Below, piece after piece: positions 1 through 64,000 of a stretch of 64,000 bases of DNA. Location: the NCBI GenBank assembly GCA_964016885.1, contig OZ024744.1:54374001-54438000 (forward strand), read 5' to 3'. The notes beneath the pieces were generated by a model. That model was not told the DNA's origin. It did no database searches and saw only the letters and a program-made list of their open reading frames with translations. Positions within the stretch are counted from its first letter, which is position 1; each line of letters begins with the position of its first letter. A program made the position numbers and the translations under genes. This DNA is from Eledone cirrhosa (taxonomy: Eukaryota).

Positions 1-796
1 AGCCACCTGAGCCAAGATATGGCTTGATGACCACCGTTTTCATCTTGTCTGGCCTCTATAACATATATATTATATATATATATGCATACATACATACATG
101 CATACACACATACATACATACATACATACATACATACATACATACATACATACATACATACATACATACATACATACATACATGGTGGCTGCCAACTCGT
201 TTTCGAGTACGGCCACTACTTTATATCCATGTAGGAGAACCTCTACTGATGCGCTGAACGAGTGTGACTTTTTAGTCCGGCCAGCGACTAGAAAACTCTG
301 GTACAAACACTACACTTGTGACAATTATTGACACATAATGCTGGGCCCATGGTACCATGTGACGACAAGTGCAGAGAGATCTCCAGATATAAAGCAATGC
401 CTGTGCAGTGAAGCTTTTATAGTGAGCAAAGGCACTGCACAAAGCCAGTCCCACTCTCTTAACCAAGATAATATTTACCAAAAAGAAGAAAAAGTCAACA
501 TCATCGGATACCATCAGGGTTGCAGGTGTTATATTAGAGTATTCCTTCTCCTAGAATTCTGCCTTGACAAAGGCTAAGGGGTCATCTCACCCGGTGATTT
601 TGGATGGCCATTGACTCTTAAGAGTTCCTTTGCCCTTTGACAGGTTTTGTTTTTAGTCCTGCAGGATGTCAAAAGTCAGCTCCTCACCAAGAAACCTTGG
701 TGGCGTTGCCAGTTTAGTCGCCAACGACCCGACCACGAGACAGGTTGTACATACATACACATATATATATATATATATACATATATATATACATAT

Positions 797-869
<73 letters not shown>

Positions 870-875
870 TATATG

Positions 876-909
<34 letters not shown>

Positions 910-912
910 AGC

Positions 913-1102
913 TATCGCGATGTTTTGACTAAAGGAATTAAAGAAATTATTTAGCCTGATAGTGGGGTTAAGAACCCTCTGAGAAATGGAAAAAGACGAG
1001 TATTGACGTACATACTCGTCTTTTTCCATTTCTCCGAGGGTTCTTAACCCCACTATCAGGCTAAATAATTTCTTTAATTCCTTTAGTCAAAACATGGCGA
1101 TA
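913..1102. repeat. Near-perfect palindrome, ~91-bp arms, 8-nt loop, between (TA)n tracts
   Basis: tatcgcgatgttttgact...gacgagtat TGACGTAC atactcgtc...agtcaaaacatggcgata; about 2 mismatches. Confidence 0.95.
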
Positions 1103-1109
1103 TATATAT

Positions 1110-2060
1110 ATATTCGTTTTGCAAGGTTGTTTTGATATGAAATCGTGTGTCAAAACAAATATTGTTATACTTGGGGAGGGTCATATTGTTGTAATAATAT
1201 TGCCAGAAATAATAACAGGTCACACTCACTGTTTGGTTGTTTTCCCTTCTGCATCTTTTATATCATCATAGTTAATTTTATTGTGTTGCATTGTAATGTT
1301 CACGCCATTTTTTTTTTGTCTCCGTCTCTGCGCATGCGTTTGCGTGTGTGTATAATGTTTGGTGTGTGTGTTCACGCGTGGGTGTATGTGTTTTTGTTTT
1401 TGTTTTTGTACTCTATCTTTGTTTACTAGTATGTGTTTATATGTTTGTTGTTATTGTACTTGTATATATATATATTTATTTATATTTCTCTTAAGTCAGT
1501 ATTGTTTGTTTGGGTATGGTTGTTGTTGTTATTCCATTTGTTTTTTCTGTTTAACTTTGGTTTTCTAAGCTCTATTTCGCTCGATTCTCTGATTTGCCTA
1601 CCTGTTGGGTCATTTCTATGTTTAGATATTATTTTAATTTCTATGTTGTCTATATTACCGTGATATATTTGTCTGGTGTGTTCGTATAGTACTCAACATT
1701 ATTTTTGTCCTTTTAATTCCTCTCAGTGTTGGTCGATTCTTTCTCCTATGCTTTGAGCTGTCTCACCTATGTATGTCGTTGTCATGTTTCTGCAAGTACC
1801 CTCTGTACATCTTATGCTATAGACTACATTTCTAGTTTTACAGTTTATCTGGGGGTTTACTTTACATATAACACATTTCCTATTAGATACAGTGGGCTTT
1901 TTTAAAGGATATGTTTTGCTGATCAGGGATTTTATGGTAGTTCCTGGCTTTTCTACCACTTTAAGCTTTAAGTGGGTCTTTCTTAGGGCCTTTCTACATT
2001 GGTTAGCTAATTGCCCCCCAGGGATAACATCTACGAACATGACATATTGCCGTAAGTTTC
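1110..2060 (-). mobile_element. 5'-truncated Penelope/Poseidon-like PLE (GIY-YIG endonuclease end plus 3' tail)
   Basis: ORF 1723-2040 [12 protein letters not shown]...TYIGETAQSIGERI (GIY-YIG); homologous to 17290-18440 and 45400-46335. Confidence 0.85.
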
Positions 2061-2259
2061 AATCAGGGGACCAGTGAATCCCCCCCCCCCCAGACTCATT
2101 AGTGACAAATAATATCTACACAATAATAGCTTTTGCAGTCTCTCTCCCACCATGTAACAGACCACCAGCTGTTTTTGCATTTCATCCTTACGGGGCCGAT
2201 AAAATAAAGTACCAGTAATACACTAGGTGATTGCTGGCCTTGTGTCAAACGTATAAACA

Positions 2260-2650
2260 ATTATTCCAATGGCAATAAAGATGGAGCGCGTGGACCTGAG
2301 CAAATAAAGACCCCCGAAAACCATGATCAGACAAGGAAAATGGTCAGTATAAGAACAATATTGAGGGACTAACATCGGTCAGCATCATTAGTGATTTAGC
2401 CAATCTCTTTATTATATGGTTGGATATGACACTCAAAGAACGAGTAGCCAAGAACCATTTAGCCCTAAATATGTTCTCCCATTATGTAGAGGTTATCTGT
2501 ACGGTAGTATAGACATGCCGCTAAAGAAATCATCAAGGGACTAGAAATAAACGGTAAAAATCATTCAGCAAATAAATACCCAACTCCATCCACTAGAGTA
2601 TTAAAATAGACTGCCCAAACCACAGACTACCTGTCTTAGACACACAACTC
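2260..2650 (+). pseudogene. Degraded PLE reverse transcriptase fragment
   Basis: Translates in part to ...IKIDCPNHRLPVLDTQL, resembling PLE RT motif 6-7; heavily decayed. Confidence 0.45.
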
Positions 2651-2654
2651 TGTA

Positions 2655-2870
2655 TTCTTCTTGTCGTGTCCACAAGAGTGTCAGTTACAAAGCTTGGTTA
2701 GATGTAGTTCCACCACAGTTGTCCTTTCTCATTAAACTCTGTCACGTCCAATGTTGTGCAGGGATGTTCCAGCAGGGGTCATATCAGGAGGTGCCACACA
2801 GTCTGTGGTTTGATGCCGCAGTCACACACAATGTCCCTATCCTTTAAATATCCCCATTTTGCAAGATTGA
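2655..2870 (-). mobile_element. 3' fragment of a LINE with C-terminal CCHC knuckle
   Basis: Minus strand reads KWGYLKDRDIVCDCGIKPQTVWHLL; ends in a short aagaagaa tail. Confidence 0.55.
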
Positions 2871-3149
2871 TATGTATATATGTATGTATGTATGTTCTTC
2901 TGGTTTTATAATTTCACAAATTTTTTCCCAATAGAAAGAGAGAGTCGGTTTCTAACATAGACACAAGACTGTCTCATTGGAATTTACACAACATCAACTA
3001 GGTAGATATGTATGTATGTCTGCATGTATGCATGTGTAGATATGTTATTGTATGTGTGGATGTGTAAGTTTTGAGTTATATGTGTGCATGTGTATAAGCT
3101 TTGTATCTGTACATGTGAATATGCAGTTATTAGATGCAAAATGTTTGGA

Positions 3150-5880
3150 ATATTTTACATATTTTTACTGTTGCATTAATGGATTGTACTTGTAATTTCC
3201 TAACTAGTTGTGGTCTTTCTGTTCCTGTGAAGCCTAGCTTCTCAAGATTTGTATTGAGGCAGTTACTAACATACCCCAGTGACCCAATAATCACAGGCAT
3301 GCATAAATCTGGTGTAATCGGGGTGGAGTATCTGCAGATTTCTCATCAGTTCTGCATAAATATTCTCCTTTCCGCTAATCTTTGATATTATATTGGCATC
3401 TGCTGGGCAGCAAATTTCCACTACTGTGCATGCCTTCTTCTCCCTGTTCCATATCATATTATCTGGTCTGTTATGCCTGCATTTTATTGGGGTTTTAACT
3501 GGAACATTCCACCAGTACTCTTTCATATTATGTATATGTATGTCTTCCACATTGCTGTAGCTTTTAATGTTTATTATCGGTGCTATTTTTTTTACGAACT
3601 GCATTGTACAGTGTTATGGCCATTACATCATGCCTCATAGGTAGATAGTACCGCGATGACATCTTTCGACGGCTGCTTATGACATTGATGATATCTTCGA
3701 TGTTAGTTCTGCAGAGTCTGCACTTGTTATCATATTTAGGTGTTTTGCCTGCATGCCTATCTCTTTTGTGAATCAGGTATTTCGTGTTAATTTCCTGTTC
3801 TTGGATTGCAAAAGCGTATCCTTCAAAGTGGGAGCCAATATAGCAGTTGTTGGTCCAAGATAGACTACTTTCCTTATTTATATTACTCTCCCTTTAGAGT
3901 TTCCTGGCACCATATCCAGGCATGATTGTTTGCTGATAAGTATATAGTTTTTCATCCATGGATTCACTGCGATACTGCTGAGCGACTTCCCTGGGTGTGA
4001 GTTTTTGATTATCACGGGGAATATCTCTCGAGGAGTTCCTTCCCAACTCTCATGATCTCATCTGTTTTATGCAGATATACTTGATCGAAAGACGGGCTCC
4101 TACGCTCGAGGCCCGTAGATGTTGTCGGAGGGATATGATGCGATATTCAAATGCTGTCTAGACTTATGTTAGGCCTCTGCCTCCCTGCTTACGTTTCAAG
4201 TAAAGGCGGTCTATGTCACTGTTGATGTGGAAGTTTCCGGTGTTGTTTAGTATTTTTCGAGTTCTAACATCAATTGCTCGGATTTCGTCTATCATCCAAT
4301 TGAGTATTCCAAACGTTGGTGTTAGGACAGGCACAGCAAACACATTGTGAGCCACTGTTTTGCTGTGCGCAGAGAATTCCGATGACCATATTTTTTTTAA
4401 TCGGGTGTTGTATTCCCTGGTTACGCATTCTTTATTACAGATACCATTATAGGATATGTTCTCATCTATCCCCAGGTATCTGTAGTAGTCCTCATCAGAT
4501 ATCGGTGAAACAGTTAGGCCACTGATGACAATGTTGCTAGATTGGGTTGTTGTTTTTCCCCGCTTTACAATCATATATGAGCATTTATCTTGGTCAAACT
4601 TCATTCCTATATCCTTTGAGAACGTTGTAACCAGGTCAAGATTTTTCTTCATCCCATCCATGTTCTTGGCATAGAGTTTCAGATCACCCATAAATAAATT
4701 ATGGGTTATGTTCGTATTTCTGTCCTCCTGTGAGCCAATGATGTATCCTTCACATTTCTTGAGCAGAAAGGACAAGGGGTTTAATGAAGGATGAAAAATA
4801 TTAGAGAGACTGTCTCCCTGAAATATACCTCTGCGATATTTTATTTATTCAGTGAAAATAGAGTCCTCCCTCTTTGTCTTTAACCTTAGGATAGTAGCCC
4901 AATAAGAAGACAGCTTCTCTATGTCTCTGATAATAATGTCTGGGACTTTAGCAAGTTGGCGGGCCTCTATCATCCAAGAGTGGGGAACAGAATAGAAAGC
5001 TTTCCTGTAGTCCAGCCAGACTGTAGCCATATTCCTCCTAAGTTGTCGCACCCCCGACATCGCAGTTTTGTTGATTAGGAGTTGTTCAGCACATCCCCAA
5101 ACCCCTTTCTTTCCAGTTGCTTGTTCATCTACGATGATGTTATTATTTTCAGGGATCTTGGAGGAATAGGTTCAGGCAGGCTGTATACACCTTATACATC
5201 AGGTTCTGGCATGCAGTGGGTCGGTAGTTTTTTGCCAAGTGGGTGTCTTTGTTCTTGGGACCAGTAATGTTTGTGCTAATGTAAACCATTCTGGTATAGG
5301 TGTATCTCCCTTAAGAACTTGTTGGTAGAGGTCAGTAAGATACCTCCGATAGAATATCAGTTTTTTGTACCAGTAGCCGACAATCATGTCTCTTCCTGTG
5401 TTTTCTTATCTTGGAGTTTTCCTATCACAGTCTCAAGGGTACCCTCACTTATTTCGTATGTTTTTGTTGTAGTGTAGGAGCAATAGTTCTTTCGGATTTC
5501 TTTTAGCCACACTGCATCTTGGTTGAAATTCTTCTTTTCACCCCATTTTTTGCTCCAAAAGGAATGTCTTTCTAGGACGGGGCCTCAGTGACACTTGTTA
5601 TTTTGTTCTTCATATCTCTATAGACTGATGTTTGGTTTCGCCTGAATCTTTTATTAAGCACTTTTCTCTCATCTACCTTCTTCAGGTATCGGCGTTTTTC
5701 GCCAACAGCTCTCAATTCTTGTTTGAGGATGATCAGCTTATATTGAAGTATTCTGGTTCTACTGTTACCAAACATCGTCTCTATTTTCTTTTTCACTCTT
5801 TGTTGGTGAGGAGTGAGGTATGTTATCTCTTTCTCTTAATTTCGAGTATATTTTTGACCGGCCACCTTCCTGGTGGCAAG
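3150..5880 (-). mobile_element. Decayed R4/Dong-like non-LTR retrotransposon (RT, CCHC knuckle, restriction-like endonuclease)
   Basis: Fragments WLDYRKAFYSVPHSW, HNLFMGDLKLYAK, YRYLGI, DRLYLKRKQGGRGL, CRLC knuckle, HNRPDNMIW...VVEICCP; multiple frameshifts. Confidence 0.85.
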
Positions 5881-5899
5881 GTTGTAAAAGAAAAGAAAT

Positions 5900-6240
5900 T
5901 GTCATCCCTTGAATCGCAAGAATGTTTTGCAAATTTTAAAGGTGCCAGTTATCGCAGCCATTTGTAGTCTATGAATTATGGAGCTGCGCTCTTTGTCCGC
6001 AAATCCAAGTTCAGTTATACACTGGTCCAAGCGGGTTGGTATATAACCCGTAGCTCCAATAATGATGGGTATGAAGCTAAAGGTGCATCTTGGATACTGG
6101 ATTTGTAAACTCCTCATCAATGGTCCGTAGATGTCCTCCTTTTTATTTTTCTGACAACGTTTACATCAAGTGGGCAGCTGATCTCCACAACAGAACACGT
6201 TTTCAATGTGTGGTCCCAAACAACAATATCAGGCCGGTTG
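5900..6240 (-). mobile_element. Second R4/Dong-like RLE 3' fragment
   Basis: NRPDIVVWD...VVEISCPLD and FIPIIIGATGYIP (ORF 5902-6120). Confidence 0.75.
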
Positions 6241-6319
6241 TATGTATGTATGTATGAATATCTAGGGCGGGTAAAATTCCCGAGATAATTGTGGATATAA
6301 TTTTTATCTCTATGTTCTC

Positions 6320-6810
6320 TAATGTGCCCCTTTGTTCTATTTTGGCATGTTGGTGGAGTACTGATAAGTTTTTCCCATCCTAGACTTCTCGCTAGTGTTC
6401 ACTTATCCTTTCTCCTATGCTACGGGATGTTTCACCTGTGTATGTTATATTCTTATTCCTACACTGTCCGTCAGTACATCTTATGCTATATACTACGTTC
6501 CTAATTTTGCGATTTGTTTGAGGGCTTAGCTTGCAGACTATGCGTTTCCTATCAGCACAGGGGCATCTTTGAAATGAGTATGTTTTGCTAATTAGGGTTT
6601 TTATGGGAATACCTGGTCTTTCAACTATCTTATTATTTGGTTTGAGCCAGTCTAGGGCCCATCTAAATATGTAAGCTAGTTCGCCTCTAGGGGTTGTAGT
6701 GGCGAACATTACACTCTGTTATTTATTGCTATCATACCATGATTTTGTCTTATTCTTAATCCTTTCTATTCTGTTTCAAAATTTGCTCCTATACATGGGG
6801 CAAGTTCCAT
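6320..6810 (-). mobile_element. PLE GIY-YIG fragment
   Basis: ORF 6392-6709 RNVVYSIRC...TYTGETSRSIGERISEH. Confidence 0.8.
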
Positions 6811-6819
6811 ATATATATT

Positions 6820-7008
6820 AATTGCTTCTACTTTAGGCACAAGGCCAGCAATTACCCAGTGCATTACTGGTACTTTATTTTATCGACCCCGTAAGGATGA
6901 AAGGCAAAGTCAACCTCGGCGAGATTTGAACTGAGATCGTAAAGGGACGTAACTATGCTGGAAAGCATGGCGTCCGACCTTCTACCGATACTGCCAATCC
7001 ACCGTTCC
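6820..7008 (-). mobile_element. tRNA-derived SINE (cephalopod-type)
   Basis: Minus strand has A-box tggcagtatcgg, a B-box-like gttcaaatc and the core gtcgataaaataaagtaccagt; related copies at 2165-2262, 7862-8075 and 55667-55872. Confidence 0.8.
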
Positions 7009-7187
7009 ATATTAATAAAAACGATGAAGATTCGTTTGCATGTATTTAGATTTTGTATTGTGTGTCAGCCTGCTACGCGTCTTTCGTAGCGGATTGGCTC
7101 AGTGTCACCCATAGAAATTATGAATCCGACTCCATTATCGATCTCTCTTCTTACTGGTGAGCCGACAAAAAATATAGTATATATATA

Positions 7188-7222
<35 letters not shown>

Positions 7223-7861
7223 AGGGAGAGAGTAAGGGTAAGATTATATTATTTATTCAAATGTGAGCCACATGAGCTCTGATATAGAGTTACTGTCCTT
7301 GCATTCAAACTGCATCCCCTTCTTTTTTCACTATGTGGGACGTTTCCCTCACCACATCACATTGAATGATGTTATTTAAAGAGTGACAATTTTGCTGTCT
7401 TTTAGGCATAACTGGAGCTTATTGGTCTTAAACCACGGTGATACTTAGTGTCGCGGGGGTGTAACTCCTTTTCTCATTCAACGAGGGAAAATGATTCCCT
7501 GTTTTGTGACATACTCCAGCGCTAAAATTGTCACTTCAGCCAATGTTTAAAATACAGCCACTCACAAGGCAGAAGAGGAACAGAAAATGGATAAATTAAC
7601 AAGATTTTTTTTTTTACAATCTCTCCGCGCTTCTGCGACTAGCATTTCCCTCCGTTGAGAGGAAGGGTATCATGCCTGAGAAATAAGTCCGGAGAGATAC
7701 ATTGGCTTATACAGCTAATATTGCTAGTCTTCTGTTCTGTGGGGCGGCGTAAAACAGACAAGTTGTTTAGAAGTTGTGTACTTATATTTTGGAGAAATAA
7801 AATTATATCCTAGTGTGTTATTTACAATTTAACAAACTGGGTTTATTATAACGTACTTTAA

Positions 7862-8075
7862 GGGCGGTGGATTGGCAGTATTGGTAGAGTGTCGGACAGC
7901 ATGCTTTGTGGCATATAGTTACAGCATTTTACGTTCTGAGTTCAAAACTTACCGAGATTAGCTTTGCCTTTAACATGTACGGGGTCGATAAAATAGACTA
8001 CTAGTAATGCACTAGGGTAGATTTAATCGATTTTCCCTTCAAATTGCTGATTTGTCTGGCCAAATTTAGAAACAA
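7862..8075 (+). mobile_element. tRNA-derived SINE
   Basis: ggcggtggattggcagtattggtaga...gagttcaaa...ggggtcgataaaata. Confidence 0.8.
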
Positions 8076-8086
8076 TTGTAACTTAC

Positions 8087-8308
8087 CAGGCTGCATATCG
8101 ATTATGACCGATTCATTAACATTCGCTGTGGTTGTTGGTAACTCTACAGACTCAGGATCGATAGATGTTATATTAAATTGTTCCAGTTTCTGTTTCCGTC
8201 GTCGGAGTCGTTTTTCACGATAACAAGGAAATATGGACTCAGCAAGCCGTCGGGCGCTTTCAGCACATCTTGAGAGAAACTTTCGGCGCTTTTTACGCTC
8301 CGACATTA
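8087..8308 (-). CDS. Probable coding exon of a host gene (MSERKKRRKFLSRCAES...IIDMQP); product unknown
   Basis: Non-repetitive reading frame with ATG, basic clusters, and a CTG|GTAAGT donor at 8086; TGACGTCA CRE motif upstream near 8916. Confidence 0.5.
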
Positions 8309-8806
8309 TCAAACGAATAGAAAAAGAAACAACAAAAAATAAGCAAACACAAAAACAAATAAGATCAGTTATCAAACACTCAACCAATCAAACAAACAAT
8401 CAGACAATGTAGATCAATTATCAGCAGTAATAAATTTCTGGATTGTTATACAGAAGAATAATTTGTATAAAATACAAAATACACTTGTACACTTTCGAGA
8501 AAATATTTCACTAATGGCAGAAAATATTGAAATAGTATGAATCTATACGTATACATACACATATACGTACACAAATACATACATACAACATATATACATA
8601 CATAAACACTTACATAAATACATACATACCTACAAACATACATACACACATACATGCACACACACACATGCATAACTACTATATACATGTATACATACAT
8701 ACACACACCCATGCACACACACACATATATATATATATATACACACACATTCATACACAAACAGACACATGCACGCATACATATACATATACACACATAT
8801 GCATGC

Positions 8807-8881
<75 letters not shown>

Positions 8882-8999
8882 AACAGAATGTAAATATCTA
8901 TTTAACACACAACCATGACGTCATAATAGCAAATCGAGAAAAACCGTGAAAATCTATAAAAAAATGTTATCATAGATTGGAACGCACAAGGCCCCGATT

Positions 9000-10830
9000 G
9001 TTGTTGTGTTGTTCTGGTGGTGGTGGTGTGGTGGTGTTGGTGGTTTGGTGGTGGTGGTAGTGATGACGGTGGTGGTGGTGGTAGTTTTGACGACGGTCGT
9101 GGTGGTGGTGGTGGTGATTGGGTGGTGGTGGTGGTTTGGTAGTGGTGGTAGTGATGACGGTGGTGGTGGTTGTGGTGGCGGTGGTAGTGATGACGGCGGT
9201 CGTGGTGGTGATGGTGGTGGTAGTGATGACGGCGGTCGTGGTGGTGGTGGTGGTGGTTGGGTGGTGGTGGTGGCGGTGGTGGCGGTGGTAGTGATGACGG
9301 TGGTGGTGGTGGTGGTAGTGATGATGGCGGTCGTGGTGGTGATGGTGGTTGGGTGGCGGTGGTGGTTTGGTGGTGGTGGCGGCGGTGGTGGTGGTAGTGA
9401 TGACGGTGGTGATGGTGGTGGTGATGGTGGTGGTTGGGAGGCGGTGGTGGTTTGGTGATGTTGGTAGTGGTAGTGGTGGTGGTTGGGTGGTGGTGGTGGT
9501 GTGGTGGTGGTGGTGGTGGTGGTGGTGGTAGTGATGACGATGGTGGTGGTGGCAGTGATGACGGTGGTGGTGGTATTGGAGTAGGTGTTAGTGATGGTGG
9601 TAGTGGTGTTGCTCGTGGTGGTAGTGGTGTTAAGGGTGGTGCTTTGTGGTGGTATTGGTGGTGGTGATGTTGGTGGTGGTGGTGAGAGTGGTCTTGATGG
9701 TGGTGGTCGTGTTGTTGTTGGTGGTGGAGGTGTTGGTGGTGTTGGTTTGTGTGGTAGTGGTGGGACTAGTGGTGGTGGTATTAGAGGTGGTGGTGGAGGT
9801 GGTGGTGGAGGTGGTGGAGATGGTGGTGTTGGTGATATTGTTGTTGCTGGTGGTGGTGGTGATGGTGGTGGAGGTGATATGGTGGTGGTGGTGGTGGTAG
9901 TGGTGGCGGTTTTGTGGTGGAGGTGGTGGTGGTTTTTGTGGTGGTGGTGGTTTGCGTGGTGGTGGTGGTGGTGGTGGTGGTGGTGGTGGTAGTGGTAGTG
10001 GTGGTGGTAGTGTTTGCGATGTGGTGGTGGTGGTGGTTTGCGTGGTGGTGGTGGTGGTGGTGGAGGTGGAGGTAGTGGTAGTGGTGGTGGTAGTGTTTGT
10101 GGTGGTGGCGGTGCTAGCGGTGGTGTTAGGGTTGGCAGTCCGGTCGTGGAGGTGGTGATGTTGGAGTTGGTGTTGGTGATGGTGGCGGTGGTGTTGCTCG
10201 TGCTGGTAGTGGTTTAAGCGTGGTGCTTTGTTGGTGGTGTTGGTGGTATTGGTTGTGGTGATGTTGGTGGTGGTGGAGATGGTGGAGGTGGTGGTGTTGG
10301 TGATGTTGTTGTTGGTGGTGGTGGTGGTAGTGGTGGGACTAGTGGTGGTGGTATAAGAGGTGGTGGTGGAGGTGGTGGTGGTGGTGGTGTTGGTGATATT
10401 GTTGTTGGTGGTGGTGGTGATGGTGGTGGAGGTTGTATGTTGGTGGTGACGGTAGTGGTCGTGGTGGTTTGTTGTTGTTGTTGGGAGTGGTGTTGATGAT
10501 GGAGCTGGTGGTGCTGGTGGCGGTGGTAGTGGTGTTTGTGGTGGTAGTGGTGTTGGTGGTAGTGGTGGCGGTACTGGTGTTGTTAGTGGGTGTGGTGCTG
10601 GTGGTGGTGATGGTGCTGGTGATGATGCTGGTGGTGGTGATGATGTTGGTCGTGTTAGTGGTGGTGTTGGTGGTTTTCGTTGTGGTGCTGGTTGTGGTGC
10701 TGGTGGTGGTTTGGGTTTTGGTGCTGGTGCTGGTGGTGGTGATTGTGGTGTTAGTGGTGGTGATGGTAGTGGTGGTGGCGGTGGTGATGGTGGTGGTGGT
10801 GGTGGTGGTGTTGCTGGTGGTGGTGGTGTG
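9000..10830. repeat. Degenerate (GGT)n trinucleotide tract, ~1.8 kb
   Basis: Direct inspection; source of the poly-V/G/W/T ORFs. Confidence 0.97.
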
Positions 10831-10831
10831 T

Positions 10832-10933
10832 TGGCTAAGAACTATCACGTGGCTAGCGGTCAAGGCAGAAAGTTTGTGACACCAATCACAAACTTTATGC
10901 CTTGACCGCTAGCCACGTGATAGTTCTTAGCCA
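10832..10933. repeat. Palindrome, 48-bp arms, 6-nt loop
   Basis: tggctaagaactatcacgtgg...tttgtga CACCAA tcacaaac...ccacgtgatagttcttagcca; 1 mismatch. Confidence 0.95.
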
Positions 10934-11373
10934 TTTTGAATTCATTTCTGGCGGGGATCATGGTAGAAGAAACTTAGTCCAGTCTGAGGTATCTCCTGAA
11001 GAGTTCCAGGCCTCGTGGATGTCTCCAAGATCGGATATTTCCAAAAAGTGGAACGAAACAACCGGTGGTCGAGACTACAAGAATATTGGTAAAATTTATG
11101 TGCATTTTTTTCTTTAAACTTCTATTTTGTACCTAATTCCGTGTAGTTAACTATTTGTCTAGTCAATTTCTACAGGCTAGAAGAAATAATTAGATAAGTG
11201 TCATATGGCTGTACATCGCGGAAAATAATCCTTATCATTTGTCTATTACTTCTTCACAAGTACATTTAAAACTTATTGCCCCGTTTAAATGATTTTTTTA
11301 TGTGGTTAATATATACTGATTGGGAGAGGAAATACTGTATATATTTTATCTATTGGTTCTTTGGACTTGCATT

Positions 11374-11598
<225 letters not shown>

Positions 11599-11677
11599 TA
11601 TTTCCCACTCAATTACCCTAAGTATTGAGTACTCTGGGGCCTTATGGTCCATTTGGTTCCTTACCAAAATTCCTTTG

Positions 11678-11764
<87 letters not shown>

Positions 11765-11846
11765 AGGTAAAGAGAAATAACAACACAATCGGTACAGTAT
11801 ATGGAAGGTACATAGTAGGTTAACGCATGATATAGCAGGAAGAGGG

Positions 11847-11882
11847 TCTTAACGTTTCGGACGCTAGTCCTTCATCAGAAGA
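11847..11882 (-). ncRNA. Minimal type-I hammerhead ribozyme
   Basis: Minus: TCTT CTGATGA A GGAC tagc GTCC GAAAC GTT AAGA. Confidence 0.8.
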
Positions 11883-11980
<98 letters not shown>

Positions 11981-11984
11981 GATA

Positions 11985-14900
11985 AAGTATGACCCCGACG
12001 GCAGAGCTCAAGCCGTTTTGACGGCTACTTCTGGACTAAATTAGAATTTTTAGTCCGGTAAATAAATAGCCGAACTTTTCAAGGGGTACTTCCTTATATG
12101 AGAAGATTGTAGTTGTCAAGAGGATTGGTCAAATTTTGTTGTAAACTCAAATAAGTCTGTCATGGCAGTGGGTGGGAGGTGGGGGTGGCTGAAGTTGCCG
12201 TTAGAACAATGAGGGAGTAGGTGGAGTCAGTCAAGCGTTGAAATTGAAATCTATACGGCAAAATCTAAGGAATGTGTATGAAAGTAGGCCAGAGGAGGTA
12301 GGCGAAAAAAGGTTTCTGGAGAAAATTGAGGAGGAACCTTATAGAATGGGTAAATCAATTGAGATTTGGAGACAATAAAAAACAATTAAAAAAATAAGAG
12401 AAAAATATATAAAAATATAAAATTCGATAGTGAGAAGTGATAAAAAACAAAAACTATGGAGTCTAAAACAGCTGCTATATTCGTTGGTGTTGCTTTTTCG
12501 GCCAATGCTATAGAATGAGTTGAGAATAGAAGATACTATATAAGAATTATTGAAATTGTAGAATTGGGTAGTAAAAAGTAATATAAAATCTCTGGGACCT
12601 AACACAGATGCTATGATTAGTTAGTGTAGCGTATTCGGCCAATGCTATCTTTAAGTTACTGGGGTGGGGGTACTGAGGCTACAGAGGTCCGATGGGCTGC
12701 CTCGGGGTAGGCGAAATGGGGAAAAAAAGAACGAGGAAGAAGATCGGTGGTGGAAGGAAGTGATGGGAGGAGACAAAGGGAAGAAGAAAACATAGAGGAA
12801 AAGAAAAGAGGTAAAACTACCTATGTAAGCTGGGGTTTCCCCTATATTATTCGGTTAGTGGGGTGTTTCAGCTCTTGTCTACCCACCCGGATCGTTAGGG
12901 GGTTTGAGGGCGAGGTAAGTCTTACGCAATCTGTTTGCATGCAGTTACCAGTTCGTCTTTTTTGTTTAGGGATTGATCCTTCGTAAACATCATTTGTAAT
13001 GTTTCCTCCGAGCATAAGTTAAACGGACGGCGTCCTCCCGTATAAGAGTTAGCTCTGGACAGTAAGCTCCAAGTAAGATTGTAAGTTATATTATTATCTT
13101 GGAGGTCCCAGATGTGGCCCGAAAGTGTAGTGGCTTGTCGCCGGACCGGATTTCGGAACGTATGTCGTCGTTGGTAGAGCCGGGTCTTAAAGTCACAAGC
13201 GGTTAATCCTATATAACCTTTGTTGGAGGTGTCCGTCCTCACGTTGCATTGGTAGATCACGTTACGTTCACTGCATCTGTTGTTGAGGGGGCACGTAGAT
13301 CTATCAGGGCAGTTACACCTCCAGGTCGGCTCTCCACTAATGTCTAGGTTGTTTCTTCCATAGGAGTTGATTTTTTCGGTGTTTGAGGAGACTATGTTTT
13401 GTGCGAAGTTAGGTGTGGTGCTGTAGGATGGCTTGATAGTGTTTTTGTTGATTATATTGTGGTAGTGGTGTTTATATTGTGGTAGTATATTGTTGATTAT
13501 ATTGTGGTAGTGGTGATTATATTGTGGTAGTATTTTTCGAGGACCCTAAAGAAGATTTTCCGGATAAGTGTTGCTACCTCGGCATTATGGGGGAGGATTG
13601 AACCACGTTACGTGGCGTGAGCGGAGGCGTCGCCTGCTGGTTCCCCTAAGGGAAGCTGGATAAAAAGATATTTCCTCCCGGAAGCCACTCCGCTTGAGGG
13701 CCTGGTTGTAATGAGGCGCATGTTCGTCGAATATCTGCTCATTAGCGGACAAACGAGATATGCGGAGGGAGATGTTTTTAACCAGGTTATTGGTGATGTT
13801 TCTAGGATGGTTAGTGCGGCGGTGGATGTAGTGCAGGTTGTCGTTTGGTTTCCTGTAAGAGTAGTACAGATCATTTTCGATGTTGAGGGTAACGTCCAAG
13901 AAATTGACTCGGGTTAGGGACTTTTGTAGGGTGATTTTGAATCCCCAGTCCCGGAAGAAGTTGATTAGTTGTTTACGGACCCGGTCTGTACTACTGGGGT
14001 TGTACCCTTTGAGGGTTAGGAGCCCATCGTCTCGGTACAATCCACCGCCAAATGCAGGAAACATTTCGGTGAGTTTAAATAGTAGGAATAATCCTATAAG
14101 ATCGGTGACCTCGGCCGAATCGGTCGCGCCCATACAGACGTCGAAACGGGGTGTCGGGAGCTCTCTTTATCCACTTTGAGTTGTCGAAAAGTAGGACTGA
14201 CTTCCTGGCGTGGAGAATGATATTTCTTTCCTGGTTGGTGATGGGTGTGAGTATTTTGGCAAATTCCAAGGCGGCCGTAAGGAGCGCTAAGGTAATAGAT
14301 GCATAGTAACTCTCTAAGTCAAACTGGATGAATTTTGTGTCCCGTTTGTCCTCAATACTCCTGCACCATGAGATTACTTCCTGGGTGCTGATCCATAGGC
14401 TAAGTGTCGCGTTTTGCTTAAATTTTGGTATAACGCTGTCTAGGATCTTTTCACTGATTCTCTCTATATCCGACTACGTCGGGTTTAAAAGCCTGATGGA
14501 TGGTTTGCGGTCGAAGTTGGATATGTAGTCCTTCAGTGTGAAGAAGGTAGTCCGTGGGTCGAGGGGTTCAGTGTGGTCTGCGACCCCGAGGCTGGAGGTA
14601 ATTTGTTGTCCATCTAGTTTTATGTCCTCAATAATTGAATGGTTAGCCTTTTTATGGGTAGAGTTTAGGCTGCTCCTGATCAGTGTGTTATATCTGTCCT
14701 GGTTGACGAAATAGAGGTTTCAAGTTTTGTCCGAGTGCACCAGGATGTCGTTGGCGCTTTCATACTCCGTTATTTTGCTACGGAACTGTTGTAGGAATCT
14801 GTTGTGTCTGGGTTTGAATTTAATACCCTTGACCAGTTGGAAAAGGTCGTTCTCGATGGGTGAGAGCATAGGGTTAGGTGAGGAAGATTTGTAGGTATTG

Positions 14901-16500
14901 AATCCGAATCTCTCCATGGTGTCGAAGTCCTGGTTGTCGCGGTATCTATCGTAGAAAAATGTTCTCCATCTTAGTCTTTTCGCAAAAAGGTCGATTTCTT
15001 TGCATGAGCATCCGAAGGTAAAGTTTTCTCGGTGGAATTGGGATGTTCTTGGTGGAGAAGTCGATATTGTGTTTTCGCATGGTATGGGTAAAGAAACTTG
15101 AGCTGGGTGGAAAAGTCAGGATATGGCGTGGTAGGGTCGGAAAGTGCTCTACAACGGAGGTAGGAGCTAAATAACGAAGGAGTTGTGGTAAAGAACCAGA
15201 TGGGGAGCCGACCAGGAGGTGTAACTGCCCTGATAGAACTACGTGCCCCCTCAACAACAGATGCCGAGAGCGTAACGTGATCTCCCAGTGCAACCTGAGG
15301 ACGGACACCTCCAACAAAGCTTATATAGGATTAACCGCTTGTGACTTTAAGACCCGGCTCTATCAACAATAACATACGTTCCGAAATCCGGTCCGGCGAC
15401 ATGCCACTACACTTTCGGGCCACATCTGGGACCTCCAAGATAATAATATAATTTACAATCTTACTTGGAGCTTACTCTCCAGAGCTAACTCTTACACGGA
15501 GGACGCCGTCCGTGTAACTTATGCTCGGAGGAAACATTACAAATGCTGTTTACGAAGGATCAACCCCTAAACAAAAAGGACGAACTGGTAACTGCATGCA
15601 AACAGATTGCGTAAGACTTACCTCGCCCTCAAACCCCCTAACGATCCGGGTGGGTAGACAAGAGCTGAAACACCCCACTAACCGAATAATATAGGGGAAA
15701 CCCCAGCTTACATAGGTAGTTTTACCTCTTTTCTTTTCCTCTATGTTTTCTTCTTCCCTTTGTCTCCTCCCATCACTTCCTTCCACCACCGATCTTCTTC
15801 CTCGTTCTTTTTTTCCCCATTTCGCCTACCCCGAGGCAGCCCATCGGACCTCTGTAGCCTCAGTACCCCCACCCCAGTAACTTAAAGATAGCATTGGCCG
15901 AATACGCTACACTAACTAATCATAGCATCTGTGTTAGGTCCCAGAGATTTTATATTACTTTTTACTACCCAATTCTACAATTTCAATAATTCTTATATAG
16001 TATCTTCTATTCTCAACTCATTCTATAGCATTGGCCGAAAAAGCAATACCAACGAATATGGCAGCCGTTTTAGACTCCATAGTTTTTGTCTCACTATCCA
16101 ATTTTATACTTTTATATATCTTTCTCTTATTTTTTATTATTTTTTTATTGTCTCCAAATCTCAATTGATTTACCCATTCTATAAGGTCCCTTCCTCTATT
16201 TTCTCCAGAAACCTTTTTTCGCCTACCTCATCTGGCCTACTTTCATACACATTCCTTAGAATTTGCCGTATAGATTTCACTTTCAACGCTTGACTGACTC
16301 CACCCACTCCCTCATTGTTCTAACGGCAAGTTCCGCCACCCCCACCACCTACCCACTGCCATGACAGACTTATTTGTGTTTACAACAAATTTTAACCAAT
16401 CCTCTTGACGACTGCAATCTTCCCATATCAGGAAGTACCTCTTGAAAAGTTCGGCTATTTATTTACCAGACTAAAAATTCTAATTTAGTCCAGAAATAAC
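11985..16500 (-). mobile_element. Full-length decayed Naiad-like PLE (coding ~12900-15080) with an inverted ~1.3-kb copy of its 3' part
   Basis: FSTKNIPIP, SDKT, GGLYRDDGL, VNFLDVTL, WFNPP, CNC..CPL, IYQC...YIGLTA; 12026-13332 is the reverse complement of 15205-16498. Confidence 0.9.
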
Positions 16501-16569
16501 CCTTACCTTTTCATATTGCCCACCCTTCTACTATAAGTATTGAGTACTCTGGTATGTTATGGTCATATA

Positions 16570-17203
16570 TATATATATGTAGGGCGGGTAAAATTCCCGA
16601 GATCCACGGACGAGTTCTCTCCAGCGGTCTCTGTCCCTCATTATCGTTGCCATGTCCTGCGTCTCCAACAGACCAGTGGCTGTCCTCATGGCATCAACAT
16701 ACGTTAACTTCGGTCTTCCTCTTCCAGTGTGTCCATGCAGGGGTTCCCACAGGAACACTGAGTGCAGTGTCAACTCTGAATGTCGGTGAGCATGTGCAGC
16801 TATCCTCAGTTTCCTTTGTTGTCACTTTTGAGCTGATTTTTGGGAGGCTCCCGTATAGCTCTGAGTTCTTCATCATCAGAGTATACTGATTAATGTTCAG
16901 AGCCATCCTCAGCATTCTCGTGTAGCACCCATCCAGAATATTAAGAACCCAGAGAAGATTACTAATGTAGGCGGGAAGCCGCTAGAATTGGTTGAGGACT
17001 TCGTGTATTTGGGAGCAAAGATTGGGAATACGGAAGATGATGTGGTCGAGAGGAAAAGCAAAGCCTGGGCGGCGTGCCACAGCTTGAGATTTGTGTGGAA
17101 GTCGGACCTTCGTAAACACCTGAAGATCTGCCTCTACGTGGCTGTAGTTGAGTCTGTGCTGCTGTATAGGTCTGAGACTTGGACACTGACCAAGAAACTC
17201 ACT

Positions 17204-17205
<2 letters not shown>
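16570..17205 (-). mobile_element. RTE-like LINE 3' end with an inverted 5' segment
   Basis: Minus 16570-16937: LDGCYTRMLRMALN...GRGRPKLTYVD...DRDRWRELV. Plus 16960-17205: VEDFVYLG...SVLLYRSETWTLTKKL. Confidence 0.8.
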
Positions 17206-17276
<71 letters not shown>

Positions 17277-17289
17277 CGGCGATGAATTA

Positions 17290-18435
17290 GTTTTGCGAGG
17301 TTTTTTATATGAAATCGTGTGTCGAAACAGATATTGTTATATTTGGGGAGGGTCATATTTGCGTAATATTGCCAGAATTAATAACAGAACACACTCACTG
17401 TTTGGTTGGTTTTCGCTTCTCGCTGTCTTTTATATATATATATCTGCGATCTAACTTACTCGGTCCTCAATGTTGCCATTGACTGACCGGCGGTCAAAAA
17501 TAATACAGATACAATATAGACAAACACATATATATATAGTTTACATAATTTACATAAATCTTTCGTTGCACATCTGCAACATCGTCAGTGGTGTTATATT
17601 CATTGTTCCTCCTGTTGTGTTGTATGTCTACGCCATTTTTTTTTTTTGTGTTCAGTCTGTCTATATATTTATTTATTTATTTGCTTGTTTGTTTATCTTA
17701 TTTTATTTTGTCTTCTTTGCGCATGCGTTTGCGTGTGTGTATAGTGTTATGTGTGATGTGTGACTAGTGTGTATAGTGTTGTGTCTGCTGGGTGACTAGT
17801 GTGTGTTTATGTGCTTGTGTATGTATTTATTTATCTTATTTTATTTAATTTAATTTACTTATTTATTTATACTTCTCTTAGGTCAGTGTTGTTTGTTTGG
17901 GTGTTGTTGTTGTTCCACTCATTCTTTCTGTTTAGCTTTGGTCTTCTAATTTCTATTTCACTGGCCTCTCTGATTTGCCTATCTGCTGGGTCATTCCTAT
18001 GTTTAGATATTATTCTAATTTCTATGTTATCTATGTTACCGTCATGTTGTTGTCTAGCATGTTCGTATAGTACTAACCCGTTTTTTCGTCCTTTTAGTTC
18101 CCCCCAGTGTTGGTCTATCCTTTCACCTATGCTACGAGCTGTCTCACCTATGTATGTTGTTGTCGTGTTTCTGCAAGTACCCTCTGTACATCTTATGCTA
18201 TAGACTACGTTTCTAGTTTTACAGTTTATCCGGGGGTTCACCTTACATATGATACATTTCCTATTGGTACAGTGGGTTTTCTTAAAAGGGTAGGTTTTGC
18301 TGATCAGGGATTTTATGGTGGTTCCTGGCTTTCCTACCACCTTTATTTTTAAGTGGGTCTTTCTCCAACCAAACAGTGAGTGTGTTCTGTTATTAATTCT
18401 GGCAATATTACGCAAATATGACCCTCCCCAAATAT

Positions 18436-18445
<10 letters not shown>
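17290..18445 (-). mobile_element. 5'-truncated Penelope/Poseidon-like PLE with inverted tail at its 5' end
   Basis: ORF 17867-18415 GIY-YIG; 17333-17410 is the reverse complement of 18365-18442. Confidence 0.88.
17553..17590 (-). ncRNA. Minimal hammerhead motif in PLE tail (weak stem I)
   Basis: Minus: ca CTGACGA T GTTGCA gatg TGCAAC GAAA GATTTA tg. Confidence 0.6.
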
Positions 18446-18533
<88 letters not shown>

Positions 18534-18669
18534 AGTGTAATTTTCTACACAAAACGAAGGTTATACAGAAAATTGAGGTTGGTAATGGCACATGGAATAT
18601 ATAAGAGACAGAATACTTTTTTGTGAAAAAACATAATTTTATAAGGTAAGGAAATAATAAAGGGTATAA

Positions 18670-18717
18670 AAAATGACCGGTTTCGATGGGTCTGCAAAAG
18701 CCATCTTTTCAAATGTT
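18670..18717 (-). ncRNA. Hammerhead motif with U3-A8 core covariation (3' pLTR)
   Basis: Minus: aacat TTGAAAA GATGG cttttgcagac CCATC GAAAC CG GTC atttt. Confidence 0.65.
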
Positions 18718-19079
18718 GATTAATATTAAGAAAAATTAATAATACGAAGAGTTAAAACTTGAGATTTGAAAATTCAAGTATAAAATTCATTGTGGGATTT
18801 CATAGCAGTTTTCATCTAGGTAGCAACAACAGGTTGACTGCTGTGTCCCTTTCTGGTAGTGAATGAGAAGTTATTTGGGGTGTGGGTTATTTTATAAAGG
18901 TCAGATTTAGCAATCGTCAACTGGCCAGCTGCTGGTCAGTGAGGGGGTGGAAGCAATATACATACACATATCTTCCTGTGGTGGGTAGGAGAGTGGAGCG
19001 TGATAGAAAGGGATTTAGTGCACTTACACCTATATATACACACATACCTTCACCCACACATACATACATATACATATAC

Positions 19080-19116
<37 letters not shown>

Positions 19117-19177
19117 CACACATACATACACACACACATACATATACATACACACATACACACACATATATACACAT

Positions 19178-19240
<63 letters not shown>

Positions 19241-19281
19241 TATATATATACATACACATACATCCAGATACACACATACAT

Positions 19282-19312
<31 letters not shown>

Positions 19313-19759
19313 CACACACTCACACCCCCACACATACATACACACACACACACACGCACACACAATACATACATCCACATGCACACACATATACACACAC
19401 ACACATATACACATACATACACCCACACAGAGAAATGGCCTCCAAATATATATATATATATACATACAGACACATATTTTTTCCATAATATAAGAAGTTG
19501 GGACAGTGAAATTAAAATACAAGTCATTCTGATCACATTGAGTTCTTCATGTAGATTGGGCCCCACAACCGACAGTGGTGAATTCTGTGTGCGCATATAT
19601 ATATAGGTATATGTGTGTGCACGTGCAGGGTTTAACATGGATGTGTTGGTCACACAAAGGCATGGTCTGTCAACGAATAAACCTGATTCTACAGAATTGG
19701 TCTCTGGTCTTTAATAGTAGTGATTCCGTGCGTATGTGTGTTTATATTTTATGACAATT

Positions 19760-22066
19760 CTATTGGGGTGATAACCCGTTTAGTTTTGGTTTAAATTTGT
19801 TAAGGAATAGATTTTCTTTGTTTATTCTTTGTTGCTGTGTGAACGAATCTGAGCACTTGTAGAAGGGGAAGATTTTAAAGTTGGGTAGTGTCATTCCTGC
19901 GCAGTTCGCAATATGGCTGCTCAAGGGGATTTTTCTTGTGTTAGCGTCCCGGATTTGTTGGCGGTGGATGGTCATTCTTTTGCGTAATGAGGTGCCCGTC
20001 TGTCCTATGTAGTTGTGTTTGCACCCACCGCAAGTTATTGCGTAAATCAAGTTCTCCGAGTTGCAGGTGAAATTGTTTTTTACTGTAAATGTTTAGCCAT
20101 CTTTTAATGTAAATGTTTGTCCTTCAGTGAGGTAGAGGCACGTTCCACAGTTTGTTCTACCACATTTGGTAACTGTAGGGTTGAGGATTGGTTTGGGTAT
20201 ATTTGGTCCAGTGAGAATGCGTTTAAGTGATTTGGGTTGTCTTTTACTTTTAAGGATCTTGTGTGTTTCAAGAATAGACTTCATTTTTACATCTTTAAGT
20301 AGGATGGGGAGGTTTTTGTGTAGGTGATCAAACATTTCGGTATTTCTGGGGTTGAAAGTGGATACATATGGCAGGGTGTTTAGTGTGGTTTTCTGTTTTG
20401 GATTGTTAAGTTGATGGGGATTTAGGTGTTTTGCCCTGTCTATTCCATTGTTGATTATTTCAAGTGGAAAGGCTCTTAAGATAAGGGTGTCTTTTAGTTC
20501 CTTTAGTCTTTGCTCCCGTTTAGGTGGATCTGATACTATGGTACATATACGTTTGGCCAAATTGTAAGGAATGTTAAGTTTTGTATGTTTTGGGTGACTT
20601 GATGTGAAAAAGAGGTATTGCTTGGAATCTGTGGGTTTATAGAATATATCTGTATCTAATTTCCCGTCTATTACAGAGATGAGAATATCCAAGAAGGCTA
20701 ATTCCTTAGGATTGGATTCCATTGTGAATTGCATGTTATTATCTATGTTGTTTATCATGTTTTTAAACGTAGTAAGTGAGTTCATGTCTTCTTGCCATAG
20801 GATAAAGCAGTCGTCTAGATATCTTTTCCAATTGGCTTTGAGGTGTGTGTGGAAAGAGTCTCCAAATAAGAGAAGAGACTGACTGTATATTTGTTGTTCA
20901 TGGAATCCCATGACTAGGTTGGCATATGTGGGTGCTACTTTCGTGCCCATTGCCGTACCTGATACTTGTCTGTATGTTGAACCATTGAATGTGAAGTAGT
21001 TATTTTGTAGGATAAAGCGGAGTCCGTCAGTGATAAAATCTGTGTTGATGCGTGTCGGTATTTCTGATGGGTGTGTGTTAAGCCAGTATTGGACTGCTGT
21101 TATTCCATAGTTGTGAGGTATGTTTGTGTAGAGGTTTATTACGTCAAAGGAGACAAGAATTGTATTTGCACTTACTGTTTTAGGGAGGTGTTTCAGCATG
21201 TCAAGGTCATCTCGTATGTAGCTCTGTATATGTTGTAGAAAGGGTTTCAGTAGGATGTCCAGAAAGTTGCTAAGTTTGTGGGTTTCACATGTAGGGCCTG
21301 CTATAATTGGCCTGAGTTTTAGGTCTTCTGGTGGTGTTAGTTCAATGTAATTGTTGGTTGAGGTGTCACATGCATCGTTTATGGGTTTACATTTGTGGAG
21401 TTTCGGTAAGCCGTAAAAAGAGCTTGTATTGCATTTGAAGTGGCTTATATAGTTAAACTCTTTTGTGGTTAAGCTGTTGCGGTATTTATTCAGTAAGGTC
21501 AAAAGGTTCCCCATTGTTTTGGTGTGTTTGTAGTTTTCTGTTTTTTCATAGTATGTGTTGTTTTCTAAAATGTTAAGTGCGAGGGTCCTATAGTAGTCCG
21601 TATTCATAATGACAACAGTACTGCCTTTATCGGCTTCTTTGATAGTTATCTCAGGGTTGTTTCTAAGTGTGAATAATTCTTCCCATTCGTGTGTAGATAG
21701 GTTTGATTTCGTGTGTTTATTTGTAATTTTTTCATAGGGAAAGTTGGTGATGTGTTCGCAGTACGTGTCCAGTGCTTTATTTCTTCCCTTTTGTGGGCAG
21801 AAATTGCTTTTATTTCTAACCAGTGATTCGTCTTCAGTGTTGGTGTCGTTGTGGAAGAATTCCGTTAGTCGCAGCTTTCGGCAGTATTCCATGATGTCAT
21901 CCTTCATTTCGAGGAAGTTTGGTTTACGTGGTGTAGGTGTAAATTTCAGGCCCTTACTTAAAATGTTGATTTGTGTGTTGGTTAGAGGTGTCTTTGAGAG
22001 GTTGATTATTTTTGGTTTCTCCTGAGGGGGGGCCATCGAGTATCCTGGTATTTCAGGCTTTTCCCT
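19760..22066 (-). CDS. PLE ORF2: reverse transcriptase + GIY-YIG endonuclease (one in-frame TAA at 20093-20095)
   Basis: LSKGLKFTPTP, ADKG, FYGLPKLHK, LRPII, SFDVINLY, GTAMGTKVAP, RYLDDCF, AFLDI, CGRTNCGTC, IYAITC..C..NYIGQTG; ORFs 20093-22036 and 19760-20050 share a frame. Confidence 0.92.
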
Positions 22067-23271
22067 AAAAAAGGAATGTAGTTTTGTGTGTGATTATATT
22101 TTGTTGGTCTGTTGCGTGTGGGTCTGTAGCTTGTTGTTTCATGAGGGTGAATGTGATGGTGGGGGTGGTATGTGTTGTGGTTGTTGATGAGCAAGGGTTC
22201 TGTTGTTGGTTCATGTGGTCTGGGTGCGTTATTTCTGTGGTACAGAGTGTTGAGGTTGGGGGGTTGTCTTTTGTTGGATTGAGGGTGATGTCTGGTGTGG
22301 TTGTGGGTAAGTTCTGTTGTGATTTCAAGTGGTCTGGGTGGATTTCTTCTGAGGAATGTGGTGTGTGTGTTGTGAGTTGGATCTATGTTATTTCGTCGTT
22401 GGTTTATGTAGGGGGCATTTCTACGGAAACCTGTGTTGTGGTGGTTGGGTGTGTTTCTTTTGGTGTAGTTGGCCGTATTTGGTTTGTGTTGGTGGGGGAT
22501 GTGCCTGTGGTTAGTGTGTGTTGGGTTTGGTGGTGTAAATGTGTATGTTGTAGTTCTTGTTATGTTCAAATGCTTTATAAAGGGGTTACCTGTTTGGTGC
22601 GTCCTTTTAAAGTCTTCTTCATATTTGAGGAACCAGTTTTCGGATTTTTCTCACCGTTTAAGGGAAATAGTTTCTGCATTCTCGCAGTCCTGTTTCCACG
22701 ATTTGATTAAATTTTGTAGGGTTGTTCCCTCGGCCTTTTTAGTGCATTCTTCCTCCATATTTTTATCAGTATCCTTATACTCTTGCTCGTTTGAGGTGGC
22801 CCTTAATTTTAGGAGTTCTATTTCCATGTTTATCCTGTTGAATGACATTTGTTCGCGGAGTTTTCTTTCTGGTTCAGGTTCGTTTGTAATATGCTTTATT
22901 TGGAATTTACGTGGTAAAACTATCGGTGTTGAGTTAATCCATTTTTGGTAAATTCCAGCTTTGTTGAGGTTTTTTATCATATTCCAGAAAGTGAATTTTC
23001 TGGTTTTTAGATGTTTTTTCCAGAGGTGTCCCATTTGGTTTTTGATATGGAGCAATGTCGTTTGTTCTGTGTTGGTATTCATAAGTTTTTCGATGGAGAT
23101 GCATACGTTTTGAACGTTTAAATAAATTTGGTTGTCAGTCGGTGTGGTGGTTTGGGGTATATCCTGTTTTTTTGTCAGAATGGTGAGTTTTCCATTTATC
23201 TCTTTTAGGATTTTCAGGATTTCCTCATTTATATTGGAGTTTGAAGTTGTGTTGTCTTGTTCCAGTGCCAT
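22006..23271 (-). CDS. PLE ORF1: helical/coiled-coil-like N-terminus and H/N/T/P-rich disordered C-terminus (one in-frame TGA at 22651-22653)
   Basis: ORFs 22651-23271 and 22006-22569 share a frame (KR*EKSENWFLKYE); ATG lies ~30 nt from the pLTR. Confidence 0.75.
22020..22072 (-). promoter_or_regulatory. Candidate -1 programmed ribosomal frameshift signal (T_TTT_TTA plus stem-loop)
   Basis: CCT TTT TTA GGG AAA AG CCTGA...TCAGG; the -1 frame runs open into ORF2. Confidence 0.65.
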
Positions 23272-23440
23272 TTTCCGGATTTGCGTAGGTTAGTATATAT
23301 GAAAAGTGTAATTTTCTACACAAAACGAAGGTTATAGAGAAAATTGAGGTTGGTAATGGCACATGGAATATATAAGAGACAGAATACTTTTTTGTGAAAA
23401 AACATAATTTTATAAGGTAAGGAAATAATAAAGGGTATAA

Positions 23441-23488
23441 AAAATGACCGGTTTCGATGGGTCTGCAAAAGCCATCTTTTCAAATGTT
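23441..23488 (-). ncRNA. Hammerhead motif with U3-A8 core (5' pLTR copy)
   Basis: Same sequence as 18670-18717. Confidence 0.65.
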
Positions 23489-23850
23489 GATTAATATTAA
23501 GAAAAATTAATAATACGAAGAGTTAAAATTTGAGATTTGAAAATTCAAGTATAAAATTCATTGTGGGATTTCATAGCAGTTTTCATCTAGGTAGCAACAA
23601 CAGGTTGACTGCTGTGTCCCTTTCTGGTAGTGAATGAGAAGTTATTTGGGGTGTGGGTTATTTTATAAAGGTCAGATTTAGCAATCGTCAACTGGCCAGC
23701 TGCTGGTCAGTGAGGGGGTGGAAGCAATATACATACACATATCTTCCTGTGGTGGGTAGGAGAGTGGAGCGAGATAGAAAGGGATTTAGTGCACTTACAC
23801 CTATATATACACACATACCTTCATCCACACATACATACATATACATATAC

Positions 23851-23921
<71 letters not shown>

Positions 23922-23989
23922 CACACATACATACACACACACATACATATACACACACACATACACACACACACATATATACACATACA

Positions 23990-24214
23990 TAACAACCCTG
24001 AGATAACTATCAAAGAAGCCGATAAAGGCAGTACTGTTGTCATTATGAATACGGACTACTATAGGACCCTCGCACTTAACATTTTAGAAAACAACACATA
24101 CTATGAAAAAACAGAAAACTACAAACACACCAAAACAATGGGGAACCTTTTGACCTTACTGAATAAATACCGCAACAGCTTAACCACAAAAGAGTTTAAC
24201 TATATAAGCCACTT
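23990..24214 (+). mobile_element. Inverted copy of an internal RT segment of the adjacent PLE
   Basis: Reverse complement of ~21438-21662 ([13 protein letters not shown]...FNYISHF). Confidence 0.92.
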
Positions 24215-25544
24215 CTATACATACATATAAAATAGAAAAAAAAACAAAAAGCTTATTAGAACTTTCCTTAAAGACTATTATAGTCTAGATATTACTTTTG
24301 AAAACACAAGTAAAGTAGTTAATTTCCTAGATATAACTTTAGACTTGGCTACGGGTATCTACCAACCTTACCATAAACCCAACCAAAACTTACACTACAT
24401 ACACTCACAATCTAATCACCCTAAATCTATCCTTAAAAACCTTGCATATAATATATCACTTAGAATTTCTAACCTTTCGTCTAACCAAGATGTATTTGAT
24501 AAAAATGCGACCTTCTATAACGAAGCTCTAGCTAGAAGTGGCCACAAAAATAGATTGGAATATATACCTTCTACCAATAACACTATAAACATACAACCTA
24601 ATATTACCAACAAACACCAATTGAAACGTACACACCTAAATGCCACTCACACTATACCCCAAAATACCAACATAAAACCAAATTTCTCTAACTCCTCTAA
24701 TATAAAGTATAGTAACTCTCAAAAAACTACTCATCATACAACTCTAATAAATGTTAATAATAAAACTCCTAATAAACAAGCTAAAACACCTAAATCAATA
24801 AATCTAACTAAAAATGTGCGTGGAGAGTTCATTAACAATAATCCTCCTAGTAAACATCAGGATGCATCCTATAAAAACAATAAACAACATAGAAACCGTA
24901 ATAGACGAGTTACTTGGTATAATGCTCCATTTAATTTACAAATTAAGGATAATATACCTAAAAAAATTTTTAATATCCTAGAGAAAAACTTCCCGCCAAA
25001 CCACAAATACCATCAAATCTTAAATAGATCAACAGTTAAATTCTCATACTCAACAACCAAAAACATAAAACAAAATATAAGTGCCTATAATGCATATAAA
25101 TGTAAAAAAATCATAAGTATACAACCAGTACATCAAACTAGCCATAATATCTCCTCAAATACAGAATTAACGAAAGGTTGTAACTGTAGAAACAAGGCAA
25201 ACTGCCCATTAAAAGGAAATTGTCTTGTTAACAACATAGTATATAAATGTAAAGTTAAAACTAAGGATTCTATTTGCTCATATATAGGAGCTACTTCTAA
25301 CAATTTTAAGGTAAGGTTTAATACCCACAAACATAGTTTTAAAAATGCCGCACTGGCTAATACAACATCTCTAGCAGAAAAAATTAATAGTTATAGAAAT
25401 AAGAATATAGAATATGATATGACCTGGAGTGTGCTCAAAAGAGCCACCCCTTATCAAAATAATAGAAATGAATGTAGATTGTGTTCCCAAGAACTATTTG
25501 AAATAATGAAATCTAAGGATATCCTATTAAATAAGCGACAGGAA

Positions 25545-26740
25545 TTAATAATATCGTGTAATCATGAACTGAGAAAAAAATTTAAATATTATAAACCTAA
25601 TTAATAATATATATTTTAGAAATTAATATATAAATTAATTTTAATGTAGTTAACCTATAATTTTAATTTAATTAAAATTCTACTACAGATGAAATTAAAA
25701 AATATCGTATAATCATAAACTGTGAAAAACATTTAAATATTATTAACCTAATTAATATATACTTTGGAAATTAATATATAGATTAATTTTAGTTTATTTA
25801 ACCTATTATTAAAATTCTTTTACAGATGAAATACAACAAAATATCGTGTAATTAAAAACGGAGAAATACTTTTTAATATTATAAACCTAATTAATATACA
25901 ATTTAGAAATTAATATATAAATTAATTTTAATTTAGTTAACCTATAATTTTAATTTAGTTAGCTTATAATTAAAATTCTAATACAGATGAAATGCAGAAT
26001 ATCGTGTAATCATAAACTGAGAAAAACTTTTAAATATATACCTAATTAATATACACTTTACAAATTAATATATAGATTAATTTTAATTTAGTTAACCTAT
26101 AATTAAAATTCTACTATAGATAAAATACAAAATGTTGCTTTAGTTATTATAAACCTAATTAACATATACTATAGAAATTAATATATAATTTTTAATTTAG
26201 TTAACCTATAATTAATAATCTACTACCGATGAAATACTTAATTTGGCTTTCCCTATTACAAAATTAATTTCCTAAAATTGATACCATCATGTAAATATAT
26301 GTAATTATTTTTAATTTAGTTATGCTATAATTAATACTCTACTACTGTTTAACTTCAAAATTCCGCTTTAAATATTATAAACCTAATTAGTATACACCTT
26401 AGAAATTAATATATTAACTATTTTTATTTTGGTTAACCTATAATTAATATTCTACTTATATTAAAATACATAATTTTTCCCTCTTACAAAATTCATTTCC
26501 TAAAATTGATACCATCATGTAAATATTTGTAATTAATTTTAATTTAGTTATGCTATAATTAATACTCTACTACTGTTTAACTTCAAAATTCCGCTTTAAA
26601 TATTATAAACCTAATTAGTATACACCTTAGAAATTAATAATTAATATTCTACATATATTAAAATACATAATTTAGCCTTCCTTCTTACAAATACCATTTC
26701 CTAAAACTGATACCACTATGTAAACACATATAATGATTTA
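25545..26740. repeat. AT-rich degenerate tandem repeats (~140-190 bp) starting in the last codons of the Naiad-like ORF
   Basis: Recurring atcgtgtaatcataaactgagaaaaa...aaacctaattaat...ttaacctataatt. Confidence 0.85.
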
Positions 26741-26945
26741 ACTGCAGATTAATATTCCACGTTCCTTGAAACCTATATATTTACTATTTCCCACTAATAA
26801 TTTTAATCCCCCTTCCACCCCCCACCCCCAATAATTATTTGTATTTGTAAGCGTGGATGTGTGTATGTGTATGTAAGTGTGTATGTATGTTTGTGTGTTT
26901 GTATGTGAGTATAAAAATACATATGTGCGCATGTATATGTATGTG

Positions 26946-26994
<49 letters not shown>

Positions 26995-27175
26995 GTGTAT
27001 GTATGTATGTATGTATGTGTATATATATGTATGTGTAGAGATGTGTGTATGTATGTGTATATATGTGTATATGTGTCTGACTGTGTATATATATATGTGT
27101 GTGTATGTCTCTATATATATGTATGTCTGAGTGTGTGTGTGTGTGTGGTTGTGTATATATACATGGCTATGTGTG

Positions 27176-27206
<31 letters not shown>

Positions 27207-27709
27207 ATGTATGTATGTGTATATATATATATGGGTGTATATTTATATGTATGGGTATATGTTTTACTTATTTTTATGTGTGTGCATACAAACAGGTCAA
27301 TATGCGTGAGGTTAAGTATGTGTATGTGTGTGTACGTATGTATGTATCGAACGTATGGATGTGTAAATGTGCGTATGTATATAAGCATGTATATTTTATG
27401 TCTCTCTTTTATGTTTTTTTATATTTCTTTTGTGAGACATGCGTGTCTGTGTATGTACGTACCAATTCCCCCCCTTTTTTTGTCTTTTTTTGTTTCCTTT
27501 TTTTGAGTTTTTTCCTTCTATATAAAAAAAAAATTTTATTTCTAATTTTATTGATATATTTTTATAAGTATGTCGAGATTGACACTTTCCCTTAATTACT
27601 ATACTCCCTTACCTCTTTTACTTCCGCATCTAAATGTAAGTGTGTGTGGGCGTGTTTATGTGAGCGCCTCAATATCCATATATTTATAATAATAATATAT
27701 ATATATATG

Positions 27710-27778
<69 letters not shown>

Positions 27779-28036
27779 TGTCTGTAGATTATAGACATAC
27801 AGATACACTAGCCCTAAATTTTTATATTTACATACACTTTTTCAATATTCGTATACATATGAGCATACACTTTTATGCACATCTGTGAGCGTATTTACAT
27901 ACATATATACACACACCTAACTGTATTTTCTTGATAAATTTTTATGTATCTCAATCCTTATTTCATTGGTCTATTTAAAATCTGTTCCCAAACAGACCTA
28001 TTATTTTGAATTGTTGTTATTATCAATAAACAAGCA

Positions 28037-28177
28037 TCATTATTTCTGAAGACAGCATATATATGTGAAGGTATGTATATTCTCTCTGATAGTTTGTATA
28101 CTTTTGTACATAGATCTTTTGAATATGCATACCAATTCTAACACATATATGTCCTAGAAACGATCGTAAAATAATGA
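28037..28177 (+). ncRNA. Type-I hammerhead with ~104-nt extended stem II
   Basis: TCATTATTT CTGAAGA [long hairpin] GAAAC GATC GTA AAATAATGA; 9-bp stem I. Confidence 0.75.
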
Positions 28178-28439
28178 ACTTTTTTTGTTTAATATAAGGA
28201 ACTCTTTCTTTGTTTATTCATTATTTTTTAAATAATTTATATACATACATATATATATATATATACATATATATATATGAAATTTCAGGTTATCAATAAT
28301 GTAGTGATAATATATCGTTACGTTAGAGATGAACAGCGTACGTGTAGGTTTGCTCAACGAGTATACATTATATTTCGGAGAAAATATAGAAAAGATGAAT
28401 ATAAAATGAAAGTGCTTTTTTTAAAAAGGAATTTATTAG

Positions 28440-29420
28440 GTATTGACATATGTTTCTGTAACTAGAAATAGCACAGAATCACCACCATACATACACTACC
28501 GCAATAGACACAATAATAGTCGCACACCACCAAACAGAAGGCGATGTAAAGAGTATATTTGGTATAACCCGGTCTATAACAACTCTATTAAAACCAATCT
28601 ACCCTCACATCGTATACAAATGTACTATCGAATCGAATAGACAGAAGTGGTACTATGTGGGATCTACAGCCACCTCCTTCAAATCACGCCTTTATAGACA
28701 TCGTTACTCGATAAAACATGAAAACCAACGTTATGTAACAACACTCGCAGACAAGGCTTGGCAGCTGCGTGAAAATAACCAACAATTTCACCTAAAATGG
28801 GATATAATAGCGGCTGCTATTATCTATTATATTATATTATATAGTATGTAATTGTATAGTTTATTATATATTATATGTGCTACTTATAATCATATCATAT
28901 TATTACCTTATGTATATTAGATATACGTATTATTATTATTATTATTATTTTTATTCCTATCATGCTTATTTATATTTAAACTCTTAATAATGTTTAATTT
29001 GTGCTGTTAAAGATGGATATGTGTATTGATGTATATGTATATGTGCGTACGTGTGCGTACATATATACATATGTATATTGTACCTTTTAATTTTTATTGT
29101 AATTTTAATATGTTACAAGTATATTATATTATATTATATAGTATTATATATAATTCCCGCTCTATATAACCACCTTTGTTTAGCTCTAGGTTTTTTTTGC
29201 TTTGGACTATATTTGTAATATGGTTCTAAATGTTATACACCTCCTTAGTGATTTTTATTATATATTTTTACCCATAATCTTGCAATACTTTAGTGTATGT
29301 ACACTCCATATTCTTCGGAGTTTTTGGCTTGTATTGGCCGATAATACTTCTTGTTGTTTTAATTGCCCTGATGAGTCCTTAATAGGACGAAACATTGTTG
29401 GCTAATAAAGACTTTTGATG
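28440..29420 (+). mobile_element. Internally deleted Naiad-like PLE 3' fragment
   Basis: IWYNPVYN...IVYKC...YVGSTATSFKSRL; tail carries an HHR and AATAAA. Confidence 0.7.
29365..29402 (+). ncRNA. Minimal type-I hammerhead
   Basis: GCC CTGATGA GTCCT taat AGGAC GAAAC ATT GTT GGC. Confidence 0.85.
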
Positions 29421-29447
29421 TATTGAAGGCTTCTTTGTTTTACTTTC

Positions 29448-29678
<231 letters not shown>

Positions 29679-29731
29679 ATATATATATATATGTATGTAT
29701 ATATATATATATACATGTATATATATATATG

Positions 29732-29818
<87 letters not shown>

Positions 29819-30034
29819 GTATATATATAGTATTAAGGATACTATTGATGGTTATGTATATAATAAAACCTTTTATAGTTATATATTTTTTATACAAACC
29901 CCAAATAGTGAAAGATAGTCATTTATTACTATCTTATTACCAGTAAGATAAATAGCTCAATGTAATAACATCAGTTGTTTTACAGAGCAGTTATATAGAG
30001 ATTACAATAATCAAGTTCAATTTAAATAATTTAT

Positions 30035-30083
30035 TTGCTTACAATTGTTTCCTCCAAACCGAGGTTTGGATTCTTCGGAGCAA
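30035..30083 (-). ncRNA. Hammerhead, U4C core variant
   Basis: Minus: TTGCT CCGAAGA a TCCAAACC tc GGTTTGGA g GAAAC AATT GTA AGCAA. Confidence 0.75.
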
Positions 30084-30475
30084 CAATTTAGTGATCTATA
30101 ACATACTTGACCTACTTTTCAACACAAGAGACATATAAAAACATGCATATATTGACCCAGTGGGATGACATCCATCAAAATGATATAGCATGGCAATTTA
30201 CGTATAAAGGTTAAAGGATAAAAATAAAAATAAAAATAAAAATAAAAATAAAAATAAAAATAAAAATAAAAATAAAAATTTAAAAAAATAAATAAAAATA
30301 AAAATAAAATAAAAATAAAAATAAAAATAAAGGTTAAAGGATAAAAATAAAAATAAAAATAAAAATAAAAATAAAAATAAAAATAAAATTAAAAATAAAA
30401 ATAAAAATAAAAATAAAAATAAAGGTTAAAATAAAAATAAAAATAAAAATAAAAATAAAAATAAAAATAAAATAA

Positions 30476-30506
<31 letters not shown>

Positions 30507-33500
30507 TAAAAATAAAAATAAAAATAAAAATGAAACATTGGCAGTTTATGAAGATAAAGCGAGAGGAAAGTTTAGAGTAGTCAGTGTATGAAACAATCTC
30601 ACGTGTAGCATGCACGCGTGTCTTATTCATACAGGATTAGAGTCCGGTAGATTGTTAGTTGCAGGATCAGGCAGTTGAAGCAGGCAATCGATAGTATTAT
30701 GTCGGCTGAATTGTTAAATCATTTTTTCGCATAGAAATACTTTTCGCCCGTAAAACACTAATCACCTTTGAAGACCAATTATGGACCCGCAAAGATACGC
30801 AAAACAACTTCGTCATTACCATGGGATCTAGTGACTCGGCACAGGTCACTGATTTAGTCGGCTTATATTTACTTAACCAAATCAATAAGGACCTTCCTTA
30901 CCTCAACGGTGGTTTGTATCGCGACGATGCACTTCTACTTATAGATTATAAAAAAATTCAATATAGAAAGAACTAGAAACTATTGCACAAATCATTCAAA
31001 AACTATAACCTTAGTATTACCATGGACAAAAACACTAAAAACGTCAACTTCCTAGACGCCACACTCTACCTAGACTCAATGATATATGCACCTTTCCACA
31101 AACCTAATGAAAAACTCATTTACGTAGATACCAAGTCTAACCACTCTAGATCTATATTAAACTCTATCTCTAAGGGAGTATCTAATAGAATCTCTAATCT
31201 ATCCTATGACGTAAACACATTTAACAATAACTCGCAATATTATAATCAGGCATTAGCTAGATCAGGCCATAATACAGGGATAGTGTTCCTACCTACAAAA
31301 ACGCATAGCTACAACATTATTTCACACAACATGTCCATGAGAAAATTTAATAATAGGAATAGAAACCACACACACACTAATAGAGATGATAACAACAAAA
31401 GTAACCCAAACCACAGAAATTACCATAGTAGCATAAAAGGAAACAAATCACCAGACATAAAAAACAGAAATAGAAGAAGAAATAATACATTTTTCAACCC
31501 TCCTTTCAATCTAAACGTCTCTACCAACCTACCTAGGGCTTTCTTCTCACTACTAGATAAAACTTCCCATCCGGCCACAAGTACAAAAACATTATTAAAA
31601 TCTCATACTCTACTACACCTAACTTAACATACCACATAGCTAGTAGCAATAAAAGAAAAATTAATTCTTACTTCCAACAAACTAAATCACAACAGACGAT
31701 AAACCTTCATAATAACTTTCAAAATATCATTATAGCAACTAACCCTAATATCAATAGAAATAATAGTAATAGTACTAGTGTAAACAATAACGCTGCGAAT
31801 GACAACCCACATAACCATAACCCTATTGCTAACATCCAGACTTCTACACAGCATAATAACCGGCAGACTAACACCCAGAATAATTGTAACTGTAGATCAA
31901 ATAGAACCTGCCCTTTAGATAAAAAAAATGCTTAACCAAGGATATCATATACTCATGTACAGTCACAACTAACAACTCTTCTGAAACCTATATAGGATCT
32001 ACTTCTAACTGCTTCAAAACTAGATACAATTCGCACCTCCACTCTTTCAAAAAACACAGTCTAGCCAACTCCACTTCACTATCTAGCTACATACACTATC
32101 TAAAAACTAAAAATAAACTATATACACTTAAATGGGAAGTGGTAGGTAGTGCAACATCGTACAAACCACCTAATACATTTTGTAACCTCTGTCTACTAGA
32201 GACCCATACTATCATCTTCTCTAACCATAATCTCCTTAATAAAAAATCAGAAGTGTTCGCATCTTGCCAACACCGCTTCCGACACTCTTTCCAAAACTTT
32301 AAACCCTATATATAACAATGTCAGACTGGAACCGTCACCACCCCTAGCAATTAGCATCAGTGGCACACCTTACACCTCATCTCCACACCCATTTATATAC
32401 TCTAAAGCTAATAGTGGCGACCTTATAGTACCATCTACCCTGGAGATACCCCCATGTACTTCTAATTCTGATATCTTAGCCGTGGATTACTTAAACTGCA
32501 TTGCACAAATATATGATTAATATAAACTGTAGACACTGTATTGGTTGTGCTAACATAATCTTGTGCATGGAGTGCTACCATGACATAGTTTGATGATTAA
32601 GTAAATAATTTATTATTAAGTGACTATATATTCTATTCGATGAGTACAATGAATTATGCACAGGTGTTGCTTGATGACCAGATTAGTGTCTTTTGATGAG
32701 AGAACGGGTCCCCGGACCACCCTGATGATATTTGAATTTACCAGGGATTCAGTCATACAATGACCCGAAACTTGCCGGGAGTCTTGTACGGTAATAGGAC
32801 CCTTAATAGTAATAAGACCCTTATTAGTAGTGAGACCCATATACATATAATTAACTTTGAAGTCCGACTCTTCTTATAGATTGTCCAGGTGTGGCACTCC
32901 ATAGATTGTAATCATCATGATATGAACTCCTTTAGTACTTATTAATAGACTCCACTCTAATTTGTATATAAGAAACCTAATTTAATTTATATATGAGATG
33001 GGAGTTTATGTATTGCTTGATGACCAGACTAGTGCCTTTATATGAGGGAATTGATCTTTGATCTCCAGATCACCCAGAGGATATTCAAATTGGCCAAGGA
33101 TTCACACATATAATGACGCAGAGCTTACCGGGAGTCGTATATAATAGTAGGACCCTGCCAGGTTCTGCGGGTGGAATACACTTACAAAGAACATTGATTT
33201 AGAGGTCTGACTATTCTTATAGAATGTTCAGATATGACACCCCTTAATAGAAGGTAATCATCCTGGTATATACACCTTTAGTACTTCTTAATAAAATACA
33301 CGGTAACTTATAGATAAGTAACCTAATCTAGAAATTAGTTATAGCATCATATGATAGGCACTTATTTGAAACACCATTAGTGTAATTTAGGATAATAAAT
33401 TTAACTAAGAAAACCAGCTAGTTACCTCCCCTTAAGCATTAACTCCCCTTGGTCACGCACACACTTCCAGAATACAATATCATCACACAAAACTAAACAA

Positions 33501-34123
33501 CATGACCTATTGATTAAGAATCGACAAGATATGGTTTATAACTTGGTTATATGCTGAACCATTGTGGAATATATGATAGACCCGTGGTCTATATATTGCG
33601 TCTCATGGATTGTGTGAGTGGTGGTGTGCGCGACGACAGTGGTACTGTTTTGCCTACGATATAATATGGTTTATAATATGTTTGATATTTTTGATATTTT
33701 GGTGTTTCTCTACATTCGGGATTGTATACCATACAGGTGTTTGCATAAAAATGATTTAACAATTCAGCCGACATAATACTATCGATTGCCTGCTTCAACT
33801 GCCTGATCATGCAACTAACAATCTGCCGCAATCTAATCCTGTATAAATGAGACACGCGTGCATGCTACACGTGAGATTGTTTCATACACTGACTACTCTA
33901 AACTTTCCTCTCGCTTTATCTTCATGAACTGCCAATGTTTCATTTTTATTTTTATTTTTATTTTTATTTCTATTTTTATTTTTATCCTTTAACCTTTATA
34001 TGTAAATTGCCATTATATATCATTTTCATGGATGTCATCCCACTGTGGGCCAATATATGCATATGTTTTTATATGTCTCTTGTGTTGAAAAGAAGGTCAA
34101 GTATGTTATAGATCACTAAATTG

Positions 34124-34172
34124 TTGCTCCGAAGAATCCAAACCTCGGTTTGTAGGAAACAACTGTAAGCAA
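34124..34172 (+). ncRNA. Hammerhead, U4C core variant (3' tail copy)
   Basis: TTGCT CCGAAGA atccaaacctcggtttgtag GAAAC AACT GTA AGCAA. Confidence 0.7.
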
Positions 34173-34229
34173 ATAAATGATTTAAACTTAACTTTGATTA
34201 TTGTAATCTCTATATGTATATATATATGC

Positions 34230-34339
<110 letters not shown>

Positions 34340-37300
34340 AAAGTTATATTTAAATTGTTGTGTTACAACTAGTAAATATTTATAAGTGATATAAAAGCAC
34401 TCGACAAATATTTGGAGTATATTTACAATATTAAATAAATGGAAACTATATCTATAAAACCATATTTATTTCATTATATATATTTCAGGGATAACATATT
34501 AACAATATGCTATGCCTTCCTCAGACAAAATACAATATAAACAGTTTTATAGATAAATAGATTCGACATACCGTAACAACATCTACTTGCATTTGAGAAG
34601 GTTGATTTGGTTGTGACAAAATTGTACACAGAGAGAAAGAAAAAGAGAGAGAAAGAGAGAAAAAAAGAGAGAAAAAAGGAAAGAAAGACAGAAAACGAAG
34701 AAAAAGAAAAAGAAGAAATGCATGGAACAAAATAGAGAGATGGAAAGATAGATAAAGAGAAGAACTTCATGTAAAGAAACAGAAAGATATATATATAGAG
34801 AGAGAGAGGAAATAGAGATAGATACATATATAGAAAGCTAGGTAGTGGGACAACTGTTGAATAACGTATCAATGATACATTTATTTATTTATTTATTTAT
34901 TTAGCTCTAGTATTAATGTAAGGGAGATATATGGAGGGAAAACCAGCTGTTATATAGGGAGAGAAAAAATATAGAGAGAGAAAAAAAAGAGAGAGAGAAA
35001 ATTCAAAAATATCCAGACACAGGCGAGGTATTAGTATTTACAAAACCAGCCTCTGCATTGCAAATATCAGTATTCCTGAATGAGATATGTATCCACAATG
35101 TGTGAAAATTAATGATCTTATGTTTAGTTTTTTAAAAAAATTCATATGTTTATGTGATAATTACAAACATCTATGTGAAAGTACATGATCAATTCTGCAA
35201 ACCCTAAGTTCACGGAAAGTATTCTCAATGCGGTATAAAAATTTAAGTATACATATATGTGTATATAGAGTCAATATTACTATTTCTGTCTCTACTCTAC
35301 AATATTATCTATCAAGCAAAGATAGAGCAGATTTCAATATACTAATAAAAATAAAAATAAAAATATATCGGAAACAAAACTAAATTAAAAATAACAATAA
35401 TAATAATAAGTAATAATAAAATAGAAAACTAAGAAATATTACGAAAGAATATTACATATTAAAAATATTACATATTAAAAAATTTACATATTAAAAATAT
35501 TAAAAATAAAAATTAGGAAATACTACAGTAATAAAAATAAAATAAACCACAAAGATCAACCCTTCAAAATTAATTGACAATATATTGCCAAGTTCATTAT
35601 AAACATCAGAGTCGAAAAACAGATACAGCCAAAAATTATCTATCAAATCGCATCTAGCAAAGATCATTTCAAAAAGTATAGGATGCCCAATTTGGTCTAC
35701 ATGTGTTCTTATATTTAATATAGAAGTTTATCTAGTGTAACGTTTATTCGAAATATTTGGAGCCTCAACTTTTAGGATAGCTTAATTTTTCATGAAGAAT
35801 GATTAAATAAATAAAATAAAAATAAAAAGAGTAAAGAGAATCAAAGATTTATCGGCTAGTTTCCCATATAATTATAAATCAAACTAAATATACTACATTT
35901 TAAATTTAAATTTATATTTAAACGTTGAGTTTAATCTATGTTTGCAACAACTGAATAAATTTGTCCGTAGATTAAGGGAATTTTTAGATTTTAGTATAAA
36001 GAATATCTCCTCTGCGCAGAGGTCACATGTCTCAGAGGATGAATTAAAAGGAATCCCTCTTGAGACTATATTCCAAGCCGTCGAATATCTAACGTTATCT
36101 AGCTTAAGTTGCCATAGTACGCCTGATAGTGCCGTTGAAGATTTTTTACTTGGATCTGTGAAAGAATTCTTGTGGTTATTATAGCGAAGTTTAAATTCTG
36201 TCGATGTGGAACCGACGTAGTTAAAAGAATTAGAGTCAGTATTAACATTACAATTGTATACTATATTTTTAACTAAGCAGTTGTTATTTAACGGACATTT
36301 AGATCTATCTCTACAGTTACATTTGTTAACTTGTATATTATTTATGCTGTTATCACTAGGTTTTAAGTTCCTATTATTTATTCTATTGATATTTTGTGCT
36401 AAATTTTTGGTGGATGAGTAGGTTAATTTAATTGTATGTCTATTGAAAATTGAGTGATATCTATGTGTTCTAGGGAAGCGATTATCAAGAGCTTTAAAAA
36501 ATAGTTTAGCGATGTGGGTTTTAATGTTTAGTGAGAAGGGGGGGGGGGGGGGCAAACCAAATTATGTTCCTAGTTCTATTTCTTTTTTGGCCTTTGGAAT
36601 TATTGTAATGCTTTCTATTATAGTTGTTAAGGATGTTGCCGTAATTAAAAAAGTTGTTACTTTGTTTAGTTTGTCTATCATTATCTATGTACACAATCTT
36701 ATCAGCATATCCTGCTCTAGCTAATGCTTCATTGTAGTATTGGGCTTTTTCGTCGACAATCTTTCTATTCGACGAGATCCTAGAGATACGTTTTTGGACA
36801 GAGTTTACTATAGTGTTTTTGACAGATCTGGGGTGGTTAGAGTTAAAGTTTACATAGTTTAAGTTTTCATTCAACTTGTGAAAAGGATAGTGAAGACATG
36901 TGTTGAGATTTAATGTTATATCTAGGAAATTGACTATTCTATGGTTGTTTTCAATTTCTATTTTAAGATTAAAGTAATTAAAAAATTGTGTAATTTGTTT
37001 ACATTTTCTATTTAGTTCAGAGTTATTATTATCAATAAGTAAAAGCATGTCGTCTCTATATAAACCTCCGGTAGTACCAGGGTATTTTCCTATGTAGCGA
37101 ATTGATTAAAAATAAACCCACAAGGTCAGTTACCTGGGCTGAGTCGGATGATCCCATAGTAATGTCAAAATTGCTATCTCTATCTGCTCTGGTCCATAGT
37201 TGGTCATTAAATTCTATCAAAGTTTTCCTAGCCGATAATATAATATGCATTTCATTGCTAGTTAGGTCAGTATGTTTGAATGCGTAATTTAGTGCCTTAT

Positions 37301-38505
37301 TTAGTAGATTAGGGGTAATAGAAGAATAATAGTTAGCTATATCAAGTTGAATAAACTTATTATTATTGTTATATTTAATTTGCTTAAACCACTCAACGAC
37401 TTCTCCAGTTCCCTTCCACAAGCTCAGGTCAGATAAACAATCCAAGTTCTTAATTTGCTGTATCACCTGTCAAGAATGTTTTTGCTTAATTTGCCCAGGT
37501 CCGATTTTGATGGTGCGATCAATCTAACTGGTAGGTCATTTTCAAAATTCCGCTTGTGATCTTTCATATTGATCTTCGGTTTCCTGGGCACGAAAGGTTG
37601 TGTTCTGTTCTCAATTTCCAACGCGTGCATTATACAAGATGCTTCAACATTCATTTTCTCAAGCTCGGCCTTATCTGCTACCTTGTACTTTTTCCTCAGC
37701 TCTTTCAGTATGAGGCCATTATACATGTCTTTCTGCACTCCATAGAGGTTGTTGGTCTTGTCAGATTTCACCAAGATCTTCTCAGTTTTCTCTAAGCTCT
37801 CAATGTTATCCTTAATGCCTTTCAGATATTCCTGGCCTTTGAAGTTTCTCTTGAATTTGACCCCTTGTATGATAGAAATTATATCGTTTTCAAAGTCAGA
37901 TAAAAGTTTGTTAGGGGGTGGATTTCTTTTAGATTTGAAAACTTTGTTTAAGTCCGAGACATTTTCGTTTGTATTAGATTTATCAAAGTGGAATGCTCGC
38001 CACCTGATTCTCCTTATAAAAGAGTCAGATTTATCTATTAATTGTTTTATAAAGTCTTTGTTTCTAGGTAGAGGTATGTCTTTTAAAGAGGAAGTAATCT
38101 TAAAGAATTCCATTTTCCAGTTATAATATAAAGCGCTCAATAATATTGGAGCAAGATATATGGAAAGTTATATTTAAATTGTTGTGTTACAACTAGTATT
38201 TTGTTCCATGCATTTCTTCTTTTTCTTTTTCTTCGTTTTCTGTCTTTCTTTCCTTTTTTCTCTCTTTTTTCTCTCTTTCTCTCTCTCTTTCTTTCTCTCT
38301 GTGTACAATTTTGTCACAACCAAATCAACATTCTCAAATGCAAGTAGATGTTGTTACGGTATGTCGAATCTATTTATCTATAAAACTGTTTATATTGTAT
38401 TTTGTCTAAGGAAGGCATAGCATATTGTTAATATGTTATCCCTGAAATATATATAATGAAATAAATATGGTTTTATAGATATAGTTTCCATTTATTTAAT
38501 ATTGT
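34340..38505 (-). mobile_element. Full-length Naiad-like PLE (coding ~35893-38113, three frameshifts) with inverted tail at its 5' end
   Basis: SLKDIPLP, KSDKTNNLY, FIQLDIANYY, GGLYRDD across a frameshift, CNCRDRSKCPL, VYNC...YVGSTS; ~34425-34730 inverted at ~38200-38505. Confidence 0.9.
34472..34530 (-). ncRNA. Hammerhead-like motif with long stem II (the inverted copy at ~38400-38458 has CTAAGGA, G5A)
   Basis: Minus: CTGAGGA AGG c ATAGCATATT gtt AATATGTTAT c CCT GAAA TATATA; stem I weak. Confidence 0.55.
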
Positions 38506-38522
38506 ATATATATATGTATATA

Positions 38523-38648
<126 letters not shown>

Positions 38649-38704
38649 TATATATACATATATATATATATATATATGCATATATATACATATATATATA
38701 TATA

Positions 38705-38738
<34 letters not shown>

Positions 38739-38894
38739 TATATATATATTTATATATATATATGCATATATATAAATATATTTATATGTATATATATATG
38801 CATATATATATATATATGTATATATATATGCATATATATATATATATTTATATGTATATATATATGCATATATATATATATATGTATATATATA

Positions 38895-38977
<83 letters not shown>

Positions 38978-38986
38978 ATATATATG

Positions 38987-39029
<43 letters not shown>

Positions 39030-39035
<6 letters not shown>

Positions 39036-39124
39036 TGGAGACGCAGGACATGGCAGCGATTATGAGGGAGAGAGACCGCTGGAGAGAACTCGTCCATGAA
39101 TCTCGGGAAATTTACCCGCCTCAG
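39030..39124 (+). mobile_element. RTE-like LINE extreme 3' fragment
   Basis: [20 protein letters not shown]; matches 16575-16670. Confidence 0.8.
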
Positions 39125-39135
39125 ATATATATATA

Positions 39136-41909
39136 TGAGCTGATAGAGTACTGTCTAAGGATTTACAGAAACCCATGAAGCTAGATTTAACACCTTTCTA
39201 GTGGGTCCGGGTATGATTTTACATTCATTTAAATTATTGACGTATTGTTTTATTGATATTTTTTATCTGTTTGGCCCGAATCTTCCTTTATCGATTTTAA
39301 ATCGTATGGTTGATTGTAGACTTGTTCTATATGTGACGGTATTTTAACGATAGTTATAGCTCTGATTCATCTGAATTATTGAGCCCTCTGCCGCTCATAT
39401 CGGATTTCGTTTTTCGTTAACTCGTGCGCCGATTTTTCGATACTCGATCTTTCTAATATATTTAGCTCTGGACATAGCTATCCACCAGTTAATTTTATTG
39501 CTCATATTTTGTCGATTCTATTGAGTGATGAATAGCTTTTGTTTTATTTTAACATGTCTATTGAGCACTCTAATTCGATATGTGTATTTCCACATTCACT
39601 CGAATTATTTTCGCGGATATAGGGGTCATCTCCCTTGTCTAATGCCATGTGCGTTTTTCACCGCTAGTTGACTCCTTTGCCGCCAGGATATAACTCGTTG
39701 ACAACGTAAACTCCATTCCACTTATTCTAGTAGGCTTTTATATTTATATGTGAGCTGATAGAGTACTGTCTAAGGATTTACAGAAACCCATGAAGCTAGA
39801 TTTAACACCTTTCTAGTGGGTCCGGGTATGATTTTACATTCATTTAAATTATTGACGTATTGTTTTATTGATATTTTTTATCTGTTTGGCCCGAATCTTC
39901 CTTTATCGATTTTAAATCGTATGGTTGATTGTAGACTTGTTCTATATGTGACGGTATTTTAACGATAGTTATAGCTCTGATTCATCTGAATTATTGAGCC
40001 CTCTGCCGCTCATATCGGATTTCGTTTTTCGTTAACTCGTGCGCCGATTTTTCGATACTCGATCTTTCTAATATATTTAGCTCTGGACATAGCTATCCAC
40101 CAGTTAATTTTATTGCTCATATTTTGTCGATTCTATTGAGTGATGAATAGCTTTTGTTTTATTTTAACATGTCTATTGAGCACTCTAATTCGATATGTGT
40201 ATTTCCACATTCACTCGAATTATTTTCGCGGATATAGGGGTCATCTCCCTTGTCTAATGCCATGTGCGTTTTTCACCGCTAGTTGACTCCTTTGCCGCCA
40301 GGATATAACTCGTTGACAACGTAAACTCCATTCCACTTATTCTAGTAGGCTTTTATATTTATATGTGAGCTGATAGAGTACTGTCTAAGGATTTACAGAA
40401 ACCCATGAAGCTAGATTTAACACCTTTCTAGTGGGTCCGGGTATGATTTTACATTCATTTAAATTATTGACGTATTGTTTTATTGATATTTTTTATCTGT
40501 TTGGCCCGAATCTTCCTTTATCGATTTTAAATCGTATGGTTGATTGTAGACTTGTTCTATATGTGACGGTATTTTAACGATAGTTATAGCTCTGATTCAT
40601 CTGAATTATTGAGCCCTCTGCCGCTCATATCGGATTTCGTTTTTCGTTAACTCGTGCGCCGATTTTTCGATACTCGATCTTTCTAATATATTTAGCTCTG
40701 GACATAGCTATCCACCAGTTAATTTTATTGCTCATATTTTGTCGATTCTATTGAGTGATGAATAGCTTTTGTTTTATTTTAACATGTCTATTGAGCACTC
40801 TAATTCGATATGTGTATTTCCACATTCACTCGAATTATTTTCGCGGATATAGGGGTCATCTCCCTTGTCTAATGCCATGTGCGTTTTTCACCGCTAGTTG
40901 ACTCCTTTGCCGCCAGGATACAACTCGTTGACAACGTAAACTCCATTCCACTTATTCTAGTAGGCTTTTATATTTATATGTGAGCTGATAGAGTACTGTC
41001 TAAGGATTTACAGAAACCCATGAAGCTAGATTTAACACCTTTCTAGTGGGTCCGGGTATGATTTTACATTCATTTAAATTATTGACGTATTGTTTTATTG
41101 ATATTTTTTATCTGTTTGGCCCGAATCTTCCTTTATCGATTTTAAATCGTATGGTTGATTGTAGACTTGTTCTATATGTGACGGTATTTTAACGATAGTT
41201 ATAGCTCTGATTCATCTGAATTATTGAGCCCTCTGCCGCTCATATCGGATTTCGTTTTTCGTTAACTCGTGCGCCGATTTTTCGATACTCGATCTTTCTA
41301 ATATATTTAGCTCTGGACATAGCTATCCACCAGTTAATTTTATTGCTCATATTTTGTCGATTCTATTGAGTGATGAATAGCTTTTGTTTTATTTTAACAT
41401 GTCTATTGAGCACTCTAATTCGATATGTGTATTTCCACATTCACTCGAATTATTTTCGCGGATATAGGGGTCATCTCCCTTGTCTAATGCCATGTGCGTT
41501 TTTCACCGCTAGTTGACTCCTTTGCCGCCAGGATAAAACTCGTTGACAACGTAAACTCCATTCCACTTATTCTAGTAGGCTTTTATATTTATATGTGAGC
41601 TGATAGAGTACTGTCTAAGGATTTACAGAAACCCATGAAGCTAGATTTAACACCTTTCTAGTGGGTCCGGGTATGATTTTACATTCATTTAAATTATTGA
41701 CGTATTGTTTTATTGATATTTTTTATCTGTTTGGCCCGAATCTTCCTTTATCGATTTTAAATCGTATGGTTGATTGTAGACTTGTTCTATATGTGACGGT
41801 ATTTTAACGATAGTTATAGCTCTGATTCATCTGAATTATTGAGCCCTCTGCCGCTCATATCGGATTTCGTTTTTCGTTAACTCGTGCGCCGATTTTTCGA
41901 TACTCGATC

Positions 41910-41920
<11 letters not shown>
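39136..41920 (+). repeat. Tandem array of a 615-bp non-coding unit (~4.5 copies), each with an atypical hammerhead-like motif
   Basis: Unit starts at 39136, 39751, 40366, 40981 and 41596; copies almost identical; flanked by (TA)n. Confidence 0.95.
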
Positions 41921-41962
<42 letters not shown>

Positions 41963-41992
41963 TATATATATATATATGTATGAATATATATA

Positions 41993-42083
<91 letters not shown>

Positions 42084-42248
42084 ATATATATGTATATATA
42101 TATGTATGTATATATATATGTGTATATATATGTATATATATATGTATATATATGTGTGTGTATATATATGTATATATATATGTGTGTATATATATGTATA
42201 TATATATGTGTGTATATATATGTATATATATATGTGTGTATATATATG

Positions 42249-42373
<125 letters not shown>

Positions 42374-42523
42374 ATATATATATGTATATATATATATATG
42401 ACGAGTGGAGAGATGCTGTGCTGAATAAGACCCGTCCCACCCTTGCAAGCAGGGAAAAGAGGACGTCAAATGATGATGATGATGATGATGATATATGTGT
42501 GTATATATATGTATATATATATA

Positions 42524-42588
<65 letters not shown>

Positions 42589-42592
42589 GTGA

Positions 42593-42676
<84 letters not shown>

Positions 42677-42737
42677 ATATATATATATATATGTGTGTGT
42701 ATATATATATATGTGTGTATATGTATATATATATATG

Positions 42738-42784
<47 letters not shown>

Positions 42785-42939
42785 ATATATAAATATAAAT
42801 ATATGTGTATATATCTATATATATATATATATGTGTGTATATATATATATATGTGTGTATATATATATGTGTGTATATATATATATATGTGTGTATATAT
42901 ATATATGTGTGTGTATATATATATATATGTATATATGTG

Positions 42940-42995
<56 letters not shown>

Positions 42996-42996
42996 C

Positions 42997-43034
<38 letters not shown>

Positions 43035-43057
43035 ATATGTATATATATATACATGTG

Positions 43058-43091
<34 letters not shown>

Positions 43092-43114
43092 TACACATAT
43101 ATATATATATATGA

Positions 43115-43184
<70 letters not shown>

Positions 43185-43247
43185 ATATATATATATATAT
43201 ACATATGGGTATATATATATATATATATGTGTGTATATATTTTTATA

Positions 43248-43290
<43 letters not shown>

Positions 43291-43349
43291 ATATATAGAT
43301 ATATATATGTGTTATATAGATATATATATGTGTATATATAGATATATAT

Positions 43350-45377
<2,028 letters not shown>

Positions 45378-45399
45378 ATATATATATATATATATGTGT

Positions 45400-46335
45400 G
45401 TGTACAAATTTAGAAGGGGCCTAGATAAACATAAACTCAATATTAAGATAGTAGAAAGACCTGGTACCTCCGTAAAAACACTTATTAGCAAGACATACCC
45501 TTTTCAAAGACACCCCTGTATAGATAAGAAATGTATAACCTGTAAATTAAGCCCCCATATTAACTGTAAAACTAGAAATGTAGTATATAGCATAAGATGT
45601 ACTAAAGGACAATGTATAGACAAAAATATAGTGTACATAGGTGATACAACTCGTAGTGTAGGGGAACGGATAAATGAACACTGGCGAGACCTTCAAGCTA
45701 GTAAAGAATCATCTGTACTCTACCAACATGCTAAAATAGAACATAAGGGTAAATTAGAGAACATAGAAATAAAAATAGAATCTACACACAGAAAAGACGC
45801 AATGTTTAGACAAATCACAGAGGCAATAAACATAAAAGAATTACAACCAAAATTAAATAGAAAACATGAGTGGAACAGCAACATCACAATTTACAATTAA
45901 GGACAAAATGAAAACACACGCACATAGAACAAACAACGAACCTGTAACATGTAAATAAACAAATAAATAAACGAATATAAACACACATAGACACCCGGAT
46001 GTGGAGCACACAACACACACACAGAAACAAAATGGCGTAGGACAGAACAAAGGAGAGGCACAAAAACAAAGAAAAGAATCCCCAGTCACTGAAGAGGTCA
46101 CATAATGTGTGACGAAAGAACTTTGACAATATATAAACAACCATCCGGTTGTGGAACTAACCAACCAACCGGAAATTTATAAATTCCTCAATTTATAAAT
46201 TTATTATAATAAATTGAAGTGAAACAACTGGTGCGTGTGTTTCTTATTGGCAACATGACCCTCCCAAAGTATAACAATATCGGTTTCAACACACGTTTTC
46301 AGATAAAGAATCTTGCTAAACAAAATCAAAAACGA
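45400..46335 (+). mobile_element. 5'-truncated Penelope/Poseidon-like PLE (GIY-YIG plus tail)
   Basis: [13 protein letters not shown]...[17 protein letters not shown]...RQITEAI...PKLNRKHEW. Confidence 0.88.
46085..46127 (+). ncRNA. Minimal type-I hammerhead in PLE tail
   Basis: GTCA CTGAAGA g GTCACA taatg TGTGAC GAAAG aa CTT TGAC. Confidence 0.8.
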
Positions 46336-46363
46336 AATATATATATATATATATATACATATA

Positions 46364-46429
<66 letters not shown>

Positions 46430-46599
46430 TATTATATCAACCAACATATGCGTACATATCATAGTACCTAGGTGGTCCAATGCAGGAGGATGCAGGACAA
46501 TTATATGAAAGACGTAAAATAAGAAAATTTAAAAAATTTAAAATTAACTTACTTACTAAAATTTTCACTCCAACTAATAAGTTTCTGTAATGGGATAAA

Positions 46600-46830
46600 G
46601 ATAGTTACGCAATGTAACTGTCGAGAATTCATTACGTCATCAGGGAATCTATTCTCAGCTAAGTCTCCAGGCAATGCGCGGACACTAGGGACTCATATAA
46701 AAATAATAATAATTCGGTGGATGGAACAGCTAGCGGCGACTCACGTGATTGATTCTTTAGAATCTGCCATTTGACCAGAGACAGTGAACTTTTTCAGTGC
46801 TTTGAAATTCAGTCCCCGCTGTCTTTTTCT
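46600..46830. promoter_or_regulatory. CpG-containing promoter-like patch; possible short first coding exon on the minus strand (MADSKESI, 46745-46770)
   Basis: TTACGTCA, CACGTG and GCCAT motifs; minus strand AAATGGCA...AC|GTGAGT donor. Confidence 0.4.
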
Positions 46831-48234
46831 TTATCAATATTCAATCATTAAATTTAATTTTGAGCAAAACTGCATTGACCAGCAATCTATGCCAAATATA
46901 TTGAAATATATTGCTTATACAGGAATAATCACTGAAGGGTTTTTCATCTTCATGAACTGAGCGCACCGATTAATCCTTTTATTCTTCTAACAAAAATATA
47001 CAGACTTTGAATTTTTTTTTATTATCAAAGTAATCAGTAATTATGAGAGGTTTTAGTGAAATAATTCACAAGTTAATAATATTAGATTTAAACCACTGAA
47101 ATTTAATAAGTAATAATGAAATTTCACTTTAAAATTTGTATTAATAGATTTGGTTGGGTTGGTGTTTAAGGAGTTAATCCATTACTTATAATGAGTGTAA
47201 AGGCACATAGCTTAGTGGTCAGGATTCAGCTCATGATCGTAAGGTGATGTGATCAATTCCTGGATTGGTCAGTATATTGTATCCTTTCACTTTATTCAGC
47301 TGTAAAATATGAATTTTACTAGTAGTTCTCAAAGCCAGCCTTTGTCCTTGCTGAATTTCACTGAGAATTTATTTTAAGGATACCCATATCTATGGAATAC
47401 TCCGAGACTTGCACATTAATTTCCCAAGCAGGCTGTTCCATTGCTAGAACATTTGGAACATTTGTCATAGGAACTGACTGAGGTCCAACACAGTAATAAG
47501 TCACTGCAATTTTTATATATATGTGTTATGTATTATTTTTGAAGCTATGATGCTTTAAAATGTCTTGAGCAGATCTATTAATCAATTATGAATTAAAATA
47601 AACCAAAGAAAATCTTAATACACCTGGAGGAGGTGGAGAGACTTTATCCATTTATTCATCACTTAATATATTTCCTATTTTCATATCTCCTGGCTTTAAA
47701 ACCCCTCACCGCTACCACCCTGCCTGTATTCTACTCCAACTTTGTAAACCTGTATTCTTTTACTGCGTGAATTAAAAAAGAAAAGACAGACTTGTTCAAT
47801 AAATAAAGAAGAAAATATGTTTAAATAAAAAACAAGAAATTAAACTGTAAAATGTAGTGCATCAAATAATTGAAATCCTGAGGCAATTAAAATATTTTCA
47901 AATGAAACTGATTTGTTTTTCTTTTAAGTAATTTCTGTTATATAAGGAGTGGGAAATAGAGTCAGTGATGATTGTAAATAAATGGAATGAGAGGGTTGGG
48001 TTATGTTTTGGGGAGGGATGTCAGTGACTGGGTGATAAGAGCAAGTTATGATGTGAAAAGAAATGAGATGGCTAGATCATGTGTTGAGGAAAGTGACTGG
48101 GTGAGAGGAGTGAAGGGACTAGAGCCACTGATGATTGTTGTAAAAATAAATGCAATGAGATAGATGACTGACTTGATGAGAAGAGTGACAAGAAAAAATT
48201 GGACAAAATGGAAAAGTTTGCTATGGAAATTACT

Positions 48235-48421
48235 TTAACTCTTTAGTATTTACATTATTCTATATTAACTATTGTATTTTCACGGTAAACACTTCCACAT
48301 AATATCGAATTTACGAGATTTTAATATTTATTTTGAGAACAATACCTTAACATCAATATGAGTGGTAAGTTTGAACAGAAAGAGGTGAGAATTCTGGTCG
48401 GTTTAAATGCTAAAGGGTTAA
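48235..48421. mobile_element. TTAA-flanked MITE (piggyBac-like ends)
   Basis: TTAActctttagtattta...taaatgctaaagggTTAA. Confidence 0.65.
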
Positions 48422-49247
48422 ATGTGTTGTACTGGGAATGTTGATTTACATAATATAGTGTCACGTGAATTTCACTGTTAATAAAGTATCAGCATTAAGT
48501 ATGTTTATTGGGTTTACTGACGACTCATTAACTCTTAACATCTTGTATTGTTGTTTGTTTTTGCTAGATCTAGAGGAAGTGGCTGTGATTGTGACCTTTG
48601 CAAGACCAATGAGATTGCTGTTAATATTCAGTTTAAATTGTTGATGAAAGACTAAATGTTAGTAGGAGGCCTGGGGTGTTGAGAGGAGAAAGAAAGACAA
48701 TGTCAGACAGATGTGAAGAGCAAGCCAGGCCATTGTAGTAGCAATGGAAGAGACCAGTCCAGAGGCTGGACCATATCTGTCAGTGACTCTAATAGAACAA
48801 GTGGTCATTTTCTGGATGTTTGTAAGTGTAGGAGCAGTAAGTACCTGAGTTTTGTAGAGGTTCTGAAGTATTTTCTGGCCCTTTAAAAAAAAAAAAGTTA
48901 GTTTTTTTAGATGCAGTTCTAGCTATGTTAAGGATGTCTGCTTACCATAAGAGATCATCAGTGGTACTGTGGCCTCGCATTTGGAGCAAACATAGGTCTC
49001 TTTAAATTGCTGGTGTTAATGGTTCTTAAATAAAATGATAACAGGAGGTTTTTAGATAAATATAAAGTTTGGCATCATAGAACCAGGTCTGATTTTAGAG
49101 GTTTGGTATTAAACAGGTTAAATGCATTTATTTATGAAATATTTACATCATCACTGTTTAACACCCATTTGAGACATGTCTGGTCATGTGATGGTGTCTT
49201 GCTCATACAGAACTGTTTCCAGCTTGGTTTCTATGGCCTTTTCTAAT

Positions 49248-49490
49248 GGACTGGGCACTTTTTGTTGTCACCAACATGACAACTCTACAGTGTAGACTGG
49301 GCACCTTTTGTTGTGTCACTAACACTACCACTTCAGTGTAGACTGGGCACTTTTTGTTGTGTCACCAACACGACCACTTCACAGTGTAGACCGGGCACTT
49401 TTTGTTGTGTCACTAACACTACCGCTTTACAGTATAGACTGGGCATTTTTTATTGTGGCACCAAAATGACCACTTTATAATTTTAGATTT
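49248..49490. repeat. ~47-bp minisatellite, about 5 copies
   Basis: Unit gactgggcacttttttgttgtgtcaccaacacgaccacttcacagtgta. Confidence 0.85.
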
Positions 49491-51257
49491 TTCTATGTAA
49501 TGTATGTATTTTCAGTTTTAATCCTTTGCAGATATTGAGTCAATATTTTTCTTGATTCTCTTTCCCTAGCCCTTTTCATAGCACTCCACATTTAAAACAC
49601 TTTAAAACAGTTTCATACCTTGTTCCTTTAAATTCATCAACTTTGATTCTTTTTTTCAAAGCCCATCTGAATTTCTGCAGAAAATTTCTCAAAAGATTTA
49701 AAAAGAAACTGCAGTAAGTATCCTCTGCATTAGTCGTTTTTTTTTTTATTGAGTTTGGTAGTTGGATACTATATAGAAAGCTGTTGTATGTTTACAGCTG
49801 ATGCTGTTTATTTACACGCCATAACTTAGCAGCTGGACAAAAATATTGGAAAATGGCTTTGTTAACTTATATGGTTATAATATATTTAGTTGTGGACAGG
49901 TTGTGAAGTAAAAACTTTGTTTTAATGCCATGCAGTCATAGTGTTGTTTTGCACTTTTCAAAAATGTCAGTGAAACTAATAAAAGACTATGAAACAGTTT
50001 CGTTGGATAACGTTTATTGGTAGATTTTAAAAATAGCCAGCAAACAAAAAAATATTCATAAATGTTGTGTGAATAAAATGTTCCCTCTCCCCTACAAAGT
50101 ACTATTTTAAAAGTTACCATGTTAAATTCTTCTTACTCCTTTGTCTTTGTGATGCACAATTGATTATCTAACGTGATTTTATGTGTAAGTGGTTGAGAAT
50201 TTCACAAACACTTGTACCCTTAATGTATATCACAAACAAAATAAACATGACACTGTGTGAAAAGGCTGGACTTTTGAATTTACAGGTACAATCTATCTGA
50301 AGGGCTTCCACACAGTTTCTATCTTCTAAATTACACTCATAAGGCTTGAGTTGACTTGAGGTTATGGTAAAGACCAAGATATCAGTGGGACTGAACCTGG
50401 GACATTATGATTGTGAAACAAACATCTAAACCAATCAGCCAAGCCGGCATCTACTGTTACTATTGTACTTAATGGGATAACATCTATGTGTGTGTGATAA
50501 GAGATACACTATTGATTTGATTGATCTCACATAGTTATATTTTATCAAAATAAGGCGGCAATATTTTACATACAGTGTAAATATACATATATCATCCATG
50601 TCCTCATTTAACATCTAATTTTCCACACTTTCTTGGTCTCTATGGTTGGATGCCCTTCCTAACACTAACCACATTAGTGTGGACTGAGTGGTTTTTATTG
50701 AGGCACCAAAATGACCTAACAGGGAGGATTTTTGTCATATACATATATTGTTTCAGAAAAAGACTGATTAAATTTCACCACTTGTAATAGATACATTTGT
50801 AGGTAAGCCAGGGTCTTTTTACTAAAGAAAACAGATGTAACATTTATGTATGAGTAAAAGGCTGAAACAGAAAGATGATAAATAGAAAGGAGTTACATAT
50901 TACCAGTGTGACTTACATTCAATAGTAGTAGTAATAATAATGGTTTCCAGTCTAGGCACAAGGCAAGCCATATTTTTGGATGGGGTCTGGAAAGTCGATT
51001 ATATCAATCCCAGTACTTAACTGGAATGAGATTTTTTTCACTCGGGATCAATAAAATAAAGTACCAATCAAGTACTGGGTTTGATAGAAGCACATTTCTC
51101 CACCTCATCCAAAAAACAATGGCTGACCTTGTGCCTAAATTAGAAACTACTAAATAATTTTTCATATTAGTACAAGATCACAATTTTGTAGACAAGAGCA
51201 GAGCCGTGGAATCAACAGCAATATATAAATGGCTTTTTGATTTGATGGTTCTGGAAA

Positions 51258-51473
51258 TTAACCCTTTAGCATTTAAACCAGCAATATCTGGCCAAAATTC
51301 TCTCACTTCTTTCTGTTCAAACCAGCTGTAACCGGCCACTCATACTGATGTTAAGGTATTGTTCACAACGTAGATAATATCAAAATCTCAGGTTTGATAT
51401 TATGTGAGGTAAAGCCTTTCCCATAAAAATACAATAGTATATATATAGAGTAAAGTAAATGTTTAAGGGTTAA
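51258..51473. mobile_element. TTAA-flanked MITE
   Basis: TTAAccctttagcattta...aaatgtttaagggTTAA; same family as 53254-53456. Confidence 0.7.
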
Positions 51474-51689
51474 AATCAAAGTTGATTTTGACGATATTTG
51501 AAACCAAAACAAAACACTAAAAAGTCTTCTGATTCTGCTACTCCACTATTCTTCATAAGAGATAAATAGGATTTTCAACTATGGTACAAGGCCCTATGGC
51601 TCTTTTTTTTTTTTTTAGGTGTGTGGTAGGATATAGTCTAGGACCTAGACTATATCCCCCCACACCTAAAAAAAACAAGCATGCCGTAG

Positions 51690-52830
51690 ATCTGGTGGTA
51701 AATGTCGTAAACTCTATAAGGGCAAGAGCACTGAATCATTAACAGCTCAAATCTCTGCTGGAAGATGTGGATGCTGAGCATGGAGATGTACTCTACTATA
51801 ACAATGAACAGTGATTGAACCTGGGCAAAGTGCTGAAGAGAGTTTGGGAGTTGCAAGAAGAAATCCTTCTCTTTCTGGGCATGAAGGGAGTTTCTTGTGA
51901 CTTTGTAACAAAAATGTCCTTTGAAGACTGGAGATATGAACTAATGTTTGTAGTTGAAATGTTTGATAAACTGAATGACCTGAATGTGACATTGCAGCAA
52001 AAGGATCTGTTTGCTCATGATATGTACAAGCATGTCAAGTCTTTTCAGGCAAAACTTACTTTGTTCTCCAGACAAGCAGGTAAAGGCAAGTTCTGCCATT
52101 TTTCTTTATTGGGGAAGGAGAAAGTACCTGCAAATGTCTCCTCAAAGATCATGTATCAGTTGATGAGTTTAAAGGAGGAATTTGAAAGAATTTTTACAGA
52201 TTTCAAAAAGATTGAGCCTTATTTCAATTTTATAACTTTCCCTTTCATTACTGATGTTGATGTAGCACCTGAAGAAATACAACTTGATCTAATTGACTTG
52301 CAAGCAGATCACCCATTGAAAGAAATGTTTCATTCTGTGCCATTAATAGAGTATTACAAGTCTCTTTCAGATGAAAAAATTCCATGTTTGAGAAGCTTTG
52401 CTGCCAGATTGTTTTCTATTTTGGGATCAACTTACATCTGTGAACAGTTTTTGCTGTCTTAAAATAAACAAGTCCAAGAACAGATCCATGATTTCAGACA
52501 CAAACCTGCATGCAGCAGTGAATTTCTAGCAGCAACCTTGTCCCAGATTTAAAAAAAATATATAACAAATTGTGACAAGTTGCATTTGTCTCATTAAATT
52601 GCTTGTTCTGGTATGTTTTGTGATATACAGACACAAATTAAAAGAAAACTTTGTTTTGAATTTTTTGTATTTAATAATTTTATTAATTTATGTATTATAA
52701 TGATGTAGTTTATATTTTATATTTTCTAAATTTTAACTGAAGAAGTAAGGTTACTGTCACACTATATCCAATAATAAATGGTTCTGCCCAGTCAATGTGG
52801 CCCCCGATCCAAAAAGTTTGCCCACTCTTG
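51690..52830 (+). mobile_element. hAT (Charlie/SPIN-like) transposase remnant with 3' TIR
   Basis: ORF 51815-52462 LGKVLKRVWEL...LNDLNVTLQ...LFSILGSTYICEQ (hAT dimerisation region); TIR-like aagtttgcccactcttg at 52814-52830. Confidence 0.85.
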
Positions 52831-53253
52831 ATCTAGGTAGTTAATTTATTGAGTCAAAGGACAAAAGCTACAGTTGTCATGATATAAACTTAGAACAAGA
52901 AGGACTATGACAAAATATACATACTTAATGCTCTACCAATTCTGTCATTGATCACCTTTATTGGGATATAATAAATCCTGCTAGCATTAATATATATGTG
53001 TGTATATAACATAATCATCTCTCCTTGTGTTTATAAACCCAAATGAACACAGACACAAACGCACAGATACACATATATATAGTAGTAATAATAATAAATA
53101 CAAAGACCAAAATCAAGAGAGGACTCCATAAGAGGTGGTGTATATATAAGTATATATAAACCTGTAGAGCAAATATTTATTATTAACACATTAAAAGTTT
53201 AAGCATATAATTACTGCTTTCACCCAAAGTGGGTGAAATCAGAAATTATTTGC

Positions 53254-53456
53254 TTAACTCTTTAACATTAAAACTGGTCATATCTGGCCAGAATTCTCTC
53301 ACTTCTTTCTATTGAAACCAGCCACTCATACTGATGTTATGGTATTGTTCTCAAAAGAAATAACATCAAAATCTCATAGATTCGATATTATGTGAGGTAA
53401 AGTCTTTACCATAAAAATATAGTAAATATAAACTAAGGTAAATGTTAAAGGGTTAA
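53254..53456. mobile_element. TTAA-flanked MITE
   Basis: TTAActctttaacatt...aatgttaaagggTTAA. Confidence 0.7.
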
Positions 53457-53474
53457 ACGTTTAATATGTGCTGA

Positions 53475-53520
<46 letters not shown>

Positions 53521-54502
53521 GTATCCAAACAGCAGGGTTTATAGATACAAAGGAAAAGTGTTCAATACCAAAGAGAATATGATATATTATATTACTAAGA
53601 TTATTCTCTGTTGCTACTCTGAGTTTTGCAGATTTCTACTGATCAGCAGGAAACTGCAAAACCTAGAGTAGTAACAGAGAGTAATCTCAGTGTGTGTGTG
53701 TATTAACTTGAGGTATTAAGAGATAACATACAAAGTTTATATATTTGTTTATATGAACATAAGTTTAAGTATACATACATATAAATATATACATATCATC
53801 ATCATCACTGTTTAACATCCATTTTTCCACCCTAGCATGGGTCAGACGAGTTGTCTCATAGTGAGACACGCCAGATCAGATAACTGTATATATATATATA
53901 TATACTCAGACACACACATACATGTGTGTGCATGAGAATATAGGATGGGTTCAAAAGACAGTGACTTTACAGATTATAAATACATGCCATTGGGAAGGCT
54001 TTTCTTGTTTTCTTGTTCTTCTTTGGACATTCTGGAAAAGAAAAGAAAGAAAAGGGTTTGACTGTAATTCTATGTTGAAGATGATGAATCAGTCTGTTGT
54101 CTAGACCATGGTCAGTCCTGATTCAACAGACCCTCAATGAAAGATTAAGTGGTTAATAAAGAACGAAACTTGTTGAAAGATCCCAAATTTATTTATATTC
54201 AATCCAGTTTATGGTAATCTATATTTTCCAGAAAGATTGGAGCAGGTGAGTGTCATAAGAGAGAGTGGTAATGGAAGTGAAACGGTGCTAGAGAGGGGAA
54301 TGAGACTAGAATATGAGAATTGTAGGGGGCGAGTAAATATATATTTTCAGGTGAAAGATGGAGAGAGAAAGTATGAAGGATGGATGATGTTAAAAGATAG
54401 TGGCCTGAGGGAGGACTAATAGTCCATAACTTAAATGGGGTGATGTGATAGAGTGTATCAGTTCCAAACATATCTCTCACACTTAAGTATCATGATAAAA
54501 GA

Positions 54503-54700
54503 GAAATGGAGACTTCTGGTATCCTTGGCCCTAGGGCTACCTCCCTACTCACCACCATAGGCGCTGAGCTGGCCAACCGCAGGTGTGAACCTTGCGAGTT
54601 GGAGTGGCTTTTCCAACGCATCTCCCTCGCTGTCCTCCGGGGAAATGCCTTCTCCATTCTGACCGCTGGGCCTGTGGCGGGGCCCCATCGCGTATCATTC
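54503..54700 (+). mobile_element. CRE-like non-LTR retrotransposon C-terminal (RLE) fragment
   Basis: METSGILGP...WLFQRISLAVLRGNAFSIL. Confidence 0.7.
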
Positions 54701-55555
54701 CATATTTAGTTGTGGTCGGTGTGTGTGTGTGTTTGTATATATTGCTTTTGTTTTTATTCAGCCTCATGTCATTCTTCATTACTTTTCTATACTAATGAAT
54801 TGTATCTGGAAAAATAAAATAATCTGATCGAACAGTACTGTAAAAAAACAAAAAAAATAAAAAAATTAAAGTAAGTGGCAGATGAAGGGAGGTAACTGAA
54901 TACAGACAGGTCTAATGATAATGTTTGTTACACAAGCAGCACAGTGTAGAGAATAGGAGAGTGGATGAAGGTCAGACTCATCCAATAACATTCCTGGTTA
55001 CATGGACAGAATGGTAGAGGAGATAGGGATGGGTGATAAAGGCTTGAAACAGTATCAATGAAGTGAGGAGACAGAATCAATGGAGGTCTATTCACTAGAA
55101 TTTGAAATTACTACTGTATCAAGCAATGTTCTACCTCCACACATTAACAGATAGTATGATCAGAATGGAATGTTGATTTTACAATGAGTCTTTCAGTTGT
55201 TTGATAAATGGAATAGTCTGGTTTTGTAATTAACTGGTAAGTGGCTGAGTATTCCACAGACATGTGTGCCCTAACTGTAATTCTCAAACTGATTCAGCAT
55301 GTTTCTGTCTACTTAGGTTCAATCAAAAGGTTACAATAAAGTACACTTGTCCAAGATGCCACATAGTGGGGTTGAACCTAGGACCTAATCATTGTAAAGC
55401 AAACTCCTTTAAAATTCAGCCATATTGTTTTCACATGGTATGATTAAACATCTGCTAAAGGAACAAATCAACATATGAGGTACACTCCAAGAAGTTTTGA
55501 CACTGTCTTTTCAGGCACTTTTAATTGATCTATGTAACTGTCCCTCTAATACATC

Positions 55556-58000
55556 TTTAGCAGCATAGTATATAAATGTTATTGAGACACGAGTAACATA
55601 ATAATGATGTCAACAGCAGAAATTAGAGATGAAATGTATGTTAATTTTTGTTGTAGCACAAATAATTGTTTCTACTTTAGGCACAAGGCCAGCAATTACC
55701 CAGTGCATTACTGGTACTTTATTTTATCGACCCCGTAAGGATGAAAGGCAAAGTTAATCTCGGCGGGATTTGAACTCAGTTCGTAAAGGGACGTAACTGT
55801 GCTGCAAAGCATAGCGTCCGACCCTCTGCCGATACTGCCAATCCACCGCCTTATACTGCCAATCCACCGCCTTGTTGTAGCACAAATAATGTTTATTAAC
55901 CTGTATGGTTGAAGTTACACATAAAATGAGGTTACAAAAGGAAATGTGCCATTGTGCCAGGCCCAAGGAAAGCCGACAGTCCAAAGTGCAAAATCTCACC
56001 ATTACATGTTGGCTAGTGATTTCACGACGAAAGAAAGTTAGTTGTTTACCTTTTCACAGTCAGGAAGCGAGAGGCTGATTCTTCAAATCAAAGCGGGAAT
56101 TTTTTCCTCAGAGATACATTCTCTTCTACTGGCGCTGATTGGCTGAGCTGAGCCAAATCACGCACAGAAAATGTATGTGAGCCCGCGGAATGTAGGTCAC
56201 TACAATACTCCCCCTCTAGACGTAAGACGATACAGATTATTGAATCAGCAGAAAAAAATGCTGAAAGAGCACATCAGTGAAAAAAAATAATTGAACAGAA
56301 GAATGCATGCAAGAAAAAAATGAGGCGCTAAGGGCCGTGTTGAGATGCTGTGTCAAATGACTAGCTGTTTTGTAGTTTATGCGTGACCACCAAAGGTCTA
56401 ACAGAAAATGGATAAAGTCTGACATGGGCGAAGTTGCTGTTCTTGCATTAAATGTTAATGGTAAGTGCTGTACCAGTATCTGTGGATGAAGCTATTATGG
56501 TAGTTTAACCATTGCTGGCAAGAAGCTGATGGGTAGGCGAGAAAATTTCGGCCTCCCAGATGTATTGCCGAAAGTGCTAGGCAGCCAGGAAAAAATGGCT
56601 GGTTGCTTTGAAAAGAAAAAAGCAAATTGAATTTGTAGGTGGGTAGTAGTTGCAGTGTAAATTCCATAATTCTGGCGAATCCATAGAAGTGGTGGAAATG
56701 CTGACAGGTCCAGTTCCATTTGTTTTCCCGGTGAGTCAGGTAAAGTAACAAGATGGAGGTTGTTATGGATGATGAGTGTGCAACGAGATGAGAAACTGTT
56801 TGAGTTCAGCTGCAATTAGCATTCTCGTGTTGCGGTGCAGGTGAATTAAGCTGCAAAGTGTTGATAGCATGTTTGGTGTCTCCACAAAGTGAGAAGGGAT
56901 CTCGCAGAACTTTACGACGTTTGAATATCACACACTAAGAACAACATGTTGGTGTGTGTCAAATAAATATGTGTGCATATGCAGGCATGTAATACAGCAA
57001 AGAATGTGTGGGTGCAGTCATATATACAATGATAGAGAGAGAAAAAAAATGTTCATATAATACAGTTCTAAAAGAATAAATATCCGAACATTGCCTAAAA
57101 GAAAAAAAAGGAAGAAAGAAAGAATTGTTTCTTTTCTTTGAGATTGCTCTTACTAGGAAGCTAGTAGAGTTGTTGTTGCTGTTGTTGTTGTTAAAGCAAG
57201 GTCAAGCGTTGAAGAGCCGTAAGTCACCACGTGAGTTCGGTGTTTGCTTGTTTGTATTGCAGGAAGCCGTATCGACAGAAAAATGTTTCCGTGCCATAAT
57301 TTTGAAAATACAGCTAATTTTTTTCTTTCAAAGATGTTGTTGCAGGCAGGTTCATGAAAGTTAAGCCACGTGTTGTCGCTGCTGCTGATGTATTTGGTAG
57401 TGGTGATAGCCATGTGTTACTGCTGATGGCGGGTAGTAGAGAAGTACTTGGTGGTAGCCATTTTGAAATTTCAACGTGGCGTAAAATTTTTAAAATACTG
57501 CTAATTTTTTTTTTTATTTCAAAAGGAATATTTTGTACTGAAAATATTCATCACGTTGGGGTCACCAGTTTTAGCAGCATAGCATATAAATGTTATTGAG
57601 ACACGAGTAACATAATAATGTCAACAGCAGAAATTAGTGATGAAATGTATGTTTATTTTTGTTGTAGCACAAATAATGTTTGTTAACCTGTATGGTTGAA
57701 GTTACACATAAAATGAGGTTACAAAAGGGAATGTGCCATTGTGCCAGGCCCAAGGAAAGCCGGCAGGCCAAAGTGCAAAATCTCACCGTTACATGTTGGC
57801 TAGTGATTTCACGACGAAAGAAAGTTAGTTGTTTACCTTTTCACAGTCAGGAAGCGAGAGAGTGATTCTTCAAATCAAAGTGGGAATTTTTCCCTCAAGG
57901 CGCGTAGAGATACATTCTCTTCTACTGGCGCTGATTGGCTGAGCTGAGCCAAATCACGCACAGAGAATGTATGTGAGCCCACGGAATGTAAGTCACTACA
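55556..58000 (-). mobile_element. Small non-autonomous Gypsy-like LTR element
   Basis: LTRs 55556-56204 and 57570-58000; PBS TGGTGACCCCAACGTGA (tRNA-Trp-like) at ~57551-57567; PPT AGAGGGGGAGTAT at 56205-56217; 4-bp TSD CATC. Confidence 0.88.
55667..55872 (-). mobile_element. tRNA-derived SINE inserted in the 3' LTR
   Basis: A and B boxes; ~19-bp TSD ttgttgtagcacaaataat. Confidence 0.88.
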
Positions 58001-58049
58001 CATCCTTGATAAGGTTATACTAAGCTAACATGCCAAATCTTTTTTTTTT

Positions 58050-58590
58050 CAGGTTGAACGTTCAGGCTGCTACAGCACTTTAAACACTACCAGTCATACA
58101 CATCTTGTCACAGTTGACTGGTTCCACAATGGACTCAGGATGTGAGGACAATTCAGAGGCTCAATATGCAATAAAGTTTTGTGTCAAGCTTGGCAATAAC
58201 ACTGAAGAAACCTATGAAATGGTCTAAACTGCTTACTGACTAACTTTTATGAGCTGGGTGACTGTTTTCTGCTGGCAAAAGGTTCCAGGAAGGTAGGGAG
58301 CAGGTGAGGGATGATGAGAGGTGTGGCAGGGAGAAGAGGACCACCATGCATCTCTTCTGACAATTGCTAAACAATTTGAAGTGGCTGAGGACAGTGTGCA
58401 AAGTTTGTTCCCAGGGTGCTCAATGAAGATCAAAGGCAGAGGTGCATTGATGACAGCAGGGAGATGGTTGAGTGGATCACTTCAAATCCAAGTGTCCTTG
58501 AGTCTCCGGTAACCTGTGATGAGAGCTGGGTCTATTGTTATGATCCAGAGACCAAAAGATAGAGTACTCAGTGGAAATATTCTGACTAGA
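58050..58590 (+). mobile_element. Mariner transposase remnant
   Basis: QYAIKFCVKLGNNTEETYEM and VTCDESWVYCYDPETKR. Confidence 0.8.
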
Positions 58591-59103
58591 GTTTTGTGTT
58601 GATCTGAGTTAAATAAATGTCACTCTGATAAGACCCCTTGAGTGTACGTTGTGCAGTTAACCACCTTTATAGTTATGAAATAGTGAACCTTTGTAGATTA
58701 ATATTAAGATTACATATCCATTCAGAATACATTTTGATATACCAGCATAAACAACTAGGGTGTTCTCCCCTCTAGTGTTGATTAATAAGTACTTGGGAGA
58801 TATCAGCACTTCATTTGAGTAACAATTGTGTATACTAATAGAAATGTCACAGCTTTTTATTAAAAAATCAGGTGGAAAAAGCTGCATATCTACTGAACCT
58901 AACTCTGGGTTTAAAATACTAAGTATTGAATCCAAAATATTGTAAACATAAAGTGTGACTTATCTATCATTGTGACTAATATATGAGAATATATGCTATA
59001 TATTTTTCTCATACAAAACTGATATAGTTCCTCTTAAGTCATAAGAAATTCAAAAATAAAGTGAGTAAGGAGAAAGAGCAGGAGGAATAACTTTACCACT
59101 TAC

Positions 59104-59238
59104 TTTTTTCACACCTTTTACCATAATAACCTGTAGCAATACATTCACATTTGAATGTTCGTCTTCTACCTGGACGTTTTATTTGACAACACACTCCACT
59201 ATGTTTACACATTCCTTTAGGACACAACCAGTCTTCAC
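59104..59238 (-). CDS. Internal exon encoding an EGF-like domain (host gene)
   Basis: tttttcAG|GT GAA GAC TGG...GAA AAA A|GTAAGT; 135 nt, phase 1-1; C..MCKHSGVC...FKCECIATGYYGKRCE. Confidence 0.85.
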
Positions 59239-59679
59239 CTGAAAAACAAAACCACACTGACAAATGAGATTTATCCATCCATCCATGGGCCCTACACCTC
59301 TGCTAGACTTGTAGAGGTGCTGTTGTGATATACAGTATGTCTTGGGTATATAAATCTGGTGGAGCCCAACCCTTTCAAGGATTTATATCAAATGGAACAA
59401 AACCGTCTAACCCATGCTAGCGTGGAAGATGGACATTAAACGATGATGATGATGATGATGATGATATATATATATATATATCATTTTCATCATTTCGTTT
59501 TACGTCCGCTTTTCCCTGCTTGCAAGGGTGGGACGGGAACTGATTCTGGCTTGATTTCTACAGCTGGATGCCCTTCCTAACACCAACCTCATTTAGTGTG
59601 AGTGGTGGGTGCTTTTTTCCGTGGCGCCTACACGTCAAATTTACAGTGGAATGATAGGGACCCCAGTCCCTATCATCTC

Positions 59680-59963
<284 letters not shown>

Positions 59964-60176
59964 TTAAAGTGTACATCTACATATGTATACGGAAGTACTA
60001 GTATGCATATAAATACACACATGTATACATATGTACATGTACCGAGTTTTTCACTAGACACTTTACAGTGAGTGTCCAGCTAGTCTGTATGTAAACAAAC
60101 AGACGAACCGGGTTTTAAAGTCATACGAGTTTTCAAGGAAACACACTTCCTCTATTCTCCAGAGAGCCAGACAGGA

Positions 60177-60219
60177 ATATTGGACTAGTTTCGATGTTAT
60201 TACATCTCATCAGCAATAT
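60177..60219 (-). ncRNA. Canonical minimal type-I hammerhead (left arm)
   Basis: Reverse complement of 60257-60299. Confidence 0.9.
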
Positions 60220-60256
60220 ATACCCATCTTCTCCAGAGAAGCCGGAAGATGGGTAT

Positions 60257-60299
60257 ATATTGCTGATGAGATGTAATAACATCGAAACTAGTCCAATAT
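60257..60299 (+). ncRNA. Canonical minimal type-I hammerhead (right arm)
   Basis: ATATTG CTGATGA GATGT aata ACATC GAAAC TA GTC CAATAT. Confidence 0.9.
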
Positions 60300-60581
60300 T
60301 CCTGTCTGGCTCTCTGGAGAATAGAGGAAGTGTGTTTCCTTGAAAACTCGTATGACTTTAAAACCCGGTTCGTCTGTTTGTTTACATACAGACTAGCTGG
60401 ACACTCACTGTAAAGTGTCTAGTGAAAAACTCGGTACATGTACATATGTATACATGTGTGTATTTATATGCATACTAGTACTTCCGTATACATATGTAGA
60501 TGTACACTTTAACTTAATTGTTTAAGCGTCAGTCATACAAAAGTGAGTTAGAAGCGAAATTTAATTTCGTTTCGTTATTTG

Positions 60582-60720
<139 letters not shown>

Positions 60721-61070
60721 CAGATTAAAGTTTAAGCAAAGAATCGCCACTTGCACCCTTTTACAGGATATGATATATATATATGTATACAATCCTTATC
60801 AAGCCCTCTTTGGATTTTAGTCTTCACATATATTATTACTGTATATATATATATATATGGTTACTCCCGATTAAACCCGGGATACACATATCTATCTATC
60901 TCTCACTCTCTCTCTCTCTATATATATATAAATTATGTTATTATGTTAGTAACATGTGGTTACTTGCAGTGATACTGGTCAAAACACTCGATGCTGATAC
61001 GGGGTCTGTCTCACTCTTGTTTAAGGCAGCTGTAGTTTGCAGAGTGTATATATATATATATATATATATA

Positions 61071-61300
61071 GTGACAATAAGAAGTCAGATTTCCAGGTTG
61101 TTATAAAACTTTATTGCATATGACAACTGTTTTGATATCAATCAGCTGGGACCACCCATGTAAACTCACATATCTAAAGAGGTGGCGATTAAGAGTTGGG
61201 ATCCAATCGCCTGATCAAACCCAAGCTGATCAATATCGAAACAGTTGTAATATGCAATAAAGTTTCATAACAAGCTGCAAATCTGACTTCTTATTGTCAC
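61071..61300 (+). mobile_element. Short inverted-repeat insert in (TA)n containing a branched-stem-II hammerhead relic (61169-61254)
   Basis: Arms ~61071-61150 and ~61220-61300; CATAT CTAAAGA ggt...atc GAAAC AGTT GTA ATATG followed by AATAAA. Confidence 0.7.
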
Positions 61301-61308
61301 TATATATA

Positions 61309-61395
<87 letters not shown>

Positions 61396-62424
61396 ATCTA
61401 TAGAAGTGTGAGAAGCTCAGAGGCAGAAATAACTGTAAAACCGCCAGTTGTTATCATAGCATAGAAATTTGGGTAAAATACCCCAAGGATGGAAAAAAGT
61501 GGTCAGTTGCAGCCAATGAACTCAAAACCATCTAGGAATGGCAGCAAGTGGCTGTGAGAGCAGAAGGAAAAGGTAGGAGGGAGAGAGAGAAAAGCAGACA
61601 GATATAGAAATAGAAAATGCATTGTTACCTCATCAGTTTCCAGCTATCTGAACAGTATTGTGTGGTATTGGAAGTACCATTCATTTTACAATAGTTTGCC
61701 CAGCAGAACATAAATATATCAGCTTAAAACCTTTAAAACTCCCACAGTGAGACTAATGTATGATTATTGTACATAAATATATTGTATATGTTTTCATATA
61801 CACCTCTAATATCTGGGGAGAGGAATAATTGATCCCAGTACTAGACTTCTACTTTATTTGTGAACCTTGAAAATACAAAAAAGTCAAGTTGATGTCCGTG
61901 GTATCTGAACACATATCCAACATTTTAATGACTGTCAATTCACCTCCTTAAGACTAATGAGATAAGCAAGGTCAAAATTTAATTTTGAAATGAGAGGCAC
62001 TCAGCTCAAATGGAAAGTATTTCAAATTCCATGAAGAGGAATTTTAACAAAGGAAGGACTTATCAAAAAAATGTTAGAGAGGGAATTGAAACTTGAGAAG
62101 AATAATTTACAAAAGAAGAAGAAAAAGACATTCTAAACTGTGATAACTGTAATAATGGTTGGTCACTATAAATTAATAGTTGAGCAGGTGACGAACACAT
62201 AAAGATAGATAGAACAAAAATGGGACAGAAGCTAGAAGTGTAAACACCTGGTTGACTTTAGCAAAACAGGTACAAGTTAAAATTTGAAATGGAGTCATCT
62301 CAACAATATATTAATGGTCAACCACTATACAGTTAAGAAAATTGGATAAAGTACTACTGGAGATAGAATAAAGTAGATAAAGGTGCCTTCAGCCCTTCAT
62401 ATATTGCAGGCACTTCTCTGCAGA

Positions 62425-64000
62425 GTGCAGTGAACTATATCACACTGTGGTACCTACTTACAAATAGGTGGACTGTTGACAGTGGAGTATCTTGGTTATA
62501 GACACAGTACAGTGAACTATACCACACTGTGGTACCTACTTACAGCTAGGTGGAATGTTGATAGTTAAGTATCTTGGTTATAGACACAGTACAGTGAACT
62601 ATACCACACTGTGGTACCTACTTACAGCTAGGTGGACTGTTGACAGTTAAGTGTCTTGGTTATAGAGACAATAGGGTGAACTATACCACACTGTGGTACC
62701 TACTGACAGCTAGGTGGACTGGACTGTTGACAGTTAAGTCTTGGTTATAGACAGAGTACAGTGAACTATACCACACTGTGGTACCTACTTACAACTAGGT
62801 GGACTGTTGGCAGTTAAGTGTCTTGGTTATAGACACAGTAGAGTGAACTATACCACACTGTGGTACCTACTTACAACTAGGTGTACTGTTGACAGTTAAG
62901 TGTCTAGGTTATAGACACAGTACAGTGAACTATACCACACTGTGGTACATACTTACAGCTAGGTGGACTGTTGACAGTTAAGTGTCTTGGTTATAGAGAT
63001 AGTACAGTGAACTATACCACACTGTGGTACCTACTTACAGCTAGGTGGACTGTTGACAGTTAAGTGTCTTGGTTATAGAGACAATACAGTGAACTATACC
63101 ACACTGTGGTACCTACTTACAGCTAGGTGGACTGGACTGATGACAGTTAAGTCTCTTGGATATAGATACAGTACAGTGAACTATACCACACTGTGGTACC
63201 TACTTACAGCTAGGTGGACTGTTGACAGTTAAGTGTCTTAGTTATAGACACAGTACAATGAACTATACCACAATGTGGTACCTACTTAGAGCTGGGTAGA
63301 CTGTTGACAGTTAAGTGTCTTGGTTATAGACACAGTACAGTGAACTATACCACACTCTGGTACCTACTTACAACTAGGTGGACTGTTTACAGTGGAGTGT
63401 CTTGGTTATAGACACAGTACAGTGAACTAAACCACACTATGGTACCTACTTACAGCTAGGTGGACAGTTGACAGTTAAGTGTCTTGGTTATAGACACAGT
63501 ACAGTGAACTATACCACACTGTGGTACCTACTTACAGCTAGGTGAACTGTTGACAGTTAAGTGTCTTGGTTATAGACAGAGTACAGTGAACTATACCACA
63601 CTGTGGTACCTACTTACAGCTAGGTGAACTGTTGACAGTTAAGTGTCTTGGTTATAGACACAGTACAGTGTTCTATAGCTCATTGTGGTACCTACTTACA
63701 GCTAGGTGGACTGTTGACAGTTAAGTGTCTTGGTTATAGACACAGTACAGTGAAGTATACAACACTGTGGTACCTACTTACAGCTAGGTGGACTGTTGAC
63801 AATTAAGTGTCTTGGTTATAGACACAGTACAGTGAACTATACTACACTGTGCTACCTACTTACAGCTAGGTGGGCTGGACTGTTGACAGTTAAATCCTGG
63901 TTATAGACACAGCACAGTGAACTATACCACACTGTGGTACCTACTTACAGCTAGGTGGACTTGACTGTTGACATTTAAGTCTTGGTTATAGACACAGTAT
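62425..64000. repeat. 82-bp minisatellite, ~19 copies, runs off the window
   Basis: Unit acagtacagtgaactataccacactgtggtacctacttacagctaggtggactgttgacagttaagtgtcttggttatagac. Confidence 0.97.

Follow-up and report, generated by a model that had tools for sequence, protein, structure and literature searches.

The window, a stretch of 64,000 nucleotides of Eledone cirrhosa contig OZ024744.1, carries on its minus strand an element that is assigned from its motifs to the Neptune-type, endonuclease-bearing (EN+) Penelope-like retrotransposons (PLEs), as a decayed copy of a young family (Table 1). Its second reading frame, RT-EN, has RVT_1 and GIY-YIG domains that both exceed the Pfam cut-offs, the reverse transcriptase (RT) being followed by a C-terminal GIY-YIG endonuclease with a CCHH motif. 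The coding region lies between pseudo-LTRs (95.6% identity over 698 nt by self-BLAST), each with a hammerhead-like motif identified by eye against the U3-A8 variant in the available text of PMC4209133; the Rfam search of the element returned no hammerhead match, and stem II, again by eye, differs in the related families B and C yet is still paired. The Neptune-type call was made from the spacing of the linker motif, CX2-5CxxC with a long distance to the next cysteine (short in Nematis), the trees comprising unnamed loci only. Regarding the Neptune-clade EN+ PLEs in the available text of PMC8557442 and PMC3846280, the element shares the GxKF and DKG motifs of their RT, their C-terminal GIY-YIG, which has the CCHH motif, the CX2-5CxxC linker spaced by 23-28 residues, and pseudo-LTRs with hammerhead-like motif and microsatellite context. 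The difference lies in the coding layout: the Neptune-clade EN+ PLEs of these papers are described as single-ORF, whereas here a separate ORF1 overlaps RT-EN with a -1 offset, an arrangement of two ORFs found in families A to E. Athena/Terminon elements lack an endonuclease and are telomeric, unlike this GIY-YIG element, whose family copies are dispersed over many contigs, and the C-terminal position of the endonuclease also differs from the N-terminal one of Naiad/Chlamys. The copy in the window is broken twice, by two private stops overlooked in the original prediction; of 20 long family copies, 10 keep ORF1 and ORF2 intact. Selenocysteine at the two TGAs, as in some Naiads, is ruled out because both are private to this copy.

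Table 1. Features of the element, in window positions.
Feature	Position	Strand	Basis or remark
Upstream pseudo-LTR, microsatellite included; direct repeat of 18523-19218	23294..23991	-	self-BLAST
Hammerhead-ribozyme-like motif, U3-A8 core, palindromic helix III	23446..23483; second copy 18675-18712	-	by eye
ORF1, 421 codons (ATG 23271, TAA 22006): helical domain and basic disordered tail; broken in this copy	22006..23271	-	open reading frame, homologues
ORF1 helical domain, residues 9-224, five long helices	22600..23247	-	AlphaFold2
Private TGA in ORF1, this copy	22651..22653	-	TGG in 26/28 aligned copies
Slippery heptamer T_TTT_TTA	22066..22072	-	intact in 59/59 distinct family copies; conserved in sister families and metagenome relatives
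Codon +11 past heptamer in ORF1: TGG here (DTRW), stop in many relatives	22033..22035	-	
Unstable C7 run; length varies among copies, scrambling or fusing frames	22026..22032	-	
ORF2 (RT-EN), 777 codons in intact copies, -1 frame to ORF1	19760..22093	-	open reading frames, family copies
RVT_1 in ORF2	~20750-21319	-	Pfam
CX4CxxC linker motif, next conserved Cys 24 residues on (Neptune-type spacing)	20138..20164	-	by eye against Fig. S2 rows, PMC8557442 (available part)
Private TGA between RT and EN, this copy	20093..20095	-	many copies with open 777-aa frame
GIY-YIG in ORF2	~19778-20050	-	Pfam
Downstream pseudo-LTR	18523..19218	-	self-BLAST

ORF1 had been expected to contain helices and then a disordered tail, and structure prediction agrees: the AlphaFold2 model of its domain, built on a 116-sequence alignment, reaches a mean pLDDT of 90.9 and a pTM of 0.75, and the sequence that follows is basic and rich in T/N/P/H. 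The homologues form at least 525 clusters, with one pearl-oyster protein among them, and no Pfam family was found for ORF1; a large unannotated protein family missed by Pfam is hereby named. Foldseek on the domain model gave no match at E<=0.001, and the best result of the fold search (VIA, Z 9.2, rmsd 6.4 over 124 residues) belongs to generic helical bundles, the only type retrieved, and therefore no known fold is excluded. No relatives were found in the viral and prokaryote-genome scans, and the ESM Atlas search gave no usable match. The best 150 homologues all have 546 aa or less, and a search for long fused forms came back empty, a result of little weight. Of the gag-like character proposed earlier, the two-gene layout holds. 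As for the marks of a Gag or L1 ORF1p-like protein (capsid or RRM fold, CCHC knuckle), the all-helical model gave no significant Foldseek match, and a CCHC knuckle was found in none of the 79 long homologues. ORF1 would, somewhat probably, be made in excess as an RNA-binding or particle protein.

The RT-EN frame opens at 22093, -1 to ORF1, and the overlap of 88 nt, ORF1 stop included, is as short as first described. Within it lies the anticipated T_TTT_TTA (22072-22066), the sole TTTTTTA of ORF1, in the X_XXY_YYZ phase of HIV-type -1 signals. The proposed check of other copies and homologues supports the offset: in the same genome, it occurs with an in-phase TTT_TTA in 19/20 copies of family B and 9/10 of family C, and with an in-phase heptamer in families A', C', D and E. 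RT identity among the window's family (A), B and C is 56-58% and their synonymous differences are saturated (pS 0.67-0.78). Over these distances the two-ORF arrangement is conserved, as are the -1 offset and the heptamer in its phase. In family C', the site is bracketed by a -1 frame whose opening precedes the heptamer by one codon and an ORF1 stop that follows it by 10 codons.

Beyond this genome, 69 metagenome RT loci were evaluable, of which 24 have a T6 run in the shift phase and one has it in a different phase. Among the 21 loci with an ORF1 match, 17 have the T6 in the shift phase and none has ORF1 fused; L219, L258 and L288 carry T_TTT_C and not the full heptamer, and L225 has none. The heptamer-type metagenome loci make up one side of a 100/98 branch, with the Neptune-type relatives that have a long frame open upstream of RT, and no heptamer, on the opposite side of the tree. 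At the protein level, FL is found within the last 50 aa of 67/79 long ORF1 homologues (shuffle mean 7.5, maximum 16), and the preceding residue is K, E, Q, M or W, whose codons cannot end in T, in 0/67 compared to the 20% expected. The heptamer is thus conserved, though relaxed to either U_UUU_UUA or U_UUU_UUG. Of the EN+ lineage first envisaged, with a structural ORF1 and ratio-controlled RT, the part strongly supported is a helical ORF1 that stands apart from RT-EN and is linked to it through a conserved -1 site; we infer the structural role and the controlled RT ratio.

The C7 run is a source of variation, and single 1176-aa ORFs do occur in the family (L081, L082), suggesting that the working element could be one continuous ORF with the offset as a mutation. 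In the first 100 of 181 pattern matches, the run has the window's length in 48, other -1 lengths in 14, lengths that fuse the ORFs in 17 and +1 lengths in 21, 38/100 being scrambled. However, the expanded runs are spread about equally over the three phases (14/17/21), the fused copies are scattered across haplotypes on which -1 copies occur too, and the -1 type prevails among the youngest copies (a biased sample, n=59). As the 77-nt spacing recurs in sister family A', where there is no C-run, and none of the 21 ORF1-bearing metagenome loci is fused, the continuous ORF is largely refuted and hardly credible, and the private indel that might have undone the original prediction largely fails as an explanation. 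A separate start of ORF2, whether at an internal ATG or through ribosomes that reinitiate once past the ORF1 stop, would render the overlap incidental. ORF2 reinitiation is known in other retrotransposons, and families A (22036), A' and E have an in-frame ATG before the conserved RT motifs, with the Met at the same place in the last two. In contrast, the first Met, at residue 163 in family B and residue 70 in family C, follows GLKF; it likewise follows GxKF in C' and in several metagenome loci (for example, at residues 142, 159 and 175 in L215, L226 and L234). ATG 22036 has no counterpart ahead of the conserved RT motifs in B, C and C', and this ATG overlaps the ORF1-frame CGA-TGG of DTRW, which is kept in B with GTG. 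The separate start also leaves the conserved heptamer unexplained and is very improbable, the objection once foreseen from ATG 22036 having largely lost its ground.

Just as improbable is that TTTTTTAG acts as a 3' splice acceptor, with RT-EN made from spliced RNA and ORF1 from unspliced RNA. PLEs retain spliceosomal introns according to the Fig. 1 legend of PMC8557442, an AG ends the run in 19/26 DNA sites, and family D has a second AG 7 nt further along in that phase. Nevertheless, the AG is missing in 7/26 sites (TTTTTTG variants, family D) and the residue after FL is not G-starting in 25/67 proteins. By inspection, the sole phase-2 GT aligned in A, B and C is a weak GTTC, a donor that would create a TGA in B and C, and splicing does not need the fixed T_TTT_TTR phase. 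In four contig sets from one study, of unrecorded kind, with a depth that declines in the 5' direction, as genomic DNA would show, and no bearing on expression, intron-type ends at the heptamer were seen in 0 of the 15 joints listed out of 19, and one contig of depth 4.9 has an extra base in the T run. Because neither an upstream ORF2 ATG nor the splice-acceptor AG is conserved, a programmed -1 frameshift at the heptamer is very likely, judging from sequence comparison.

In HIV-1 gag-pol, -1 frameshifting takes place at U_UUU_UUA followed by a downstream stem-loop, with the polymerase in the -1 frame to the upstream ORF. The elements studied here share this heptamer and this polymerase frame, and differ in tolerating U_UUU_UUG, in having no stable downstream stem-loop and in an ORF1 without capsid-fold match or zinc knuckle. 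A downstream structure or factor is the established stimulator of eukaryotic -1 sites, thus favoring the alternative that the shift is real but driven by a hairpin, a pseudoknot or a bound protein, with the +11 stop reflecting that structure or a Leu/Ile/Val needed in the shifted peptide. The Fig. 1 legend of PMC8557442 names a frameshift with pseudoknot for PLE ORF1s, strong stems are predicted in L261, L272 and L282 (z -2.1 to -4.0), all +11 stops read L, I or V in the -1 frame, and in SARS-CoV-2 a nearby 0-frame stop helps shifting by allowing pseudoknot refolding (PMC8168617, available text). The original prediction placed a stem-loop 8 nt downstream of the heptamer; in four windows it is no stabler than shuffles (z = +0.80, -0.55, +0.44, -0.30). 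Across relatives, no conserved RNA structure was found: z averages -0.34 over 29 sites, with strong hairpins at four of them, families C and C' show almost no predicted pairing after the heptamer, and a crude scan gave pseudoknots at 9/27 sites compared to 9.6 in shuffles. The HIV-type signal is therefore retained in its heptamer, in the looser form, and not in a stem-loop or pseudoknot 5-9 nt downstream, and the hairpin was rejected as stimulator. Selection for a hydrophobic -1 residue would predict common TY- codons at +11, whereas the T-starting codons there are 25 stops, 2 W, 4 Y and 1 F. A structure-driven shift keeps a real, if lesser, share of the probability, at roughly one chance in three.

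The ORF1 stop is strongly enriched at codon +11. It lies exactly 10 codons past FL in 25/67 proteins, elsewhere in 42/67 and never nearer; among DNA sites, it is exactly 10 codons past the heptamer in 10/26 (null mean 1.0, maximum 6) and nearer in 2/26. The 10-aa tails after FL share 9.5% identity. The +11 cases are not independent because they cluster on the tree, with 8 changes and 19/25 cases in one clade. In the window's family, +11 is TGG (Trp) and ORF1 stops 19 codons out. Disome A-site offsets of 45 or 48 nt versus 15, equivalent to 10 or 11 codons (PMC7397865, available text), match this distance, and therefore the terminating ribosome may be the stimulator. In E. coli reporters, according to the available text of PMC6815119, a ribosome stalled at a stop codon favored -1 slippage of the one behind it, most strongly at 9 codons. 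In families with the stop at +11, the ribosome terminating there might stack the next one on the heptamer, with a chance slightly short of even, and the trailing ribosome, held on U_UUU_UUR, would slip back one base to yield a minor ORF1-RT-EN fusion. In the window's family, the part of the +11 stop would have to be taken by pausing at DTRW-PP or by a queue of two ribosomes, a substitution that is rather doubtful.

The combined reading of a decayed young Neptune-type PLE, whose helical ORF1 overlaps RT-EN at a conserved U_UUU_UUA with a likely -1 slip, possibly queue-triggered and not hairpin-driven, is held with good confidence. More tentatively, a widespread old branch of EN+ PLEs may use a natural collision-driven -1 frameshift, with no RNA structure and with RT output scaling with the ribosome load on ORF1. 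If true, this would be a eukaryotic programmed frameshift with another ribosome as its stimulator. The single-ORF picture of EN+ PLEs is revised for a branch whose ORF1s fall into at least 525 clusters. This branch supplies a large set of short natural -1 sites that seem to be free of structure and carry a sharp geometric prediction, and it makes the designed use of ribosome collisions in eukaryotic frameshifting a testable question.

Among PLEs, a frameshift-separated coiled-coil ORF1 is a feature of Athena/Terminon. The Fig. 1 legend of PMC8557442 reports such frameshift-separated ORF1s in some PLEs, and the present elements can be set beside them by layout, with an upstream helical ORF1 frameshift-separated from RT; the pseudoknot of that legend is not evident here, and the two-ORF layout on Neptune may already be drawn in the same figure. 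In the literature text searched (figures, Repbase/Dfam entries and bioRxiv supplements lying outside it), no description was found of a programmed frameshift in EN+ PLEs or of a natural stop-spaced frameshift stimulator, and the available parts of PMC6431247, PMC5408684, PMC6515669, PMC5718144, PMC8915115 and PMC7544508 do not describe the two-ORF frameshift layout. The E. coli stop-stall reporters (PMC6815119, available text) likewise have a slippery heptamer one ribosome length before a stop and no RNA stimulator, but they are artificial and bacterial with a 9-codon optimum, compared to a natural element of an animal, with A-sites 11 codons apart, where conservation alone leads us to infer the effect. 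Compared by description, the killifish Neptune repeat.CL27 (PMC12602865, main text) does not overlap its ORFs, and the word "frameshift" is absent there; it also carries an unassigned ORF1, of 420 nt, before RT-EN.

The element encodes both RVT_1 and GIY-YIG domains (Pfam), and the originally predicted -1 offset between ORF1 and the RT-EN frame, with a correctly phased T_TTT_TTA, is confirmed. This copy is dead, carrying two TGA stops that had been overlooked; both are private, since TGG stands in place of the first in 26 of 28 aligned copies and many other copies have an ORF2 of 777 aa. Among 20 long copies, 10 retain both ORFs intact. The family (family A) is abundant, with 567 first-look candidates, and young, most of its copies being ~99% identical. 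All 59 distinct family copies in a sample chosen by similarity or long frames keep the heptamer unbroken.

Features of the element and its surroundings (window coordinates)
Feature	Position	Strand	Remark
ORF1	ATG 23271 to TAA 22006	(-)	421 codons
RT-EN frame (ORF2)	opens 22093	(-)	-1 relative to ORF1
Slippery heptamer T_TTT_TTA	22072-22066	(-)	slippery phase; sole such heptamer in ORF1
ORF1 TGA	22653-22651		
Second TGA	20095-20093		
DTRW peptide	22033-22044		ORF1 frame, codons +8 to +11 after the heptamer
C7 run	22026-22032		33 nt downstream of heptamer
Inverted piece of the same element's RT region	23981-24215		235 nt, directly upstream of 5' pseudo-LTR
Fragment, another PLE family	24231-25604	(+)	GIY-YIG-like end; different Cys linker, presumably Hydra-like
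Fragment, a further PLE family	17867-18544	(-)	GIY-YIG-like end; short Nematis-like spacing (by eye)
Tandem repeat	39125-41884		five 615-bp units, 99%
Tandem array	62325-63999		82-bp unit
Inverted repeat pair	12447-13038/15498-16089		592 nt

Sister families B and C, found with a database homologue of ORF1 as query, keep the -1 overlap with CAT_TTT_TTA_GAC in 19/20 and 9/10 copies, respectively. A, B and C share 56-58% identity in RT and 38-44% in ORF1, with synonymous differences saturated and both ORFs under purifying selection (pS 0.67-0.78, pN 0.27-0.30). An RT-start pattern ignoring the heptamer (1652 matches against 1 in the control) added families C', D and E, where all undamaged copies carry the heptamer in phase, some others being truncated or mutated at the site. 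In C', the open -1 frame begins one codon upstream of the heptamer, and ORF1 terminates 10 codons downstream of it. Regarding separate initiation of ORF2, the first Met is residue 163 of the B protein and residue 70 of its C counterpart, both past the conserved GLKF; thus, initiation at an internal ATG cannot be general, and we consider separate initiation very improbable as the source of RT-EN.

Outside this genome, a phmmer search seeded by the ORF1 core returned 525 clusters at 50% identity, none of the best 150 being longer than 546 aa; among 30 clusters looked up, one had a named-organism member, the pearl oyster Pinctada imbricata. FL, the residues encoded by the heptamer, falls within the last 50 residues in 67 of 79 homologues of at least 330 aa (shuffle mean 7.5, maximum 16 in 2000 shuffles; 4 and 5 in two control windows), and the preceding residue never has a codon unable to end in T (0/67 against 20% expected). 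The following residue often lacks an initial G in its codon, which disfavours a splice acceptor, as does the missing AG at the heptamer end in 7/26 DNA sites; splicing as the origin of RT-EN is accordingly most unlikely.

Scanning metagenomes by RT yielded 80 loci, 69 with an RT start and enough upstream DNA. Where ORF1 was matched (n = 21), T6 stood in the shift phase in 17, in another phase in 1 and was absent in 3; among the 48 loci lacking a match it was in phase in 7 and absent in 41. The heptamer is U_UUU_UUA or U_UUU_UUG across relatives; the offset and heptamer are kept in sister families and in most metagenome loci with an ORF1 match, as the original prediction had proposed to check. 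From 85 sequences, the 61 spanning 200 or more profile columns went into an RT tree, where a 100/98 branch has 25 heptamer or variant elements and 6 unlabelled ones on one side and, on the other, relatives whose long frames stay open ahead of RT; a Neptune-type linker occurs on both sides. Six relatives (L217, L219, L258, L288, P0058 and P0065) have T_TTT_C.. in place of the complete heptamer, 9-11 codons ahead of the stop; most have a DHNW peptide, and in L217 another heptamer, this one complete, lies 12 codons farther upstream. This variant may reflect single-tRNA slippage or decay.

Counted against a two-ORF frameshift reading are the unstable length of the C run across family A and the existence of fused copies with a single 1176-aa ORF (L081, L082), from which the working element could be one continuous ORF and a fused master the family's source. 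A pattern spanning the run gave 181 exact matches; of the first 100 in the list, 48 match the window in length and the remaining 52 divide into 14 (-1), 17 (fused) and 21 (+1). However, this even spread over three phases speaks against a fused master, as do haplotypes of fused copies that are also borne by -1 copies, the mostly -1 type of copies with fewest private changes, the same 77-nt spacing in a sister family without the C run, and the absence of fused ORFs from the 21 metagenome loci with an ORF1 match, leaving this explanation scarcely credible. Thus, the offset is no private indel, being general in sister families, although the C run does fuse some family A copies. About half of the copies, belonging to several haplotypes, have an expanded run of up to ~28 nt, for which slippage in vivo or an assembly error may be responsible. 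We infer, with high confidence, that most ribosomes would complete ORF1 while a minority would slip -1 at U_UUU_UUR, yielding an ORF1-RT-EN fusion.

In 25/67 proteins exactly 10 codons separate FL from the ORF1 stop, and in none is the stop nearer; in these 25 the 10-residue tails are 9.5% identical, the cores a median 32%. Among DNA sites, 10/26 have this distance (null mean 1.0, maximum 6, from shuffled -1-frame codons), and 2/26 a nearer stop against 14 expected. The distance is tied to the heptamer and not to the RT start, which is 45-84 nt away in these cases. Proteins with the 10-codon stop group together on the tree (8 changes, one clade with 19 of the 25 cases), so the cases are not 25 independent events. 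Other distances seem by appearance grouped near 20-23 and 30-32 codons, approximately two and three ribosome lengths.

From the A-site UUA to the stop there are 11 codons. In mammalian disomes the trailing A-site is 15 nt from the 5' end and the leading one either 45 or 48 nt, giving two states that differ by one codon (PMC7397865); these would lie on either side of the translocation step that moves a ribosome off the heptamer. A ribosome stalled at a stop codon boosts -1 slips of the trailing one in E. coli reporters, with a maximum at 9 codons (PMC6815119); in SARS-CoV-2, a nearby stop matters differently, via pseudoknot refolding (PMC8168617). For much of this branch, a plausible stimulus would be a terminating ribosome positioned one ribosome length downstream, to which we give slightly less than even weight. 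The main rival, a structure- or protein-based stimulus, is possible and only somewhat less likely; folding z falls below -2 at 4/29 sites, whereas the mean over all 29 is -0.34, with no conserved RNA stimulator among them. The stem-loop originally predicted in the window folds at chance level (z +0.80, -0.55, +0.44, -0.30), C and C' have almost no predicted pairing downstream of the heptamer, and a crude pseudoknot scan (one row misplaced) scored 9/27 sites against 9.6 in shuffles.

Family A itself has TGG at codon +11 and its ORF1 stop 19 codons out. DTRW, or D-x-x-W, also occurs in L131, L171, L203, P0004, P0005 and P0010, is conserved through synonymous substitutions in families A, A', B and E while the -1 frame varies, and its Trp occupies the position of the stop in relatives. 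Conjecturally, queueing in family A would need a pause at this peptide or a two-ribosome queue.

The window element is an EN+ PLE with a Neptune-type linker, and it has two ORFs, whereas canonical EN+ PLEs are described as single-ORF in PMC8557442, where a figure legend (Fig. 1) also notes that in PLEs a frameshift, accompanied by a pseudoknot, can set ORF1 apart. The literature found, with the Terminon and Athena papers outside its coverage, held no description of a two-ORF frameshift layout in EN+ elements, nor of a natural stop-spaced frameshift stimulator; such a recoding mechanism is possibly new. The frameshift-plus-pseudoknot layout of ORF1 is reportedly that of Athena.

Structure prediction of ORF1 gave a confident model of its N-terminal 242 residues, with five long helices (pLDDT 90.9); Foldseek found no significant match to it, and VIA fold comparison only generic bundles. 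A basic tail is present in 75/79 homologues and a CCHC knuckle in 0/79. From layout and charge, ORF1 may be an RNA-binding, particle-forming protein.

A separate PLE branch (L271:569-4125 and L272:819-4321) has a different ORF1 of 551-563 aa, with no match to the ORF1 profile; its end resembles an SGNH esterase by eye, the Pfam score staying below cut-off. This branch carries the same in-phase T_TTT_TTA with a stop 2 codons later, and its RT frame terminates before any EN.
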